Under the pieces are notes generated by a model, which made no database searches, was not told where the DNA came from, and saw only the letters and a program-made list of their open reading frames with translations. A program made the position numbers and the translations under genes. A stretch of 64,000 nt of DNA from Myxococcota bacterium (lineage in GTDB: Bacteria > Myxococcota_A > UBA9042 > PHBI01 > JAWLBL01), in assembly GCA_041687695.1 (NCBI GenBank), contig JAWLBL010000001.1:145710-209709 (forward strand), written 5' to 3'. Positions within the stretch are counted from its first letter, which is position 1, and each line of letters begins with the position of its first letter. Positions 1 through 64,000 of this stretch are shown here, in pieces.

Positions 1-169
1 TCGGGGTCGAGGAGGGGCTGGAAGGGGCCTGGGAGGCTCTACAGCGCGCTGATCCGGGGGAAGGGTCGTCGCGAGTCGTCCGGAGGCGCTGAACGGGCGT
101 CCAGGGGGCGCTACGAGGGAGAGGGGCCCCCCGTGCTATGCTCGTGGCCTCGATTGGGAGGGCTTCGGG
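1..169 (+). promoter_or_regulatory. Conserved non-coding leader of HNH gene copy 1, with extended -10-like TGCTATGCT (134-142) and RBS GGGAGG (156-161)
   Basis: Aligns by eye with 23905-24079 upstream of copy 2 (shared blocks gcgcgctgatc, agggtcgtcgcgagtcgtccg, ctgaacgg-cgtccaggggg, ggcctcgattgggagggct). Truncated by the window edge. Confidence 0.6.
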
Positions 170-1321
170 ATGAGCAAGGGCTTGGAAGTGCTGAGGAAGT
201 TGAGCGACGAGGGGCTGCTGGGGCGGGTCGGCGAGCTGGTCGACCTGGAGCGACGGACGACGGCCAATCTGGTGGTCTCGTTGGCCGAGGTCGAGGTGAG
301 GGAGCTGCACCTGCGGGATGGGAGCCCGTCGCTGTTCACGTGGTGTCGCGAGCGGTGGGGCTTTGGTGAGGACAAGGCCTACAACTACGTGAAGGCCGTG
401 GAGTGGGTGCGACGGTGGCCGGAGATGGGGGCCATGCTGGCCGACGGACGGCTGAGCTTGAGCGGGATGCGGGTGATCGGGCCGCATCTGGACGAGGGGA
501 ACGTAGGCGAGCGGCTGGCCGAGGCCGCCGGCAAGAGCAAGCGCGAGCTGACGGAGCTGGTGGCCCGATGGTCGCCGCGGCCGGACGTGCCGGCGCGGCT
601 GTTCAAGCTGCCGCCGTCCCGGGGCGGAGAGACCGGCGCGGCGAAGCGGGCGACCGCTGAGGAGGCGGACCAGGCGAACACGCTGTCGCTGGAGCGGCCG
701 AAGGTGGAGCATCGGGTCGAGCCGCTCTCGGAGGCGCGGTATCGGGTGCAGGTGACGGTCGGAGCTCGGGTCGCCGCCAAGCTCGAGGAGGCGATGGCGA
801 TCGCCGGGCATCAGGTCGCTTCCGGCGACTATGAGACGCTGCTGGAGATGGCGCTGGACGTCTTCCTGGCCGCCAAGAAGAAGCAGCGGTTCGGGGTGGG
901 AGCCAGGCGGCGGACGAAGAAGGCCGTGGAGAAGGCGCCGAAGGGGGACGACGGGGTCGCCATGGCCGGCGAGTCGGTCGAGGAAGCGGCCGAGAGCGTG
1001 GCCGCGGCGGACGAACCGGCCGGGGCGGAGCCGGACGCGGCGGGGCCGGAGGTGAGAGACCGGAGCCGGGCCATTCCGGCCGAGGTCAAGCGGGCCGTGG
1101 TGGAGCGGGATGGCCTGAGGTGCACCTTCGAAGGCCCGGGGGGACGGTGCAGCGAGACGAGGCGGCTCGAGCTCCACCACGTCGAGGCGTTCGCGAGGGG
1201 CGGCCGGCACTCCGTCGACAACCTCCGCGTCGTCTGTCAGGCCCACAACCTGCTCATCGCCCGGCAGGAGCTGGGGGCCGACTACGTCGCGCGGAAGATC
1301 GGCCGGCGGGACGCGGCGTGA
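170..1321 (+). CDS. HNH endonuclease (helical DUF222-like N-terminus, putative ribbon-helix-helix middle, C-terminal HNH), copy 1
   Basis: C-terminal RDGLRCTF..RC..LELHHVEAFARGG..DNLRVVCQAHN is an HNH/Zn signature; RBS present; paralog at 24080-25300. Confidence 0.85.
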   Translation: MSKGLEVLRKLSDEGLLGRVGELVDLERRTTANLVVSLAEVEVRELHLRDGSPSLFTWCRERWGFGEDKAYNYVKAVEWVRRWPEMGAMLADGRLSLSGMRVIGPHLDEGNVGERLAEAAGKSKRELTELVARWSPRPDVPARLFKLPPSRGGETGAAKRATAEEADQANTLSLERPKVEHRVEPLSEARYRVQVTVGARVAAKLEEAMAIAGHQVASGDYETLLEMALDVFLAAKKKQRFGVGARRRTKKAVEKAPKGDDGVAMAGESVEEAAESVAAADEPAGAEPDAAGPEVRDRSRAIPAEVKRAVVERDGLRCTFEGPGGRCSETRRLELHHVEAFARGGRHSVDNLRVVCQAHNLLIARQELGADYVARKIGRRDAA

Positions 1322-1322
1322 C

Positions 1323-1339
1323 CTTCCGCCCCGGGGCGG
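1323..1339 (-). repeat. Inverted copy of the HNH-associated motif (CTTCCGCCCCGGGGCGG; perfect palindrome at 1326-1339) just after the stop codon
   Basis: 1323-1335 is the reverse complement of CCCGGGGCGGAAG, the end of the array core at 23374-23823. Confidence 0.7.
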
Positions 1340-1377
1340 TGGGCTCGGTCTGCCCTCCCCTTTCAACGACAAGCGCT

Positions 1378-1517
1378 CGGCCACGGTCACGGCCACCGAA
1401 CCGGCCACGGCCACGGAACCGGCCACGGCCACGGAACTGGCCACGGCCACGAAACCGGCCACGGCCACGGTACCGGCCACGGCCACGGCCACGGAACCGG
1501 CCACGGTCTCGGCCACG
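1378..1517. repeat. Tandem repeat, ~6 units of 18 nt (AACCGGCCACGGCCACGG) built on a CCACGG hexamer
   Basis: Units start at 1399, 1417, 1435, 1453, 1471 and 1495; intergenic between convergent genes. Confidence 0.9.
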
Positions 1518-1543
1518 AAGGCGGACGCGTTCACGGCTACGGA

Positions 1544-2215
1544 TCAGCGCGTGGCGGGGCTCGGGATGCGGGCCAGCTCGGCCTCCAGGGCGGGGAGGCC
1601 CCCCTCCTTGTAGGCGCGGCCGAAGCGGGCGCGCCACAGGCGCATCAGGCTGGTGCCGTCGAGGAGGACGTCGCGGACGCGCCAGGAGTCCTGGGTGAGG
1701 CGGAGGTCGAGCGTCAGGGTGCGGGCGCGGCCGGTGGGACGGTGGTGGATGCGGACCTCGACCGCCGCGCGGGCGCAGTCGCCGGTCACGGAGACGACCT
1801 CGAGGGTCGAGCGGGTCGGGTCGCCGAGGCGGGCGCGGTAGTGGGTCTGGAGCAGGGCCGCCAGGGCCCGGGTCCAGCGGGCGCGGGCGGTCTCGTCGGC
1901 GGCGTCCCAGGCGGCGCGGAGGACGTCCTGGGCGAAGCCGGTGGTGTCGAAGCCCGCGCGGGACCAGGCGTCGAGGCCGCGGGCCAGCAGCTCGGCGCGG
2001 CGGGGGCCCGGCAGGGCGGCCTGGTGGACGGCGACGAGGCGGGCGAAGGCGTCTCGGACGGCCTGGGCGGCGGCGTCAGGGCCGGGGCACGGGGCGGTCG
2101 GGGTCGTTGAGGCGACCTGGGGCGGGGGCTCGGCGCGCGTGGGCGGGGCCGTGAGCGCGAGGAGGGCCGCGGCCGCGAGGACGTGCGACAGCTGGGCGGC
2201 GAGCGTGCGGCGCAT
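1544..2215 (-). CDS. MlaC/Ttg2D-like phospholipid-binding periplasmic protein
   Basis: 3' part of ORF 1544..5362; signal peptide, FD...A..VL...W motif, C-terminal WRVRDVLLDGTSL..WRARF typical of MlaC. Start could be 2260. Confidence 0.7.
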   Translation of the reverse strand: MRRTLAAQLSHVLAAAALLALTAPPTRAEPPPQVASTTPTAPCPGPDAAAQAVRDAFARLVAVHQAALPGPRRAELLARGLDAWSRAGFDTTGFAQDVLRAAWDAADETARARWTRALAALLQTHYRARLGDPTRSTLEVVSVTGDCARAAVEVRIHHRPTGRARTLTLDLRLTQDSWRVRDVLLDGTSLMRLWRARFGRAYKEGGLPALEAELARIPSPATR

Positions 2216-2455
2216 GGGGACCGGGGGGGCGGGGAGTGGAGGGGGTCGGCGGGGAGGCATAGCGGAGCCGAGAGGTCGGCGCAATCGGGACGTAACCGGC
2301 GTCGGAGTCGCGTGTAGGCTTGCAACGCGAGGGGGGGCGCGGGACTTCCGAGCGGGCGGGCGGCGTTGGTGGGGGCTCGACAGCGGCGGCTCGATGAGGC
2401 AGCGTCGCGAGACCGACGCCCGCCGTCTGTGGCCGTTTCCCACTCCACGAGGCCT

Positions 2456-5416
2456 ATGGCTATCGACAAACCGGGTGAGCGCCCCTCGAAGGGGGCCGAC
2501 GTCCCCGAGGTGCCCGAGGCGCCGCCCGCGCGGCCCGGGCCCGACGTGCCGGCGACCGGGCTCGAGCCGTCGCCCACACCGAGCCAGATGCTGGTCGTCG
2601 ACCGGCAGGCGCAGTGCGCGCCGCCGCCGTCGCTGTTCCGCGACGTCGAGGAGCGGCGGCTGCTCAACCCGAGCCAGATGCTGTCGCGGCCGAACCTGCT
2701 GACGCGCCTGTTCTCGCACGTCATGTTCAAGCGGGTGGCCTTCGACGACAAGCACGTCGCGACCATCCGGGACGCCGAGCGCGAGGGCAACGTGGTGTTC
2801 GCCATGAACCACCACAGCCTGCTCGACTACCTGTACTTCAACTACGCCTTCAAGCGCATCGGGCTGCCGCTGGTCTTCTTCGCCAACGAGATCGCCATGA
2901 CGGCCTTCCGGCCGCTGTGGCAGCTCGCCGGGCGCGGCCTGCGCCGGCTGTTCGGGCGCCTGAGCCGCCGCCTGCAGGACACCGAGCTGCTCGCCTACGG
3001 GCTCGAGCGCAAGCGCCCCGCCCTGGTCTTCCTCAAGCGCAGCTCGCTGTGGCCCTGGGCGACCAGCGGCAGCGCCGACAAGTACCTGAAGACCGTCCTG
3101 ACCGCCCAGCTCGACCGCATCCACGCTTGCGAGGGCACCGGCCGCCAGCCCATGCCCATCCGCGTCATCCCGCAGCTGCTCATCTGGTCGCAGGACCCCG
3201 ACCGCTACGGCCGCCGCCTGCGCGACCTCGTGTTCGGCAACCCCGAGGCGCCCAGCCCGCTGCGCAAGATGATCAGCTTCGTGCTCAACCGCCGGCGCGC
3301 CTTCGTGCAGGTCGGCAAGCCCATCGACCTGGTCGAGTTTCTGGGCGCGCAGCCGCCGGGCACCAACCTGGACGAGCTGGCGCGCAAGCTGCGCTTCGTC
3401 ATCCGGCAGGCGCTGACGCTCGAGGAGCGGGTCATCAAGGGCCCCATCCTCAAAGACGCCAAGCGCATCCGCGAGGAGATCCTGCGCACGCGCGAGATGC
3501 AGGCGGCCATCCAGCACATCGCCAAGGACACCGGCCGCACGGTCGAGCAGACCGAGAAGGAGATCGGCGGCTACCTGAAGGAGATGGCCGCCGACTTCAG
3601 CATCTCGTACATCGAGTTCATGTGCATGATGCTGACGGTGATCTTCGACCGCATCTACAGCGAGGTGGTCCCGGATCTGCAAGGCATCGACAAGGTGCGC
3701 GAGGCCGCGCGCAAGGCACCGCTCATCCTGCTGCCCTGCCACCGCAGCCACGTCGACTACCTGGTCATCAGCTACCTGTTCTACGCCAACGGCCTCATCC
3801 CGCCGCACATCGCCGCGGGCAACAACCTGAACTTCTTCCCGATGGGGCACATCTTCCGCCGCTCGGGGGCCTTCTTCATCCGGCGCACCTTCAAGGGCAA
3901 CCAGGGCTACACGGTCGCCTTCCGCGAGTACCTGCGAAAGCTCATCAAGGAAGGCTACTGGATCGAGTTCTTCATCGAGGGCGGGCGCTCGCGCACCGGC
4001 AAGATGCTGCCGCCCAAGTACGGCATGCTCGACAGCATCATCGAGGCCGTGCAGTCGGGCGCTGCGCCGGACGTGTACCTGGCCCCCGTGTATCTGGGCT
4101 ACGAGCAGATCATCGAGGAGCGCGCCTACACGCAGGAGCTGTCGGGCGCCGAGAAGAAGAAGGAGAACATCACGTCGCTGCTCAAGACGACCAAGGTGCT
4201 GTGGTCGCGCTACGGGCGGCTGTACGTGAACTTCGCCGAGCCGATGAGCATCCGCGAGCTGCTCGACCAGGCCGGCCTGCTCGCCGAGGACCACGGCCTG
4301 CCCGAGGGCGAGGCCCACGACCAGTTCGTGCGGCGCACGGCCTACCGCGTGCTGGCCGGCATCAACGACGTGGCGATGGTCACGCCGACGGCGGCGACCG
4401 CGATGGCCCTGCTGATGCACCCCAAGCGGGGCGTCAGCCGGCAGGTGCTGCTGGCGCGCGTCGGCTTCATCCTCGAGGTCGCCAGCCGCAAGCAGGCGCC
4501 GCTGTCCAAGACGCTCATCCACGCCCTGAAGATCCGCCGGCAGGAGGTCGCCGCCGCCGTCGAGGCCCTCGAGGCCGAGGGGCGCCGCCACCTGACGCTG
4601 GCGCTGGGCGAGGCCAGCCAGGTCGCCGCGGCGCGCGGTCAGGCGGTGGTCGAGGCGGTCGACGAGGCGCTGAGCCGCTTCATCCAGCAAAAGCACATCG
4701 AGCGGCACGTCTTCGACGACGAGGTCGTCTACACGCCGGTGCCCGACCAGCGCATCAACCTGGACTTCTACAAGAACAACATCGTCCACCTGTTCACGGC
4801 CGAGTCCATCTTCGCGGCGGCCTACTTCGGCGTCGCCAAGCGCGAGGCGGCGACCGTCGGGCGCGTGCGCGAGGCGGCGCGCTTTCTGTCGCGGACCTTC
4901 AAGCACGAGTTCGTCTACAACCCGGACCGCCCCTTCGACGTGCAGTTCGAGGCGACCCTGGACGAGTTCGTCGCGTCGGGCTTCCTGACGGTCGACGAGG
5001 TCGCCGAGGGTGAGGCCAGCTCCATGACCGGGGACGAGGCCATCCTGCGGGTCACCGAGGTGGCCGAGACCACGATGCGCCTGCTGCACCAGGTGCTCGA
5101 GCCGTGGCTCGAGGCGTACTGGCTGCTGGCGGTCGGCCTCGAGCAGCACCTGCTGCAGACCATGCCCGAGAAGGAGTTCGTCAAGCGGGTGCAGCGCATG
5201 GCGCGGCGGCTGTACCAGGAGGGCGACATCTCGTGCCCCGAGGCGTCGAGCTCGGTGACGTTCTCGCACGCCATCAACGCCTACGAGGAGATGGGCCTGG
5301 TCAAGCGGAGCCGCAAGGGCCGCGACAAGCTGCTGAGCCTGGACGCGCCGTCGGCCGAGCACCCCGAGACCATCCCGGCCCTGGCCGACCGCCTGCGGGA
5401 CTTCTTCAGCTACTGA
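2456..5416 (+). CDS. plsB: Glycerol-3-phosphate O-acyltransferase (PlsB family)
   Basis: HRSHVDY (HX4D), GAFFIRR and FFIEGGRSRTGK acyltransferase blocks; strong codon bias. Confidence 0.85.
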   Translation: MAIDKPGERPSKGADVPEVPEAPPARPGPDVPATGLEPSPTPSQMLVVDRQAQCAPPPSLFRDVEERRLLNPSQMLSRPNLLTRLFSHVMFKRVAFDDKHVATIRDAEREGNVVFAMNHHSLLDYLYFNYAFKRIGLPLVFFANEIAMTAFRPLWQLAGRGLRRLFGRLSRRLQDTELLAYGLERKRPALVFLKRSSLWPWATSGSADKYLKTVLTAQLDRIHACEGTGRQPMPIRVIPQLLIWSQDPDRYGRRLRDLVFGNPEAPSPLRKMISFVLNRRRAFVQVGKPIDLVEFLGAQPPGTNLDELARKLRFVIRQALTLEERVIKGPILKDAKRIREEILRTREMQAAIQHIAKDTGRTVEQTEKEIGGYLKEMAADFSISYIEFMCMMLTVIFDRIYSEVVPDLQGIDKVREAARKAPLILLPCHRSHVDYLVISYLFYANGLIPPHIAAGNNLNFFPMGHIFRRSGAFFIRRTFKGNQGYTVAFREYLRKLIKEGYWIEFFIEGGRSRTGKMLPPKYGMLDSIIEAVQSGAAPDVYLAPVYLGYEQIIEERAYTQELSGAEKKKENITSLLKTTKVLWSRYGRLYVNFAEPMSIRELLDQAGLLAEDHGLPEGEAHDQFVRRTAYRVLAGINDVAMVTPTAATAMALLMHPKRGVSRQVLLARVGFILEVASRKQAPLSKTLIHALKIRRQEVAAAVEALEAEGRRHLTLALGEASQVAAARGQAVVEAVDEALSRFIQQKHIERHVFDDEVVYTPVPDQRINLDFYKNNIVHLFTAESIFAAAYFGVAKREAATVGRVREAARFLSRTFKHEFVYNPDRPFDVQFEATLDEFVASGFLTVDEVAEGEASSMTGDEAILRVTEVAETTMRLLHQVLEPWLEAYWLLAVGLEQHLLQTMPEKEFVKRVQRMARRLYQEGDISCPEASSSVTFSHAINAYEEMGLVKRSRKGRDKLLSLDAPSAEHPETIPALADRLRDFFSY

Positions 5417-8175
5417 CGGTGCGGCGCGGGGGTGTCGAGCACCTCGCGCACCTTTCGGATGAGCGCGTTCATCGTGAAGGGCTTGCCGATGAAGGCGGTG
5501 CCCGGCTCGAGCACGCCGCGGTGCACGATGGCGTCGTCGGTGTAGCCCGACATGAACAGGACGCGCATGGCCGGGCGCAGGACGGCCACGCGGTCGGCCA
5601 GCTCGCGGCCGCTCATCTGCGGCATCACCACGTCGGTCACCAGCAGATCGATGTGCGGCGCCCCGCGCTCGAACATCAGCAGGGCCTCGCTGCCGTTGTG
5701 GGCCTCGAGCACCTTGTAGCCCTGCCGCTTGAGCGCGCGCACGGCCAGGTTGCGCACCTGGGGCTCGTCCTCGACGACCAGCACCGTCTCCTCGCCGGTC
5801 GGCAGGTACAGGTACTCGGAGCTCTCCCGCACCACCTCGGGCTGCCCCTTGGCGCGCGGCAGCCAGATGACGAACTCGGTCCCCTCGCCCCGGCGGCTCG
5901 CGGCCGTGATGTAGCCGTCGTTCTGCTTGACGATGCCGTAGCAGGTGGCCAGCCCCAGGCCCGTCCCCTTGCCCTTCTCCTTGGTCGTGTAGAAGGGCTC
6001 GAACAGGTGGGACATGACCTCCTCGTCCATGCCGTGCCCGGTGTCGCGCACGACCAGCTGGGTGTACTCGCCGGCGCTCATGAAGTAGTGCTGCGCCAGC
6101 TCTTCGGGGCCGACCACGACGTTGCGCGTCTCGATGGTCAGCGTGCCGCCCTGTTGCATCGCGTCACGCGCGTTGACGACCAGGTTCAGCAGCACCTGCT
6201 CGAACTGCCCCGGGTCGATGTGCGCGGGCCACAGCCGCGAGGCGGTCAGGGTGACGACCTCGATGTCCTCGCCGACCAGGCGCCGGATCATCTTGTCCAT
6301 CTCGAGCACGAGATCGTTCAAGCTCGTCACGCGCGGCTCGATGATCTGCTTGCGCGAAAAGGCCAGCAGCTGCTTGGTCAGGTTGGCGGCGCGCTCGGCG
6401 GCGGCCAGCACCTCGCCCATGTCCTCGTGGGCCGGGCTGTCGGACGGCAGGGCCTCGAGCACGAAGGCGCCGAAGCCGCGGATGGCCGTCAGCAGGTTGT
6501 TGAAGTCGTGCGCGACGCCGCCCGCGAGGCGTCCGATGGCCTCCATCTTCTGGGCCATGCGCAGGGCCTGCTCGCTGCGCAGGAGCTTGTCCTCGGCCTG
6601 CCGCTGCGCCGTCATGTCGCGCGCGTAGACGATGCGCGCCGGCCGCCCGCGGTAGCGGTAGGGCTTGCTCGTCAGCTCGACGTGCACCAGCCCGCCGTCC
6701 TTGCGCCGGCCGACCACCTCGGCCTGGTGGGCGCCGCCCGCGGCCTCGAGCCGCGAGGAGGCCCCGGGGGTCGCCTCGGTGACGAGCGAGGCCAGCCCGC
6801 GTCCGAGCAGCTCGTGGCGCTCGTAGGCGAACAGGCGCGTCAGGGCCTCGTTGGCGTCCACGATGACGCCGTCGCGCGTGACGGCGATGCCCTCGCGCGA
6901 GGCGTTGAAGAGATCGCGGAAGCTCTCGGCGACCTCGCGCAGCGCGTCGTCCGAGACCTTGCGCTCGGTCACGTCGCGGATGACGACGAAGACCTCGTCG
7001 GCCGACACGGCCTGAAAGCGCGCCTCGAAGTAGCGGCGGGGCGGCGTCGGCGCGAGATCGGCGCCCGACCGGGATCGCTGCCAGCCACGCCCGCGGCCGT
7101 CGGCGGGGAGGTCGGCGCGCGATCCGGTGCGCTCGGGGCGCGGCTCGGGGCGCGGGGGATCGAGGCTGAAGTCGACGGAGACGAGGCCGCCCGCGGTGAG
7201 CGCCTGCTCTAGGGCGGTCATCATGCGGTCGGCGATCTCGGCGGGGAGCGCGTCGCGCAGGGTCTGCCCGTCGCCGCCGCGGCCGGGGCCCAGCTCGGTG
7301 CGGCGCTCGGCGTGGGTGCTGAGGATGACGCCGTCGCGGCGGATGCGGAAGTACTGGTCGGGGAAGGCGCGCGCGATGGCCTGCAGGGCGCTGGTCGTGC
7401 GCTCGAGGGCGGCCTGGCTGGCGCGGCGCTCGGTGATGTCGTGCAGCGAGGCGAGCCAGGCCTGGGTGTCGCCCCAGGGGATGCGCGTGGTGTGCAGCTC
7501 GGCCGAGACGTTGCGGCCGTCGCGCTGCAGCGTCACCTCGCGCGGGCGGGACAGATCGAGCGGCCAGTCGAAGCGGGCGCCGACGAGGCCGCCGGGCGGA
7601 GCGCCGAGGAGCCGCTCGGCGGCGGGGTTCGAGAAGATGATGCGCCGCTGGGCGTCGACCACCAGCATGGCCTCGGCGGTGGCCTCGACGAGGGTGGCGT
7701 AGCGGCGGGCCAGCTCCTTGCCCTGGACGCTGGCGGGCGGCTCGGCGCGGTGCACGGTGGCGCTGGCGGCGCGGGCGACCGCCTGCTCGAGCTGCGCGGT
7801 GCTGAGGTCGCTGCTGCGGAGCACCACGTCGCCGCCACGGGTGACCTGCCTGGGGTCCAGGCCGGTGGGGCAGATGGTGACCAGCGGCAGCGGCCCGAGG
7901 TCGGCCAACCGGCTCAGCTCGCGCGACGCCTTGGACGCGTTGGCCGGCAGGCCCAGCACCACGACGTCCACGTCCTCGTGCTGACCCCACCGCGCGAGCA
8001 GATCGCTGACCCGCGTGAGGTGCGTCAGGCGCACGCGCGGTGAATGGCAGCGCGCAAGGAGCCCCAGGAGGCGCTCCGCCTGCTCGCCCGGCTCCTGCAC
8101 CAGCAGGACATGTTTCGTCTGGCGTGACGTCAATCGGCCACCGCGGTCCGGTTGCGGACCGAACCAGCGTACCAC
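5410..8175 (-). CDS. Hybrid sensor histidine kinase (pseudo-REC, PAS x3, HisKA, HATPase, REC)
   Basis: GGVAHDFNNLL H-box, NLVVNARDAM, DTGHGM, GTGLGL, C-terminal REC (VEDE, TDVVMP, KPF). Start uncertain. Confidence 0.9.
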   Translation of the reverse strand: MVRWFGPQPDRGGRLTSRQTKHVLLVQEPGEQAERLLGLLARCHSPRVRLTHLTRVSDLLARWGQHEDVDVVVLGLPANASKASRELSRLADLGPLPLVTICPTGLDPRQVTRGGDVVLRSSDLSTAQLEQAVARAASATVHRAEPPASVQGKELARRYATLVEATAEAMLVVDAQRRIIFSNPAAERLLGAPPGGLVGARFDWPLDLSRPREVTLQRDGRNVSAELHTTRIPWGDTQAWLASLHDITERRASQAALERTTSALQAIARAFPDQYFRIRRDGVILSTHAERRTELGPGRGGDGQTLRDALPAEIADRMMTALEQALTAGGLVSVDFSLDPPRPEPRPERTGSRADLPADGRGRGWQRSRSGADLAPTPPRRYFEARFQAVSADEVFVVIRDVTERKVSDDALREVAESFRDLFNASREGIAVTRDGVIVDANEALTRLFAYERHELLGRGLASLVTEATPGASSRLEAAGGAHQAEVVGRRKDGGLVHVELTSKPYRYRGRPARIVYARDMTAQRQAEDKLLRSEQALRMAQKMEAIGRLAGGVAHDFNNLLTAIRGFGAFVLEALPSDSPAHEDMGEVLAAAERAANLTKQLLAFSRKQIIEPRVTSLNDLVLEMDKMIRRLVGEDIEVVTLTASRLWPAHIDPGQFEQVLLNLVVNARDAMQQGGTLTIETRNVVVGPEELAQHYFMSAGEYTQLVVRDTGHGMDEEVMSHLFEPFYTTKEKGKGTGLGLATCYGIVKQNDGYITAASRRGEGTEFVIWLPRAKGQPEVVRESSEYLYLPTGEETVLVVEDEPQVRNLAVRALKRQGYKVLEAHNGSEALLMFERGAPHIDLLVTDVVMPQMSGRELADRVAVLRPAMRVLFMSGYTDDAIVHRGVLEPGTAFIGKPFTMNALIRKVREVLDTPAPHRQ

Positions 8176-8210
8176 GAGGCGACGGGCGTGAGTAGCCTAA
8201 CCAACGGGAT

Positions 8211-8798
8211 CTATTGCGGCTCGCAGGTGGTCACCGGGCAGGCGGCGTCGGCGACGCCGTTGAGCCTGACCAGCGCGGCGGTCTCGTCCGCGCCGCCGTT
8301 GATGACGAGGCTGGCGGTCAGGTCGACGTGGGTCGGCTGTGGGGTGTTCCCGAGGCAGACGAGGGGCTGCTGCTGGGCGAACTGGACGATCACGGTGGGC
8401 CGCACGCCGGTGGCCTCGGCGGGCGTCACGCTGAAGTCGCTGCCCGACAGGGCGAAGGTCCAGGCGGCCTGCTCGCCGACGAGGCCGGCGCTGGCCGAGG
8501 CGTCGAAGGTGATCTCCCAGCCGGGGGCGCCGCCGCAGGCGGTGGTGGGGCAGCCGGCGGGCGGCGGCGGCGCGAAGTTCAGCGTGCAGCCCTGGCTGGT
8601 GCCTGGTTTGGTGATGCGGGCGACGGGGGTCACCGGCGCGTCCCCCGCGGCGTCCGCTTGGGGCGCGTCGCCCAGGGCGTCCGCCGTAGCCGCGTCGCCG
8701 ATCGGCAGCGGATCGGTGTCGAACATCAGGCTGCAGCCGGCCAGCGTCGCCGCGAGGGCCAACAGCCCCAGCCGCCGGGCACCACGCGCGCTCACCAT
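8211..8798 (-). CDS. Hypothetical lipoprotein, possibly Ig/PKD-like
   Basis: Lipobox LAGC; FDASAS..WTF segment; last gene of the kinase operon. Confidence 0.65.
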   Translation of the reverse strand: MVSARGARRLGLLALAATLAGCSLMFDTDPLPIGDAATADALGDAPQADAAGDAPVTPVARITKPGTSQGCTLNFAPPPPAGCPTTACGGAPGWEITFDASASAGLVGEQAAWTFALSGSDFSVTPAEATGVRPTVIVQFAQQQPLVCLGNTPQPTHVDLTASLVINGGADETAALVRLNGVADAACPVTTCEPQ

Positions 8799-9724
8799 CG
8801 CCACCCCACACCCGTCGGTCCGACCGTCAGACCGGACGTCGGCTCGCCGGCCTCGGACGGGCCCTGCCACAGCAGCCAGCCGGCCACGGCCCCGGCCACC
8901 CCGACCGCCAGCGCGACGTCGGCCACCAGGCTGGCGGCGGCCACCTCCTCTCGCAGCGCCGCGTGGCGCCGCGCGTCGTCGGCCGTCGGCGCGTCGAGCC
9001 GCTCGATCTCGCGCAGATCCCGATGGTCGCCATAGGCCATCGCCCCGAACACGCCCGCGGTCGCCAAAGCGAGCCCCGCCCCGCCCCAGGCCACCCAGGA
9101 CGCCGTGTTGCTGGGGGCCACCGGAGCCTCGACGCCCGCGACCGGACCCAGGGTCGCCGTGGCCAGCTCGCCGGCCGCCTCCCAGCGCTCGCGCGGCCCC
9201 AGCGTGCGCGCCAGCCGCGTCGTCGCCGACCCCAGGCGCAGCGACACCGTGGTCGCCCCCGGGTCCACCCGCACCTCGCAGGGCGTCGTGCAGCGGGCCT
9301 CGCCCGACGGCGCGTTGACCACGGCGGCGGCCCCCGGCGGCGTCGAGGTCACCACGACCGTCGCCTGATCGGCCTCGCGGCTGACCTGCGCCGCGTCACG
9401 GCGTCGCCGCACGTCCGAGGCGGCCGCCGAGTCGGGCGCCTCGGCCAGGAAGCGGTCGTAGTACTCGATGGCCAGCGCCCAGCGTCCCTGCTGCTCGTAG
9501 GCCACCCCCACGTTGAACAGGTAGACCGGGTCGGGGAACAGGTCGTAGGCGGCCTTGAAGCGGTCGGCGGCGGCGTCGTAGCGCCCGGCGGCGAACTGAC
9601 GCTCGCCGGCCTCGAACTCGCGCACGGCGGCCGCCTGGCGGGCGCGCGGGTCCGGCTGGGCCCGGGCTGCGGGCGCGACGGCGAGCAGGGACGCGGCCAG
9701 GAGCGTGGCGACGCGCCGCCTCAA
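8792..9724 (-). CDS. TPR + PEGA domain exported protein
   Basis: Signal-like N-terminus, TPR (AGRYDAAADRFKAAY..LFNVG.AYE), PEGA (VTSTPPGA); TTG start overlaps the kinase stop (TTGA). Confidence 0.75.
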   Translation of the reverse strand: MRRRVATLLAASLLAVAPAARAQPDPRARQAAAVREFEAGERQFAAGRYDAAADRFKAAYDLFPDPVYLFNVGVAYEQQGRWALAIEYYDRFLAEAPDSAAASDVRRRRDAAQVSREADQATVVVTSTPPGAAAVVNAPSGEARCTTPCEVRVDPGATTVSLRLGSATTRLARTLGPRERWEAAGELATATLGPVAGVEAPVAPSNTASWVAWGGAGLALATAGVFGAMAYGDHRDLREIERLDAPTADDARRHAALREEVAAASLVADVALAVGVAGAVAGWLLWQGPSEAGEPTSGLTVGPTGVGWRW

Positions 9725-11442
9725 GGGCCGCCCTCCCCTTCGGGCAGCGCCGGGCGCATCAGCAGCCCGGTCGGATCCTTGGGCGCCGGGGTCGCGGCGG
9801 CGGCGGGCGCGGCGCGGACGGCCCTGGGGCGCGGCGCAGGTGCGGGCGCCACGCGCGCGGGGGCCGAGGGCGGCTCGGGCTTTGCGTCCTCGAGCGCCAG
9901 CGTCACCTCGGCCGTCTCGGACCGCGCAGCCGACAGCCGGACGACCTGCTCGCGGTGCCCGACGTAGCGCAGGGTGTAGGCGACCTCGCCCTCGCCCGCG
10001 GTCAGGGCCCGTTGGAAGGGCGCGGTGCCCAGCACCTGCCCGTCCAGGACGATCTCGGCGCCGCGCGGGCGCACGTCGAACCGGTGCAGGACGGGCGTCG
10101 CCTCGGGCGCGTCGGCGGTCTGGGGCGGAGGCAGGCTCGGCCGCGGCTCGGCGCGAACCAGCTCGGGCTGCACCGCCTCGGGGGCCGGCGTCGTCGGGCG
10201 GGGGTCGCGCTCGGCCACCGCCGAGGGCGCCTCCAGCGGCGGCCCGGACGGCGGCGACTTCGGCCAGACGGCGACGCCCACCGCCGCGCCCACCGCGACG
10301 ATGGCCGCGGCCAGCGCGACCACGCGGCCACGCGGCGTCGAGACCGTCGAGCGCGCGTGCGGCAGGGCCTGGGCCGTGGCGGCGTGCTCCTGGGTGGCGG
10401 CCGGGACGGGCGGGTCGGTGGGCCCCCGACTCGCCGGCCGCGCCGGCTCGGGCGCGGCGAGGGCCGAGGCGGCGGCGGCCTCGAGGGCGTCGGCCAGGGC
10501 GTCCGCGTCCGGGAAGCGCAGCGCCGGGGACTTCTGGAGGCAGCGCAGGACGATCGCGTCGAACCAGGCCGGGCACGAGGGCGCGACCTCGGACGGCGCG
10601 CGGGGCGGCCGCGTGACCTGGGCCGTCAGGATGTCGAGCGGGCTGGCGCCGCCGAAGGCGACCTCTCCGGTGACCAGTTCGAACAGCAGGCAGCCCAGCG
10701 CGTAGAGGTCGGCCCGTCCGTCGACCGCGCCGCCCCGCGCCTGCTCGGGCGCCATGTAGTGGGGCGTGCCGATGGTGCGGCCGGTGCGGGTCAGCCGGTC
10801 CTGCTGCCCCTCGGCGGCGCCGTCGGGCCCGGCGATGGCGCCGGCGATGCCGAAATCCAGCACCTTGATCGCCGGGTCGGCCCCCGTCGGCGCGGGCAGC
10901 ACCCAGACGTTCTCGGGCTTCAGATCCCGGTGCACGAAGCCGGCCCGGTGGACAGCGCCCAACGCCCGCGCCACCTGCGCGCCGACGCGCGCGGCCGCCG
11001 TCGCCGACAGCGGCCCGGTCGCCTCCATCCAGGCCAGGAGATCCTGCCCCTCGAGGTGCTCCATCACCAGGTAGTGCAGCCCGTCGCGCGTCACGCCGAA
11101 GTCGGTCGGCTCGACCACGCCGGGGTGCCGCACGGCCGCGGCGGTGCTGGCCTCGCGCAGAAAGCGCGCCCGCGTCTCGCGCACCAGCAGCAGCTCGGGG
11201 TGCAGCAGCTTGATCGCCACCGCGCGCCCCAAGAACAGGTGACGCGCCCGCACCACCAGCCCCATCCCGCCCTCGCCGAGCAGCCCCTCGACCAGGTAGC
11301 GCCCGTCGAGCACGTGCCCGGCCAGGGCGCCCGGGTCGGCCGCGTACTCGCGCAGCGCGGGCCGCAGGACCTCACCGTCCGTCGGGCAGGCCACGAGGTC
11401 GGGGCCGTCGAACTCTTGGTGGCAGCGCAGGCAGACCTTCAT
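9721..11442 (-). CDS. Membrane Ser/Thr protein kinase with N-terminal Zn-ribbon and C-terminal PEGA-like domain
   Basis: GEGGMG, VAIK, HRDLKPEN, DFG, GTPHYMAPEQ; CxxC..CPxDG N-terminus; TM segment. Confidence 0.92.
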   Translation of the reverse strand: MKVCLRCHQEFDGPDLVACPTDGEVLRPALREYAADPGALAGHVLDGRYLVEGLLGEGGMGLVVRARHLFLGRAVAIKLLHPELLLVRETRARFLREASTAAAVRHPGVVEPTDFGVTRDGLHYLVMEHLEGQDLLAWMEATGPLSATAAARVGAQVARALGAVHRAGFVHRDLKPENVWVLPAPTGADPAIKVLDFGIAGAIAGPDGAAEGQQDRLTRTGRTIGTPHYMAPEQARGGAVDGRADLYALGCLLFELVTGEVAFGGASPLDILTAQVTRPPRAPSEVAPSCPAWFDAIVLRCLQKSPALRFPDADALADALEAAAASALAAPEPARPASRGPTDPPVPAATQEHAATAQALPHARSTVSTPRGRVVALAAAIVAVGAAVGVAVWPKSPPSGPPLEAPSAVAERDPRPTTPAPEAVQPELVRAEPRPSLPPPQTADAPEATPVLHRFDVRPRGAEIVLDGQVLGTAPFQRALTAGEGEVAYTLRYVGHREQVVRLSAARSETAEVTLALEDAKPEPPSAPARVAPAPAPRPRAVRAAPAAAATPAPKDPTGLLMRPALPEGEGGP

Positions 11443-11558
11443 CCGATGGCGGAGCCTACCATCCGTCCGCCTTCGGGGGAACGACCGGCCTGCCACCTGA
11501 CCGGCGTCCGGAACGGCCGGTTGCCCCCGTCGCCCCGCCCCGCATAGACTCGCCGACC

Positions 11559-12701
11559 GTGAGCGCCGACACACCGACCCGTGGCCCCACCGAGCGCACG
11601 CTGCTCGCCCTCGGCGAGGCGTCGGGCGGCGTCGCCCACGACTTCAACAACGCGCTGACCGCCATCCTGCTGCGCGCGACCCTCATCAAGGCGACCAGCA
11701 GCGATCCCAGGGCCGTGCGCCACGCCGAGGCCATCGTCGAAGCCGCCCGCGGCGCCGGCGAGGTCGTCGAGCGGCTGCGGACGCTGCTCCGCCCCGACAC
11801 GCGCGCCGACTTCGTGCAGGTCGACCTCGAGGCCGTCGCCCGCCAGGCCGCCGAGCTGGCCGGCCCGCGCGCCCGCCGGCAGGACGTGCGCCTGCGCGTC
11901 CACGCGAGCCCCGTGGCCCCGGTCGCCGGCCGCCCCGCCGAGCTGCTCCAGCTGGCCGCCAACCTGCTCAACAACGCCATCGACGCGACCCCCGCGGGCG
12001 GCGCCGTCACCCTGACCGTGCGCGGCGACGGCCCGACGGCGCGCCTCGAGGTCGCCGACGAGGGCCCGGGCCTGCCTCCCGAGGTCGCCGCCCGCCTCTT
12101 CGAGCCCTTCGTCAGCACCAAGGGCGGCGCCGGCACCGGCCTGGGCCTGGTGCTGTGCCGCCGCATCGCCGAGCGCCACGGCGGCACGCTGCGCCTCGAC
12201 CCGCGCGACCCGAACGGGCTGGTGGTCTGGACCGCGCTGCCCCTCGCGGACGCCGCCGTCCCCGCCCCGCGGCGGCCCACCAGCCTCGAGCTGGCCGCCG
12301 TGACCCAGACGACCCGCGTCCTGCTGGTCGACGACGATCTCGCCACGCGCGAGGCCCTGGTCGTCCTGCTCGGCGCGGCCGGCCTCGACGTCACGCCGGT
12401 CGACTCGGTGGCGCGCGCGCTGGCCCACCTGTCCGAGGCGCGGGTCGACGTCCTGGTCACCGACCTGTCCCTGGGCGCCGGCGGCCGCGGCGTCGATCTC
12501 GTCCGCGCGGCCCGCGCCGCCGACCCGATGCTGCCGGTCGTCGTCGTCAGCGGCGAGCTCGGGGCCGACGACCCGCGCGCCGCCCCGGCCGGCGCCGACG
12601 TGGTGCTGCGCAAGCCGGTCGAGCCCGGTACGCTGGTGGCCCGCGTCCGCGAGCTGGCCCAGCGCCGCCGCGACGTCGAGGCCACCCTGGCGATCCCATG
12701 A
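11559..12701 (+). CDS. Hybrid histidine kinase/response regulator lacking a sensor domain
   Basis: AHDFNNAL, NLLNNAIDA, DEGPG, GTGLGL, REC (VDDD, TDL, KP). Confidence 0.88.
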   Translation: MSADTPTRGPTERTLLALGEASGGVAHDFNNALTAILLRATLIKATSSDPRAVRHAEAIVEAARGAGEVVERLRTLLRPDTRADFVQVDLEAVARQAAELAGPRARRQDVRLRVHASPVAPVAGRPAELLQLAANLLNNAIDATPAGGAVTLTVRGDGPTARLEVADEGPGLPPEVAARLFEPFVSTKGGAGTGLGLVLCRRIAERHGGTLRLDPRDPNGLVVWTALPLADAAVPAPRRPTSLELAAVTQTTRVLLVDDDLATREALVVLLGAAGLDVTPVDSVARALAHLSEARVDVLVTDLSLGAGGRGVDLVRAARAADPMLPVVVVSGELGADDPRAAPAGADVVLRKPVEPGTLVARVRELAQRRRDVEATLAIP

Positions 12702-12958
12702 CGCCGGTCCCGCCCCGCAGGGAGACGCCGCCCATGATCGACCCCGAGCCGCTGGCCCCGCACCTGCACACGCTGCGCCGCGCGCTCAACGGCGTCGTCC
12801 TGCAGGTCGAGGTGGCCCGCCTGGCCGCGCCAGACGCCAGCGACATGCTTGCGCAGGCCCTGGACCGCATCCGGGACGAGGCCCGCCGCGCGACCGGCGA
12901 GGTGGAGGCGCTCGAGCGGGCCCTGCGCGGGGCCGCCCCCGGCGAGGAGGCCCCGTGA
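12698..12958 (+). CDS. Small stand-alone HisKA/DHp-like helical protein
   Basis: ATGA and GTGA overlaps with both neighbours; HTLRRALNGVVLQVE resembles an H-box helix. Confidence 0.6.
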   Translation: MTPVPPRRETPPMIDPEPLAPHLHTLRRALNGVVLQVEVARLAAPDASDMLAQALDRIRDEARRATGEVEALERALRGAAPGEEAP

Positions 12959-14421
12959 CCTCCTCGAGCGTGAACCGCCAGGTGCTGATCGTCGAGGACG
13001 ACGCCGCCACCCGCGACGCCCTGGCGCTGCTCGTCGGGCGCCGGGGTCACCGCGTCTTCACGGCCGACACCCTGGCCCAGGCGCGCGCGACGCTCGAGCA
13101 GCACCCCGACCTCGACTTCGTGCTGACGGACCTGGGGCTCCCCGACGGCGACGGGCTCTCGCTGCTGGCCCCCGAGGCGGGGCTGACCGCGCGCCACGCC
13201 TTCGTCGTCCTCACGGGCGAGCGCCGCATCGAGCGCGCCGTCGAGGCCATGCGCCTGGGCGCCATCGACTTCCTGAACAAGCCCGTCGAGCCCGACACGC
13301 TGGCGCTGACCCTGACCCGTGTCGAGCGCCACCTGGACGACCAGGACGCCCAGCGCGAGCTGCGCCGCGAGCTGGCGCGCCACGGCGCGTTCGAAGGCCT
13401 GGTCGGTCGCACCGACGCCATGCAGGCGGTCTATGCCCTGGTCGAGCGGGTCGCGCGCAGCCGCCTGCCGGTCTTCGTGCTCGGCGAGAGCGGCACCGGC
13501 AAGGAGCTGCTCGCCCGCGCGATCCATCGGGTCAGCCAGCGGCGCGCCCGCCCCTTCGTGGCCATCAACTGCGGCGCCATCCCCGACGCCCTGGTCGAGA
13601 GCGAGCTGTTCGGCCACGAGCGCGGCGCCTTCACCGGCGCGACCACCCGCCGCGCGGGCGTGTTCGAGCAGGCCGACCAGGGCACGCTCTTCCTCGACGA
13701 GCTGCCCGAGATGCCGCCCGAGCACCAGGTGTCGCTGCTGCGCGTGCTGGAAGAGGGCCGCGTCCGCCCGGTCGGCAGCGCCCGCGAGCTGCCGGTCGAC
13801 GTCCGCGTCGTGTCGGCGACCAACCGCGACCCGGAGCAGGCGGTCCGCGAGGGACGCCTGCGCGAGGACCTGTTCTTCCGCCTGCACGTCTTCCCCATCA
13901 CGCTGCCCCCGCTGCGCGATCGCAAGGACGACATCCCGCTGCTGGCCGCCCACTTCGTCCGCCAAGTCGCCCAGTCCGAGGGCGGCCCCGAGCTGCCCCT
14001 GACCGACGCGGCCATGGACGCCCTGCGCGCCCACACCTGGCCGGGCAACCTGCGCGAGCTGCGCAACGTCATCGCCCGCGCCTGGCTGCTGGCGCCCCAC
14101 GACACGGGCGGGTCCATCGATCGGCCGCACCTGCCGCCCGCCATCGCCCAGCTGGCCTCGCCCGGCGCCGCGCGCGTCGCCCCGGCCGCCGCACCCGCGC
14201 CGGCCGCCGCCACCGCCGTCGCCCCGGACACCGACGACGCGATCCGCGTCCCCATCGGCACCACCCTCGCCGACGCCGAGCGGGCCCTGGTCGAGGCCAC
14301 CCTCGCCCGCTTCCATGGCCACCGCGAGCGGACCGCGCAGGCCCTCGGGATCACCCCCAAGACCCTGTACAACAAGTGCCGCGCCTGGGGCCTGCAGCCC
14401 CCCCGCAACGTCCGCTCTTGA
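12955..14421 (+). CDS. Sigma54-dependent NtrC-family response regulator
   Basis: REC, GESGTGKE, GAFTGA, LFLDE, WPGNLREL, C-terminal Fis-type HTH. Confidence 0.95.
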   Translation: MTSSSVNRQVLIVEDDAATRDALALLVGRRGHRVFTADTLAQARATLEQHPDLDFVLTDLGLPDGDGLSLLAPEAGLTARHAFVVLTGERRIERAVEAMRLGAIDFLNKPVEPDTLALTLTRVERHLDDQDAQRELRRELARHGAFEGLVGRTDAMQAVYALVERVARSRLPVFVLGESGTGKELLARAIHRVSQRRARPFVAINCGAIPDALVESELFGHERGAFTGATTRRAGVFEQADQGTLFLDELPEMPPEHQVSLLRVLEEGRVRPVGSARELPVDVRVVSATNRDPEQAVREGRLREDLFFRLHVFPITLPPLRDRKDDIPLLAAHFVRQVAQSEGGPELPLTDAAMDALRAHTWPGNLRELRNVIARAWLLAPHDTGGSIDRPHLPPAIAQLASPGAARVAPAAAPAPAAATAVAPDTDDAIRVPIGTTLADAERALVEATLARFHGHRERTAQALGITPKTLYNKCRAWGLQPPRNVRS

Positions 14422-14638
14422 GGCGCCCCGATCGCCTCGGTGGCGCCCCGCGCCGTTTCCGACCCCAACGTGGATCGGCCCCGATCCGCGCGCGAGACTG
14501 CACCCAGGTCCCGGAAGCGGTAACCGCTCCCCCGGTTCCTCCCATCATGATCCTTGGGTCCCTCTGCCGGTGCATCCGTGCGCCGGTTCCCCTACCGACT
14601 TCCGGGACCTCTTTCCCCCTCCGCCGCGGCGACCCACC

Positions 14639-16528
14639 TCACCAGTAGGTGACGCCCGGCACGTGCGACGCGCCCTCGAGGACGGCCCCCCCGTGCGGGA
14701 CCCGGACCTCGACCGTGACGTCGTGGGGGAACGCCGGGTCGGACGACACGAAGGTGCAGTGAAAGCTTTTCGCCAGCGCCTCGGCGAAGAGCGCCTTCTG
14801 GATCTGCTGGTCGAGGAACGCCTCGAGCTGCACGGCCGTCCCGCCGGTCGCGCAGCTCACGAGGCGCGCGTTCGGGTACGACCCCATCAGCATGGGCTCG
14901 GGCCAGCCAGGGCTGACGCTGTGGACGACCGCGTGGCGGTAGAGCTTGCCGATGGTCGTCAGCAGCGAGTGTTTCACGGCCGCTTCGCTGCTGCCGTCGC
15001 CGACGTCGTGGGCCGGAGCGTCGGTGATCAGCAGCATCACCTTCTGGGCCCCGGGTCGCCACTGCAGCGTGTCCATGGCGTGGACGAGGGCGTCCAGCGC
15101 GTTCTCGGGGGCCTCCCAACCGCCTGACGCGAGCAGGTTGCCCAGGTATTGGGTCACCTTGGTCAGATCGGCGGTGAGCGCCAGCGGCTGGAAGTGTTCG
15201 GCCGGCGCGTGATCCGTGAAGGGCACCACCGCGAACTGCACGTTCAGCCCCGCGCCCGACAGGAAGGTCGCCAGCTGCTGCGTGGAGTCTCGGACGTGGT
15301 CGATCTCGTCCTGCATGCTGCCGGTGACGTCGACCACGAAGACGATGTCGGCGGTGGCGTGGGTGCTGTTGGGCAGCGGCACGCAGGTCGCGGGGACGTG
15401 CTGTCCGTCCTCGGTGACGCGGATCCAGCCGCCGGCCGGCTCGGGCTCGCCAGGTGACCAGGCGGCCAGCGCGTCGACGAAAGCTCCGGTCACCAGGTTC
15501 CGGACCGGCGCCACGTTGACGAAGGCCGTGTCGAGGGCGTCCTCGATGCCCACCTCGAAGGTCACGAGCAGCGTCGTCGGGTCGGCCGGCGGCGTCCACG
15601 GCTCGTGCCCCTGCGGCGGCAGGGGCGTGCACGCGTTCAGGCGCGCGCAGCCGGTGGAGGGCCCGCAGTCGAACTGGCAGGTCGGGGGCCCGTCGCCGTC
15701 CTGGACGCAGCGCTCGTAGGCTCCGCAGGGCTTGGGCAGCCACGTCACGCCGTCGGCGGCGCACTCGGCCCAGGCGTTCGAGGCGCCGCACCGCGCCTCG
15801 CCGGGCGAGCAAGCACCCGGCAAGCACCCCAGGCCCGGGACGCACTGGCCGTCGGCGCCGCAAGCGCCGGGCAGGATCAGCGCGTCCGTGGCCGGGTTGG
15901 GGCATACCAGCTCCAACGGCCCGTCGAGGCACGAGGCGCACTCGCTGGCCTGGCAGCCGGGCGCGGTCGCCAGGACCGACAGGCCGTCCTTGCCGCAGGT
16001 CCCGACGCCGCCGCTCTCGGCGCAGGCCGTATGGCCCGGCGTACAGATCCAGGGGACGCACCCCTTGCCCGTGACGCAGGTCGTGTCGGGCGGGCAGGCC
16101 TCCATCGCGCCGCCCGGCACCAGCCCGGTCCCCGCGGCGTTGCACTCGCCCCGCTCGCCGCCGACGCACACGGCTGCGCCCGGCGCGCAGACGACGAGCT
16201 TGCACAGGACCGTCTCGGGATCGCAGCGCTTGAGTCCGTCGCAGAAGCCGATGGAGGTCCAGCCCTGGCCGTTCGCCTTGCAGCGCGCGCGCTCCTTGGG
16301 CGAGGCGCAGAAGACCTCGTCCGGGGTGCACACCTGGCCGTCGGCGCCCGCGTCGGTGGGGCCCACCTCGAGCAGGACCAGACCGTCGGCCTTGGTGTCC
16401 GGCGACGCGTCATCGGCCCCGCCGACCGTGCCCGAGCACCCGGCCGTGCCCCCGACCCATCCCCCGAGCAATCCGACGCTGAGCCCCAAGATGCCGATTA
16501 TCGCATGCGTTTTTCGGCCACGAAGCAT
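14639..16528 (-). CDS. Cys-rich exported/lipoprotein with C-terminal vWA domain
   Basis: Hydrophobic N-terminus with TAGC, Cys-rich repeats, MIDAS-like DVTGSM and LITDA. Confidence 0.8.
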   Translation of the reverse strand: MLRGRKTHAIIGILGLSVGLLGGWVGGTAGCSGTVGGADDASPDTKADGLVLLEVGPTDAGADGQVCTPDEVFCASPKERARCKANGQGWTSIGFCDGLKRCDPETVLCKLVVCAPGAAVCVGGERGECNAAGTGLVPGGAMEACPPDTTCVTGKGCVPWICTPGHTACAESGGVGTCGKDGLSVLATAPGCQASECASCLDGPLELVCPNPATDALILPGACGADGQCVPGLGCLPGACSPGEARCGASNAWAECAADGVTWLPKPCGAYERCVQDGDGPPTCQFDCGPSTGCARLNACTPLPPQGHEPWTPPADPTTLLVTFEVGIEDALDTAFVNVAPVRNLVTGAFVDALAAWSPGEPEPAGGWIRVTEDGQHVPATCVPLPNSTHATADIVFVVDVTGSMQDEIDHVRDSTQQLATFLSGAGLNVQFAVVPFTDHAPAEHFQPLALTADLTKVTQYLGNLLASGGWEAPENALDALVHAMDTLQWRPGAQKVMLLITDAPAHDVGDGSSEAAVKHSLLTTIGKLYRHAVVHSVSPGWPEPMLMGSYPNARLVSCATGGTAVQLEAFLDQQIQKALFAEALAKSFHCTFVSSDPAFPHDVTVEVRVPHGGAVLEGASHVPGVTYW

Positions 16529-16856
16529 TCGGTCCTCGGCGCGCGGAAATGGTGTCCCCGGTGGTCGGGTTCGGATCTACGGTAGCCGAAGCGCTCATAT
16601 CAAGCCGGTCCCCGCCAGCCCCGCGCTGCGTGCCGGTCGCGTAGAGCCCGACGGCGCCCTCGAAGAGCCCAGCTTCCCTGAACCGACCCGCCGGCTCGGA
16701 GCCGCCGGTCCGTCGCGCAGGAGCCGCCCGTGGCGGTGCGCGCGATCTGCAACGGGGTGCGCGACAGCATGGTGCGCGCCTCGTCGCGGGCGCCCCTGCG
16801 CGGCGGACCCGCGGCCCCGATCCTCGGGTGCCCGCGGGCCCGCCGCGCGGTCGATC

Positions 16857-17420
16857 TCAGATCACGTCGATGTCGACGTCGAACACGATGACGACCTCGA
16901 CCCGGGTCTGCTGCGCGGGCAGCTGCGAGTCGGTGATCTCGGCGGTGACCGTGCCGCGCTGGTTGACCAGATAGGCCTTGAGATCGGCGTTGGTCGTCTG
17001 GAAGTCCACCGAGGTCTCGCCCGGCGGGAACTCCTCCTGGCGCGCGACCTCGATGCGCGGCAGCCCCTCGGCCTCGAGGAAGAAGACGACCGCGCCGAAG
17101 AACGACAGGTCCTGGCCCTCGGGCTCGAGGACGCGGAAGGTCACCCGCTCGAGGACGACGCTGTCGACGTCGTCGGGGTCGTAGCCCTCGGTCTGGAAGG
17201 TGCCCGACTGGGTGATGTCGAAGCTGGTGGCCTCGGCGAGCTGGGGGAACTGCTCGAAGAGGTCGCCGAGCACGCTGCGGCCGTCGACGACGACCTCTTC
17301 GGTGATGCGGACGTCGAAGTTGTCGAGGCGGCGCACCTCGTCGCAGCTGCTGGTCGAGGCGAGGGCGGCGAGGAGGACGAGGGCGACGGTGAGGGGCGCC
17401 TTTGGGCCGAGGCGAAGCAT
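16857..17420 (-). CDS. Hypothetical lipoprotein
   Basis: 3' part of ORF 16857..18680; RBS GGAGG, signal peptide ending STSSC, beta-rich acidic body. Confidence 0.7.
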   Translation of the reverse strand: MLRLGPKAPLTVALVLLAALASTSSCDEVRRLDNFDVRITEEVVVDGRSVLGDLFEQFPQLAEATSFDITQSGTFQTEGYDPDDVDSVVLERVTFRVLEPEGQDLSFFGAVVFFLEAEGLPRIEVARQEEFPPGETSVDFQTTNADLKAYLVNQRGTVTAEITDSQLPAQQTRVEVVIVFDVDIDVI

Positions 17421-17636
17421 GGAGGACCTCCGGGGGGAGACGAGACGGCGTGGAGGGGATTGGGGGCATGGTACCGCGGCCCCCGCGAGCGCGAAGCAAC
17501 GAGGCGCGCGGCGGCGCGTGGCCTTGCGAGACGCACCCTTGCAGCGCGGGGGAAAGCGGGTTAGGAGCCTGCAACGAGCTGAAGAACACCGCGGGCCGCC
17601 CACGGCGGGCGGGCCGCCGACGAGGGAGTGCCGTCC

Positions 17637-18692
17637 ATGGCTGAGCAGGCCCGCGCCTACGTCTGCGACTCCGACGCGACCGACGAGCTCGGCCGCGACC
17701 GGCTGCGCGACTTCCTGCAGCAGATGCTCCTCATCCGCCGCTTCGAGGAGCGCGCCGCCCGCGAGTACGCGGCGGGTCGCATCAGCGGCTTCTGTCACCT
17801 GTACATCGGCCAGGAGGGCGTCGCCGTGGGCGCCCTGGGCGCGACCGAGGCGCGCGACCACGTCATCACGGCCTACCGCGACCACGGCCACGCCCTGATT
17901 CGCGGCTGCACGCCCCGCGGGGTGATGGCCGAGCTGATGGGCAAGGCGACCGGCTCGTCGCGCGGGCGCGGCGGGTCGATGCACCTGTTCGCGGCCGAGG
18001 CGGGCTTCCACGGCGGCCACGGCATCGTCGGGGCGCACATCCCGATCGCGGCGGGCTTCGGCTTCGCCAGCAAGTACCGCAAGAGCGGCGACGTGACGCT
18101 GTGCTTCTTCGGCGAGGGCGCCATCAACCAGGGCGCCTTCTACGAGTCGCTGAACCTGGCCAGCCTGTGGGGCCTGCCGGTCGTGTTCATCTGCGAGAAC
18201 AACTACTACGCGATGGGCACACCCCTGCAGCGCGCCAGCGCCATCAGCGATCTGTTCACCAAGGCCGACGCGTTCGGCATGCGCGGCGACGTGGTCAACG
18301 GCATGGACGTCGCGGCGATGTGGCGCACGACCGGCGAGGCGGTGCAGCGCGCGCGCGCCGAGATGCGGCCGACCCTCATCGAGGCGCGGTGTTATCGCTT
18401 CCGCGGGCACTCGATGAGCGACCCGGCCAAGTACCGCACCAAGGAAGAGGTCGACGAGCGGCGGGCGAGCGACCCCATCCAGCTGGCGACCAACACGCTG
18501 ACCGAGCGCGACTGGGCCACCCAGGACGAGATCGACGCCTGGGACGAGGACGCCAAGGCCAAGGCGGCCGACTCGAGCGAGTTCGCGCAGGAGTCGCCGG
18601 AGCCGTCGCTCGACGACGTCGGCAACTACGTCTACGCGGACCCGATGCAGTGGCGCCCCGACGAGGCGACCTTCCCGCACCGGCGCGACTGA
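17637..18692 (+). CDS. pdhA: Pyruvate dehydrogenase E1 alpha
   Basis: GFCHLYIGQE, YRDHGH, GRGGSMH, GEGA..ENN TPP motif, YRFRGHSMSDP. Confidence 0.95.
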   Translation: MAEQARAYVCDSDATDELGRDRLRDFLQQMLLIRRFEERAAREYAAGRISGFCHLYIGQEGVAVGALGATEARDHVITAYRDHGHALIRGCTPRGVMAELMGKATGSSRGRGGSMHLFAAEAGFHGGHGIVGAHIPIAAGFGFASKYRKSGDVTLCFFGEGAINQGAFYESLNLASLWGLPVVFICENNYYAMGTPLQRASAISDLFTKADAFGMRGDVVNGMDVAAMWRTTGEAVQRARAEMRPTLIEARCYRFRGHSMSDPAKYRTKEEVDERRASDPIQLATNTLTERDWATQDEIDAWDEDAKAKAADSSEFAQESPEPSLDDVGNYVYADPMQWRPDEATFPHRRD

Positions 18693-18698
18693 CCTGCT

Positions 18699-18712
18699 CC
18701 CCCCCCCCCCCC
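18699..18712. repeat. C14 homopolymer between pdhA and pdhB
   Basis: 14 consecutive C. Confidence 0.8.
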
Positions 18713-18751
18713 AACGAATGGCCGTGACGAATCCGTGAAGGAGACCCCCGC

Positions 18752-19735
18752 ATGGCGGAGTTGAGCTTCCGCGAGGCGCTGAACCAGGCCCTCGACGAGG
18801 AGATGGCCCGAGACGAGCGCGTGTTCCTGATGGGCGAGGAGGTCGGCTACTACGACGGCGCCTACAAGGTCTCGCAGGGTCTACTGGCCAAGTACGGCGC
18901 GCTGCGCGTGGTGGACACGCCCATCACCGAGCTGAGCTTCGCGGGCGTCGGCGTCGGCGCGGCGATGGTGGGGCTGCGGCCGGTCATCGAGATGATGACC
19001 TTCAACTTCGCCATCCTGGCCCTGGACCAGATCTTCAACCACGCCGCGAAGATGCGCCTGATGAGCGGCGGGCAGTACTCGGTCCCGATGGTCTTCCGCG
19101 GGCCCAACGGCGCGGCGCACATGCTCAGCGCCCAGCACTCGCAGGCCACCGAGAACTGGTTCTGCAACGTGCCGGGCCTCAAGGTGGTGTCCCCGTCGAT
19201 TCCGAACGACGGCAAGGGGCTGCTCAAGGCCGCGATTCGAGACGAGGATCCCGTGATCTTCCTCGAGTCCGAGATCATGTACAACATGAAGGGGCCGGTC
19301 TCGGACGCCGAGGACTACGTCATCCCGCTGGGCCAGTGCGACGTCAAACGCCAGGGGAAGGACGTCACGGTCATCAGCTACTCGAAGGGCATCCACCACG
19401 CGCTGGGGGCGGCCGAGGCGCTGGCCGGCGAGGGCGTTTCGGTCGAGGTCATCGACCTGATGACGCTGCGGCCGCTGGACATGGAGACCATCCGGCGGTC
19501 GGTGAAGAAGACCGGGCGGGTCGTCACGGTCGAGGAGAGCTGGCCGTACGGGGGCATCGGGGCCGAGCTGGCCTATCGCATCCAGATGGACTGCTTCGAC
19601 TGGCTGGACGCGCCGGTGACGCGCGTGACGCAGCTGGACGTGCCGATGCCCTACGCCGAGAACCTCGAGGCGCTGGTCCTTCCGAACGTGCGCGACGTGG
19701 TCGCCGCCATCAACGCCGTCACCTACCGGAGCTGA
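18752..19735 (+). CDS. pdhB: Pyruvate dehydrogenase E1 beta
   Basis: GEEVG.Y.GAYKVS, DTPITE, VFRGPNG, AQHSQ. Confidence 0.95.
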   Translation: MAELSFREALNQALDEEMARDERVFLMGEEVGYYDGAYKVSQGLLAKYGALRVVDTPITELSFAGVGVGAAMVGLRPVIEMMTFNFAILALDQIFNHAAKMRLMSGGQYSVPMVFRGPNGAAHMLSAQHSQATENWFCNVPGLKVVSPSIPNDGKGLLKAAIRDEDPVIFLESEIMYNMKGPVSDAEDYVIPLGQCDVKRQGKDVTVISYSKGIHHALGAAEALAGEGVSVEVIDLMTLRPLDMETIRRSVKKTGRVVTVEESWPYGGIGAELAYRIQMDCFDWLDAPVTRVTQLDVPMPYAENLEALVLPNVRDVVAAINAVTYRS

Positions 19736-19739
19736 ACCG

Positions 19740-21134
19740 ATGCCGACCGTCGTCGAGATGCCGCGCCTGTCGGACACGATGCGCGAGGGCACGCTGGCCG
19801 AGTGGAAGAAGCAGGAGGGTGAGAAGATCGAGGCCGGCGACGAGCTGGCCGACATCGAGACCGACAAGGCGACGATGGCCTTCGAGAGCTTCGACTCGGG
19901 GGTCGTCCTCAAGCACCTCATCGGGCCGGGGGACACGGTCCCGCTGGGGACGCCCATCTGCATCCTGGGCAAAAAGGACGAGGACGTCTCGAAGCTGGCG
20001 GCCGAGCTGGCCGAGAAGGTGAAGCAGGCGATGGCCGAGGGGCTGGGCGAGGAGCCCGCGCCGGAGCCGCCGGTCGCCAAGAAGCAGGCGGACGAGGGCG
20101 AGGCGCCCGAGACGCTGGCGGAGGGCGACGACAAGGCCGAGATCGGCACCGGCCTGGACAACGGCCTGCAGCGGGCGGGCGACGAGGCCGAGCGCGAGCA
20201 CCACGACGAGGCGGCGCACCGCGAGGCGGCGCGGCACGGGCGGGCGCCGGCGCCGCGGGACGCCGAGGGGTTGCGGGTCAAGGCGTCGCCGCTGGCGCGG
20301 CGCATCGCGGCCGATCGCGGCGTGGACCTGACGACGGTCGAGGGGACGGGCCCGGCGGGGCGCATCATCAAGCGTGACGTCGAGTCGCTCGAGCCGACGC
20401 GACGCGCGGCGGCGGCGGCGGGCGCGGCGCCAGCGGCGGGCGCGGCGGGCCGGCCGGACCAGGAGGTGCGCGTCACGCAGATGCGCAAGACGATCGCGCG
20501 GCGGCTGGTCGAGGCGAAGAACGAGGCGCCGCACTACTACCTGCAGATGGTGGTGGACTGCGAAAAGCTGGTCGCGCTGCGGACCGAGCTGAACGACAGC
20601 CAGGACAAGCTGAAGATCAGCTTCAACGACCTGGTGATGCGCGCGTGCGTCGTGGCGCTGCAGGACCACCCGTGGGTGAACGCCGGGTGGCAGGGCAAGA
20701 CCATCAAGCAGTTCGGCGGCGTGCACCTGGGCTTCGCGGTGGCCATCGAGGACGGGCTGATTACCCCGGTCGTGCGCGACGCCGAGCGCAAGGGCCTGCT
20801 GCAGATGGCCGTCGAGGTGAGGGATCTGGCCGAGCGGGCGCGGACGGGCCAGCTGGAGGAGCGCGAGTACCAGGGCAACAGCTTCTGCGTGTCGAACCTG
20901 GGCATGTACGGCATCGAGCGCTTCACGGCGATCATCAACCCGCCGGCGGCCTGCATCCTGGCCGTGGGCGCCCTGCGGCAAGAGCCGGTCGTCAAGGACG
21001 GCGCGCTGGCCGTGGGCCAGACGATGGCGCTGAGCCTGTCGTGCGACCACCGGGTCGTCGACGGGGCGACCGGCGCCGCTTTCATGAAGGATCTCAAGCA
21101 GATCCTGGAAAAGCCCCTGAACCTGCTGCTGTAG
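19740..21134 (+). CDS. pdhC: Pyruvate dehydrogenase E2 dihydrolipoamide acetyltransferase
   Basis: Lipoyl ETDKAT, E3-binding ASPLARR..GTGPAGRI, catalytic DHRVVDG. Confidence 0.95.
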   Translation: MPTVVEMPRLSDTMREGTLAEWKKQEGEKIEAGDELADIETDKATMAFESFDSGVVLKHLIGPGDTVPLGTPICILGKKDEDVSKLAAELAEKVKQAMAEGLGEEPAPEPPVAKKQADEGEAPETLAEGDDKAEIGTGLDNGLQRAGDEAEREHHDEAAHREAARHGRAPAPRDAEGLRVKASPLARRIAADRGVDLTTVEGTGPAGRIIKRDVESLEPTRRAAAAAGAAPAAGAAGRPDQEVRVTQMRKTIARRLVEAKNEAPHYYLQMVVDCEKLVALRTELNDSQDKLKISFNDLVMRACVVALQDHPWVNAGWQGKTIKQFGGVHLGFAVAIEDGLITPVVRDAERKGLLQMAVEVRDLAERARTGQLEEREYQGNSFCVSNLGMYGIERFTAIINPPAACILAVGALRQEPVVKDGALAVGQTMALSLSCDHRVVDGATGAAFMKDLKQILEKPLNLLL

Positions 21135-21144
21135 GAGGCCGCGC

Positions 21145-22542
21145 GTGGCCGAGGACAACAACGCCTTCGACCTGGTCGTCATCGGCGGCGGGCCCGGCGG
21201 CTACGTCGCCGCGATCCGGGCCGCGCAGCTGGGCCTGACGACCGCCTGCGTCGAGCGCGACAAGCTGGGCGGCGTCTGCCTGAACTGGGGCTGCATCCCG
21301 ACCAAGGCGCTGCTGCACAACGCCAAGCTCTACCAGGAGCTGTCGCACGGCAAGACCTGGGGGTTCGAGGTCGACGGCCTGCGGGTCGACTGGTCCAAGG
21401 TCATCCAGCGCAGCCGCAAGGTGGCCGACCGCCTGAACAAGGGCGTGCACGGGCTGTTCAAGAAGTACGGCGTCACGCACATCGCCGGCGAGGGCCGCAT
21501 CGATCGGCCGGGCCGGGTGCTGGTGGGCGATCGGGCGCTGTCGTGCAAGCACATCATCGTGGCGACCGGCGCGCGGCCGCGGCCGCTGCCGGGGCTGGCC
21601 TTCGACGGCGAGCGGGTGATGAGCTCGAAGGAGGCGATGGTCGTCGACCCCATGCCCGAGAGCGTGCTGGTCATCGGGGGCGGGGCCATCGGCAGCGAGT
21701 TCGCCTACTTCTTCAACGCGTTCGGCAGCAAGGTGACCCAGGTCGAGCTGCTCGACCGCATCCTGCCGGTCGAGGACCGTGAGGTCAGCGAGGCGCTGCA
21801 GCGGTCGTTCAAGAAGCAGGGGCTCGAGGTCCTGACCGGGACCGTCGCGGCCGACGTCGAGGTGACCGAGGGCGGCGTGCGGGCGCGCCTGAAGCCGGCG
21901 AGCGGCGACGGCGAGGGCGAGGTCCGCGAGTTCAGCCGGGTGCTGGTGGCCATCGGGGTCGTCGGCAACACCGAGGGGCTGGGGCTCGAGGGCGTCGGCG
22001 TCGAGCTGGACCGCGGGATGATCAAGGTCAACGAGGACCTGCGGACGACCTGCCCGGGCATCTACGCCATCGGCGACGTCGCCGGCCCGCCCTGGCTGGC
22101 CCACAAGGCCTCGGCCGAGGGCATCCACTGCGTCGAGCGCATCGCCGGCCACGCGGGCAAGCCGGTCGACAAGACCAACATCCCGGGCTGCACCTACTGC
22201 GAGCCGCAGGTGGCCTCGGTCGGCCTGACGGAGGAGCTGGCCCGCGAGCGCAACATCCCCTTGAAGATCGGCAAGTTCCCCTTCTCGGCCAGCGGCAAGG
22301 CCCTGGCGCTCGAGGAGAAGGAGGGCTTCGTCAAGGTGCTCTTCGACGAGCGCACCGGCGAGCTGGTCGGCTGCCACATCATCGGCCCCGGCGCGACCGA
22401 GCTCATCGCCGAGGCGGCCCTGGCGCGGACCCTCGAGGCGACTGAGGCCGAGATCCTGGGGACCATCCACGCGCATCCCACGCTGGCCGAGGCCCTGCAC
22501 GAAGCGGTCGGCCAGGCGTTCGGGGAGGGGGTGAACTTCTAG
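21145..22542 (+). CDS. lpdA: Dihydrolipoyl dehydrogenase E3
   Basis: GGGPGGY, GGVCLNWGCIPTK, HAHPTLAE. Confidence 0.95.
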   Translation: MAEDNNAFDLVVIGGGPGGYVAAIRAAQLGLTTACVERDKLGGVCLNWGCIPTKALLHNAKLYQELSHGKTWGFEVDGLRVDWSKVIQRSRKVADRLNKGVHGLFKKYGVTHIAGEGRIDRPGRVLVGDRALSCKHIIVATGARPRPLPGLAFDGERVMSSKEAMVVDPMPESVLVIGGGAIGSEFAYFFNAFGSKVTQVELLDRILPVEDREVSEALQRSFKKQGLEVLTGTVAADVEVTEGGVRARLKPASGDGEGEVREFSRVLVAIGVVGNTEGLGLEGVGVELDRGMIKVNEDLRTTCPGIYAIGDVAGPPWLAHKASAEGIHCVERIAGHAGKPVDKTNIPGCTYCEPQVASVGLTEELARERNIPLKIGKFPFSASGKALALEEKEGFVKVLFDERTGELVGCHIIGPGATELIAEAALARTLEATEAEILGTIHAHPTLAEALHEAVGQAFGEGVNF

Positions 22543-22567
22543 CCTTAGGGGCTTCGGGTCGAGCGGC

Positions 22568-23059
22568 CTGGGATCGCCGGCTTTGAGTCGGCTGGGGAGG
22601 CGCGGGGCGGTGGATCGGCGGTCTGGGACCGCCGGCTTCCAGCCGGCTGGACGGCGCGGGGCGGTGGGTTGGCGGCCTGGGATCGCCGGCTTCCAGCTTC
22701 CAGCCGGCTGGACGGCGCGGGACGGTGGGTTGGCGGGCTGGAATCGCCGGCTTCCTGCTGGCCGGACGGGAGCGGGGCGGTGGGTCGGCGGTCTGGGATC
22801 GCCGGCTTCCAGCCGGCCTGGACGGCGCGGGGCGGTGGGTCGGCGGTCTGGGATCGCCGGCTTCCAGCCGGCTGGACGGCGCGGGGCGGTGGGTTGGCGG
22901 CCTGGGATCGCCGGCTTCCAGCCGGCTGGACGGCGCGGGGCGGTGGGTTGGCGGGCTGGGATCGCCGGCTTCCAGCCGGCCTGGACGGCGCGGGGCGGTG
23001 GGTTGGCGGTCTGGGATCGCCGGCTTCCAGCCGGCTGGACGGCGCCGGACGGTGGGTCG
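22568..23059 (+). repeat. REP-like tandem array A: 9 units of ~54-55 nt (CTGGGATCGCCGGCTTCCAGCCGGCTGGACGGCGCGGGGCGGTGGGTTGGCGGN)
   Basis: Units start at 22568, 22623, 22677, 22738, 22793, 22848, 22902, 22956 and 23011; consensus hairpin GCCGGC-TTCCA-GCCGGC (degenerate in units 1 and 4); no unique spacers. Confidence 0.9.
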
Positions 23060-23095
23060 AGGGGCCGAGGGGTTGAGGGGTCGAGGAGGTGCGGT

Positions 23096-23203
23096 AGCCT
23101 CCGCTTCGGCCGGCCTCAAGGGCTTTGTCCCCCTTGGCCGGCCTGGTGGCCGACCAATTCCTCGCGGACGACAAAGCCCTTGACCCCGGCCTACGCTGCG
23201 GCT
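23096..23203. other. Long imperfect inverted repeat/structured element
   Basis: TCAAGGGCTTTGTC (23116-23129) pairs perfectly with GACAAAGCCCTTGA (23170-23183); outer GGCCGG/CCGGCC and AGCC/GGCT stems. Confidence 0.7.
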
Positions 23204-23216
23204 GGCGGGCTGACAT

Positions 23217-23243
23217 CGGCCCGGAAGGGGGCCTTCCGGGCCG
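23217..23243. other. Perfect 12-bp hairpin CGGCCCGGAAGG-GGG-CCTTCCGGGCCG
   Basis: Direct reading; no U-tract, so function is unclear. Confidence 0.65.
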
Positions 23244-23352
23244 CTTCGCGTCCCGGCGCGGGCACTGGGGCAGCGGGTGCGGGGGGAGGCGGCTGGTCGG
23301 AGGCTCCAGGAGGCGGGTCGAGGCTGGTCGCGGGGGTCTGGGATGGAGTGGG

Positions 23353-23372
23353 AATTAAACGGCCGTGTAATT
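23353..23372. promoter_or_regulatory. AT-rich near-perfect palindrome AATTAAACGGCCGTGTAATT abutting array B
   Basis: One mismatched pair in 20 nt; role inferred only. Confidence 0.4.
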
Positions 23373-23373
23373 A

Positions 23374-23823
23374 GTCGTCCCGGGGCGGAAGTCCAGGTCG
23401 TCGTCCCGGGGCGGAAGTCCAGGTCGTCGTCCCGGGGCGGAAGTCCAGGTCGTCGTCCCGGGGCGGAAGTCCAGGTCGTCGTCCCGGGGCGGAAGCGCGC
23501 GGGTCGTCGTCCCGGGCCGGAAGGCGCGCCGGTCGTCGTCCCGGGGCGGAAGCGCGCGGGTCGTCGTCCCGGGGCGGAAGTCCAGGTCGTCGTCCCGGGG
23601 CGGGAGCGCGCCGGTCGTCGTCCCGGGGCGGAAGCGCGCGGGTCGTCGTCCCGGGGCGGAAGGCGCGCCGGTCGTCGTCCCGGGGCGGAAGTCCAGGTCG
23701 TCGTCCCGGGGCGGGAGCGCGCCGGTCGTCGTCCCGGGGCGGAAGTCCAGGTCGTCCTCCCGGAGCGGAACTCCAGGTCGTCGTCCCGGGGCGGAAGCCC
23801 AGGTCGCCGTCCCGGGGCGGAAG
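23374..23823 (+). repeat. Tandem array B: 17 units of 22-nt core GGTCGTCGTCCCGGGGCGGAAG with 4-7 nt linkers
   Basis: Units at 23374 (5'-truncated), 23396, 23422, 23448, 23474, 23502, 23531, 23559, 23585, 23613, 23641, 23670, 23696, 23724, 23750, 23776 and 23802; linkers TCCA, CGCGCG, GCGCGCC, CGCGCC, CCCA. Confidence 0.95.
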
Positions 23824-23904
23824 CCGGGACCAGAAAAGCGACATGCGGACGCGGCGAGGATGCAAATAGTTGTTGACGGATTTCGGGGAGACGTTTTGGG
23901 CGAT

Positions 23905-24079
23905 CCGGGGTCGGCCGGAGGGAGGGCCTGGAAGGCCCCTGGCAGGCTCCACGGCGCGCTGATCAGGGGTCAGGGTCGTCGCGAGTCGTCCGAGAGGCCT
24001 GAACGGCCGTCCAGGGGGTGCTCCGAGGGGATTGAGACCCCCGTGTTATGCTGCAGGCCTCGATTGGGAGGGCTGCGGG
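23905..24079 (+). promoter_or_regulatory. Conserved leader of HNH copy 2, with extended -10-like TGTTATGCT (24044-24052) and RBS GGGAGG
   Basis: Homologous to 1-169. Confidence 0.6.
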
Positions 24080-25300
24080 ATGAGCAAGGGCTTGGAAGTG
24101 CTGGGGAAGTTGTCCGACGAGGGGCTGCTGGGCCGGGTCGGCGAGCTGGTCGATCTGGAGCGGCGGACGACGGCCAACCTGGTGGTTCTGCTGGCCGAGG
24201 TCGAGGCGAGGGAGCTGCACCTTCGGGACGGCAGCCCGTCGCTGTTCGAGTGGTGCCGGACGCGGTGGGGCTTTGGAGAGGACAAGGCCTACAACTACGT
24301 CAAGGCCGTCGGGTGGGTGCGGCGGTGGCCGCAGATGGGCGCCATGTTGGCCGATGGGCGGCTGAGCCTGAGCGGGGTGCGGGTCATCGGACCTCACCTG
24401 AGCGAAGAGAACGTCGGCGAGCGGCTGGCCGAGGCCGCCGGGAAGAGCAAGCGCGAGCTGACCGAGCTGGTGGCGAAGTGGTCGCCGCGGCCGGACGTCC
24501 CCGCGCGGGTGTTCCGGTTGCCACCGCCCCGGGGCGGAGCGCGGGCCGAGGCGCCGAAGCGGACCGAACCGCGGCGCTCTGCCGAGCTGACGCTGGCACA
24601 GCCCAAGCCGAAGCACCGGGTCGAGCCGCTCTCGGAGGCGCGGTATCGGGTGCAGGTGACGGTCGGGGCGCGGGTGGCGGCCAAGCTCGAGGAGGCGATG
24701 GCGCTGGTCGGGCATCAGGTCGCGTCCGGGGACTACGAGACGCTCTTGGAGATGGCCCTGGACGTCTTCCTGGCCGCGAAGAAGAAGCAGCGGTTCGGGG
24801 TCGGGGCCAAGCGGCGGGCGAAGAAGGCCGCCGTGAAGGCGCCCGAGTCGGCCGAGAGCGTGGCCGTGGCCGGCGAATCGGCCGAGAGCGTGGCCGTGGC
24901 CGGCGAGTCGGTCGAGAGCGTGGCCATGGCCGGAGAGTCGGTCGAGGCCGCGGCGAGCGATGCGGAGGCGGAGGTGACGGAACGCAGCCGTGCCATCCCG
25001 GCCGAGATCAAGCGGGCCGTGGTCGAGCGGGACGGGCTGCGGTGCACCTTCGAGAGCCCGGGAGGGCGGTGTACCGAGACACGCCGGCTGGAGTTGCACC
25101 ACGACGAGGCCTTCGCCAAGGGCGGCGCTCACTCGGTCGAGAACATTCGGGTCGTCTGTCAGGCCCACAACCTGCTCATCGCCCGCCAGGAGCTGGGGGC
25201 GCGGTTCGTCGCCAAGAAGGTCGGCGAGCGGCGGGCGGGGGCCGTTCCGCCCCGGGACGGGAGCGCCGACCATCGGCCCGGACGAGCAGGTCGTGGATGA
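24080..25300 (+). CDS. HNH endonuclease, copy 2 (paralog of 170-1321)
   Basis: Same MSKGLEVL start; RDGLRCTF..RC..LELHHDEAFAKGG..ENIRVVCQAHN; linkers differ from copy 1. Confidence 0.85.
   Translation: MSKGLEVLGKLSDEGLLGRVGELVDLERRTTANLVVLLAEVEARELHLRDGSPSLFEWCRTRWGFGEDKAYNYVKAVGWVRRWPQMGAMLADGRLSLSGVRVIGPHLSEENVGERLAEAAGKSKRELTELVAKWSPRPDVPARVFRLPPPRGGARAEAPKRTEPRRSAELTLAQPKPKHRVEPLSEARYRVQVTVGARVAAKLEEAMALVGHQVASGDYETLLEMALDVFLAAKKKQRFGVGAKRRAKKAAVKAPESAESVAVAGESAESVAVAGESVESVAMAGESVEAAASDAEAEVTERSRAIPAEIKRAVVERDGLRCTFESPGGRCTETRRLELHHDEAFAKGGAHSVENIRVVCQAHNLLIARQELGARFVAKKVGERRAGAVPPRDGSADHRPGRAGRG
24845..24946 (+). repeat. In-frame 30-nt tandem repeat (ESAESVAVAG x~3.4) in the HNH copy 2 linker
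   Basis: Units at 24845, 24875, 24905 and partial 24935. Confidence 0.85.
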
Positions 25301-25301
25301 C

Positions 25302-25320
25302 TCCGCCCCGGGACGACGAC
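25302..25320 (-). repeat. Inverted 19-nt copy of the array B core just after the stop codon (a second 15-nt copy at 25245-25259)
   Basis: TCCGCCCCGGGACGACGAC is the reverse complement of GTCGTCGTCCCGGGGCGGA. Confidence 0.85.
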
Positions 25321-25369
25321 TACTCGCCGGCTTCCAGAGACTGTCGTATCGACGCCGCCGAAGGCGGCC

Positions 25370-25486
25370 TTGGAGTGCTCCAGCTTGCTGGAGCCCTGAT
25401 TCGCGCAGCTTGCTGCGCCGGGACGGCGGCGATGTCCCGGCGGCAAGCCGCCGGCGCTGGGGCGCGAGCAAGCTCGCGCACTCCGA
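25370..25486. repeat. REPIN-like element with GGAG-type REP ends and nested hairpins
   Basis: TTGGAGTGCTCCAGCTTGCTGGAGC ... GCGCGAGCAAGCTCGCGCACTCCGA; internal GCGCAGCTTGCTGCGC and CCGGCGGCAAGCCGCCGG. Confidence 0.65.
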
Positions 25487-25646
25487 GTGGGCTCTTTGCG
25501 ACACCCTCTTCCAGCCGGCCTGGTTGAGCGACGACCGAGCGCGGTCCGCCTGGGATCTGTCCCCCCACCCCCAGCCCGCGCCACCCTTTACACCCCGCCC
25601 TCCCCGGCTATCCTGCCGCGGGCCTGACCCTTGGAGGAGGCGCGCG

Positions 25647-26390
25647 GTGGAGGAAGTCGAAGTCCTGCGGATGGCTGAGGCGGAGTCGCGCTCGTGGTGG
25701 TTTCGCGGGCGGCGGCGGGTGCTGGAGGAGGTGCTCAAGCGCCTCGCGATGCCGCCGGACGTGAACATCGCGGATCTGGGGTGCGGGACGGGCGGCAACC
25801 TGGTGATGCTGCGGGCCTTCGGCAAGGTCACCGGGGTCGAGGTCTCGCCGGTGGCGGCCGAGGTGGCGCGCAGGCGGGCCGGGGTCGAGGTGCGCTGCGC
25901 CAGCATGGAGGCGACGGGGCTGCCGGACGCGTCGTTCGATGTGGTGACCGCCTTCGACGTGCTGGAGCACATGGAAGACGACCGGGCGGCGCTGCTGGAG
26001 GTGTGGCGGCTGCTCAAACCGGGTGGGCGATTCGTGGTCACCGTGCCGGCCTTCATGATGCTGTGGAGCGCGCACGACGAGGCGCTGCACCACAAGCGTC
26101 GCTATCGGCGAGGGCCGCTCGCGAAGGCGCTGATGGGCGCCGGCCTGGACGTCGAGTGGCTGACCTACTTCAACGCGGCGCTGTTTCCGCCGGTCGCGGC
26201 CATCCGCCTGCTGCGGCGGCCGTTCGGGGGCGGCGCCAAGGTGGCCGACGGGGTCGAGGCGCTGCCCGGGCCGCTCAACGATCTGCTCGAGGGCGTGTTC
26301 GCGGCCGAGCGGCACCTGGTCGGCCGGGTGCCGCTGCCGGCGGGCGTCAGCCTGGTCGGGGTGGCGCGCAAGCGGGCGGCCGAGAGGTAG
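25647..26390 (+). CDS. Class I SAM-dependent methyltransferase
   Basis: RBS GGAGGAGG, WWFRGRR, DLGCGTG, FDVLEH, LKPGG, HKRRY. Confidence 0.88.
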   Translation: MEEVEVLRMAEAESRSWWFRGRRRVLEEVLKRLAMPPDVNIADLGCGTGGNLVMLRAFGKVTGVEVSPVAAEVARRRAGVEVRCASMEATGLPDASFDVVTAFDVLEHMEDDRAALLEVWRLLKPGGRFVVTVPAFMMLWSAHDEALHHKRRYRRGPLAKALMGAGLDVEWLTYFNAALFPPVAAIRLLRRPFGGGAKVADGVEALPGPLNDLLEGVFAAERHLVGRVPLPAGVSLVGVARKRAAER

Positions 26391-26451
26391 GCCGGGCGCC
26401 TCGCGGTCCGTAGGGTTGTCGGCAGGGAACCGGTGGGCAAGTGAGGCGACC

Positions 26452-27066
26452 ATGGACTATCAGGAGCTCATCCGACACGTGCGCCGCCACGGGCAGCTGC
26501 CCAACGACGAGGCGGCCGCCGAGGTGATCGGGGCCACGCTGCGCACGTTGGCCGAGTACGGGGCACACCTGCCACGGGCGACCGACGCGCTGCCCGAAGA
26601 GGTCGTCGCGGTGCTCAGCGGACGCACGCCTGCGATCCACCCGACGCTGTCGCCGGGGCGCGCGGAGCTGCGGACCGAGTACCCCAACGACGCCGTGGAT
26701 CTCGCCCCCGAGCGCATCGAGCGCCCTGGGGTGTGGGAGACGCTGGGCGCACCCGTGGAACGCAGCATCTACGACGAGCTGCAGGCGCTGCGACCCGGCG
26801 CGCAGGGGCCGACGCCGACCGACGAGGCCGGCCTGATGCGCCGCTCCGAGGAGGCCGAAGACGCCGCGCGAGCGCTCTCGGGCGCCGCCGACTTCGTCGA
26901 GCGCGTGCGGGAGCGAGAGGTCGGGTTCGTCTCGCACGACGCGGCCGAGGTCCACGTCCGGGCCGTGCTGCATGCCCTGAGCCGCGCCCTGGGCGAGGCG
27001 CGGACGCACGAGCTGGCCGAGTCGGTGCCCGAGATTCGGCTGCTGTGGCCGCGGGCGAGGGCCTGA
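26452..27066 (+). CDS. DUF2267-like protein with central insertion
   Basis: Two related helical halves (MDYQELIRHVRR..A..VI.ATL.TL..LPEE and DFVERVRER..A..HVRAVL.AL). Confidence 0.6.
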   Translation: MDYQELIRHVRRHGQLPNDEAAAEVIGATLRTLAEYGAHLPRATDALPEEVVAVLSGRTPAIHPTLSPGRAELRTEYPNDAVDLAPERIERPGVWETLGAPVERSIYDELQALRPGAQGPTPTDEAGLMRRSEEAEDAARALSGAADFVERVREREVGFVSHDAAEVHVRAVLHALSRALGEARTHELAESVPEIRLLWPRARA

Positions 27067-27068
27067 GG

Positions 27069-27473
27069 TCAGCGCGGGGCGCGCAGCACGTCGAGGAACG
27101 GCACGTCACCAGGGGCCCAGGCCAGGGCCCCGAAGCGGTCGGGGCCGACGCTGATCACGGCGTCGTGCACCGTCAGGCCGAAGGTGCCCGAGGTCAGCCG
27201 ACAGGCGTAAAAACGCATGTCCAGCACCGCCGACCGCACGGGGACGAGGCCCTGCCACATCAGCGCGCCGACCTCGACCAGGACACCCAGCTCCTCGCCC
27301 AGCTCGCGCTCCAAGGCCTGCACGTCGGTCTCGTCGGCCTCGACCTTGCCGCCCGGGAACTCCCACAGCCCCGGCGAGCGCTGGTCGGGCGCGCGGCGGA
27401 AGGCCAGGACCTCGCCGGGCGCGTCACCGGGGAAGACCCCGGCGACGACGCGTAGCGCCGAACGCGCGCTCAC
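27069..27473 (-). CDS. MutT-like Nudix hydrolase
   Basis: WEFPGGKVEADETDVQALERELGEELG Nudix box; GTGA coupling with the upstream gene. Confidence 0.88.
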   Translation of the reverse strand: MSARSALRVVAGVFPGDAPGEVLAFRRAPDQRSPGLWEFPGGKVEADETDVQALERELGEELGVLVEVGALMWQGLVPVRSAVLDMRFYACRLTSGTFGLTVHDAVISVGPDRFGALAWAPGDVPFLDVLRAPR

Positions 27474-28261
27474 TCGGCGAAGGGGTCTTCGCAGGGGTGC
27501 TCGCCGACGAACGTGCCGATTCGGCAGTACGGCTGGTCCGCGTCGGTGCTCGTGCTGTCCGTCACGAAGTCGTAGAACCAATCCCACAGCAGCCCGCCGC
27601 CGCCGTTGCCGAGCGTGTAGCCCGTGAAGATGAGGCCGGGCTCCCAGCAAGCACCGACGGGACCTTCGCAGAAGCCGTCCGTCTGCACGTCCGTGGTCAC
27701 GAAGCCCTTCATCTCATTGGGAAATTCGGGCTTGAGGCCGCAGAAGTACCAGCCGCGCTTGACGCTGGTCGCCATCTTGCCTTTGTCGTCCTTGGCATAG
27801 GACCGGATGGTGAAGGTGTTGCCGTCGAACTTCACCGTCTCGAGGGCGCCGTCTTCGCCGATCTTGGTGGGGTCGTCCGGATCGTGCACGAAGCGCCACG
27901 TCCCCTGGATCTCGGGGTCGCCGTTCGGGCAGGCATTGCAGGTGTAGGTCGTCCCGTCGTGGATGAAGCCCGTCCACGGGATGACGGTGCCGTTGGTCGA
28001 GCCGCCGGCGGGCAGGCACCCTGGGTTCCGGTCGGGCAGCGCATCCGGGATGCTCCACTTGAACCGCGCGCTCTCCTTCAAGGTCGGGAAGACGTCGGGC
28101 GTCTTCGTGTCCTCCTCGACCGTGCTGTCGGGCGTCGTCGAGGTGTCCTCGGTCGAGGCGTCCGGCGGCGGCACCAGCTTGGTCTCGGTCTCGCAAGCCC
28201 CCAGCAGCAGCGCGCCACCGGCGAGGGCCGTCAGGACGTGGCGGTAGGTTCGGCGCGTCAT
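27470..28261 (-). CDS. Hypothetical Cys-containing lipoprotein
   Basis: Lipobox LGAC; follows the GH57 gene by 1 nt. Confidence 0.75.
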   Translation of the reverse strand: MTRRTYRHVLTALAGGALLLGACETETKLVPPPDASTEDTSTTPDSTVEEDTKTPDVFPTLKESARFKWSIPDALPDRNPGCLPAGGSTNGTVIPWTGFIHDGTTYTCNACPNGDPEIQGTWRFVHDPDDPTKIGEDGALETVKFDGNTFTIRSYAKDDKGKMATSVKRGWYFCGLKPEFPNEMKGFVTTDVQTDGFCEGPVGACWEPGLIFTGYTLGNGGGGLLWDWFYDFVTDSTSTDADQPYCRIGTFVGEHPCEDPFAE

Positions 28262-28262
28262 C

Positions 28263-31200
28263 TCAGTCCTCCAGCTCGGTCACGGTGGTGAGCTTGCCCA
28301 GGCTGTTCTCCTGGGGCGGGTCGTCGCCCAGCACGTCGCGCAGGATGACCTTGGTCACCTTGGGGTCCAGGGGGACGACGTACTGGCGGTTGGTGAAGGG
28401 GAACTCCTCGGTGCCGGGCCACTGACCCTCGTCGGTGCCGGTGCCCACCGTGTACTTGTACTGGAGGACCTCGCCACGCGGGAAGCCGAACGTGGCGCTC
28501 CAGACGCGGTCGCCGGCCTGGAGATCGCCGGCCTTGCCGGTGTCGCTCAGCGCGATCTTGTTCGGGATCCAGTCGCCGATCTTGTCGTGGTTGCCGACGA
28601 TGAAGACCGTGCCGTTGCCGTCGGGGACCGGCAGCGTCTTCAGCCCCAGGGTGTTCAGTGGGATCTGGCTGCCCGTCGCGTCGACCTCGACCGTGACGAA
28701 GACCATGTTGGTGACGTCGTCGAAGACGCGCTTGGCGTTCAGCGACGGGGCCGCGTCGATGACCTCGCTGCCCTCGATGGCGACCACGTAGAAGTTGAGC
28801 GGGTCGCTGGGGCCGGCCAGGTTCAGGTCGGCGAACGGCACGCGCAGCTCGACCACCATGGCGCCGAACTGCGGGCCGCCCAGCGTGGCGGCGTGGGGCT
28901 CGCTGGTCCAGCCGCCCTGCCCGTCCGCCACCTCGAGCAGGAGCTTGGCCTGGCTGCCCGAGAAGTCGACCCGCAGCCGGCGCGCCACCTCGAGGCCGAC
29001 GAAGGACTCGCCGGGCGGCGTGAACGGGTTGGCCGGGTCCTTGGTGAAGGTGCCCGCGGCGGGGTCCAGGATGTGCTTGTGGTCGAACAGGACCGCCAGG
29101 CTGTAGGGCGTGTTCAGCTTGGCCGACAGGTTCTCGTTGGCCTGGATGCCGACGTACAGGGCCTGCGCGTCGTAGCCGTAGTAGATGGTCGACAGGTCGT
29201 CGTGGGCGCTGATGGCGGTCGACGAGTCGCTGTCGAAGAAGAAGCCGCCGGGCGGCGTCCACTCGACCTCGCTGGGCAGGAACAGGCCGTCGAGGGTCGG
29301 CGGCGGCGTGTCACCGCCGTAGGGGCCCTCGAGGCCCTTGGGCTTGGCCTGGATGAGCGGCGCGAAGTCGGGCACCTGCATCGTCGGCTCGCCCATCATC
29401 GCCAGGGCGGCGTTCATCTCGGCGTACATGCCCAGCAGCTGGCTGCGGAAGGCGCGGTCGAAGGGGCTGTCGTCGTTCGAGGGCGTGGTCTGGTCGACCC
29501 CGTACCACCAGAACCAGTCCGACCCCTCGGCGGCGTACATGAAGTCGAAGGCGCGGTAGATGTGCCAGGGCAGGCTGCTCTGGTCCTTGGGGGCCGCGGC
29601 CAAGGGGTTCGGCTGCGGCAGCCCCGAGGCGGCGAGATCCGCGCGGGCCTTGCGCAGGTACTCCCAGGCCTTGTTCTCCTCCTGCTCGCCGATCCAGGTC
29701 GAGAAGGTCGCGCCGATCCACGACCCCGGCCACAGCGGCTCGATCTCGACCTGGTCCGCGATGGGGTGCGGGGCGATGGCCCGCGCCGGGTTGCCGTGGA
29801 TGTACTCGCTGGTCGTGACCGTGACGATCTCGCCCGTCTCGTAGGCCTCGCTCAGCTTCTTGTACAGCGCGTGGTGGAAGCCCTTGGCGTCGTGCTCCTG
29901 GGTGTAGGCCTCCCAGGCGTTCTCGCCGTCCAGGATGATGGTCAGCAGGCGGTCCTCGCCACCCAGGCTGGGGGCCAGCTTGGCGACGTCGTCGATGAAG
30001 TTCTGGGCCGCGTCGACGCCCTTCCAGGTCTTGTATTCGAAGCCCATGCGGTCCGACAGGAAGGTGTCGCGGAACACGATGAGCATCGAGTCCGACGTGT
30101 CGCCGCCATGGCCGACCACCCCGTCGCTGTCGACGCGGTAGGGGCGCCAGACCGGCGCGTGCTCGTCGTTCATGGCGCGCTTGAGCACGTCGTGGTCGGT
30201 GGCCGTCCACTCGAAGCCGGCCTCGACCAGCAGGGGGACGATCTCTTCGGCGACCGAGCCCTCGCCGCACCAGATGCCGCGCGGCTTGACCCCGAAGATG
30301 TCCTGGTAGTAGCGCACGGCCCGCTGCACCTGCGCCGCCGCGTCCTGCGGATACGAAAAGGGCGGGCTCGGCCGCGGGTCGAAGGGCTGCGACTGCGCCA
30401 TCAGCTCGGTGTCGTAGATGAGCGGCAGGATGGGGTGGTACATCGGCGTGGTCGTCACCTCGACCTGCCCCGTCCCGGCCTCGACGTCGTAGAAGAGCTT
30501 CTGGTGGATGGGGATGGTGTTGCGGGTGACCTTGTGGCCCTCGATGAGCAGATCCACGGCGAGCTGCTCGCTCGGCGGCTGCTTCAGGTAGTACTTGCCG
30601 CCCTTCTTCTCGAGGAAGGTGTGGACGCGGGTCACCGACCCGTCGGGCAGCGTGACCGGCCCCTCGAGGAAGTCCGGGTCGAACCAGGCGATCTCGAACC
30701 AGATCTTGAGCGCGAGGAAGTCGTCGTGGTCGTACTCGGCGCGGTTGGCGTCGCGCAGGGCCACGTACTCGGGGAAGTACTGCATGATGGGGTCGGCCGT
30801 GGAGACCAGCGTCCACGGGCCCTTCCACACGAGCTGGAGCTGCTCCTCGGTGATGGTGGCGGCCGTGGGCGTCGGCTGGAGCAGGAAGTCGACGAAGGGG
30901 TCGGTCTTGCCGGTCCACTTCGCCAGAAAGCCCGGCACGTCCATCGTGTTCGCGTGGACGTCGATGAACGGGTCCATGCGCGCCACGTAGATCTCGAGCA
31001 GCTGCCGGAGCAGCACCGTCGTCAGGTTCACGTTGAAGTGGACGTCGGGGTAGCCCTCGATGATGGAGGTCATGTCGTAGTAGTCCTTGGTCGCGTGCTT
31101 GCGCACCCAGGGACCACTGAGCTGGTCGGACTGCGGGTCGAGGTACAGCGGCTGGTGCTGGTGCCAGACGATGTTGAGGAAGAGCGTGCGGGTGACCTTG

Positions 31201-31748
31201 GCCTTGTTGAGGGTCACCGAGATGGGGTTGCCCGCGAGGTCCTGCACGTTCTTGACGGTGAGCGTGTAGGTCAGGCTGGGGTTGATGGCGCCGGCGTCGA
31301 CGGTGAGGTCGACGTACTGCGGCGCGTCGGGGTGCTGGGCCACCGCCAGGACCGGCAGGTCCTGATTGTTCGAGGCCTTGATGCCGTAGTTGGCCAGGGT
31401 CTCGGCGCCGGCGCCGACGGGCTCGGAGAAGCGGGCGGTGACGATGCCCTGCTTGTTCGAGAAGGCGGAGCGCAGCTCGGGCCGCACCGTGTCGGGGGGC
31501 GGGCCGGCGTCGGGCGTCGCGGTGTCGGCGCTGGCGTCGGGGGGCGAGGTGGCGTCGGGGTCCGACGGGTCGGCGTCGCTGGTGGGGACGTCGTCGTGCT
31601 TGGCGCCGTCGCCCTGCGGGATGTCGGCCGGCGCCGAGTCGCTGGAGGTGTCGTGCGGGATGACCGGGAAGACCTGGGGATCCGAGCCGCACGCGGGCCC
31701 TGAGAGGGCGGCGAACGCGAGGGCGAGCGAGAGGACCAGACGACGCAC
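28263..31748 (-). CDS. GH57 amylopullulanase-like lipoprotein with Ig-like and C-terminal carbohydrate-binding-like domains
   Basis: GPAC lipobox-like, WHQHQP, HPILPL, GIWCGEG, DGENAWE, AEGSDWFWW; C-terminal FIVGNH..IGDW..YKY resembles a CBM20-like module. Confidence 0.88.
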   Translation of the reverse strand: MRRLVLSLALAFAALSGPACGSDPQVFPVIPHDTSSDSAPADIPQGDGAKHDDVPTSDADPSDPDATSPPDASADTATPDAGPPPDTVRPELRSAFSNKQGIVTARFSEPVGAGAETLANYGIKASNNQDLPVLAVAQHPDAPQYVDLTVDAGAINPSLTYTLTVKNVQDLAGNPISVTLNKAKVTRTLFLNIVWHQHQPLYLDPQSDQLSGPWVRKHATKDYYDMTSIIEGYPDVHFNVNLTTVLLRQLLEIYVARMDPFIDVHANTMDVPGFLAKWTGKTDPFVDFLLQPTPTAATITEEQLQLVWKGPWTLVSTADPIMQYFPEYVALRDANRAEYDHDDFLALKIWFEIAWFDPDFLEGPVTLPDGSVTRVHTFLEKKGGKYYLKQPPSEQLAVDLLIEGHKVTRNTIPIHQKLFYDVEAGTGQVEVTTTPMYHPILPLIYDTELMAQSQPFDPRPSPPFSYPQDAAAQVQRAVRYYQDIFGVKPRGIWCGEGSVAEEIVPLLVEAGFEWTATDHDVLKRAMNDEHAPVWRPYRVDSDGVVGHGGDTSDSMLIVFRDTFLSDRMGFEYKTWKGVDAAQNFIDDVAKLAPSLGGEDRLLTIILDGENAWEAYTQEHDAKGFHHALYKKLSEAYETGEIVTVTTSEYIHGNPARAIAPHPIADQVEIEPLWPGSWIGATFSTWIGEQEENKAWEYLRKARADLAASGLPQPNPLAAAPKDQSSLPWHIYRAFDFMYAAEGSDWFWWYGVDQTTPSNDDSPFDRAFRSQLLGMYAEMNAALAMMGEPTMQVPDFAPLIQAKPKGLEGPYGGDTPPPTLDGLFLPSEVEWTPPGGFFFDSDSSTAISAHDDLSTIYYGYDAQALYVGIQANENLSAKLNTPYSLAVLFDHKHILDPAAGTFTKDPANPFTPPGESFVGLEVARRLRVDFSGSQAKLLLEVADGQGGWTSEPHAATLGGPQFGAMVVELRVPFADLNLAGPSDPLNFYVVAIEGSEVIDAAPSLNAKRVFDDVTNMVFVTVEVDATGSQIPLNTLGLKTLPVPDGNGTVFIVGNHDKIGDWIPNKIALSDTGKAGDLQAGDRVWSATFGFPRGEVLQYKYTVGTGTDEGQWPGTEEFPFTNRQYVVPLDPKVTKVILRDVLGDDPPQENSLGKLTTVTELED

Positions 31749-31871
31749 GAATCTCTCCTGGTTCGTCGGGCCACCCTGCCATGAGCGCCGCCGGGAATCC
31801 AGCCCACCCAGGGCCCCTCGAGAGCGCCGCCGGGCAGCGTCCGGACCGCGCGAGGCGGTCGCGACCGGGGG

Positions 31872-32957
31872 CTACTGCGGGCCGATGGTGGCCAGGAGCG
31901 CCCGGGCCTTGTCGCGGACGGCCGGGATGGGGTCGGCCGCGAGGGCGCCGATGACCACGCTGGCGGCCGGGTCATGGAAGGCGACCAGCTCGAGGGCGCG
32001 GTTGCGGGCGTCCCACGGCGCGCTCGCGGTGGTGGCGGCCGCGCGGGCCAGGGACACTGCGCCGGTGCGGTCGGGCGGCGACACGGCGGGATCGCCGAGG
32101 ATGGCGTGCAGCGTGTTGGCGTCGGCGAAGCGGAAGCCGCCGGCCGCGAGGCGGCGCTCGAGGGCGGCCAGGAGCGCCGGATAGCGGGCCTGGCACTTGC
32201 CCCAGGTCGCCAGGGCGTAGGCGGCCTTGTCGGCTACGCGCGGCGCGGGGTCGCTCAGGTGGTCGGCCCACAGCGCGCACACGTCGGCGGCGCGCGCGAC
32301 GCCGCCGGTCCAGAAGGCCATCAGGGCGGCCAGGCGGACCGGCTCGGCGGGGTCGCGGACGAGGCGCTCGCGGGTCGCGTCGAAGAAGGCGGGGCCGCCA
32401 TAGGTCAGCAGATCGCCCATGAGGGCGGCGCGTAGCTCGGCCAGGGCATGATCGCGGGCCAGGGCGGTCAGGCGGGCCGCCACGCCGGGCAGGCTGCCGT
32501 CGACGCGAGCGGCGGCGGCGCCGAGCGGGGCGGCGAGGGCCGGGACGGTCTCGCGCTCGGCGGCGGCGAGGACGCGGCCGGACAGATCGGGATCGGCGCG
32601 GTAGGCGCTTCCGCGGCGGACGAGGCCGACGGCGCCGAGGTAGCGCACATGGGGATCGGCGTCCTCGATGAAGCGGACCAGCGTCGGGTCGGGCGCCCCG
32701 CCGCCGAGGGCGTCGAGCCAACGGGCGTAGCCGTGGCACTCGAGGCGGAACCCGGCGTCCCAGGGGCACGCGAGCGCGTCGAGGGCCGCCTCGACCAGGG
32801 CCAGATCGTTGTCTTCGGCCGTCAGGCCGGTCTCGGGCGGGGTCACGCGGGGCGCGGCGGGGGCCGCCGGCGGCGCGGACGGCGGCTCGGCCGGCGGCGG
32901 CGGCGGCGCCTTGCACGCGGCGAAGGTGATGGCGAGCGCGAGGCACCAGGGACGCAT
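31872..32957 (-). CDS. HEAT-repeat lipoprotein
   Basis: FAAC lipobox; repeats such as DADPHVRY, DPAEPVRLAAL, DPIPAVRDKA. Confidence 0.7.
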   Translation of the reverse strand: MRPWCLALAITFAACKAPPPPPAEPPSAPPAAPAAPRVTPPETGLTAEDNDLALVEAALDALACPWDAGFRLECHGYARWLDALGGGAPDPTLVRFIEDADPHVRYLGAVGLVRRGSAYRADPDLSGRVLAAAERETVPALAAPLGAAAARVDGSLPGVAARLTALARDHALAELRAALMGDLLTYGGPAFFDATRERLVRDPAEPVRLAALMAFWTGGVARAADVCALWADHLSDPAPRVADKAAYALATWGKCQARYPALLAALERRLAAGGFRFADANTLHAILGDPAVSPPDRTGAVSLARAAATTASAPWDARNRALELVAFHDPAASVVIGALAADPIPAVRDKARALLATIGPQ

Positions 32958-33117
32958 CAGCGACTCCAACGATCGAACACGGCGGGGAACATAGCAGAGT
33001 GATGACGCGTCGAGGCACGTGCGGACCGCGGGCCGCCTCACAACTTGCGGCGCGCGGGAAGTCGCGCGACCTTCGCGAAGCCTGTGCGCGCGGTTGACTG
33101 GAGGGTGCGCGACCTTG

Positions 33118-34107
33118 ATGCAGCGCCTGGAGCCCGACGCCTTCGCGGCCCGCCTCGACGCGTTCGACGCGGCCGTGCTGGCGACCGAGGGCATCGATCA
33201 CTTCTGCACGTCGAGCGCCTGGGTGGTGCCCGCGCGCGAGGCCTTCCACCCCGAGACGACGCCCGTGGTGTTCGAGGGCGCCGAGGGGTTCGTCGCGCTC
33301 GCCCGGGACGACAGCGCGACGGTGGGGCGCTACCTGGCGCCGCTCGAGGCGATGTGGGGGCTCGCCAGCCCCGTCGCCGGGGCCCGGCCGGTCCCGCTGG
33401 CGCGCGAGGTGGTCGGCGCCCTGAGCGCCATCGACGACAGCTGGGACACCCTGTGGCTCTGTGGGCTCTCGCGCGACTCGCGGCTGTTCAAGGCCCTGGT
33501 CGCCGGCTTCGGCAAGCGCTTCCGCCTGGGGCTCGGGCCCGAGACGCGCCGGTACACGGCCAGCCTCGAGGGGGGCCTCGACGGGTTCATGAGCCGGCGC
33601 TCGGCCAAGTTCCGCGCCAACCTGCGCCGCGCGGCGCGCCAGGTCGAGGCCGACGGGTTCGCCTTCGAGGCGGCGCACGACGTCCGCTCGGCGGCCGGGC
33701 GGGAGACCTTCTTCGAGCGGCTCATGGCCATCGAGGCGCGCAGCTGGAAGGGCCTCGCCGACAGCGGCGTCAACGAGGGCCCCATGCGCCAGTTCTACCG
33801 CCAGATGCTCGATCGCATCGGCCCGGCCGGGCAGGTCCGCGCGCTCGTCCTCACCCGCGACGGCGAGGACGTCGCCTACATCCTGGGCGGCCTCTTCGCC
33901 GGGGCCTACCGCGGGCTGCAGGTCAGCTTCGACGACCGCTTCCGCGCGCTGTCGCTGGGCAACGTCATGCAGCTCGAGATGATCCGCCGCCTCTGCGACG
34001 AGGGGGTCGGCTGGTACGACCTGGGCTCGGACATCCCGTACAAGGCGCGCTGGGCCGAGGACGGCCTCACCACGGTCACGCTGGTGGTCCTGGGCGCGCC
34101 GCCCTGA
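33118..34107 (+). CDS. GNAT-family acetyltransferase (CelD/BcsL-like)
   Basis: SAKFRANLRR..R, RSWKG, SLGNV, YDLG...YKARW. Confidence 0.8.
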   Translation: MQRLEPDAFAARLDAFDAAVLATEGIDHFCTSSAWVVPAREAFHPETTPVVFEGAEGFVALARDDSATVGRYLAPLEAMWGLASPVAGARPVPLAREVVGALSAIDDSWDTLWLCGLSRDSRLFKALVAGFGKRFRLGLGPETRRYTASLEGGLDGFMSRRSAKFRANLRRAARQVEADGFAFEAAHDVRSAAGRETFFERLMAIEARSWKGLADSGVNEGPMRQFYRQMLDRIGPAGQVRALVLTRDGEDVAYILGGLFAGAYRGLQVSFDDRFRALSLGNVMQLEMIRRLCDEGVGWYDLGSDIPYKARWAEDGLTTVTLVVLGAPP

Positions 34108-34197
34108 GCCGCGGGTCACCGCGACGGCGCGCGCTCGATTGATCCGGCACGCCCCGGGTGGTATCGCAGCCCTCGCCGCACGCGCGGGAGGGGACCG

Positions 34198-35547
34198 ATG
34201 ATCAAGATGATGGCCGGGTCGGGGTTGGGGTTGGCGCTGGTCGTGATGGGCTGCGGGACGCCGGGGAGCGGAGGCAGCGGGTCGCACGGGCCGCTCGTAC
34301 CGATCGACGGCGCGACCACCGATCTCGGCGAGGACGTCGCCAAGGGCGGCGACGCGGCGCTGGAAGGGGACGAGGCGCCCGGCGAGGACGTCGCCGAGAC
34401 CGGCTGCGAACCCGGCGCGACGCGCTGCGAGGGCGCCCAGGTGATGCTGTGCGGCCCCGACCGGGTCAGCTGGACGGCCATCGTGACCTGCCCCGAGGGG
34501 CAGGCGTGCGCCGACGGGGCGTGCTGCACGCCCGACTGCGCCGGCAAGACCTGCGGACCGAACGGATGCGGCGGCAGCTGCGGGACCTGCGGCGCGGGGT
34601 TGGCGTGCGACGGGGGCCAGTGCGTCTGCAAGGGCTCGTGCGAGGGGCGCGAGTGCGGCGACGACGGGTGCGGGACGCTGTGCGGCAGCTGCGAGGGCGG
34701 CGAGCTGTGCGAGGACGGGCAGTGCGTGTGCCAGCCGGACTGCGCCGGGGTGGCGTGCGGGCCGGACGGGTGTGGCGGCAGCTGCGGGACCTGCGCGGCC
34801 GGGCAGGCCTGCGTGTCGGGCGCGTGCGAGTCGACCTGCACGCCCAGCTGCGCGGGCAAGGAGTGCGGCGGCGACGGGTGCGGCGGCAGCTGCGGGACCT
34901 GCCCGGGCGGGTTCACGTGCTCGGCGGCGGGGATGTGCCAGGCGACCTGCACGCCCAGCTGCGCGGGCAAGCAGTGCGGCGGTGACGGCTGCGGCGGCAG
35001 CTGCGGGACCTGCGGCGCGGGGAGCACCTGTAACGCGCAGGGGCAGTGCCAGGCGACGACCGGCGGGTCGTGCTCCGGGTCGTGCGGCGGCCAGTCGTCG
35101 AGCGGCAGCTGCTATTGCGACAACAGCTGCAAGTCGCAGGGCGACTGCTGCGCCGACGCGTGCACGGCGTGTCCGTCGCTGACCGGCTGCGGGTCGTGCA
35201 CGCCCAGCTGCAGCGGCAAGGCCTGCGGGTCGGACGGCTGCGGTGGGTCGTGCGGGTCGTGCGGCGGGGGTCAGGTGTGCCAGAGCGGCAGCTGCGTCAC
35301 CTGCACGCCCTCGTGCGCGGGCAAGGTCTGCGGCGACGACGGCTGCGGGGGCTCCTGCGGCACGTGCGGGCAGGGCATGGCGTGCGCGGCCGGCCAGTGC
35401 GTCGACTGCCTCACCCAGTGCTCGCTCATGTGCACCTCCGATCCGACCGGCTGCCTGTTCGTGTGCAGCCTCGGCTCGGCCGACCTCGACTGCCTGATCG
35501 ACAACGACTGCGACGTGACCGCCTGCTTCGGCCTGCCCTTCCCCTGA
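34198..35547 (+). CDS. Cys/Gly-rich repeat lipoprotein with a somatomedin-B-like module
   Basis: VMGC lipobox; ~7 repeats of CxPxCxGKxCGxDGCGGSCGxC; SCSGSCG..CYCDNSC..GDCCAD. Confidence 0.8.
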   Translation: MIKMMAGSGLGLALVVMGCGTPGSGGSGSHGPLVPIDGATTDLGEDVAKGGDAALEGDEAPGEDVAETGCEPGATRCEGAQVMLCGPDRVSWTAIVTCPEGQACADGACCTPDCAGKTCGPNGCGGSCGTCGAGLACDGGQCVCKGSCEGRECGDDGCGTLCGSCEGGELCEDGQCVCQPDCAGVACGPDGCGGSCGTCAAGQACVSGACESTCTPSCAGKECGGDGCGGSCGTCPGGFTCSAAGMCQATCTPSCAGKQCGGDGCGGSCGTCGAGSTCNAQGQCQATTGGSCSGSCGGQSSSGSCYCDNSCKSQGDCCADACTACPSLTGCGSCTPSCSGKACGSDGCGGSCGSCGGGQVCQSGSCVTCTPSCAGKVCGDDGCGGSCGTCGQGMACAAGQCVDCLTQCSLMCTSDPTGCLFVCSLGSADLDCLIDNDCDVTACFGLPFP

Positions 35548-35679
35548 GTCGGTGCCCGCCAGGTGTCACCGCCGTTACGCAGTGCGTCGCGGCGGTGGCG
35601 CCACCCGGCCCGATCCGAATCGTCGCCACAGGCCGGCTCGCCCCCGGTGGACTTGCGCATCCGCTGGAAATCGCAAGGA

Positions 35680-35695
35680 TGGCACGGGGGTTGCT
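35680..35695 (+). promoter_or_regulatory. Sigma54 (-24/-12) promoter
   Basis: TGGCACGGGGGTTGCT matches TGGCACG-N4-TTGCW, ~65 nt upstream of the next start. Confidence 0.8.
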
Positions 35696-35759
35696 TCCGG
35701 CGCCCCGTACGTGCGCGCCTCGGGCGACCTCCGCCCGGCGCGCCCGACAAGGAGTCCGA

Positions 35760-36770
35760 GTGAGCACCGAGCAGACGCCGCCGAAGTATCAGGTCGAAGA
35801 CCGTGAGATCCTGCTGAGCTTCTACCAAAAGCTGTTCTGGACACGCCTGGTCGGCAAGCTCCCGGCCTCTCTGCCGCCCAACGCCATCACCGTCTTCGGG
35901 CAGTGCTGCGTCCTGCTGGGCGCCGTGTCCGCCGCCGGCGCGGTCCTGGGCGGCCAGCCGCTGCTGTACGCCTTCAGCGCCCTGCTGCTGCTCGCCTACA
36001 TGACCGCGGACAACGTCGACGGGCCCCACGCGCGCCGCACGGGTCAGTGCAGCCCGCTCGGCGAGTTCCTCGACCACGGCCTGGACGGCCTGGCCAGCGG
36101 CGCCATCCTGCTGACCGCCGCCTTCGTCATCCGCCTCGACCCGCTGGGCATGGTCCTGCTCGCCGGCATCGGCGCCCTGGGCTTCATGACCGTCTTCTGG
36201 GAGCAGTACCGCACCGGCGTCCTGGTCATCCCGCGCGTCAGCTCGCTCGAGGGCACGACCGTCGTCATGGCGCTGTCCCTCACGGCGATGATCGCCAACG
36301 ACCCGGCCTGGCTGCACGCCTCGCTGACCGAGTTCAACTTCACCAGCGGCGTCCTGGTCGCCGCCCTCGTCGGCTACGCCGTGGCCGCGGGCGCGCCCAT
36401 CCTGCGGGCGTCCCGCAAGGGCACGTCGCTGCGCGAGCTGGGCCCCATCCTGACCGTGGGCGCCAGCCTCTGCGCGCCGGTCGCCTTCGGGGCCGGCGGC
36501 ATCATGCCCGCCGTGGCCGTCTCCGTGTTCGGCGCCGACCTCGTGGGGCGCATGATCCTGCTGCGCCACCGCAAGATCGACGGCGCCCTGCTGCCCGCCA
36601 ACCGCTGGCTGGCCGTCGCCCCGCTGGCGCCGCTGGCGATGGGGGTCGGCGCGCCCAACACCTGGGCCGCCGTGTCCATGCTGATCGCGCTGGGCATGTA
36701 CGGCTCGACGCTGATGGCCGGGGTCGCCCACATGGGCGGCCGCGCCCAGGCCGACCGCCTGGCGGCCTGA
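35760..36770 (+). CDS. CDP-alcohol phosphotransferase, CPT/CEPT-like
   Basis: PNAIT, DNVDGPHARRTGQCSPLGEFLDHGLD signature; many TM helices. Confidence 0.88.
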   Translation: MSTEQTPPKYQVEDREILLSFYQKLFWTRLVGKLPASLPPNAITVFGQCCVLLGAVSAAGAVLGGQPLLYAFSALLLLAYMTADNVDGPHARRTGQCSPLGEFLDHGLDGLASGAILLTAAFVIRLDPLGMVLLAGIGALGFMTVFWEQYRTGVLVIPRVSSLEGTTVVMALSLTAMIANDPAWLHASLTEFNFTSGVLVAALVGYAVAAGAPILRASRKGTSLRELGPILTVGASLCAPVAFGAGGIMPAVAVSVFGADLVGRMILLRHRKIDGALLPANRWLAVAPLAPLAMGVGAPNTWAAVSMLIALGMYGSTLMAGVAHMGGRAQADRLAA

Positions 36771-36781
36771 GCCGAGGTCCC

Positions 36782-36826
36782 CGACCACCAGCCGGCGTGC
36801 GGTCACGTCACACCGGCTGGCGGTCG
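36782..36826. terminator. GC-rich hairpin after the phosphotransferase stop
   Basis: CGACC-A-CCAGCCGG..CCGGCTGG-C-GGTCG; no U-tract. Confidence 0.4.
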
Positions 36827-36836
36827 TGCGTCGGCA

Positions 36837-37090
36837 GCTTGCGGTGACGCCGCGAAGGTCTGCGGTAACGCCGCGAAGGTCTGCGGTGACGCCGCGGAGG
36901 CCTGCGGTGACGCCGCGGAAGCTTGCGTGACGCCGCGAGGGCTTGCGGTGACGCCGCGGAGGCTTGCGGTGACGCCGCGGAGGCTTGCGGTGACGCCGAG
37001 AAGGCTTGCGGTGACGCCGCGGAGGCTTGCGGTGACACCGCGGAGTGCTTGCGGTGACGCCGCGGAAGCTTGCGGCGGCGCCGCGCAGGC
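36837..37090. repeat. Tandem repeat, ~12 units of 21 nt (GCTTGCGGTGACGCCGCGGAG)
   Basis: TGCG cores at 36840, 36861, 36882, 36903, 36924, 36944, 36965, 36986, 37007, 37028, 37050 and 37071; between convergent genes. Confidence 0.92.
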
Positions 37091-37096
37091 TCGCCG

Positions 37097-37983
<887 letters not shown>

Positions 37984-37987
<4 letters not shown>

Positions 37988-39042
37988 GGGAGCGGCTCCT
38001 GCTGGGTGATGCAGTGGAAGGCGCCGCCGCCGAGGAGCACCTCGCGGGCGTCGACGCCGAAGACCCGGCGGCCGGGGAAGAGGTCGCCGATGACCCGCAG
38101 GGCCTCGGCGTCCTGCGGCCGGTCGTAGATGGGAACCACGACGCTGCGGTTCGCAAGGTAGAAGTTCACGTAGCTGGCGGCGAGGATCTCTCCGTCCGGG
38201 CCCTCGACGCGGCCCGGGCTGGGCACGCGGCGCACGGTGAGGCGGCGGCCGCGCGCGTCCGTGGCGGCCTCGAGGTCGCGCAGGATGGCCTCGAGGACCT
38301 CGCGGTTGGGGTCGTCGTCGCCCGAGGGCTCCATGGCCAGCACGACGCCAGGCGCGACGAAGCGCGCGATGGTGTCGATGTGCCCGTCGGTGTGGTCGTT
38401 GAGCAGGCCGTCGCCCAGCCAGATGAACGACGTGACCCCGAGCCAGTCGCGCAGCAGGGCCTCGAGCGCGGCCTGGTCGAGGTGCGGGTTGCGGTTGGGG
38501 TTGAGCAGGCACTGGCGCGTCGTGAGGCACGTGCCCTCGCCGTCGAGCTCGACCGAGCCGCCCTCGAGCACGAAGTCCGCGCGGAAGGTGCGCACGCCGC
38601 GCGTGGCCGCGACCGCCTCGCTGACCGCGTCGTCGCCTTCGAGCACGTATTTGCCGCCCCAGCCGTTGAAGTGGAACGAGGCGGCGGCCAGCTCGCCCTT
38701 GCCGTCGACCACGAAGAGCGGCGCGATGTCGCGCATCCAGATGTCGCCGAAGGGGATGCGGTGCAGGCGCGCCTTCAGGCCGGCGTCCTCGAGGGCGGCA
38801 CGGCACGCGCGCTCCGCCTCGGCGTCGGGGACCAGGATCTCGAGGGCCTCGTCGCCGTCCGCGATGCCGCGGCACAGCTCGACGAAGGCGCGCTGCACCT
38901 CGGGCAGGCCCTCCTCCCACAGATCCTCGTGCGAGGGCCAGGCCAGCCAGCAGGCGCGGTGCGGCGCCCACTCGGCCGGGAAGCGGTAGCCGGCGGCCGC
39001 CGGCGTGCCGGGGCGGGCGCTCGAAGGCTGAAGCGACGACAT
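37984..39042 (-). CDS. aguA: Agmatine deiminase
   Basis: PAEW, DIWMRD, EGGS, TDGHID, SYVNF, GGGAFHCITQQ. Confidence 0.93.
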
Positions 39043-39118
39043 CGGGACCTCCACCGCAAGGGTCGGGGGCGACACCTTGCCCTCGGCCCGGCGCCCGGGC
39101 AAGAGGTTCGGGCCGCGC

Positions 39119-39172
39119 GGGTTGCCGCCTAGGGGCGAGGCGACTGGGTTGCCGCCTCGGGGCGAGGCGACT
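39119..39172 (+). repeat. 27-nt direct duplication overlapping a sigma70-like promoter
   Basis: GGGTTGCCGCCTMGGGGCGAGGCGACT x2 (1 mismatch); the second copy gives TTGCCG-N17-TAACGT (39149-39177). Confidence 0.7.
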
Positions 39173-39211
39173 AACGTGCGGAGCGCATCGAACACCCCCA
39201 GGGAGGACCCC

Positions 39212-40150
39212 ATGCCCCAGCTCACCTTCGAAGCGGTCGCGCCCCTCGTCGCGGCCGAGGACGTCCGCGGCGTGACGCTGAACGTGACCTTCCAGTGCCC
39301 GGTCTCGGGCAAGCGCGTCGACGCCTCGAGCAACATCGAGCAGGGCGTGCTCAGCAAGACCAAGACCGTCTTCGGCCGGCAGCTGATGCAGAGCCTGCGC
39401 TACTCGTTCTCGCGCATGCTCTACTCGCTGGTGGGCGGCGGGGTCGCGGGCAGCATGGCGTCGAGCGCGGCCAGCCAGGCGGTCGGGACGACGGCGGGCG
39501 CCCCGGCCAGCTACACCGAGGACGAGCGCCGCGCGACCGTGCTGGCGGCCTTCAAGCGCGTGCAGAGCCAGTTCGCCTGGGACGGGCAGCGCTTCGTGTC
39601 GGCGTCGCTGCTCAAGGAGCTACAGACCGAGATGGCCCGGGTGGTCGGCGCGATGGCGCTGACGGAGCCCTGGGACCGCGCCGTGCTGGCGCGCATGCTG
39701 GCCGAGGTGGCCGCCGCGGACGGCCGCATCGCCGACGAGGAGCGCGAGCTGTTCGCCGCGTTCGCCGAGGGCGCCGAGCTCGACCAGCTGCTGCACCGCG
39801 AGCCGCTGGCGGTCTCCGAGCTGAAGGAGACGACGCCCAAGGTGCGCGAGGCCCTGCTGATGCTGACCTTCGCTCTGGCGCAGACCGACGGGGCCTTCGG
39901 CGGCTCCGAGCGCGGCCGCATCGCTGGCTACGCGCACGCCTTCGGGGTGAGCGACCGGCGCGCGGCCGAGCTCGAGGCCCACGCCCGCGACTTCGTCGTC
40001 GACCAGATGCTCGAGGCCATCTACGCCGACGGGGTCTGCGACGCGGGCGAGCGCGCGCAGGTCGAGCAGCTGGCGAGCGGCCTGGGGATGGACGCCGAGG
40101 CGTTGGGGCGCCTGGACGCCCGCTGCCGAAAGCGCAAGGGCCTGCTGTAG
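39212..40150 (+). CDS. TerB-family protein (tandem TerB-like domains)
   Basis: AAADGRIADEERE, AQTDG..SER, YADGVCDAGER motifs; RBS GGAGG. Confidence 0.75.
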   Translation: MPQLTFEAVAPLVAAEDVRGVTLNVTFQCPVSGKRVDASSNIEQGVLSKTKTVFGRQLMQSLRYSFSRMLYSLVGGGVAGSMASSAASQAVGTTAGAPASYTEDERRATVLAAFKRVQSQFAWDGQRFVSASLLKELQTEMARVVGAMALTEPWDRAVLARMLAEVAAADGRIADEERELFAAFAEGAELDQLLHREPLAVSELKETTPKVREALLMLTFALAQTDGAFGGSERGRIAGYAHAFGVSDRRAAELEAHARDFVVDQMLEAIYADGVCDAGERAQVEQLASGLGMDAEALGRLDARCRKRKGLL

Positions 40151-40162
40151 ACCGCGGGGGGC

Positions 40163-40816
40163 TCAGGCGCCCCGGAGCGCCGCCAGGTGCGTGGCCAGCT
40201 CGGGCGGCAGCTCGGCCGTGAGATCGAGGCCGTCGGGCAGGCCGGGCAGCGGCGGCGCGATGAGCTGGGCGGCGTGCAGCCACAAGCGATCGGGCGCGCC
40301 GGGGACGGGGCCGCGGGCGCCACGGGCGTAGCGGCGGTCGCCGACGATGGGGTGGCCCAGGCGCTCCAGGTGGCGGCGGAGCTGGTGCTTGCGGCCGGTC
40401 TCGGGCTCCAGCGCGACGAGCGAGGCCGTGGCGAAGCGCTCCACGGTTCGGTAGCGGGTGACGGCCTGCAGGGGCGCGCCGCGGCGGTCGTCGGCCAGGG
40501 CGCGGTCGATGGTGCCGCCCTTGCGCGGGTGGCCGTGGACCAGGGCCAGGTAGCGCTTGGTGACGCGTCCGGCGGCGAAGGCGGCGCCCAGGGCGGCCAG
40601 CAGCTCGGGGTCGGCCGAGAGCAGGACCAGGCCCGAGGTCTCGCGGTCGAGGCGATGGGCCGGCGCCACCTTGGCCGGCGCCCCGGCGGCGCGCGCCCAG
40701 GCCAGCAGATCGGGGGCCGGGTCGCCCGAGGCCGGATGGACCAGCCAGCCGGCCGGCTTGTCGACCACCAGCAGGGCGCACAGGCCAGCGAGCAGGCGCG
40801 GCGTAGCGTCAGTCAA
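40163..40816 (-). CDS. RluA-family RNA pseudouridine synthase
   Basis: VVDKPAG, HRLDRETSG, TGRKHQLR, PIVGD.RY, LHA. Confidence 0.92.
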   Translation of the reverse strand: MTDATPRLLAGLCALLVVDKPAGWLVHPASGDPAPDLLAWARAAGAPAKVAPAHRLDRETSGLVLLSADPELLAALGAAFAAGRVTKRYLALVHGHPRKGGTIDRALADDRRGAPLQAVTRYRTVERFATASLVALEPETGRKHQLRRHLERLGHPIVGDRRYARGARGPVPGAPDRLWLHAAQLIAPPLPGLPDGLDLTAELPPELATHLAALRGA

Positions 40817-41237
40817 CGACGTCGGTGGTCTCGAGGGCGGCCTCGGCGGCGTCGCACACGGGCGGGCAGCCGGCGCCGTTGGGGGCGAAGGGCTGGTAGG
40901 TGGGCTCGAGGACGGCGGCGGCCTGCCAGGACAGGTTGGCGGCGCCGGCGTTGAGCTCGACCCGAGCGGGGGCGCCGGCGACGACGAAGCCGTCGGCCGA
41001 GCAGCTCAGGATGGAGGCGGGGCCGGACAGGGAGGCGACCTGCCCGCCCTCGCAGATGAACGAGGTCGCCTGGCCGTCGATGACCAGGGAGACGTCGTAG
41101 GCGCCGGGGCGGGGCTGGTCGAAGTCGACGAAGAGACCGTCGGAGCAGCCGATCTCGGTGCAGCCGCCCGCGTCCTCGCAGGCGACGAGGGCGACGGGGG
41201 CCAAGAGGCTGGTCAGGGCGAGGAAGGCGAGACGCAT
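40809..41237 (-). CDS. Hypothetical lipoprotein
   Basis: LVAC lipobox, CTEIGC and PNGAGCPPVC motifs. Confidence 0.7.
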   Translation of the reverse strand: MRLAFLALTSLLAPVALVACEDAGGCTEIGCSDGLFVDFDQPRPGAYDVSLVIDGQATSFICEGGQVASLSGPASILSCSADGFVVAGAPARVELNAGAANLSWQAAAVLEPTYQPFAPNGAGCPPVCDAAEAALETTDVVD

Positions 41238-41298
41238 GGGAGGCTCCTGCGAGGCGGAGGGGCCCGTGTCAGCGGCTGGAGGCCGGCCGCTATTCCGG

Positions 41299-44016
41299 TC
41301 AGTTCGGCGCGACGAGCGCGGCGGCGGCGCCCGACTGCACGAAGGCGACGAACTGAGGCGCCGGGACGGGGCGGCTGACCAGGTAGCCTTGGACCTCGTC
41401 GCAGCGCATGCCGCGCAGCAGCTCGAGGTGGGTGGCCGTCTCGACGCCCTCGGCCACCAGGGTGAGCCCCAGGCTCTGCCCAAGCGTCACGATGGTCTTG
41501 ATGATGGCGACGTCCTGGGCCGGGGCCGCCGCGTCGCCGGCGATGTCGAGCAGGAAGCTGCGATCGATCTTCAGGGCGTCGACCGGGAAGCGCTTCAAGT
41601 AGTTGAGCGACGAGTAGCCGGTGCCGAAGTCGTCGATGGACAGCTTGACGCCGCCGAGGCGCTTGAGGCTGGTCATGTGCTCGAGCACCTCGTCGATGTC
41701 GTGCATCAGCATGTTCTCGGTGATCTCGAGCTCGAGCGCCTCGGGCGGCAGGCCGGTGACCTCTAGCGCGCGGGCCACGACGGCGGTCAGATCGTCGTCG
41801 CGGAACTGGTGGGCGGACAGGTTCACCGACACCCGCAGGTGCCCGAGGCCGACGTCGTGCCAGTGTCGCGCCTGGCGGCAGGCCTCTTCGATGACCCAGC
41901 GGCCGATGTCCATGATGAGCCCGGTCTGCTCGGCGAGATCGAGGAACCGGTTGGGGTAGAGCAGCCCGAGGCGCGGATGTTGCCAGCGGATGAGCGCCTC
42001 GGCGCCCGTGACCGCGCCCGTCTCGAGGTTCACCTTGGGCTGGTAGTGCAGCACCAGCTGGCCCTCGGGGACCGCGCGGTGGAGATCGCTGACCAGCGAC
42101 AGCCAGTCCTCGGCCGCCGTGCGCATGGCGGGCGTGAAGAACTGGTAGCGGTTGCGCCCCTGACGCTTGGCGCCGTACATCGCGGCGTCGGCGGCGCGCA
42201 GGAGCCCCTCGGCGCTGTCGCCGTCGGCCGGGAAGAGCGCGAGGCCGATGCTGGAGCTGACGTAGACGTCTTGCCCGGCGATGGTGACGCCCGCGGACAG
42301 CGCCCGCAGCACCTTCTGGGCCACCTGCCCGGCGTCGCGTTCGGTCGCCAGCGGCAGCACCAGCGCGAACTCGTCGCCGCCCAGGCGCGCGACCAGGTCG
42401 CTCGAGCGGACGCAGCCCGCCAGCCGCCGGCCGACCTCCTCGAGCAGGGCGTCACCGGCCGTGTGCCCCAGGCTGTCGTTGACCACCTTGAAGTTGTCGA
42501 GGTCGACCAGCGCGACGGCCAGCGGCTGCCGCATCCCGCGGGCGGTCGTCATCGCCTGCTCGAGGCGCGCCTCGAGCTGCGGGCGGTTGGGCAGGCCGGT
42601 GACCGGATCGTGCTCGGCCTGGTGCTGGATGCGCCGCTCGTCGGCCCACTGGCCCAGGGCGATGGCCGCCACGAGGGCCGCCTCGGCGATCACCAGGCGC
42701 TCGGCCTCGGTCGGCTGACGCGTCTTGCGGAAGTGCACGGTCAGCACGCCGTCCTGCAGCGCCGCCGAACGCCCGATGGCCAGCGCCCAGCACGCCCGCA
42801 GGCCGTGATCGGCGCCCGGGTCGCGGGGGCCGGTCGCGCGGAGGTCGGGCTCGATGACCAGCTCGGTCGCGCCGAGCGCCTGGTAGGGGACGCCCAGCTC
42901 GCGCTGGAGGTCGGCGCCGTCGACCGCCTGGACGTACCCGCGCGGGAGGCTCCGGCCGGCCGCATACCGGAACAGGCCCTGGCGGACGCGCCACACGGCG
43001 GCCAGGGCGCCCGGGATGGCCGCCTCGACCGCCGCGACGATGGCGTGCAGCGACTGCTCGATGGGCGCGCGGCGCGCCAGCAGGCCGAGCAGCGCGCCCC
43101 GGTCCAGCTGCGGCTCGGCGGCCGGCGGCGCGAGGGCAGGCGCCTCGACGCGGACCGGGGCGGGCGGCGGGGCGGCCGGGAGGGCGGCTTCGAAGGCCTG
43201 GGCCATGCGGGTGGCCTGGGCGAGGACGTCGTCGAGCGCGCCGTCGAGACCGACCGAGGCCGGCGACGCTCGGCGGTTGGCGAGCGACCGCTTGAGGAAG
43301 CCCATCTGACGCCGCAGCGCCATGAGGTCGTCGGCGCTGTGGGCCCGGACGAGGTCCGGACGGCTGGCGTCGAAGACGCGCGACAGGCGCGAGAGCCGCT
43401 GGAGCTGTTGGGCGCGCTCCAGGGCGACCCCGAGGCAGCCCGCCAGCAGCTCGAGCGCCAGCAGATCGTCGAGATCGGGTGGCTGCTCCTGGCCCCACAC
43501 CAGGCAGAGGGCCCCCAGGACGCTGGCGTCGACGCCGACCGCGACGACCACGCCGTCGTAGCCGCTCAGGCTGCCGTCGGTCACGCCCATGTCGGCCGCC
43601 ATGGTGGCTCCGTCGACGCGCCGGCTGCCCCGCGCCGGCACGGCGAAGGCCGACCCGCCGCGGCCCGGACAGCGCCGCCCGCGCCACGTCTGGACGGCGC
43701 CGAAGGCGGCCATCCACTCGAGATCCTCGCCCTGGCGGCGCGCGAAGCCGGCCCCCTCGGCGCCGCCGAGCTGCATCGCCCACCGCACGCCGATCTCGAC
43801 CAGGGCGCTGAGGCCGGCGTCGGCCGACGAGGCGGCCAGCACGGAGCGGCAGGCCTCGACGAGCTGGGCGGCGCGGCGGTCGCGAGACGCGGGCGCGGGG
43901 GGCTCGGGCGCGGTCAAAGGACTTCTCCGAAGCGAATGCTCGTCCGGTGACGGAGGGCTGGAGCGGGGCGGTACCGAAGAAAGCACGAGTGGCCGTCGCT
44001 CGACAAGCGACGCCAT
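41299..44016 (-). CDS. GAF-containing GGDEF-EAL diguanylate cyclase/phosphodiesterase
   Basis: GGDEF, EAL, DDFGTGYSSL, EGVE; two GAF-like N-terminal segments. Confidence 0.92.
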   Translation of the reverse strand: MASLVERRPLVLSSVPPRSSPPSPDEHSLRRSPLTAPEPPAPASRDRRAAQLVEACRSVLAASSADAGLSALVEIGVRWAMQLGGAEGAGFARRQGEDLEWMAAFGAVQTWRGRRCPGRGGSAFAVPARGSRRVDGATMAADMGVTDGSLSGYDGVVVAVGVDASVLGALCLVWGQEQPPDLDDLLALELLAGCLGVALERAQQLQRLSRLSRVFDASRPDLVRAHSADDLMALRRQMGFLKRSLANRRASPASVGLDGALDDVLAQATRMAQAFEAALPAAPPPAPVRVEAPALAPPAAEPQLDRGALLGLLARRAPIEQSLHAIVAAVEAAIPGALAAVWRVRQGLFRYAAGRSLPRGYVQAVDGADLQRELGVPYQALGATELVIEPDLRATGPRDPGADHGLRACWALAIGRSAALQDGVLTVHFRKTRQPTEAERLVIAEAALVAAIALGQWADERRIQHQAEHDPVTGLPNRPQLEARLEQAMTTARGMRQPLAVALVDLDNFKVVNDSLGHTAGDALLEEVGRRLAGCVRSSDLVARLGGDEFALVLPLATERDAGQVAQKVLRALSAGVTIAGQDVYVSSSIGLALFPADGDSAEGLLRAADAAMYGAKRQGRNRYQFFTPAMRTAAEDWLSLVSDLHRAVPEGQLVLHYQPKVNLETGAVTGAEALIRWQHPRLGLLYPNRFLDLAEQTGLIMDIGRWVIEEACRQARHWHDVGLGHLRVSVNLSAHQFRDDDLTAVVARALEVTGLPPEALELEITENMLMHDIDEVLEHMTSLKRLGGVKLSIDDFGTGYSSLNYLKRFPVDALKIDRSFLLDIAGDAAAPAQDVAIIKTIVTLGQSLGLTLVAEGVETATHLELLRGMRCDEVQGYLVSRPVPAPQFVAFVQSGAAAALVAPN

Positions 44017-44091
44017 TGCGTGCCCAGTCCGGACCCGCCGCGACGCGGCCCTGATGTGGACCGCGCCGTGGCGGCGCCGCTCGAGCTCGGA

Positions 44092-47000
44092 TCAGACCCG
44101 CGGCACGTCCGCGTGCAGGAGGCACCGCGTCAGCCAGAGGTTCGCCACCTTCTCCTGGACGCTGTTGGCCTTGAGGCGCGCGTTCAGGAAGGGGAAGTCC
44201 ACCTGGTCGAGGTGCTGATCCTGGTTGGTGCAGGTGAAGACCAGCGTCTCCTTGCCGTCCGGGCCGACGTGGCGCTGGAGGCACTGGGCGCAGATCTCCT
44301 TCATCATGCACTGCATCGGCGAGTTGATGGACCCGATGGCGACGTGGTCGCGCTTCAGGTACGGGGCCAGCACCGAGTGGCGGGCCGCCTTGACCGCGGC
44401 CATCATGCCGTCGGAGCCGATGGCGATGAGGCGGTCGGCCTCGGGCAGCGGCACGACGGCCTCACCCAGCTCGCCCGTGGCGAAGGCGACCATCGCCTGC
44501 ACGATGTTGCCGACGAAGGTGCGGTCCTGCGGGCGCTCGGCCGCGATGCCCGGCGCCTCGTCGCAGGCCCAGATGACCTGGTCGGTCGCCGCCTCGATGT
44601 CCTCGCGCTTGAAGAGATCGGAGGTCTTCCGGTAGCCGGCGAAGTACAGGACCCGGTTGCCGCGCTCCTTGAGCGCCTTGGCGATGGAGAAGAGCACGGC
44701 GTTGCCGAGGCCGCCGCCGACCAGGACGACGCTCTCGCCCTCGGGGATCTCGGTCGGGGTCCCGGTGGGGCCCATGCAGACCACCGGCTCGCCCGGCTGC
44801 AGGGTCGCGCACAGGCGCGACGAGGCGCCCATCTCGAGCACGATGAGGCTCAGCAGCCCCTGCTCGGCGTCGACCCAGGCGCCGGTCAGCGCGAGGCCCT
44901 CGGGGACCAGGCGCGTGCCGTCGACCATGGGCGCCCGCGACTCGAAGGCCTGCAGGCGGTAGAACTGGCCCGGCTGGAACTTGCGGGCGGCGAGCGGCGC
45001 CTTGCAGATGACCTCGACGATGGTCGGGGTGAGGCGCTTGACCTCGACGACCGTGGCGGTCAGCTCGCCGCCGAGGCGCTCGGAGAAGTCGCGCCACTCG
45101 CCGTCGCGGGCGGGCTGCGCGGCCGGGTCGAGCGTGGCCAGCTCGGCCTCGAACAGCTGGGCGACGCGCGAGTAGCCGTCCTTGGCCGAGGCCATCGCCT
45201 TGACGACCGAGCCGGCGTACTGCGGGTGGTTGTCGCCGTAGAACGAGACGCAGCGGGTCTTGTCGGCCGACAGGTGGCTGGTGAAGAAGCCGGCCGGGCC
45301 CGACAGATCCTGGTACAGGTGCGCCGGCTCGAGGCGCAGGGTGCCGTCGGGCTCGCGGTGCGCGTGGTGCGCCTGGAAGTACTGGTTCCAAGCGTCGAGG
45401 GCGAAGCGGCCGGGGTTCTCGCGCTCGACGGTCACGTTGGGCGCGGTGCCCGCGGCGACGCACACGGTGCGCGCCGGCAGCTCGACGATCTCGCCCGTGC
45501 CCTTCCACCAGCGGTCGACCTTGGCCTGGCGCTCGAACTTCACGGCGCGGACTGCCCCGTGCGCGTCGGGCACGGCCTCGATGGGGTTCATCCCCTCGAC
45601 GAAGTAGATGCCCTCCTCGAGCGCCTTCTCGATCTCCTCGTGGTTCAAGCGATAGGCCGGCGAGGACTGCATGTCCTTGCGGTAGGCCAGGCTGACGCCG
45701 CCCCAGCCGCGGACCAGCGCGACGAAGTCGGGCGCCTCGCCGGCGCTCGCGGCCCGCTCGCGCTCGGCGCGGACGGCGCGGCCGTGCTCGAGGAACTCGC
45801 CGAGCACCTCGAGCTCCTCGGGGCGGAAGACCGACTCGGCCTCGAGCCCGAAGGTCTCGACCAGCTGCTCCCAGCGGTCCAGCATCAGCTCGACCTGCAC
45901 CGGGTAGTAGGCCGCCAGCTCGGTCGCCGTGTCGATGCCGGTCAGGCCGCCGCCGATGACGATGGCCGGCAGACGCACCTGCAGCGCCGCCATCGAGTCG
46001 CGCTTGAACGCGCCCGTCAGCTGCAGCGCCATCAGGAAGTCCGAGGCCTTGCGGACGCCGCGGATGAGGTTGTTCTTGAGATCGATGATGGTCGGCCGGC
46101 CGGCGCCCGCCGCCAACGCGACGTGGTCGAAGCCGAGCTGCCAGGCGTCCTCGACGTCCAGCGTCCCGCCGAAGCGCACGCCGCCATGGATGGCCAGGTT
46201 CGGCCGCCGCGCCAGGTTCACGTACAGCGTCGTCAGGAAGTTCTTGTCCCAGCGGACGGTGATGCCGTACTCGCTGACGCCGCCGAAGCCGCTGAGGATG
46301 CGACGGTCGAGCGCGTCGCACATCGACGCCCACTCGCGCACCGGCTCGCGCAAGAGGCGCTCGGGCAGCGGCTCGACCTTCAGGCCGTCGACGCCGACGA
46401 CGCCGAAGCCCTCGTTGACCAGGTGGTGGCACAGCGTGTAGCCGGCCGGCCCGAGGCCCACGACCAGGACCTTCTTGCCGTTGTAGGGCAACGCGTAGGG
46501 CCGCGCCGCGTTCAGCGGGTTCCAGCGGGTCAGCAGCGACCAGATCTCGAAGCCGTACGGCATCTTCAGCACGTCGGTCAGGACGTGCGTCTCGACGAAG
46601 GGGATGTTGACCGGGTCCTGCTTCTGGTAGATGCAGCCCTTCATGCAGTCGTTGCAGATGCGGTGGCCGGTGCCCGGGGCCATCGGGTTGTTGATGGACA
46701 CCAGGGCCAGCGCGCCGATGGCGTCGCCTTCGCCGCGGGCCTTGTGCATCTCCGAGATGTGCTCCTCGAGCGGGCAGCCGTGCAGGCTCACGCCGAGGGG
46801 GTTCTTCTTGAAGGGCGGCACGTCGGCGCCCGGGGCCGGCGCGCCCTTGTCGTGCAGGCCCTTCGAGCACGAGTCCTTGGACCGCTCGTGGCAGATGATG
46901 CAGTAGTCGATCTCGCTCAGCGCCTGGCGCGGCGTGCCGCGGTCGTCGGTGAGGCCGAAGCCGTCGCGGCGGCGCAGGTGCGAGGCCGGGCCGACGATGG

Positions 47001-47796
47001 ACTCGGGGAGGTCGGCCCGCGGGCGCTCGATGTGGACCAGGTGGTCGTAGTCGGTCTTCTTGGGCAGCTTGTAGCTGACCCAGCCGGCGATGGCCGCGCG
47101 CCCGGCGGGGTGCACGGCCCGGGCGTGGCACCAGCGCTCGAGCAGCGAGAGTGTGTTCTGGATCAACCTCTGATCGCCGGCGGGGGCCTCGGCTTCGGTG
47201 CCTTCGGCCAGGGCCGCGAGCGTGGCCGTGCCGGCGACGACCTGGCGCAGGCGCGCGGCCACGGCCGCCGCCTCGGGCTCGAGCTCGCCGCCCTTGGCGG
47301 CCGCCTCGTAGGCCTTGTCGACGTCGAGCAGCGCCACGATCGCGTCCGCCAGCGCCAGCTCGGGGTCCGCCCCGCCCAGCGCCTCGGGCTTGATCTGGCC
47401 CAGCAGCGCCCCCGCCTGCGCGTCGAGCGCCGGGAAGTCCTGCTCGGTCGCCCCCTCGGGCGCCGTCCGGCCGAAGACGCGGCGCGCCATGAAGCGCTTC
47501 TTGAAGTCGAAGATCACCCGGTCCGCCAGCGCCCGCCGCTCGAGGGCGGCCAGCTCGGCCTCGACGCCGAAGAGCGACGCGAGGAAGCGCGAGACGTGGC
47601 GCGACACGGCGACCAGCAGCTCCGACTCGACCGGCCCCTCGAGGGTGCGGCCGGCGCTGTCGCGGTAGGCGACGTAGCGCTCGGCGAGGGCCGCGTCGTC
47701 GGCCTCGAGGCGCGTGACGAAGGCCTGGTGGAGACGGGCGAGGCCGTGCGGGTCGTGCAGGTCCTCGTAGGTGAATTCGGGCAAGCCCAGCTTCAA
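44092..47796 (-). CDS. Large Fe-S flavoprotein oxidoreductase (GltD/NfnB-like N-terminus fused to an FNR/[2Fe-2S] NfnA-like C-terminus)
   Basis: CIICH..C, GCPL, ICNDCMKGC, GLGPAG, GGGLTG, GPTG, GGGLGNA, QCMMKEICAQC..C; TTG start with RBS GAGGAGG. Confidence 0.8.
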   Translation of the reverse strand: MKLGLPEFTYEDLHDPHGLARLHQAFVTRLEADDAALAERYVAYRDSAGRTLEGPVESELLVAVSRHVSRFLASLFGVEAELAALERRALADRVIFDFKKRFMARRVFGRTAPEGATEQDFPALDAQAGALLGQIKPEALGGADPELALADAIVALLDVDKAYEAAAKGGELEPEAAAVAARLRQVVAGTATLAALAEGTEAEAPAGDQRLIQNTLSLLERWCHARAVHPAGRAAIAGWVSYKLPKKTDYDHLVHIERPRADLPESIVGPASHLRRRDGFGLTDDRGTPRQALSEIDYCIICHERSKDSCSKGLHDKGAPAPGADVPPFKKNPLGVSLHGCPLEEHISEMHKARGEGDAIGALALVSINNPMAPGTGHRICNDCMKGCIYQKQDPVNIPFVETHVLTDVLKMPYGFEIWSLLTRWNPLNAARPYALPYNGKKVLVVGLGPAGYTLCHHLVNEGFGVVGVDGLKVEPLPERLLREPVREWASMCDALDRRILSGFGGVSEYGITVRWDKNFLTTLYVNLARRPNLAIHGGVRFGGTLDVEDAWQLGFDHVALAAGAGRPTIIDLKNNLIRGVRKASDFLMALQLTGAFKRDSMAALQVRLPAIVIGGGLTGIDTATELAAYYPVQVELMLDRWEQLVETFGLEAESVFRPEELEVLGEFLEHGRAVRAERERAASAGEAPDFVALVRGWGGVSLAYRKDMQSSPAYRLNHEEIEKALEEGIYFVEGMNPIEAVPDAHGAVRAVKFERQAKVDRWWKGTGEIVELPARTVCVAAGTAPNVTVERENPGRFALDAWNQYFQAHHAHREPDGTLRLEPAHLYQDLSGPAGFFTSHLSADKTRCVSFYGDNHPQYAGSVVKAMASAKDGYSRVAQLFEAELATLDPAAQPARDGEWRDFSERLGGELTATVVEVKRLTPTIVEVICKAPLAARKFQPGQFYRLQAFESRAPMVDGTRLVPEGLALTGAWVDAEQGLLSLIVLEMGASSRLCATLQPGEPVVCMGPTGTPTEIPEGESVVLVGGGLGNAVLFSIAKALKERGNRVLYFAGYRKTSDLFKREDIEAATDQVIWACDEAPGIAAERPQDRTFVGNIVQAMVAFATGELGEAVVPLPEADRLIAIGSDGMMAAVKAARHSVLAPYLKRDHVAIGSINSPMQCMMKEICAQCLQRHVGPDGKETLVFTCTNQDQHLDQVDFPFLNARLKANSVQEKVANLWLTRCLLHADVPRV

Positions 47797-47927
47797 GACC
47801 CTTCCTCCTCTCGGGGGCGCATGGGGGGCGCATGGGGGGCGGAGTAGTACCGCACCTAATCCCATGACGCCAAACTCATTCCGGACCCGGCGGGTCGCAC
47901 TCGACGCCGCCGCGGGTCGGGCGGGAA

Positions 47928-49106
47928 TCACGCGCCCAGCGTCCGCTCCCACAGCCAATAGCCGCCCGCGAGGGCGACCAGACAAGACAAGGGCACGACG
48001 AAGCGGGGCCGGTGCCAGGGGCGGCTCTGCGCCCAGCGCAGCGCGGGCCAGGCCAGGGCGACCAACGCCAGCTGGCCGGCCTCGACGCCCAGGTTGAAGG
48101 CGGCGAGCGGCACGGCGAGGGCGCCGGCCGGCAGCTCGAGCTCGGTCAGGAAGCCCGCGAAGCCGAAGCCGTGGACGAGTCCGAAGGCGAAGGTCATCAC
48201 CCATCGCCAGCGCATGAGGTCGGCCGCCTCGCGGCGACGCAGGTTGTCGAGCGCGACGACGACGATGGACGCGGCGATGGTCGCCTCGACCAGGGTGTCG
48301 TCCAGGCTGACGAGGCCCAGCACGGCCACCGCCAGGGTGACCGAGTGGGCCACGGTGAAGGCGGTGACGACCTTGACCAGCGCGCCGAAGCTGCCGCCGA
48401 CGGCCAGCAGGGCCAGCAGGAACAGCAGGTGGTCCCAGCCGAAGACGATGTGCTCGAGGCCGATGGCGAAGAAGGCGGCGAAGCCGCTGGGGCCGGCCTC
48501 CGCCACGGGCGGCTGCGGATCGAGGCCCAAGGTGGCGCTCGGCGGCGCCTCGGCGGCGGTCGCGGCCTCCGGTGTCGTCGAAAAGTCGTGCTCGAAGGTG
48601 CGATCGGCGGCCGTCAGGGCCCGCAGCAGCCGCCCGCGCTCGCCGACGCCGAAGCGCGCGAGGTGGCGATGGTCGCCAGGCAGCCGCTCGAGGAAGTCCA
48701 GGCGCACCGAGAAGGCCGCGAACGGGGCCGCCCCGGCCGGCGCCTCGCACCGCCAGGCGAGCGCGATGATCTGGACGTCCTCGTCCTCCCGCGCGTCCAC
48801 ACGCCCCGGCTCGCCCTGGCAGACCCGGCCGCCGTCGGCGACCACGACCCCAGACAGCACCGCCTGCATCAGCGCGCCGGCGTGCTGCTCGCGCCAGGCG
48901 CGCCGCTCGGCCGGCAGCGACGGCGCCCGCCGGTCCGCCACGGCCTCGACCTGCAGCACGTCCATCTCGAGCACGGCCTCGACCCGCCCGGCCGCCGGGT
49001 CGACGGACCACTTGCCGACGCTGTGCGAGAGCCGATGGGCCGACGCCGCCTCGGGCCACGCGGCCAGCACCGCGACCAGCACCACGCCCAGTCCGATCCT
49101 CGTCAC
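47928..49106 (-). CDS. HupE/UreJ-family protein
   Basis: GLEHI..GWDHLLF, TAFTVAHSVTL, FGLVHGFGFA, FNLGVEAGQ. Confidence 0.9.
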   Translation of the reverse strand: MTRIGLGVVLVAVLAAWPEAASAHRLSHSVGKWSVDPAAGRVEAVLEMDVLQVEAVADRRAPSLPAERRAWREQHAGALMQAVLSGVVVADGGRVCQGEPGRVDAREDEDVQIIALAWRCEAPAGAAPFAAFSVRLDFLERLPGDHRHLARFGVGERGRLLRALTAADRTFEHDFSTTPEAATAAEAPPSATLGLDPQPPVAEAGPSGFAAFFAIGLEHIVFGWDHLLFLLALLAVGGSFGALVKVVTAFTVAHSVTLAVAVLGLVSLDDTLVEATIAASIVVVALDNLRRREAADLMRWRWVMTFAFGLVHGFGFAGFLTELELPAGALAVPLAAFNLGVEAGQLALVALAWPALRWAQSRPWHRPRFVVPLSCLVALAGGYWLWERTLGA

Positions 49107-49441
49107 CCGCTCACCTCCAGCCGGACCGCCCGGCCCAGCGCGCGCGACACCACCTCGGACAGGGCCTCCGACAGCGCCTCGCCCAGCTCACGCCCGGCGC
49201 GCCGGTCGACCCAGCGCCCCTCGACCCCGTCGAACTTGAACGCCGCGTCCGGCGTCGCCAACCACAGCTGCCGCAGCGGCGGCTGGCGGCTCACGAACAG
49301 GCGCGCGCCGTCCTCGACCTCGATCTCGAGCACGCCGTGGCTCAGCGTCGCGTCGATCTCGTCGAGCCCCAGCGCGTCGATGCCGTCGCGCAGGCCCCTC
49401 AGCGTGTCGTCGCTCCAACGATCGTAAGTGCGCTCGTCCAT
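49103..49441 (-). CDS. cyaY: Frataxin-like iron donor CyaY
   Basis: GVLEI, SRQPPLRQLWLA, F..W; acidic N-terminal helix. Confidence 0.8.
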   Translation of the reverse strand: MDERTYDRWSDDTLRGLRDGIDALGLDEIDATLSHGVLEIEVEDGARLFVSRQPPLRQLWLATPDAAFKFDGVEGRWVDRRAGRELGEALSEALSEVVSRALGRAVRLEVSG

Positions 49442-49601
49442 CCGGAGCCCTCGCCGCGCCGTCCCTGGCGCCGACGGGACGCACCATGCCCCGCCGCCGC
49501 CCGCGCATCAACTCACGCGCGCCCTCTTGATGTTCCGGCCCGCGTGCCGAAGATCGCGCGCGCCCTCGGTGCGCCAGCCTCCGTCCCGACCAGGAGCCGC
49601 C

Positions 49602-52355
49602 ATGTCCCACGCCACGACCACCCGCCTGTCCGTCACGGGCATGACCTGCGGCCACTGCTCGCGCCGCGTCGATCAGGCCCTGCGCGCCGTCCCGGGCGTC
49701 GTCGACGCCGCCGTCGACCACGCGACGGACCGCGCCGTCGTCACCCACACCGCGGGGACCACCGTCGACGCGCTGGTCCAGGCCGTCGAGGCCGCCGGTT
49801 ACGAGGCCGCGCCCGAGGCCGACACCGACGGCGAGCCCGCCGCAGCCGGGGAGGTCGCGCCGGCGCCCGCGCCCTCCCACGAGCCCGACGAGGCGCCCTC
49901 CCCCACCCCGGCCGTCACGGCCCTGGCCACGGCACGCCTGGACGTCTCGGGCATGCACTGCGCCAGCTGCGTCGCCAGCATCGAAGGCGCGCTGAAGGCC
50001 TACGACGGGGTCCACGACGCCGCGGTCGACCTGCTCGGCGAGCGCGCCGAGGTCCGCTACGACCCGACCGTCGTCTCGCCCCACGATCTGGCGGCCCAGG
50101 TGAACCGCCTCGGTTACCAGGCCCGGGTCGCGACCCAACGCCCGCTGCATCGCCGCGCGGCCGACGAGGACCAGCGCATGCACGGCCGCGAGCGGCTGCT
50201 GCGTTGGAAGATCGCGTTCGCCCTGACGGTCGGCGCGGCCGCGATGGTCCTGTCCATGCCGCTGATGCACGCCCCGGCGGGCGCGGCCGTGCACGACCCG
50301 CTGATGGTCGTCACGATGCCGCTCGACGCCTGGCTGCGCGGCGCCCTGCCCGGGCTCTACGCCCTGGACCACGGCGCGCTGCGCTGGCTGCTGCTGGCCC
50401 TCACCTTCCCGGTCCTGGTCTGGTCCGGCGCCGACTTCCTGGTCCGCGCCGTCCAGGGCGCCCGCCGCGGCTCGGTCGACATGAACACGCTCATCGCGCT
50501 CGGCACCGGCGCGGCGTTCGGGTTCAGCGCCTTCGTCACCGTGGCCCCCGGGCTGCTCGAGCGCCACGGACTGCCGCCCCACGTCTGGTTCGAGGCCGTG
50601 CCCTGGGTCATCGGCCTGGTCCTGCTGGGCAACCTGTTCGAGCAGCGCGCCCGCCGCGAGACCGGCGAGGCGGTGCGCGCCCTGGCCGAGCTGATGCCGC
50701 CCACCGCCCGCGTCGTGCGCGACGGGGCCGAGGTCGAGGTCCCCATCGAGGAGGTCCTGCCCGGCGACCGCGTCCGCGTCCGCCCCGGCGAGCGCGTCCC
50801 GGTCGACGGCCGCGTCGAGGTCGGGCGGGCCAGCGTGGACGAGGCCATGCTGACCGGAGAGGCCCTGCCCGTCCCCAAGGGCCCCGGGGACCTGGTCCTG
50901 ACCGGCACCTTCGACCACGACGGCGCCCTGACCGTGCGCGCCCTGGCCGTCGCGGGCGAGACGACCCTGGACCGCATCGTCGCCCTGGTCGAGCAGGCCC
51001 AGGCCACCAAGCCGGCCATCCAGCGCGTGGCCGATCGGGTCGCCGGCGTCTTCGTCCCGGTCGTCCTCGTCGTGGCCGCGCTCGCCGCGCTGGCCTGGGC
51101 CCTGCTAGGCCCGGCGCCGGGCGCCCTGCACGCGCTCGAGGCCGCGATGACCGTCCTCATCATCGCCTGCCCGTGCGCCATGGGCCTGGCCGTCCCCACC
51201 GCCGTGGCCGTCGCGGTCGGCCGCGCCGCGGGGCTCGGGCTGGTCGTGCGCAGCGGCGACGCCCTCGAGCGGGCGCGGCGGGTGACCACCGTCGTGCTGG
51301 ACAAGACCGGCACGCTGACCCGGGGCCAGCCCGTCGTGGCGTCGTTCCAGCGGCTGCCCGGCGCCCCGGACGAGGCCGAGCTGGCCGCCCTCGCCGGCGC
51401 CGCCGAGGCCCAGAGCGAGCACCCGCTGGCCCGCGCCATCGTGGACTGGGCGCGCGCGCGCGTGGCCTCGGAGATGGCGCTGCCCGAGGCGACGGAGGTC
51501 GTCGCCAGCCCAGGGCGCGGTCTTCGCGCGCTGGTCCGCGGCCGCGCCGTGGCCATCGGGACGCTGGCCTGGGTCGCCGGAGAGGGCGAGGTCGGCCCGG
51601 AGCTGCTCCAGCTGGCCGACGACCTCGGCGCCCGAGGGCAGACGCCGGTCGCCGTCGCGGTCGACGGAGCCGCGGTCGCCTTGTTCGGGCTCGAGGACGC
51701 GCTCGAGCCGACCAGCGCCGGCGCGGTCGCCCGTCTGCGCGCGTTGGGCCTCGAGGTGGTCCTGCTGACCGGCGACCGGCGTCCGGCGGCCCAGGCCATC
51801 GCCGCCCGCGCGGGGATCACGCGCGTGGTCGCCGAGGCCCTGCCCGAGGACAAGGCCGCCGAGATCCAGGCGCTGCGCGACCGGGGCGAGGTCGTGGCCA
51901 TGGTCGGCGACGGCATCAACGACGCGCCGGCCCTGGCGGCCGCCGACGTGGGCCTGGCGATGGGCTCGGGGACGCAGGTGGCCGTCGCCAGCGCCGACGT
52001 CACCGTGATGACGCGCGATCTCGGCGCCGTCGCGGACTTCGTCGCCCTGTCCCGGCAGACCCACCGCGTGGTCCGGCAGAACCTGGGCTGGGCCTTCGGC
52101 TACAACGCGCTGGGCATCCCCATCGCGGCGGGCGCGCTGTATCCGACGCTGGGCATGGCGCTGTCGCCAGTCTTCGCCAGCGCGGCCATGGCCTTCAGCT
52201 CGGTGAGCGTGGTCGGCAACTCGCTACGGCTTCGCGGGGCGCGCCTCGGCCGGGTGCGCCGCGGGCTCGCCGTCGCCGCCGCCCCCGGCCCCGGCCTGAT
52301 CGGCCAGGGCCACGCGCCCGACGGTGGGGCGCAGGCGCTCGAGGACCGCGCGTAG
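49602..52355 (+). CDS. copA: Cu(I)-translocating P1B-type ATPase with two HMA domains
   Basis: GMTCGHC, GMHCASC, TGE, CPC, DKTGT, SEHP, GDGIND, YN, MAFSS. Confidence 0.9.
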   Translation: MSHATTTRLSVTGMTCGHCSRRVDQALRAVPGVVDAAVDHATDRAVVTHTAGTTVDALVQAVEAAGYEAAPEADTDGEPAAAGEVAPAPAPSHEPDEAPSPTPAVTALATARLDVSGMHCASCVASIEGALKAYDGVHDAAVDLLGERAEVRYDPTVVSPHDLAAQVNRLGYQARVATQRPLHRRAADEDQRMHGRERLLRWKIAFALTVGAAAMVLSMPLMHAPAGAAVHDPLMVVTMPLDAWLRGALPGLYALDHGALRWLLLALTFPVLVWSGADFLVRAVQGARRGSVDMNTLIALGTGAAFGFSAFVTVAPGLLERHGLPPHVWFEAVPWVIGLVLLGNLFEQRARRETGEAVRALAELMPPTARVVRDGAEVEVPIEEVLPGDRVRVRPGERVPVDGRVEVGRASVDEAMLTGEALPVPKGPGDLVLTGTFDHDGALTVRALAVAGETTLDRIVALVEQAQATKPAIQRVADRVAGVFVPVVLVVAALAALAWALLGPAPGALHALEAAMTVLIIACPCAMGLAVPTAVAVAVGRAAGLGLVVRSGDALERARRVTTVVLDKTGTLTRGQPVVASFQRLPGAPDEAELAALAGAAEAQSEHPLARAIVDWARARVASEMALPEATEVVASPGRGLRALVRGRAVAIGTLAWVAGEGEVGPELLQLADDLGARGQTPVAVAVDGAAVALFGLEDALEPTSAGAVARLRALGLEVVLLTGDRRPAAQAIAARAGITRVVAEALPEDKAAEIQALRDRGEVVAMVGDGINDAPALAAADVGLAMGSGTQVAVASADVTVMTRDLGAVADFVALSRQTHRVVRQNLGWAFGYNALGIPIAAGALYPTLGMALSPVFASAAMAFSSVSVVGNSLRLRGARLGRVRRGLAVAAAPGPGLIGQGHAPDGGAQALEDRA

Positions 52356-54125
52356 GGTCGCCTCGAGCTCGCGCAGCCGCCCGGCGGCTTCGGGCTGGGT
52401 GACCGAGCGCTGCAGGGCGTGCAGCGGGCTCTCGGGGTCGGCCGACACAAGGCGCGCCAGCGTCAAGGCCGCCTGGACGACGCCGGCCTCGTGGGGCTCG
52501 GTCGCGGTCGGCACCGACAGCGGCGAGGGCGAGCTGGCCGAGGCGCGGCCCGTGGTGGCCGCGGTCCGGACCGAGGCGACGCGATCGCGGCCGCTCTGCT
52601 TGGCGGCGTACAGGGCCTGGTCGGCGCGACGGACCAGCTCCTCGGCGTCGAGGGCGTCGGCCGGGCAGCAGGCGACGCCCACGCTGACGGTCACCGACAA
52701 CGCCGCCAGGCCCGCGCCGCAGTTGGTCGGCGCGTGCACCGGCGCGCCGCGCACCAGCGCACGGATCTTGTCGGCGGCCTGCAGGGCCTCGTCCGGACCG
52801 GTGCTGGGCAGGATGATCACGAACTCTTCGCCGCCGTAGCGCGCCACGAGATCGCTGGCTCGGGTCGCCTGGCCCAGGCGGCGCGCGATCTCGCGAAGGA
52901 CGGCGTCCCCGGTCGGGTGGCCGAAGGTGTCGTTGACCTCCTTGAAGTGGTCGAGGTCCAGCATGAGGAGCGCGAACGAGCCGCCGTAGCGCTCGGCCCG
53001 CTTGAGCTCGCTGCGCAGGTGCTCCTGGCAGTAGCCGCGGTTGTACAGCCCCGTCAGCGGGTCGATGATGGCGGCCAGGAAGGCCTGATCGCGCGCCACC
53101 TGCATGGTCCGCAGGCGCTCCTGGCGGCGCAGGACCCCCGAGACGCGGGCCTCGAGCTCCGTCGGCGGGACGTCGGCGGGCAGGTAGTCCTCGACGCCCG
53201 CCTCGAAGGCGCGGATGCGGTGGGCCGCGCTGGGGGCGTCGTCCATCACGACGACGCCGGCGGGCATGGCCTCGGCGGCGAGGGCCTCGAAGGCGCCGTA
53301 GGACACGATCAGCGCGCGGCGGCCCTGCCGTCCGCCGGCGTCGAGGGCCTGGGCCTCGGCGAGGTGGGCGACGGCGCGGCGGAGATCGCGCTCGGTGACC
53401 ACGCGCGTGCGCTCGAAGCCGTCGAGGGTCGCGGCCACGCGCGCGCGGACCGACGGGTTGTCGTGGGCGACGACCACCACGTCGCGCGGCTCGCCGTCGT
53501 CGGCGCCCCGGGGGGCCTCGTCGTCGGCGAACATCCGCGAGATGGCCTCGCGCTGGGCCGACAGACGGCCGCGCAGCTCGCCGAGCGCGATGAGCGACCG
53601 GACGCGCGCGACCAGCTCGCCGTCGCTGACGGACTTGGTCAGGAAGTCGTCGGCGCCGGCCTCGAGGCCCTCGACCGTGTCGTCGGTCGAGTCGAGGCTG
53701 GTGAGGAGCAGGATCGGCGTCTGCCGGGTGCGGGGCCGCGCGCGCAGGGCCCGGGTGAGCGCGAGGCCGTCGAGGTCGGGCATGCGCACGTCGACGATGA
53801 CGAGATCGATGGCCTCGGGGTCGGCCTCGGCGCGCTCGAGCGCGGCACGCCCCGAGTCGCAGGTCAGCACCTCGAGGCCGGCGCGGGAGAGCTTGTCGCG
53901 CAGCACCTCGAGGACCAGCGGGCTGTCGTCGACGAGCAGCACCCGGCCATCGCCCTCGACGGCGGGCCGAGGCGGGTGCACGGCCATCAGCTCGCGGGTC
54001 GTGCGGAACAGCCACGACAGCTCGGAGCCGCCGCCGCCGCGCCGCCCGTGAGGCCCGGAGGACGCCGGGCCGGGTCGGGCCGCCGCGGTGGAGGTCCTGG
54101 GATCGTCGTCGCCGGATGCCGCCAT
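52224..54125 (-). CDS. PleD-like response-regulator diguanylate cyclase (REC, degenerate REC, GGDEF)
   Basis: VDDS..DVRMP..K; RASD I-site, GGEEF. Start uncertain. Confidence 0.88.
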   Translation of the reverse strand: MAASGDDDPRTSTAAARPGPASSGPHGRRGGGGSELSWLFRTTRELMAVHPPRPAVEGDGRVLLVDDSPLVLEVLRDKLSRAGLEVLTCDSGRAALERAEADPEAIDLVIVDVRMPDLDGLALTRALRARPRTRQTPILLLTSLDSTDDTVEGLEAGADDFLTKSVSDGELVARVRSLIALGELRGRLSAQREAISRMFADDEAPRGADDGEPRDVVVVAHDNPSVRARVAATLDGFERTRVVTERDLRRAVAHLAEAQALDAGGRQGRRALIVSYGAFEALAAEAMPAGVVVMDDAPSAAHRIRAFEAGVEDYLPADVPPTELEARVSGVLRRQERLRTMQVARDQAFLAAIIDPLTGLYNRGYCQEHLRSELKRAERYGGSFALLMLDLDHFKEVNDTFGHPTGDAVLREIARRLGQATRASDLVARYGGEEFVIILPSTGPDEALQAADKIRALVRGAPVHAPTNCGAGLAALSVTVSVGVACCPADALDAEELVRRADQALYAAKQSGRDRVASVRTAATTGRASASSPSPLSVPTATEPHEAGVVQAALTLARLVSADPESPLHALQRSVTQPEAAGRLRELEATLRAVLERLRPTVGRVALADQAGAGGGGDGEPAAHPAEARPAKP

Positions 54126-54259
54126 GCCCACGGAACGCCCTCGAGGCCCGGAGAAATCCCGGCTGCCCGCGCCGATCTCCATCGCCGGCGGACGCCCAGC
54201 CTGGGTCCCGACGTCGTCCGCGCCTGGGGGCGAGGCGCCGGGTCTGCGCAGCCCGCGGC

Positions 54260-54640
54260 TCATCCCGGCCGATCGTAGTAGAAGCGTTCGTGGACGACGA
54301 AGCCGTCGAGCCAGCGGCGCACGGCGACCTGCTCCATCACCAGGCGCGTTCCGGTCCGGAGGTCGAACGCGTAGCGCCACTCGGACAGGGTCACGTCGTC
54401 GCCTACGGCGGTGGACAGCAGCGTCACCTCGTCGATGCGCGCGACCTCGTTCAGGAAGCCCTCCTGGCGCTGCCGATTGCTCGCCTTGCCTTCGGTCGCC
54501 GGGGCCCCGGGCTCTTGCATGATCACGTGCTCGGCGTAGTGGCGCTCGAACGCGTCGAGCAGCCGGCCCTCGAGGATGAGGGCGTTCAGCGCACGCTCGC
54601 GCGCGACCAGCGCGTCGCGCGCCGGCGGGGATCGATCCAT
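54260..54640 (-). CDS. SnoaL/NTF2-like protein
   Basis: AFERHYAE.V.MQE..GK, SEW, EQVAVRRW.DG....ERFYY. Confidence 0.8.
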   Translation of the reverse strand: MDRSPPARDALVARERALNALILEGRLLDAFERHYAEHVIMQEPGAPATEGKASNRQRQEGFLNEVARIDEVTLLSTAVGDDVTLSEWRYAFDLRTGTRLVMEQVAVRRWLDGFVVHERFYYDRPG

Positions 54641-54683
54641 GCAGCCTCCGTGGGGATGGGCCACGCGTACCGCAAAAGCGCAA

Positions 54684-55838
54684 TCACCGCCAGAGGGGGT
54701 CCCGCGAGATCGGGTAATCGTGCAGGTCCTGCGGCACGAGCGGCCACTGGCCGGGGGCGTCCGGATCGAAGACCGGGTAGCGCCCGGCGTCGATGGCCTC
54801 GCGCGTGGTCAGCACGGGGCCGGCGTCGAGGGTGCGGATCCAGTAGAGGTCGGGCGGCAGGATGTCCTGGCGGGGCACGTCCAGCGGCTCGCCGTACGCG
54901 GTCGCGAGCAGCATGGCCGGGAAGTTCGCGCCGGCGGCCGTGTAGAAGTAGTGGGTCGTGCCGAAGCGGCCTGCGTTCAGCTCGGTGATGCGGGGGCGAC
55001 CGTCGGCGTCGCCCTTGAGATCGACGAAGCAGACGCCGGTGAAGGCGCGGTCGAGGGCGAGGGCGGCGGCCTCGCCGATCCGGTTGAGCTCGGGGTCGTG
55101 GACGGTGTGGCTGATGGCCGGGGCGCCGGTGATCCCGGACGGGCTGACGTGCGGGATGACGTAGGCGAGGCGGCGGCGGCCCTGGCTGGTGACGAGGCGC
55201 CCGGCGTCGAACAGGCCCATCCAGGTCAGGTTGTCGCCGGGCAGGAACTCGGAGGCGATCATGCCGCCCCAGCCATTCCAGTAGTCGACCCAATGGATGG
55301 CCTGGTCGACGGTGCGGCACGGCAGGCTGGCGACGCCGATGCCCTTGCCCGGGATGCCGGCGCCGCGGACCCAGACGGGCGCGTCCGGCTCGCGCTGCAG
55401 CCGCGGGAAGACGGCGCGCAGGGTCGCGGGGGCGTCGATGAGGTGCGTCTCGGGCACCGGGAGGCCGGCGTCGCGCCAGATCTCGTGGCTGGCCCACTTG
55501 CTGTCGGCCAGGGCGAGCGTGGCCGGATCGGGCAGGAAGACGCGGGCTTGCAGGCGATCGCGCGCCTCGCTCAGGGCGGCTATCTCGATGGACCCGTTGG
55601 GCATCACGAAGTCGATGGCGTGCGTGTCGACGAGGCGGTTCAAGGCGTCGAGGAAGGCCTCGCGGTCGCGGGTCCGCGGGACCAGGGCCCGTACGTGGCC
55701 GAGCGCGAGGAACGCGTAGTAGGGTGACGCCTCCACGCACGCAACGAACGGACAGGGTGTCATCGCCAGCAGCGACCGTGTCAGGTTGACCGCGCCGGGT
55801 CCGCCCGCGCTGGTCACCAGGATGCGTCGTCGCGTCAT
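54684..55838 (-). CDS. ATP-grasp carboxylate-amine ligase-like protein
   Basis: ILVTSAGG, SKW, GLPVPET, EFLPG, TELNAGRF. Confidence 0.75.
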   Translation of the reverse strand: MTRRRILVTSAGGPGAVNLTRSLLAMTPCPFVACVEASPYYAFLALGHVRALVPRTRDREAFLDALNRLVDTHAIDFVMPNGSIEIAALSEARDRLQARVFLPDPATLALADSKWASHEIWRDAGLPVPETHLIDAPATLRAVFPRLQREPDAPVWVRGAGIPGKGIGVASLPCRTVDQAIHWVDYWNGWGGMIASEFLPGDNLTWMGLFDAGRLVTSQGRRRLAYVIPHVSPSGITGAPAISHTVHDPELNRIGEAAALALDRAFTGVCFVDLKGDADGRPRITELNAGRFGTTHYFYTAAGANFPAMLLATAYGEPLDVPRQDILPPDLYWIRTLDAGPVLTTREAIDAGRYPVFDPDAPGQWPLVPQDLHDYPISRDPLWR

Positions 55839-55929
55839 CGCTCCCCCCTCCCTCGGGACGGCCGAAACCCTCCGGGGCCGGCCCTCGGAGCGGCCATCTT
55901 AGGGGCTCCGGGGCAGCGGGGGAATCAAG

Positions 55930-55959
55930 TTGACAGCCTTCCGAACCGACGAGTAGAAG
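55930..55959 (+). promoter_or_regulatory. Sigma70-like promoter, possibly leaderless transcript
   Basis: TTGACA-N18-TAGAAG ending 8 nt before ATG 55968; no RBS. Confidence 0.45.
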
Positions 55960-55967
55960 CGCCACCA

Positions 55968-57323
55968 ATGTCGGACCACACGCCGCGCACTGACATCCAG
56001 AGCCCGAAGCACCTCGCCGCCGCGGGCGGCCCGGGTGCGCGGATGAACGTCCTGTCCTACGAGCTGGGCCGACTCCGGCAGACCCTGCCGCTGCTCGTCA
56101 GCCGCTGCATGGCCTACAGCGCCATGTCGCGCTTCGACGACGAGCTCATCGCCGCGGTCAAGGAGTTCTACGGGCTCGAGCTCGACGTCGCGACCGCCGA
56201 GGCCGAGATCCTGGAGGAGGAGGACGAGCGGGTCCGCTTCTTCCCGTGGTTCCTGTGGGACTGGCGATCGGGCGCCGGCGGCGGCAAGGACGTCGCCATG
56301 CGCACCATCGGCGAGCGCTACATGGACGAGCCGGGGCACGGACTGCACGAGCTGAAGCTGCTGCAGGCCCTGTGCGCCTCGTACGTGGGCTTCTACGAGG
56401 CGCTCGAGGACGCGTCCGCCGTGGGCGTCCGCCTGCGTGATCTGGCGAGCGGCGAGATCCTCCGCGTGTCGGACGAGGGCCTGGCCGGCGACGTGTTCTC
56501 GGGCCACATCGTTCAGGCGCGCCTGCTCCGCATCCCGGCCAGCGACGGGCCGTGCGTCCTGGTCGACGCCATCTACGCGACCCTGCCCCCCGAGGCCCGC
56601 CCGGCCATCCAGGTCGAGCTCGAGAGCCTGGGCGCGACCGACGGCGATCCGGCGGCCTGCCTGAAGACCTATGTCGCCGAGATGCTTCACTTCGCCGACC
56701 ACCTGCTCGAGACGTTGGCGCGCCCGCCCGAGGCCGACAACGGCGACGGCGATCCGATGATCCTGTCGCGCAGCCGGCTGGCCGGGGCCGACGCGGCGAC
56801 GGTCACGCGCGCGTTGGCCGCTGGCGTCGAGGGCTTCTCGATGGTCGAGCCCGGTCTGTGGCAATACGCGCCGCTCGGCGCCCCGCGCGGCTTCGTCGAC
56901 GCCCGCTCGCAGCGGCGCGTGGTCCTGGCGGCCAACAGCCCGACGCGGCTCGAGGCCCTCGAGGCGGCGATCTCGGGCGCCACCGAGGTCACCCGTCCCG
57001 CCCTGCGCAGCCTCGAGGAGTTCACCTCGGCCGTGCAGCGCTGGGCCGAGCACGGCGGCGGCGACACCTGGCTGCGCCTCGATCCCGACGTGCCGCGCGC
57101 CGTCGCCGAGTGGTTCACCGCCTGGGTCCGACAGTGGCTCGACATGCCCTCGCCGATGCTGGGCGACCGCACCCCTCGCGAGGCCGTCGGGCACACCGAC
57201 GGGCGCCGCCGCGTCGAGGCCCTGCTCAGCCGCTTCGAGCGCCTGCAGCTCGGCACGCTCGCCGCCGCCGCCGACGAGGCCGTGGTCACCCTCGAGCACG
57301 TCCGCCTCGAGCTGGGGCTCTGA
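55968..57323 (+). CDS. Hypothetical protein with a C-terminal MbcA/ParS(DUF2384)-like domain
   Basis: FFPWFLWDW, GFYE..LRDL and WLDMPSPMLGDRTPREAV..GRRRVEALL resemble SEC-C-associated proteins. Confidence 0.6.
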   Translation: MSDHTPRTDIQSPKHLAAAGGPGARMNVLSYELGRLRQTLPLLVSRCMAYSAMSRFDDELIAAVKEFYGLELDVATAEAEILEEEDERVRFFPWFLWDWRSGAGGGKDVAMRTIGERYMDEPGHGLHELKLLQALCASYVGFYEALEDASAVGVRLRDLASGEILRVSDEGLAGDVFSGHIVQARLLRIPASDGPCVLVDAIYATLPPEARPAIQVELESLGATDGDPAACLKTYVAEMLHFADHLLETLARPPEADNGDGDPMILSRSRLAGADAATVTRALAAGVEGFSMVEPGLWQYAPLGAPRGFVDARSQRRVVLAANSPTRLEALEAAISGATEVTRPALRSLEEFTSAVQRWAEHGGGDTWLRLDPDVPRAVAEWFTAWVRQWLDMPSPMLGDRTPREAVGHTDGRRRVEALLSRFERLQLGTLAAAADEAVVTLEHVRLELGL

Positions 57324-57326
57324 CGG

Positions 57327-57740
57327 ATGCCCATGTCGCTCGAAGCGGGACAGCAGGCTTCGCTCGCCAAGACCGTCACCGAGGCCGACGTGGTCCTCTT
57401 CGCCGGGCTGTCGCTCGACACCAACCCGGTGCACGTCGACGAGGGCTACGCCCGCACCACCCGGTTCGGCGGCCGCATCGTCCACGGGATGTGGACGGCC
57501 GGCCTCATCTCGGCCGTCATTGGCACGCGCCTGCCCGGGCCCGGGTCGATCTACCTCAGCCAGACGCTGAAGTTCCGCGCCCCGGTGCGCATCGGCGACA
57601 CCATCACCGCGCGGGTCACGGTCAAGGCGGTCCGGCCGGACAAGCCCATCGTCACCCTCGAGACCGTCGCCGACAACCAACACGGAGAGCGCGTCGTCGA
57701 GGGCGAGGCCCTCATCCTGCTGGAGCCGCCGAACGCCTGA
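57327..57740 (+). CDS. MaoC/PhaJ-family (R)-enoyl-CoA hydratase
   Basis: DTNPVHVD, IVHGM, LPGPGSIYLSQ.LKF.APV. Confidence 0.9.
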   Translation: MPMSLEAGQQASLAKTVTEADVVLFAGLSLDTNPVHVDEGYARTTRFGGRIVHGMWTAGLISAVIGTRLPGPGSIYLSQTLKFRAPVRIGDTITARVTVKAVRPDKPIVTLETVADNQHGERVVEGEALILLEPPNA

Positions 57741-57744
57741 CCCA

Positions 57745-58821
57745 ATGGACTGGCTGGATCACGTCACCTACGGCAACTCGCTGCGCACCTGGCTCCTGGC
57801 CCTGGTCGTGGCCGCCGCGACGTACGCCGGCCTCAAGGCGCTCGAGTGGCTGGTCCTCAAGCGCGTCGCGCAGTTCACCAAGGGCACGAAGAACCGGCTT
57901 GACGATCTGGCCCTCGGGGTCCTCGGGCACACGCGCCCGTGGTTCCTGGCCGTCATGGCCTTGTTCGCGGGCTCGCAGCTGCTCCTGCTGCCCGGCAAGG
58001 CGAGCAGCCTCGTCAGCCTCGTCGCGGTCCTGACGCTGGTGGCGCAGGCCATCCTGTGGGGCAACGCCGCCATCGGCCTGTTCGTCGAGGACTACGCCGC
58101 GCGCCGCCTCGAGCACGACGCCGCCAGCGCCACCACCGTGAAGTTCCTGGGCTTTCTGGCGCGGCTGGTCCTCGTCGTCATCCTGCTCCTGGTGGCCCTC
58201 GACACGCTGGGCGTCGACATCACGGCGCTCGTCGCCGGCCTCGGCATCGGCGGCATCGCCATCGCGCTCGCCGCCCAGACCATCCTGGGCGATCTCTTCG
58301 CCTCGCTCTCCATCGTGCTCGACAAGCCGTTCGTCATCGGCGACTTCATCATCGTCGACACGCTGATGGGCACCGTCGAGCACATCGGCCTCAAGACGAC
58401 CCGCGTGCGCAGCCTGTCGGGCGAGCAGCTCGTCTTCGCGAACGCCGATCTCCTCAAGAGCCGCGTCCGCAACTACAAGCGGATGTTCGAGCGGCGCATC
58501 GTGTTCGGCTTCGGCGTCACCTACGACACGCCGCCCGAGACCCTGCGCCGCATCCCCGAGCTGTGCCGCCAGCTGGTCGAGGCCTTGCCCGACACGCGCT
58601 TCGACCGTGCCCACTTCGCCAAGTTCGGCCCGTCGTCGCTGGACTTCGAGGTCGTCTACTACCTGCTCGTCCCCGACTACGGCGTCTACATGGACCGCCA
58701 GCAGGCCATCAACCTGGGCCTGGTCGAAGGCCTCGCCGAGCTGCAGGTCGAGTTCGCCTTCCCGACCCAGACCCTGTACGTCAAGCCCGAGCCCAGCGAG
58801 CCGCCCGCGCAGGGACGCTGA
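57745..58821 (+). CDS. MscS-family mechanosensitive channel
   Basis: GLGIGGIAIALAAQ, DKPFVIGD, GTVEHIGLKTT, FAFPTQT. Confidence 0.92.
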   Translation: MDWLDHVTYGNSLRTWLLALVVAAATYAGLKALEWLVLKRVAQFTKGTKNRLDDLALGVLGHTRPWFLAVMALFAGSQLLLLPGKASSLVSLVAVLTLVAQAILWGNAAIGLFVEDYAARRLEHDAASATTVKFLGFLARLVLVVILLLVALDTLGVDITALVAGLGIGGIAIALAAQTILGDLFASLSIVLDKPFVIGDFIIVDTLMGTVEHIGLKTTRVRSLSGEQLVFANADLLKSRVRNYKRMFERRIVFGFGVTYDTPPETLRRIPELCRQLVEALPDTRFDRAHFAKFGPSSLDFEVVYYLLVPDYGVYMDRQQAINLGLVEGLAELQVEFAFPTQTLYVKPEPSEPPAQGR

Positions 58822-58831
58822 CCGGCCCGCC

Positions 58832-59083
58832 TCAGCCCGGCTCGGCCGCCAGGTCCTCGCCCAGCTCGAAGTACTTGCAGAAGGCCAGCGCGCCGCTGGG
58901 TTCGATGGCGCGGTGCTCGCCCACCAGGAAGTGGTTCGGGTAGCCCATCGAGCAGCTCCAGCTGGCCCGGTGCAGGTGGGCGCAGCCGTCGCAGCGGAAC
59001 ACCAGGCCGTAACGCGCCGCCTCCTCGCGGAAGCGCTCGTTGGCGCCCGCGATGTCGCGCAGATCGTCGTCGGTCGCCCTCAT
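58832..59083 (-). CDS. Small Cys-rich hypothetical protein
   Basis: CDGCAH..CSMGYP..FCKYFE; ATGA coupling with the upstream gene. Confidence 0.65.
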   Translation of the reverse strand: MRATDDDLRDIAGANERFREEAARYGLVFRCDGCAHLHRASWSCSMGYPNHFLVGEHRAIEPSGALAFCKYFELGEDLAAEPG

Positions 59084-59805
59084 GGCCGCTGCTCCTCGAG
59101 CCGGGTCTTCTGCGCCATCCACGCGTCCCGCTGCGCCGGCGTCGAGATGCGCCGCCCCGCCCGCGCGTGGGCCGCCAGGCGGCGCTGCGGGTCGGGCGTC
59201 AGCTCGGCCTCGACCCACGCCGCGAGGAACCCCTCGTCGCCCAGGGCCGGCAGCAGCTCGCGCGCCTCGTCCACGCGCCCGGCGTCCAGCAGCAGCAGGG
59301 CCGCGAAGGGCGTCAGCCCCCCGACCTCGCCCGCCGCCAGCGGCCGCCGCGCCCAGCGCAGCGCCACCTCCGGACGCCCGCCGCGGCACGCCGTCCACGC
59401 CAGCGCCGCCTGCACCGGCCGCGCCGGCTCGAGCTGCTCGTCGCCGACCCGCAGCGCCGGCGTCCGCCCCAGCACGTGCCGGGTCAGAAACCGCTGCGCC
59501 GACTTCGCGTCCACCGCGCGGCCGCCCGCCGGGTGGAACACGCGCCGCGCCTCGCCCAGCAGCCGGTCCAGCGCCCGCGCCAGCGCGTCGTGGGCCCGCC
59601 CGAGCCGCTTCGGGTCGCTGCCCGCCCGGTCCATCGCGACGAACGCGCTCCGATAGGGCGCCAGCTGGCGGACCGGGTCCTTGGGGCCCGGCAGGTGCTC
59701 GAGCAGCGCGCACGGCTCGCCCCCCGCCGGGGGCGCGGCGAGGGCGGGCCCGACCGCGAGGGTCGCGAGCAGTGAGGCCAAGACGAGACGGCGGGCGGGT
59801 GTCAC
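59080..59805 (-). CDS. Exported helical/TPR-like hypothetical protein
   Basis: Signal peptide (ALA-A), GRVDEARELL motif. Start uncertain. Confidence 0.55.
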   Translation of the reverse strand: MTPARRLVLASLLATLAVGPALAAPPAGGEPCALLEHLPGPKDPVRQLAPYRSAFVAMDRAGSDPKRLGRAHDALARALDRLLGEARRVFHPAGGRAVDAKSAQRFLTRHVLGRTPALRVGDEQLEPARPVQAALAWTACRGGRPEVALRWARRPLAAGEVGGLTPFAALLLLDAGRVDEARELLPALGDEGFLAAWVEAELTPDPQRRLAAHARAGRRISTPAQRDAWMAQKTRLEEQRP

Positions 59806-59872
59806 GAGGCGAAAGCTAGCCCGCACGGTGCCGGCTTGCCAAGCCTCGGCGCGGGCCCGATACTCGGCGGCC

Positions 59873-60673
59873 ATGGGTCGAACCGCCGCGCTCCTCATCC
59901 TGCCGGTGGCCGTCGCTTGGGTCACGCTGGGCGGGCTCGCGTCCCCCCTACGCGCCGAACCGAACGCCTCCGAGCCGGACGCCTCCGAGCCGGACGCCCC
60001 CTCCCCCGCCGAGGCACCGAGCGGCTTCGGCCCCGAGGACTACGTCCGGGTCGTCCTCGAGGCCCCGGGCCCGACGCCCTTCCACGAGATCCGCTACGAG
60101 GTCGTGCGCCGCGGCCCCGCCGCCGCCGCCATGCACCGCCGCGAGCTGCCCGGCCACGGCGAGTCGCTGCACGGCATGGCCCTGCTGACCCGCGACGAGG
60201 AGGCCGCCCTGCGCGCCCTCATCGATCGCGCGGGGGCCCTGACCCTGCCCGACGCCCCGGCCCTGCCCGCGCAACCCGGCGCCGAGGGCCTGCAGTGGCG
60301 CGTCGAGCTTTCGCTGGACGGCCGGACGCACCGCTTCCGCGTCCGCGACCCCATCAACCAGCCCGACCGCCGCTACTGGGCGCTGGTCGGCGGCGTCCGC
60401 GACGTCGTCCGCCGCCACGCGGGCGAGCAGCCCTTCCGCAACGTCTTCTTCGACCCCGGCCACCTGGGCTGGGTCAACCTGGTCTCGGTCCCCGCGGCGC
60501 GCGTCTGGGTCGACGGCTTCGACACGCGCCTCGAGACGCCGCTGTACGGCTACGAGCTGCGCGCGGGCGCCCACGAGGTGCGCCTGGTCAGCCTCGACGG
60601 CGCCTGGGACCGCACCTACACCATCCGCGTCGAGCCGGGCGGCACGACGCACCTCGCGGTGGACCTGCGATGA
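59873..60673 (+). CDS. Exported protein with C-terminal PEGA domain
   Basis: Signal peptide; SVPAARVWVDG..TPL..L.AG.HEV.L. Confidence 0.7.
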   Translation: MGRTAALLILPVAVAWVTLGGLASPLRAEPNASEPDASEPDAPSPAEAPSGFGPEDYVRVVLEAPGPTPFHEIRYEVVRRGPAAAAMHRRELPGHGESLHGMALLTRDEEAALRALIDRAGALTLPDAPALPAQPGAEGLQWRVELSLDGRTHRFRVRDPINQPDRRYWALVGGVRDVVRRHAGEQPFRNVFFDPGHLGWVNLVSVPAARVWVDGFDTRLETPLYGYELRAGAHEVRLVSLDGAWDRTYTIRVEPGGTTHLAVDLR

Positions 60674-60730
60674 CGTGGCGCCTGCCGGACCCGCCGCCGC
60701 CCCCGCGCGCCGAGGTGGACCTTGCGTGAC

Positions 60731-62773
60731 ATGGGCCGGTCCTGGCCTCGCTGGCTGGGGCTCCTCTCCCTGGCGACCCTGGTCTGGTGGGGCGTGTCGG
60801 CCCTCGATCCCGACGCGCAGCGCGTCGAGCGGGTCGCCGCCGCGTCCCTGGCGCGCGCCAGCCTGGGCGCCCTCTCCGAGCACGCCGGCGGCCACGGCCC
60901 CTTGGAGGTCGGCGCGCTCGACCTGCGCTGGAGCCCCGCGTGCGAGACGGGCGGCGCCGACGTCCTCGCCCGCGCCGTCCGCGAGGTGCCGGGCGCGCCG
61001 GGACGCCTCGTCGTCGACTGCGGCCGCGACCACGGCCACATCCGGATGGCCCTGACCCTCGAGGGCCTCGGCGACGGCGCGCCCTGGCTCCACGCGGCCG
61101 ACACCCCCGTGCCCACTGGCGTCTCGCTCCTGCCGGCCATCCTGGTCGTCCTGGTCGCGCTCTTCTTCCGCAACGTCCTGACGGCCCTCTTCGCCGCCAT
61201 CGTCCTCGGCGCCCTGCTCGCCGAGGACCTCGCCATCGGCCCCGCCCTGGAGCGCGCCGCCACCAGCTACCTGTGGGACAGCGCCACCGATCCCTTCAGC
61301 CTCTACATCTTCGGCTTCACCCTCGCCCTGGTCGGCGCCGTCCACGTCTCTATCGCCATGGGCGGCATGCAGGGCGTCGTCGACCGCCTGCGGCGCATGG
61401 CCCGCGGCGTCCGCTCGACCCAGCTCGCCACCGCCCTGATGGGCCTCGCCGTCTTCTTCGACGACTACGCCAACGCGGTCGTCGTCGGCTCGTCCGCCCG
61501 CCCGCTCACCGACGGCCAGCGCATCAGCCGCGAGAAGCTGGCCTGGATCGTCGACTCGACGGCCGCCCCGGTCGCCGGCCTGGCCGTCATCTCGACCTGG
61601 ATCGGCGTCGAGATCCAGCTGTTCGAGCAGCAGCTGCCCTACCTCGGCGGCCAGGCGACCAGCGGCTACGACCTGTTCCTGCAGGTCCTGCCCTACCGCT
61701 TCTACTGCCTGTTCGCGCTGGCCCTGGTCTTCATCGTCGTCCTGACCGGCCGCGACTTCGGCCCCATGCTCGAGGCCGAGCGCCGCGCCCGCGGCGGCCG
61801 CGTCGCGCCGGTCGAGGCCCGCGGCCTGACCGGCCGCCGCCTGTCCGAGACGCTCGCCAAGCCCGGCGCGCGCCCCCGCGCCGTCAACGCCCTGGCGCCC
61901 ATCCTGCTGGTCCTGGTGGGCACCTTCGCCGCCTTCATCACCATCGGCGCCGGCCGCCTCGAGGCCGACGGCCGCGTCCTGTCGCTGCTCAGCCCCGCCG
62001 ACCTCGGCGACGCCTTCATCGCGGTGGGCGACGACAACGTGGCGGTCCTGTTCTGGGCCGCCGTGGCCGGCAGCGTCCTCGCCCTCGCCCTCGCCCTCGT
62101 CCAGCGCCTGCTCACCGTGCGCGAGGCGCTGGTCGCCTGGCTCCACGGCGCGCGCACCATGCTGGTCGCCGTGGCCATCCTCATCCTGGCCTCGGGCATC
62201 CGCAAGGTCACCGAGGACCTCGGCGCCGCCAGCTTCATGGTCGCCCTGATGGGCGACGTCGAGGCCTGGACGCTCCCGGTCGTCACCTTCCTGGTCGCCG
62301 CCGCGGTCGCCTTCAGCACCGGCACCAGCTGGGGCACCATGGGCATCCTGCTGCCCGTCGCCATCCCGCTCGCCGCCGCCGTCACCGCCGAGCAGGGCGG
62401 CGCACCCATCGTCCTGCTGCTCGTCGCCGCCTCCGTCCTCGACGGCGCCATCTTCGGCGACCACTGCTCGGTCATCAGCGACACCACCGTCATGAGCTCG
62501 ACCGCCTGCCACTGCGATCACGTCGCCCACGTCCGCACCCAGATCCCCTACGCCCTGCTGGCCATGGTCGCCGCGGCGGGCGCCGGCTACCTGCTCGCCC
62601 CGCAGCTGGGCGGCGGCCTGGCCGTCCTGGGCTGCCACGCCGCGGGGCTGGCCGCGATGTTGCTCTTCGTGCGGGTCCGTGGCCGCATCGCGCGCGCCGA
62701 GGCCTCGCCCGCCGCGACGCCGGCCGCCGGGGGCGTGCCCGCCTCGAAGGCCGCCGCCGCGCGCGAGCCCTGA
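60731..62773 (+). CDS. NhaC-family Na+/H+ antiporter/transporter with N-terminal extension
   Basis: FFDDYAN, SREKLAWIVDSTAAP, TGTSWGTM, FGDHCS.ISDTT. Confidence 0.9.
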   Translation: MGRSWPRWLGLLSLATLVWWGVSALDPDAQRVERVAAASLARASLGALSEHAGGHGPLEVGALDLRWSPACETGGADVLARAVREVPGAPGRLVVDCGRDHGHIRMALTLEGLGDGAPWLHAADTPVPTGVSLLPAILVVLVALFFRNVLTALFAAIVLGALLAEDLAIGPALERAATSYLWDSATDPFSLYIFGFTLALVGAVHVSIAMGGMQGVVDRLRRMARGVRSTQLATALMGLAVFFDDYANAVVVGSSARPLTDGQRISREKLAWIVDSTAAPVAGLAVISTWIGVEIQLFEQQLPYLGGQATSGYDLFLQVLPYRFYCLFALALVFIVVLTGRDFGPMLEAERRARGGRVAPVEARGLTGRRLSETLAKPGARPRAVNALAPILLVLVGTFAAFITIGAGRLEADGRVLSLLSPADLGDAFIAVGDDNVAVLFWAAVAGSVLALALALVQRLLTVREALVAWLHGARTMLVAVAILILASGIRKVTEDLGAASFMVALMGDVEAWTLPVVTFLVAAAVAFSTGTSWGTMGILLPVAIPLAAAVTAEQGGAPIVLLLVAASVLDGAIFGDHCSVISDTTVMSSTACHCDHVAHVRTQIPYALLAMVAAAGAGYLLAPQLGGGLAVLGCHAAGLAAMLLFVRVRGRIARAEASPAATPAAGGVPASKAAAAREP

Positions 62774-62790
62774 GCCGCGCGAGGAGCCCC

Positions 62791-63609
62791 ATGACCCGAC
62801 TGCAGATCCTGCGCCGAGGCGTCGACCGCCCCCCGGCCGTCGCCGGCCGCTTCTACCCGGACGACCCGCTGGCCCTCGAGGCGCTGGTCGACGCCCTGGT
62901 CGCGCAGGCCCGCGCCCACGTCCCCGGCGGCGAGGACGTCCGGATCGTCCTGTGCCCCCACGCGGGCTACGCCTACTCGGGGCCGACCGCCGGGGCCGCC
63001 TTCGCCGCCGTGCCCGCCGACGTCTCGCGCGTCGTCCTGGTCGGCCCGGCCCACCGGGTCGCCTTCGACGGGGTCAGCGCCGGCGACTTCGCCCACTACG
63101 TGACGCCGCTCGGCGCGCTGGCGGTCGATCGCGAGGCCATCGCCGACCTCGAGTCGCGCAGCCTCGTCACCTGCGTCCCCGAGGCCCACGCGGCCGAGCA
63201 CTGCCTCGAGGTCATCGTGCCGTTCCTGCAGGTCGTCTGCGGCGACCTCGAGATCCTGCCGCTGCTGGTCGGCCGCGCCGGCCCCGAGGCCGTCGACGCG
63301 GTGCTCGAGGCGGCGCTGGCCCCGGGCGACCTGCTCGTCGTCAGCTCGGATCTGTCCCACGGCCTCGGCTACGACGAGGCCTGCGCCCGCGACCGCCGGA
63401 CCCTCGAGGCCGTCGCCTGCGGCGAGTGGCGCCACCTGAGCGGACACGACGCCTGCGGCCACAAGGGGCTCGGCGCGGCCATGCGGCTCGCGGCGCGCCG
63501 CGGCTGGCGCCCCGATCTGCTGGACTACCGCAACTCGGGGGACACCGCCGGGAGCCGTGCCGCGGGGGACTACATCGTCGGCTACGGCGCCGCCTGCTGG
63601 ACCGCGTGA
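62791..63609 (+). CDS. amrB: AmmeMemoRadiSam system protein B (MEMO1 family)
   Basis: RPPAVAGRFYP, PHAGYAYSG, GPAH, EHCLEV, SSDLSH, CG, NSGD, VGY. Confidence 0.9.
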   Translation: MTRLQILRRGVDRPPAVAGRFYPDDPLALEALVDALVAQARAHVPGGEDVRIVLCPHAGYAYSGPTAGAAFAAVPADVSRVVLVGPAHRVAFDGVSAGDFAHYVTPLGALAVDREAIADLESRSLVTCVPEAHAAEHCLEVIVPFLQVVCGDLEILPLLVGRAGPEAVDAVLEAALAPGDLLVVSSDLSHGLGYDEACARDRRTLEAVACGEWRHLSGHDACGHKGLGAAMRLAARRGWRPDLLDYRNSGDTAGSRAAGDYIVGYGAACWTA

Positions 63610-63708
63610 CCTCCGAGGCCGCCCCAGGGCTGGCTTCGGGCTGGAAACACGGGATCCCATCCCCTATAAAGCCCCGGTTACGGTCGTCACCGGGACGTCA
63701 CCTGGTCT

Positions 63709-64000
63709 ATGGAACGAAATCTAGCCGCCTCCGCCGCCCCCTCCCTGGTCACGCCCGCCTCCCGGACGCGCTGGCCGGGCCCGCCGCGCCCGGTCACCCT
63801 GCTCCACGTCGCCGCGCTGCTCGTGCCGCTGAGCCTCATCGTGCTCGGGTGCAAGCTCCACAAGGGGCTGACCCTGTCGAGCGACCTGGGCTTCGGTGAC
63901 GTCGTCGGCCTGCTGGCGCAGGACGTCGGCTTCCTGGGCCTGTACGGCCTGGGCTGGACGGTCGCGCTGGCCGCCGGCGCCGGAAGGCGTTGGCTGCGCT
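63709..64000 (+). CDS. 5' part of a membrane protein, truncated by the window edge
   Basis: Open frame MERNLAAS..LLHVAALLVPLSLIVLGCKL..QDVGFLGLYGLGW with hydrophobic helices. Confidence 0.55.
   Translation, partial: MERNLAASAAPSLVTPASRTRWPGPPRPVTLLHVAALLVPLSLIVLGCKLHKGLTLSSDLGFGDVVGLLAQDVGFLGLYGLGWTVALAAGAGRRWLR

Follow-up and report, generated by a model that had tools for sequence, protein, structure and literature searches.

The HNH nuclease locus described here is one of about 22 dispersed copies of a small cassette that carries a single HNH gene. The window (the whole stretch of 64,000 nucleotides that was analysed) contains two of these copies, with HNH genes at 24080-25300 and 170-1321. 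Full copies are built in mirrored order on each side, from a 170-nt hairpin-rich module through an AT-rich box and a motif array to the central leader and gene. Our observations support the view that the cassette behaves as an inserted, multi-copy, self-contained unit, and to this extent the mobile module imagined in the original prediction is partly supported. On balance, we incline to the explanation that this transposase-free, 22-copy cassette owes its spread to its own product, a predicted ParB-like/ribbon-helix-helix/HNH protein that likely docks on its own motif sites and cuts beside them, letting host repair or replication copy the cassette to new places.

Anatomy of the cassette and of its copies

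The genome, a 63-contig draft, carries 22 full or nearly full-length HNH paralogs; N gaps interrupt some arrays of the other copies, and unit counts are assembly-based. The cassettes sit in chromosomal contigs among housekeeping genes. Several contig termini fall in cassette repeats, and these repeats break assemblies. No open reading frame besides the HNH gene was found in the cassette interior, and no transposase gene lies within the cassettes or regularly adjoins them. The two ends of the copy on contig C6 align in inverse orientation over about 550 nt at 86% identity. On the right side, full copies display up to 14 inverted motif units, followed by an AT box and an inverted module. Modules are present on both sides of seven copies, and of the 21 assessable ones only 7 have a complete right module. 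Two gene-less copies, of 898 and 1003 bp, retain both modules, the AT boxes and motif sites.

In the window, the main copy is preceded by a G-rich simple repeat, GGGTCGAG repeated four times (23054-23095, + strand; Tandem Repeats Finder row 23054-23086), which lies directly outside the left module. Cassette termini fade into such copy-specific G-rich simple repeats, and the 60 nt flanking 42 modules have a mean G content of 0.54 for a C content of 0.20. Genome-wide, 386 regions contain G-rich 60-nt stretches, of which 25 fall no more than 300 nt from a module, where about 2 would be expected. As such stretches are so common, what stands out is not G-richness itself but where it sits and how it is oriented at the modules. 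The left module itself measures about 170 nt (GCGGTAGCCTCCGC...GCGTCCCGGCGCGGG; 23096-23270, +). When the C6 module was used as blastn query, 51 genomic matches were obtained, almost every one next to an HNH paralog, in both clades of the family. Module copies are 92-97% identical, and their alignment displays three stems with compensatory base changes. Within a single element, the left and right modules are slightly more alike (0.923 similarity) than those of different elements (0.896).

A G-rich variable spacer (23271-23352, +), which occupies the same position in other copies, leads from the module to an AT-rich near-palindromic box, AATTAAACGGCCGTGTAATTAG (23353-23374, +), that forms the outer edge of the array and stands in a genome of 73% GC. 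A regular expression combining this box with TCGTCC matched 20 genome sites, all of them in cassette copies, gene-less copies or contig ends. The array (23374-23824, +) comprises 17 units of the form GTCGTC-CCCGGGGCGGA-AG, each followed by a spacer of 5-8 nt belonging to one of three types. Tandem Repeats Finder reported it at 23374-23825 with a period of 26, 16.8 copies and 89% matches. By regular expression, the 17 units extend over 23379-23821, with starts from 23379 to 23811 spaced by 26, 28 or 29 nt; the exact 11-mer is preserved in 13 of them and the remaining four are degenerate (23511, 23594, 23705 and 23759). Counting all its sites, the exact 11-mer CCCGGGGCGGA occurs 18 times in the window, compared to 0.40 expected from 100 dinucleotide-preserving shuffles, the largest of which gave 2. 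A CRISPR array was considered and rejected, as the 'spacers' measure 5-8 nt and belong to three recurring types.

The conserved leader (23825-24079, +) contains a TTGACG box (23873-23878), an extended -10-like TGT-TATGCT element (24044-24052) and GGGAGGG (24066-24072). The first box is found at -207 to -210 in 20 of the 22 copies and TAnnnT at -33 or -36, with a gap fixed at 168 nt. A simple promoter and terminator scan of 22500-25700 detected no standard promoter before the HNH gene and no terminator after it; its sole promoter-like site (25587-25614) is that of the following gene. The upstream array is placed just before the promoter region, in an operator-like position.

The HNH gene encodes 406 amino acids from an ATG at 24080 (24080-25300, +). 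It harbours a motif of its own, CCGCCCCGGGGCGGA (24524-24538, +), whose codons read PPRGG in the disordered linker 1; the exact 11-mer lies at 24528-24538 and the palindrome CCGCCCCGGGGCGG at 24524-24537. Further downstream, an in-frame 30-nt tandem repeat of 3.4 copies (24844-24946, +; Tandem Repeats Finder) forms linker 2. The first inverted unit occupies the 3' end of the coding sequence with codons VPPRD (25245-25259, - strand; 11-mer at 25246-25256) and the second directly follows the stop (25302-25322, -; 11-mer at 25302-25312). The array, the site inside the gene and the inverted 3' sites were thus all found where they had been predicted. The original prediction had further taken the opposed TAGTCGTCCCGGGGCGGA (23373-23390) and TCCGCCCCGGGACGACGACTA (25302-25322, the inverse with one extra GTC) for the two outer ends: their opposite orientation is confirmed, but they are not termini, given that full copies extend through the AT-rich box and the 170-nt module. 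The window copy is truncated on the right, without right AT box or right module, and its right end, ...GACGACGACTA, corresponds to the border between array and AT box.

The second copy repeats this layout, as had also been anticipated. Its leader occupies positions 1-169 (+) and is preceded, just outside the window, by its array (from G000 C1 145433 onward) and left module (G000 C1 144987-145221). The paralogous gene (170-1321, +) encodes 383 amino acids that are 78% identical; it contains the embedded motif CCGTCCCGGGGCGGA (612-628, +; 11-mer at 618-628, +) and is directly followed after its stop by the palindrome TTCCGCCCCGGGGCGGT (1323-1339; 11-mer at 1325-1335, -), where this copy is right-truncated.

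The hairpins raise the question of an RNA-level function, in which arrays, embedded palindrome and terminal hairpins would serve as attenuator, processing site or small RNA. The palindrome in the mRNA could fold as a hairpin and the stems of the terminal module keep their pairing by compensatory changes. We consider this highly improbable: the sites are mirrored on both sides of the gene and occur ahead of the promoter region, perfect palindromes read alike in either orientation in the manner of sites for dimeric proteins, and Rfam returned no match in 22000-26000 at E up to 1.

The predicted protein and its candidate sites

The protein is predicted to consist of a ParB-like helical domain (residues 1-136), linker 1, a ribbon-helix-helix domain (186-247), linker 2 and an HNH domain (297-372). 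AlphaFold2 modelling gave an overall pLDDT of 81.6, with 92.7 for the N-terminal domain and values below 50 over residues 265-298. The ten best Foldseek hits of the N-terminal domain are all ParB/Noc/Spo0J proteins (probability 0.47-0.99, query TM 0.39-0.56), but with E-values of at least 0.5. VIA-align superposed it on the DNA-binding domain of ParB bound to parS (Z 7.2, rmsd 2.9 Å, 95 residues) and on KorB with its operator (Z 6.5-7.0), the range of 6.2-7.2 obtained for the ParB fold being one that helical models reach by chance. Residues 186-247 matched many ribbon-helix-helix proteins (VIA Z 4.4-5.6) and residues 297-372 HNH enzymes (VIA Z 5.8-7.6). The models therefore suggest, at the level of prediction, a three-domain fold joining ParB-like, ribbon-helix-helix and HNH parts.

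Profile searches recognize little beyond the nuclease. Pfam reported only HNH-type families, with HNH present in 45 of 51 relatives; the ParB/Srx CTPase N-terminal domain had no Pfam match in these 51 proteins at E up to 1. Neither a strand-transfer domain nor a transposase fold (DDE, serine, tyrosine or HUH) was found in the protein, and no Rep family matched. At E up to 1e-30, the family profile retrieves 10,458 protein clusters, of which Pfam covers the HNH part only, and the family is encountered in Myxococcota, Acidobacteriota and other phyla. Seven proteins of 71-85% identity are encoded in another NCBI assembly.

The catalytic C..C..HH..N..C..HN signature is intact in the window protein and the HNH motif in all 21 full-length copies. 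The median dN/dS over 210 paralog pairs is 0.31, indicative of purifying selection. A host function would likewise account for such selection on all copies, and the family could be imagined to serve the host either in defence against foreign DNA or in programmed recombination or inversion between copies, as proposed for the mycobacterial 13E12 repeats. Along with selection on the 21 copies, this idea draws on the coincidence of inversion breakpoints with 13E12 repeat genes, described in one report (PMC13157036). Against it, PADLOC gave no match (best E 0.023), PHROGs matches are restricted to the HNH part, and 22 near-redundant copies with decayed right ends and gene-less remnants have the look of a selfish family; we judge a host-serving system quite improbable.

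The predicted folds and the position of the array are also compatible with a locus-bound nuclease that regulates itself, the arrays acting as operator or titration sites through autorepression, sequestering of the nuclease or iteron-like 'handcuffing', and the nuclease not being the cause of its copy number. The upstream array stops about 40 nt before the conserved TTGACGG box and promoter region, repressors and centromere binders with repeated or palindromic sites typically have ribbon-helix-helix or KorB/ParB-type folds, and all copies are under purifying selection. Iteron systems pair their arrays and adjoin an AT-rich unwinding element (PMC6312765). This explanation leaves the 22 dispersed copies, the mirrored 170-nt modules, the two-ended gene-less copies and the insertion between syntenic genes unaccounted for, and gives no role to the conserved, intact nuclease site. 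As a full account we regard it as unlikely; an operator or titration role may nevertheless hold alongside the mobile reading.

The association between motif and gene is tight. The 16-mer GTCGTCCCGGGGCGGA has 99 copies in the genome, 96 of which lie within 1.5 kb of one of the 22 HNH paralogs. The same applies to 159 of the 212 copies of the 11-mer (first-order Markov expectation 51), in a zone representing 1.15% of the genome; those away from paralogs are mostly in gene-less copies or are chance-level singletons. The motif follows the HNH paralogs instead of being scattered. In the 15 copies of clade A, an upstream array of 3-31 units is always present, its end lying some 265-307 nt upstream of the ATG. 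The embedded site occupies the same codons in 14 of the 15 (at +449 or +452 in 13, the other being an N-truncated copy), and inverted units begin at the 3' end of the coding sequence. Clade B possesses its own embedded type, GTCGTCCCGGGAC, about 25 codons later than the clade A site. On the tree, the 14 copies with GTCGTCCCGGGGCGGA arrays constitute one side of a branch supported at 100/100, while the seven other copies carry the palindrome GTCGTCCCGGGACGAC, one of them being mixed; the switch of motif within the genome is thus a single event.

Beyond this genome, homologs of about 33% identity occur in genome G011, where all nine copies have ACAGTCCCCGGGGACTGT upstream and eight of the nine have it downstream. 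Myxococcota and Acidobacteriota relatives carry other palindromes of 16-24 nt, often at the same place in the gene, and relatives from other phyla have palindromes of 18-24 nt inside the coding sequence at +415 to +589. Among 33 loci from Myxococcota, Acidobacteriota and other metagenome-assembled genomes, a palindrome of 18 nt with at most one mismatched pair was present upstream in 19, in linker 1 in 15 (2.0 loci expected from background) and downstream in 13. These palindromes mostly follow ACT-N4/5-CCGG-N4/5-AGT, with middle bases specific to the lineage. The comparison supports the conclusion that the motif type changes with the protein lineage, in the genome and across phyla, a point for which the original prediction had called for a test, with the qualification that the counts come from related copies and related genomes and are not independent. 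We propose GTCGTCCCGGGGCGGA, GTCGTCCCGGGACGAC and TCCGCCCCGGGGCGGA as putative recognition sites. The candidate DNA partner adjoins the gene, sits inside it, recurs mirrored after it and changes with the protein.

Insertion, decay and possible routes of spread

The window copy interrupts a pair formed by lpdA and a methyltransferase gene. The pair is adjacent in two of the six relatives examined, genomes that share only the order with the host, and its intergenic gap of 254 nt (G010) or 14 nt (G005) compares with 3.1 kb here. The seven two-ended copies showed no target-site duplication of at least 8 nt: the longest direct word common to their 150-nt flanks measures 0-7 nt, for a null median of 8. 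The 14-nt word TCGCCGGCTTCCAG present in both flanks of the window copy is not a duplication produced by this element; it belongs to another repeat family, in which the copy is located.

Several right-truncated copies stop at or just past a motif site, the window copy exactly at the border between array and AT box. That right ends might be cut at insertion by polar copying is an idea weakened by the tree of clade A, in which the two-ended copies are youngest; loss of the right end with age therefore fits as well. Because these youngest copies are two-ended and the right module is complete in so few of the assessable ones, most copies may be immobile relics. The closest paralog pair has a dS of 0.158 and near-identical copies do not occur, so there is no sign of recent movement, with the reservation that several contigs stop within these repeats. 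Homing of the cassette into empty inverted module pairs was also envisaged and set aside, no array-less inverted pair being found among the 51 module matches.

How could such a unit multiply? We know of no HNH nuclease that transposes DNA by itself. In the explanation to which we incline, the protein would bind the palindromic or half-palindromic sites as an oligomer and, by occupying both inverted end arrays together with the internal site, would pull the ends together. The HNH domain could then nick or cut at the border between array and AT box. Spread would proceed via break repair or nick-primed copying and not by strand transfer, because target duplications were not observed. The sites that precede the promoter might in addition let the protein throttle its own synthesis.

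A different division of labour has to be weighed, in which another enzyme or recombination between copies moves the cassette and the HNH protein is a passenger or helper that aids persistence, for instance by cutting cassette-free sites so that repair restores the cassette, as IscB and TnpB do for IS200/IS605 elements. Such a division is depicted in reviews of OMEGA systems (PMC13565253, PMC10690162). The protein is devoid of a strand-transfer domain, and the likeness of modules within an element fits repair or gene conversion between copies. On the other side, no transposase gene is found inside or regularly beside the cassette, and the protein has neither a RuvC domain nor a guide-RNA match (NCBIfam guided_IscB 22.9 bits for a cut-off of 175; nothing in Rfam). 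Moreover, insertion leaves the sites whole, as they persist undamaged on either side of the gene and within it. We deem a helper role improbable and retain the motif-guided nuclease as our working explanation.

Comparison with known systems

The original prediction had likened the cassette to RAYT-REP. In RAYT (TnpA-REP) systems, the gene is flanked by inverted short palindromic repeats on which its product presumably acts, and the cassette gene shares this arrangement. The likeness fails on the defining points: the enzyme is an HNH nuclease and not a HUH/Y1 transposase, the motif is confined to cassettes whereas REPs amount to hundreds of dispersed extragenic copies, and the cassette gene exists in 22 copies with one site inside the coding sequence. 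RAYT-REP identity was consequently rejected, no HUH/Y1 protein being present and the motif not being dispersed genome-wide.

Transposons with terminal inverted repeats and their MITE derivatives offer an architectural parallel, with long mirrored ends, several putative binding repeats per end, a single open reading frame and short two-ended gene-less derivatives. The cassette does have terminal inverted repeats, but no DDE or other transposase fold and no target-site duplication were found, and its termini fade into G-rich repeats. With HNH homing endonuclease genes it has in common a selfish single-gene unit and an HNH nuclease expected to cut a specific site; in contrast to these genes, its candidate sites remain whole on either side of the gene and within it instead of being split by insertion, and it occupies many unrelated insertion places and not one allele. 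An IscB/OMEGA (HEARO) element was rejected, the guided_IscB score of 22.9 bits versus 175 being confined to the HNH part and no Rfam guide RNA appearing at E up to 1.

The layout itself is less unprecedented than initially believed. In iteron replicons such as P1 incC-repA-incA and F incB-repE-incC, repeat arrays flank the gene of the binding product, a described precedent for a layout to which the original prediction knew none. Iteron replicons and the cassette have in common arrays on both sides of the gene and an AT-rich element beside the array; they differ in that the cassette is chromosomal, exists in 22 copies and encodes a protein with a nuclease and without a winged-helix Rep domain. 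The ParB-parS and KorB-OB systems recognize palindromes of about 16 nt, and a domain of ParB/KorB type is tentatively predicted in the cassette protein. A parS site is known inside the parB (spo0J) gene of Bacillus. Unlike members of the ParB/KorB family, the cassette protein has no Pfam ParB N-terminal CTPase domain, and the ParB residues to which it was matched belong to the DNA-binding part.

To our knowledge, multi-copy genes labelled 'HNH endonuclease', 'DUF222' or '13E12 repeat' are common in annotations and nobody has explained how they spread or which DNA they target. Our literature search found no described HNH cassette of the present kind and, for REP13E12/DUF222, a name but no mechanism. 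If the mechanism of the cassette were found, it would therefore provide an annotation for much sequence now called 'hypothetical', given the 10,458 clusters of the family. Should the nuclease prove to be aimed by exchangeable lineage-specific palindromes, the family would also supply new modules for sequence-specific DNA binding and nicking.

Among named systems, this REP13E12/DUF222-HNH repeat family of mycobacteria and other actinobacteria comes closest. Excerpts of two reports present it as a chromosomal gene in many copies, with a helical N-terminal domain, a C-terminal HNH and an unexplained spread; arrays, palindromes, AT box and terminal modules are not described in these excerpts (PMC10589994, PMC13157036). 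The cassette protein likewise combines a C-terminal HNH with many dispersed chromosomal copies (22). Its match to DUF222 (PF02720) amounts to 16.7 bits (E 0.014, profile positions 9-150 of 306) and falls short of the cut-off of 24.4; one of the 51 aligned relatives has a match, and among 40 top representatives none reaches the cut-off and four are sub-threshold. Four true DUF222 loci exist in the genome, and a single type of 16-nt palindrome occurs at two of them, in one instance inside the coding sequence at +505. We tentatively raise a broader possibility, which we hold to be doubtful though worth stating: the cassette may represent a new class of transposase-free mobile DNA, in which a ParB-like/ribbon-helix-helix/HNH fusion would read lineage-specific palindromes at both ends and in its own gene, synapse them and nick at the border between array and AT box, host replication or repair then copying the unit elsewhere. 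Such a mechanism would also account for the REP13E12/DUF222-HNH repeats, unexplained since 1999.

Array, gene and paralogs

The layout originally predicted for the window, in which an HNH gene is preceded by a tandem motif array, contains the motif itself and is followed by inverted copies, is borne out. The gene (24080-25300, 406 aa) lies downstream of a tandem array at 23374-23825 (period 26, 16.8 copies, 89% matches) whose 17 units, located from 23379 to 23811 in steps of 26, 28 or 29 nt, read GTCGTC-CCCGGGGCGGA-AG followed by a short spacer of one of three types. The window contains 18 exact copies of the motif 11-mer, where shuffled sequence predicts 0.40: 13 within the array, one embedded in the CDS (24528-24538) as part of the palindrome CCGCCCCGGGGCGG, two inverted (25246-25256 and 25302-25312) and two in and after the first paralog, the second HNH copy of the window (618-628 and 1325-1335). 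Directly past this right-truncated paralog lies an 18-nt tandem repeat, CGGCCACGGCCACGGAAC, of about 6-12 copies (1378-1541), and unrelated tandem arrays occupy 36837-37091 (21 nt, 12 copies) and 34765-35057 (111 nt, 2.7 copies).

The source genome (G000; 7.97 Mb, 63 contigs, 73% G+C) encodes 22 full or nearly full HNH paralogs, 15 in clade A (69-86% identity to the window protein) and seven in clade B (53-58%). The 11-mer is found 212 times genome-wide, where a first-order Markov model predicts 51. The regions lying at most 1.5 kb from a paralog make up 1.15% of the genome and hold 159 of the 212, together with 96 of the 99 occurrences of the 16-mer GTCGTCCCGGGGCGGA. The motif is therefore tied to the HNH paralogs; genome-wide scatter with no link to them, which had been named as the outcome contradicting the original prediction, is not what is seen.

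The geometry is fixed among clade-A copies: the upstream array, of 3-31 units, stops about 265-307 nt before the ATG, thirteen copies have the embedded site at +449 or +452, an N-truncated copy has it at the corresponding codons and one copy has only a degenerate site, and the inverted units start within the final codons of the CDS. In 20 of the 22 copies a fixed gap of ~168 nt separates a TTGACGG box from a -10-like TGn-TAnnnT box (23873-23878 and 24044-24052 in the window); the gap measures 177-180 nt in the related genome G011 and 166 nt at two loci from other phyla. The -10 box has the extended TGn form and could act without a -35 element. Binding of the protein upstream of this promoter region would also yield autoregulation; that the arrays are purely operators or titration devices is, in our judgment, unlikely.

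Putative recognition sites and the protein

Clade-B arrays are built of the perfect palindrome GTCGTCCCGGGACGAC (XX), with a matching GTCGTCCCGGGAC in the CDS. The clade-A array unit is a hybrid, X-Y', whose X half points outward on both sides, and TCCGCCCCGGGGCGGA (YY) is found in some clade-A copies, either within the CDS or behind it. The suggestion that motif and protein lineage co-vary holds: in a maximum-likelihood phylogeny of 21 paralogs, a 100/100 branch separates the 14 X-Y' copies from the rest, although the site-type switch is one event on the tree, so that the co-variation within this genome amounts to a single contrast. In G011, from the same order (about 33% identity), ACAGTCCCCGGGGACTGT lies 705-862 nt upstream in 9/9 copies and recurs 1283-1539 nt past the match start in 8/9. 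A wider sample of 33 loci from Myxococcota, Acidobacteriota and other MAGs was searched for 18-nt palindromes with at most one mismatched pair; these are present upstream in 19 loci, downstream in 13 and in the first CDS linker (+415 to +589) in 15, against 2.0 predicted from background. The majority form is ACT-N4/5-CCGG-N4/5-AGT with lineage-specific middle bases (ACTCCGTCCGGACGGAGT, ACTCGTCCCGGGACGAGT, ACTGGGTCCGGACCCAGT, ACTTCGTCTAGACGAAGT and others); constancy of the frame with change in the inner bases is what a conserved DNA-binding fold of drifting specificity would be expected to leave. The CDS-internal site falls in a disordered, poorly conserved linker, so that it is as DNA and not as protein that it is kept. 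A function at the RNA level is hardly credible.

Pfam and NCBIfam return only a weak HNH match for the family protein, whose profile, run against 1.84 billion representatives, recovers 10,458 clusters with E no higher than 1e-30. The AlphaFold model of the window protein (pLDDT 81.6) comprises three folded parts and two disordered linkers. For residues 30-136 the predicted fold is similar to that of the DNA-binding region in ParB/KorB/Spo0J (with a ParB-parS complex, VIA-align Z 7.2 and rmsd 2.9 A across 95 residues; with KorB-operator, Z 6.5-7.0); folded alone, this domain reaches pLDDT 92.7 and its ten best Foldseek rows are all ParB/Noc/Spo0J, at E 0.5 or worse, a consistent lead and not a proof. 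Residues 186-247 match ribbon-helix-helix proteins (pCXC100 ParB, MazE6, NikR, ParD2, TraM and PutA; Z 4.4-5.6), and residues 297-372 form the HNH domain, matching McrA, GVE2 HNH, IscB and a nicking HNH (Z 5.8-7.6). The second linker, which varies in length among paralogs, coincides with an in-frame 30-nt tandem repeat of 3.4 copies (24844-24946; ESAESVAVAG). The C..C..HH..N..C..HN signature is intact in all 21 full-length copies, and dN/dS has a median of 0.31 over 210 pairs (0.15-0.27 for the closest).

Mirror-image ends and insertion

In the best-preserved copies, on contigs C6 (74788-77990, 3203 bp) and C4 (340439-343057), both sides mirror each other and read, from outside inward, a G-rich simple repeat differing per copy, a hairpin-rich module of ~170 nt, a variable G-rich stretch of ~80 nt, the AT-rich box AATTAAAC-N8-yAATTAG and the motif array. 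Within G000 the AT box is joined to TCGTCC at 20 sites, every one in this cassette family, and the module has 51 blastn matches, nearly all beside paralogs of both clades; a search of 60 other genomes of the class gave nothing beyond two short chance-level matches. The left side of the window copy is complete, with its module at 23096-23270 and its AT box at 23353-23374 leading into the array, while the right side ends after the second inverted unit, at 25322, which is the array/AT-box border (behind ...GACGACGACTA). Full copies extend outward through AT box and module, and the two outer ends of the original prediction are thus array edges instead of termini. The window copy is itself nested in another repeat family (22563-23057 and 25323-25560). 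To its left lies a 54-nt tandem array of nine units (119 blastn matches at 54 genome places); to its right, a multi-hairpin element of about 200 nt, with 354 HSPs across the genome, is seemingly inserted in the hairpin loop GCCGGCTTCCAG^CCGGC with CTTCCAG on either side and has the look of a target-specific MITE present in very many copies.

All 19 assessable copies have the left module, whereas the right one, among 21, is complete in seven, partial in two and absent in 12 (Fisher p 5.5e-6, though the copies are kin). On the protein tree the window copy and the clade-A copies with both ends, four in number, make up the youngest subclade, and age-related loss of the right end accounts for the asymmetry no less well than polar copying would. 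In the module alignment, left and right modules of the same element share 0.923 mean identity, against 0.896 between elements, and have element-specific variants in common, including compensatory stem changes; on these variants, the two ends seem to be homogenised, or each to have served as template for the other. Over the 60 nt that border the modules externally, G averages 0.54 and C 0.20 (n=42) on the strand reading into the element; these flanks are often copy-specific simple repeats such as GGGGCAGGGGAGA, GGGGGTGGGGAT, GCGCGGGGG or that of the window copy (left side, 23054-23095). Of the 386 very G-/C-rich stretches in G000, 25 lie within 300 nt of a module where about 2 are expected; a preferred target and filler synthesis are candidate origins of these flanks.

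The window cassette separates lpdA (21145-22542) from a methyltransferase gene (25647-26390). Among six relatives examined, the two genes are 254 nt apart in G010 and 14 nt apart in G005, and the methyltransferase lies away from lpdA in the other four. Two gene-less copies, C27:85547-86549 (1003 bp) and C7:201564-202461 (898 bp), retain both modules, AT boxes and sites; in the former, XX and YY alternate, each pair adjoining an AT box. Several contigs end in modules or arrays. No second ORF was found within the cassette, and the possibility that the nuclease merely helps a cassette moved by something else appears quite improbable. The dS of the closest pair (0.158) and the lack of any target duplication of 8 nt or more at seven two-ended copies speak against recent activity.

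Putative mechanism and known systems

The arrangement is genuine, far from random and shared across phyla; a selfish nuclease cassette carrying its own putative recognition sites is the best reading of it. The protein would dock on these sites by its ParB-like domain, its ribbon-helix-helix domain or both, the internal site would be pulled together with the two inverted end arrays, and the HNH domain would nick or cut at a fixed place. Our best guess for this place is the array/AT-box border, because the window copy ends there and other truncated copies end at or just past a site. Host repair or replication would then copy the cassette elsewhere. We give this mechanism as a whole a little better than an even chance; if true, it would define a new class of mobile DNA. 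That the cassette is a system serving the host is very improbable.

The cassette works like parts of RAYT-REP, DDE-type transposons, IscB/OMEGA, CRISPR and iteron replicons, but fails the defining tests of each, including RAYT-REP, to which it had first been likened. A full-text literature search found no description of such an HNH cassette. The closest named relative is the REP13E12 or DUF222-HNH repeat family, named and linked to inversions, and in the portions of the sources available presented without a mechanism (PMC10589994, PMC13157036). Both have the same architecture and occur in many copies, and in sequence the N-terminal part of the cassette protein resembles this family at a sub-threshold level; none of the 40 best family clusters reaches the DUF222 cut-off and four fall just under it. 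Two of the four true DUF222 loci of G000 carry palindromes of one type: the genes at C40:19432-20355 and C12:173568-174680, above the Pfam cut-off, have their own 16-nt palindromes, CGCTTCCGCGGAAGCG inside one CDS at +505 and three CGTTTCCGCGGAAACG upstream of the other gene. CTTCCGCGGAAG is also present in weak homologs of the related genomes G016 and G006. With two of four loci bearing palindromes, one of them CDS-internal, the palindrome rule may extend to the REP13E12/DUF222 family, and the cassette is a further form of these unexplained repeats.
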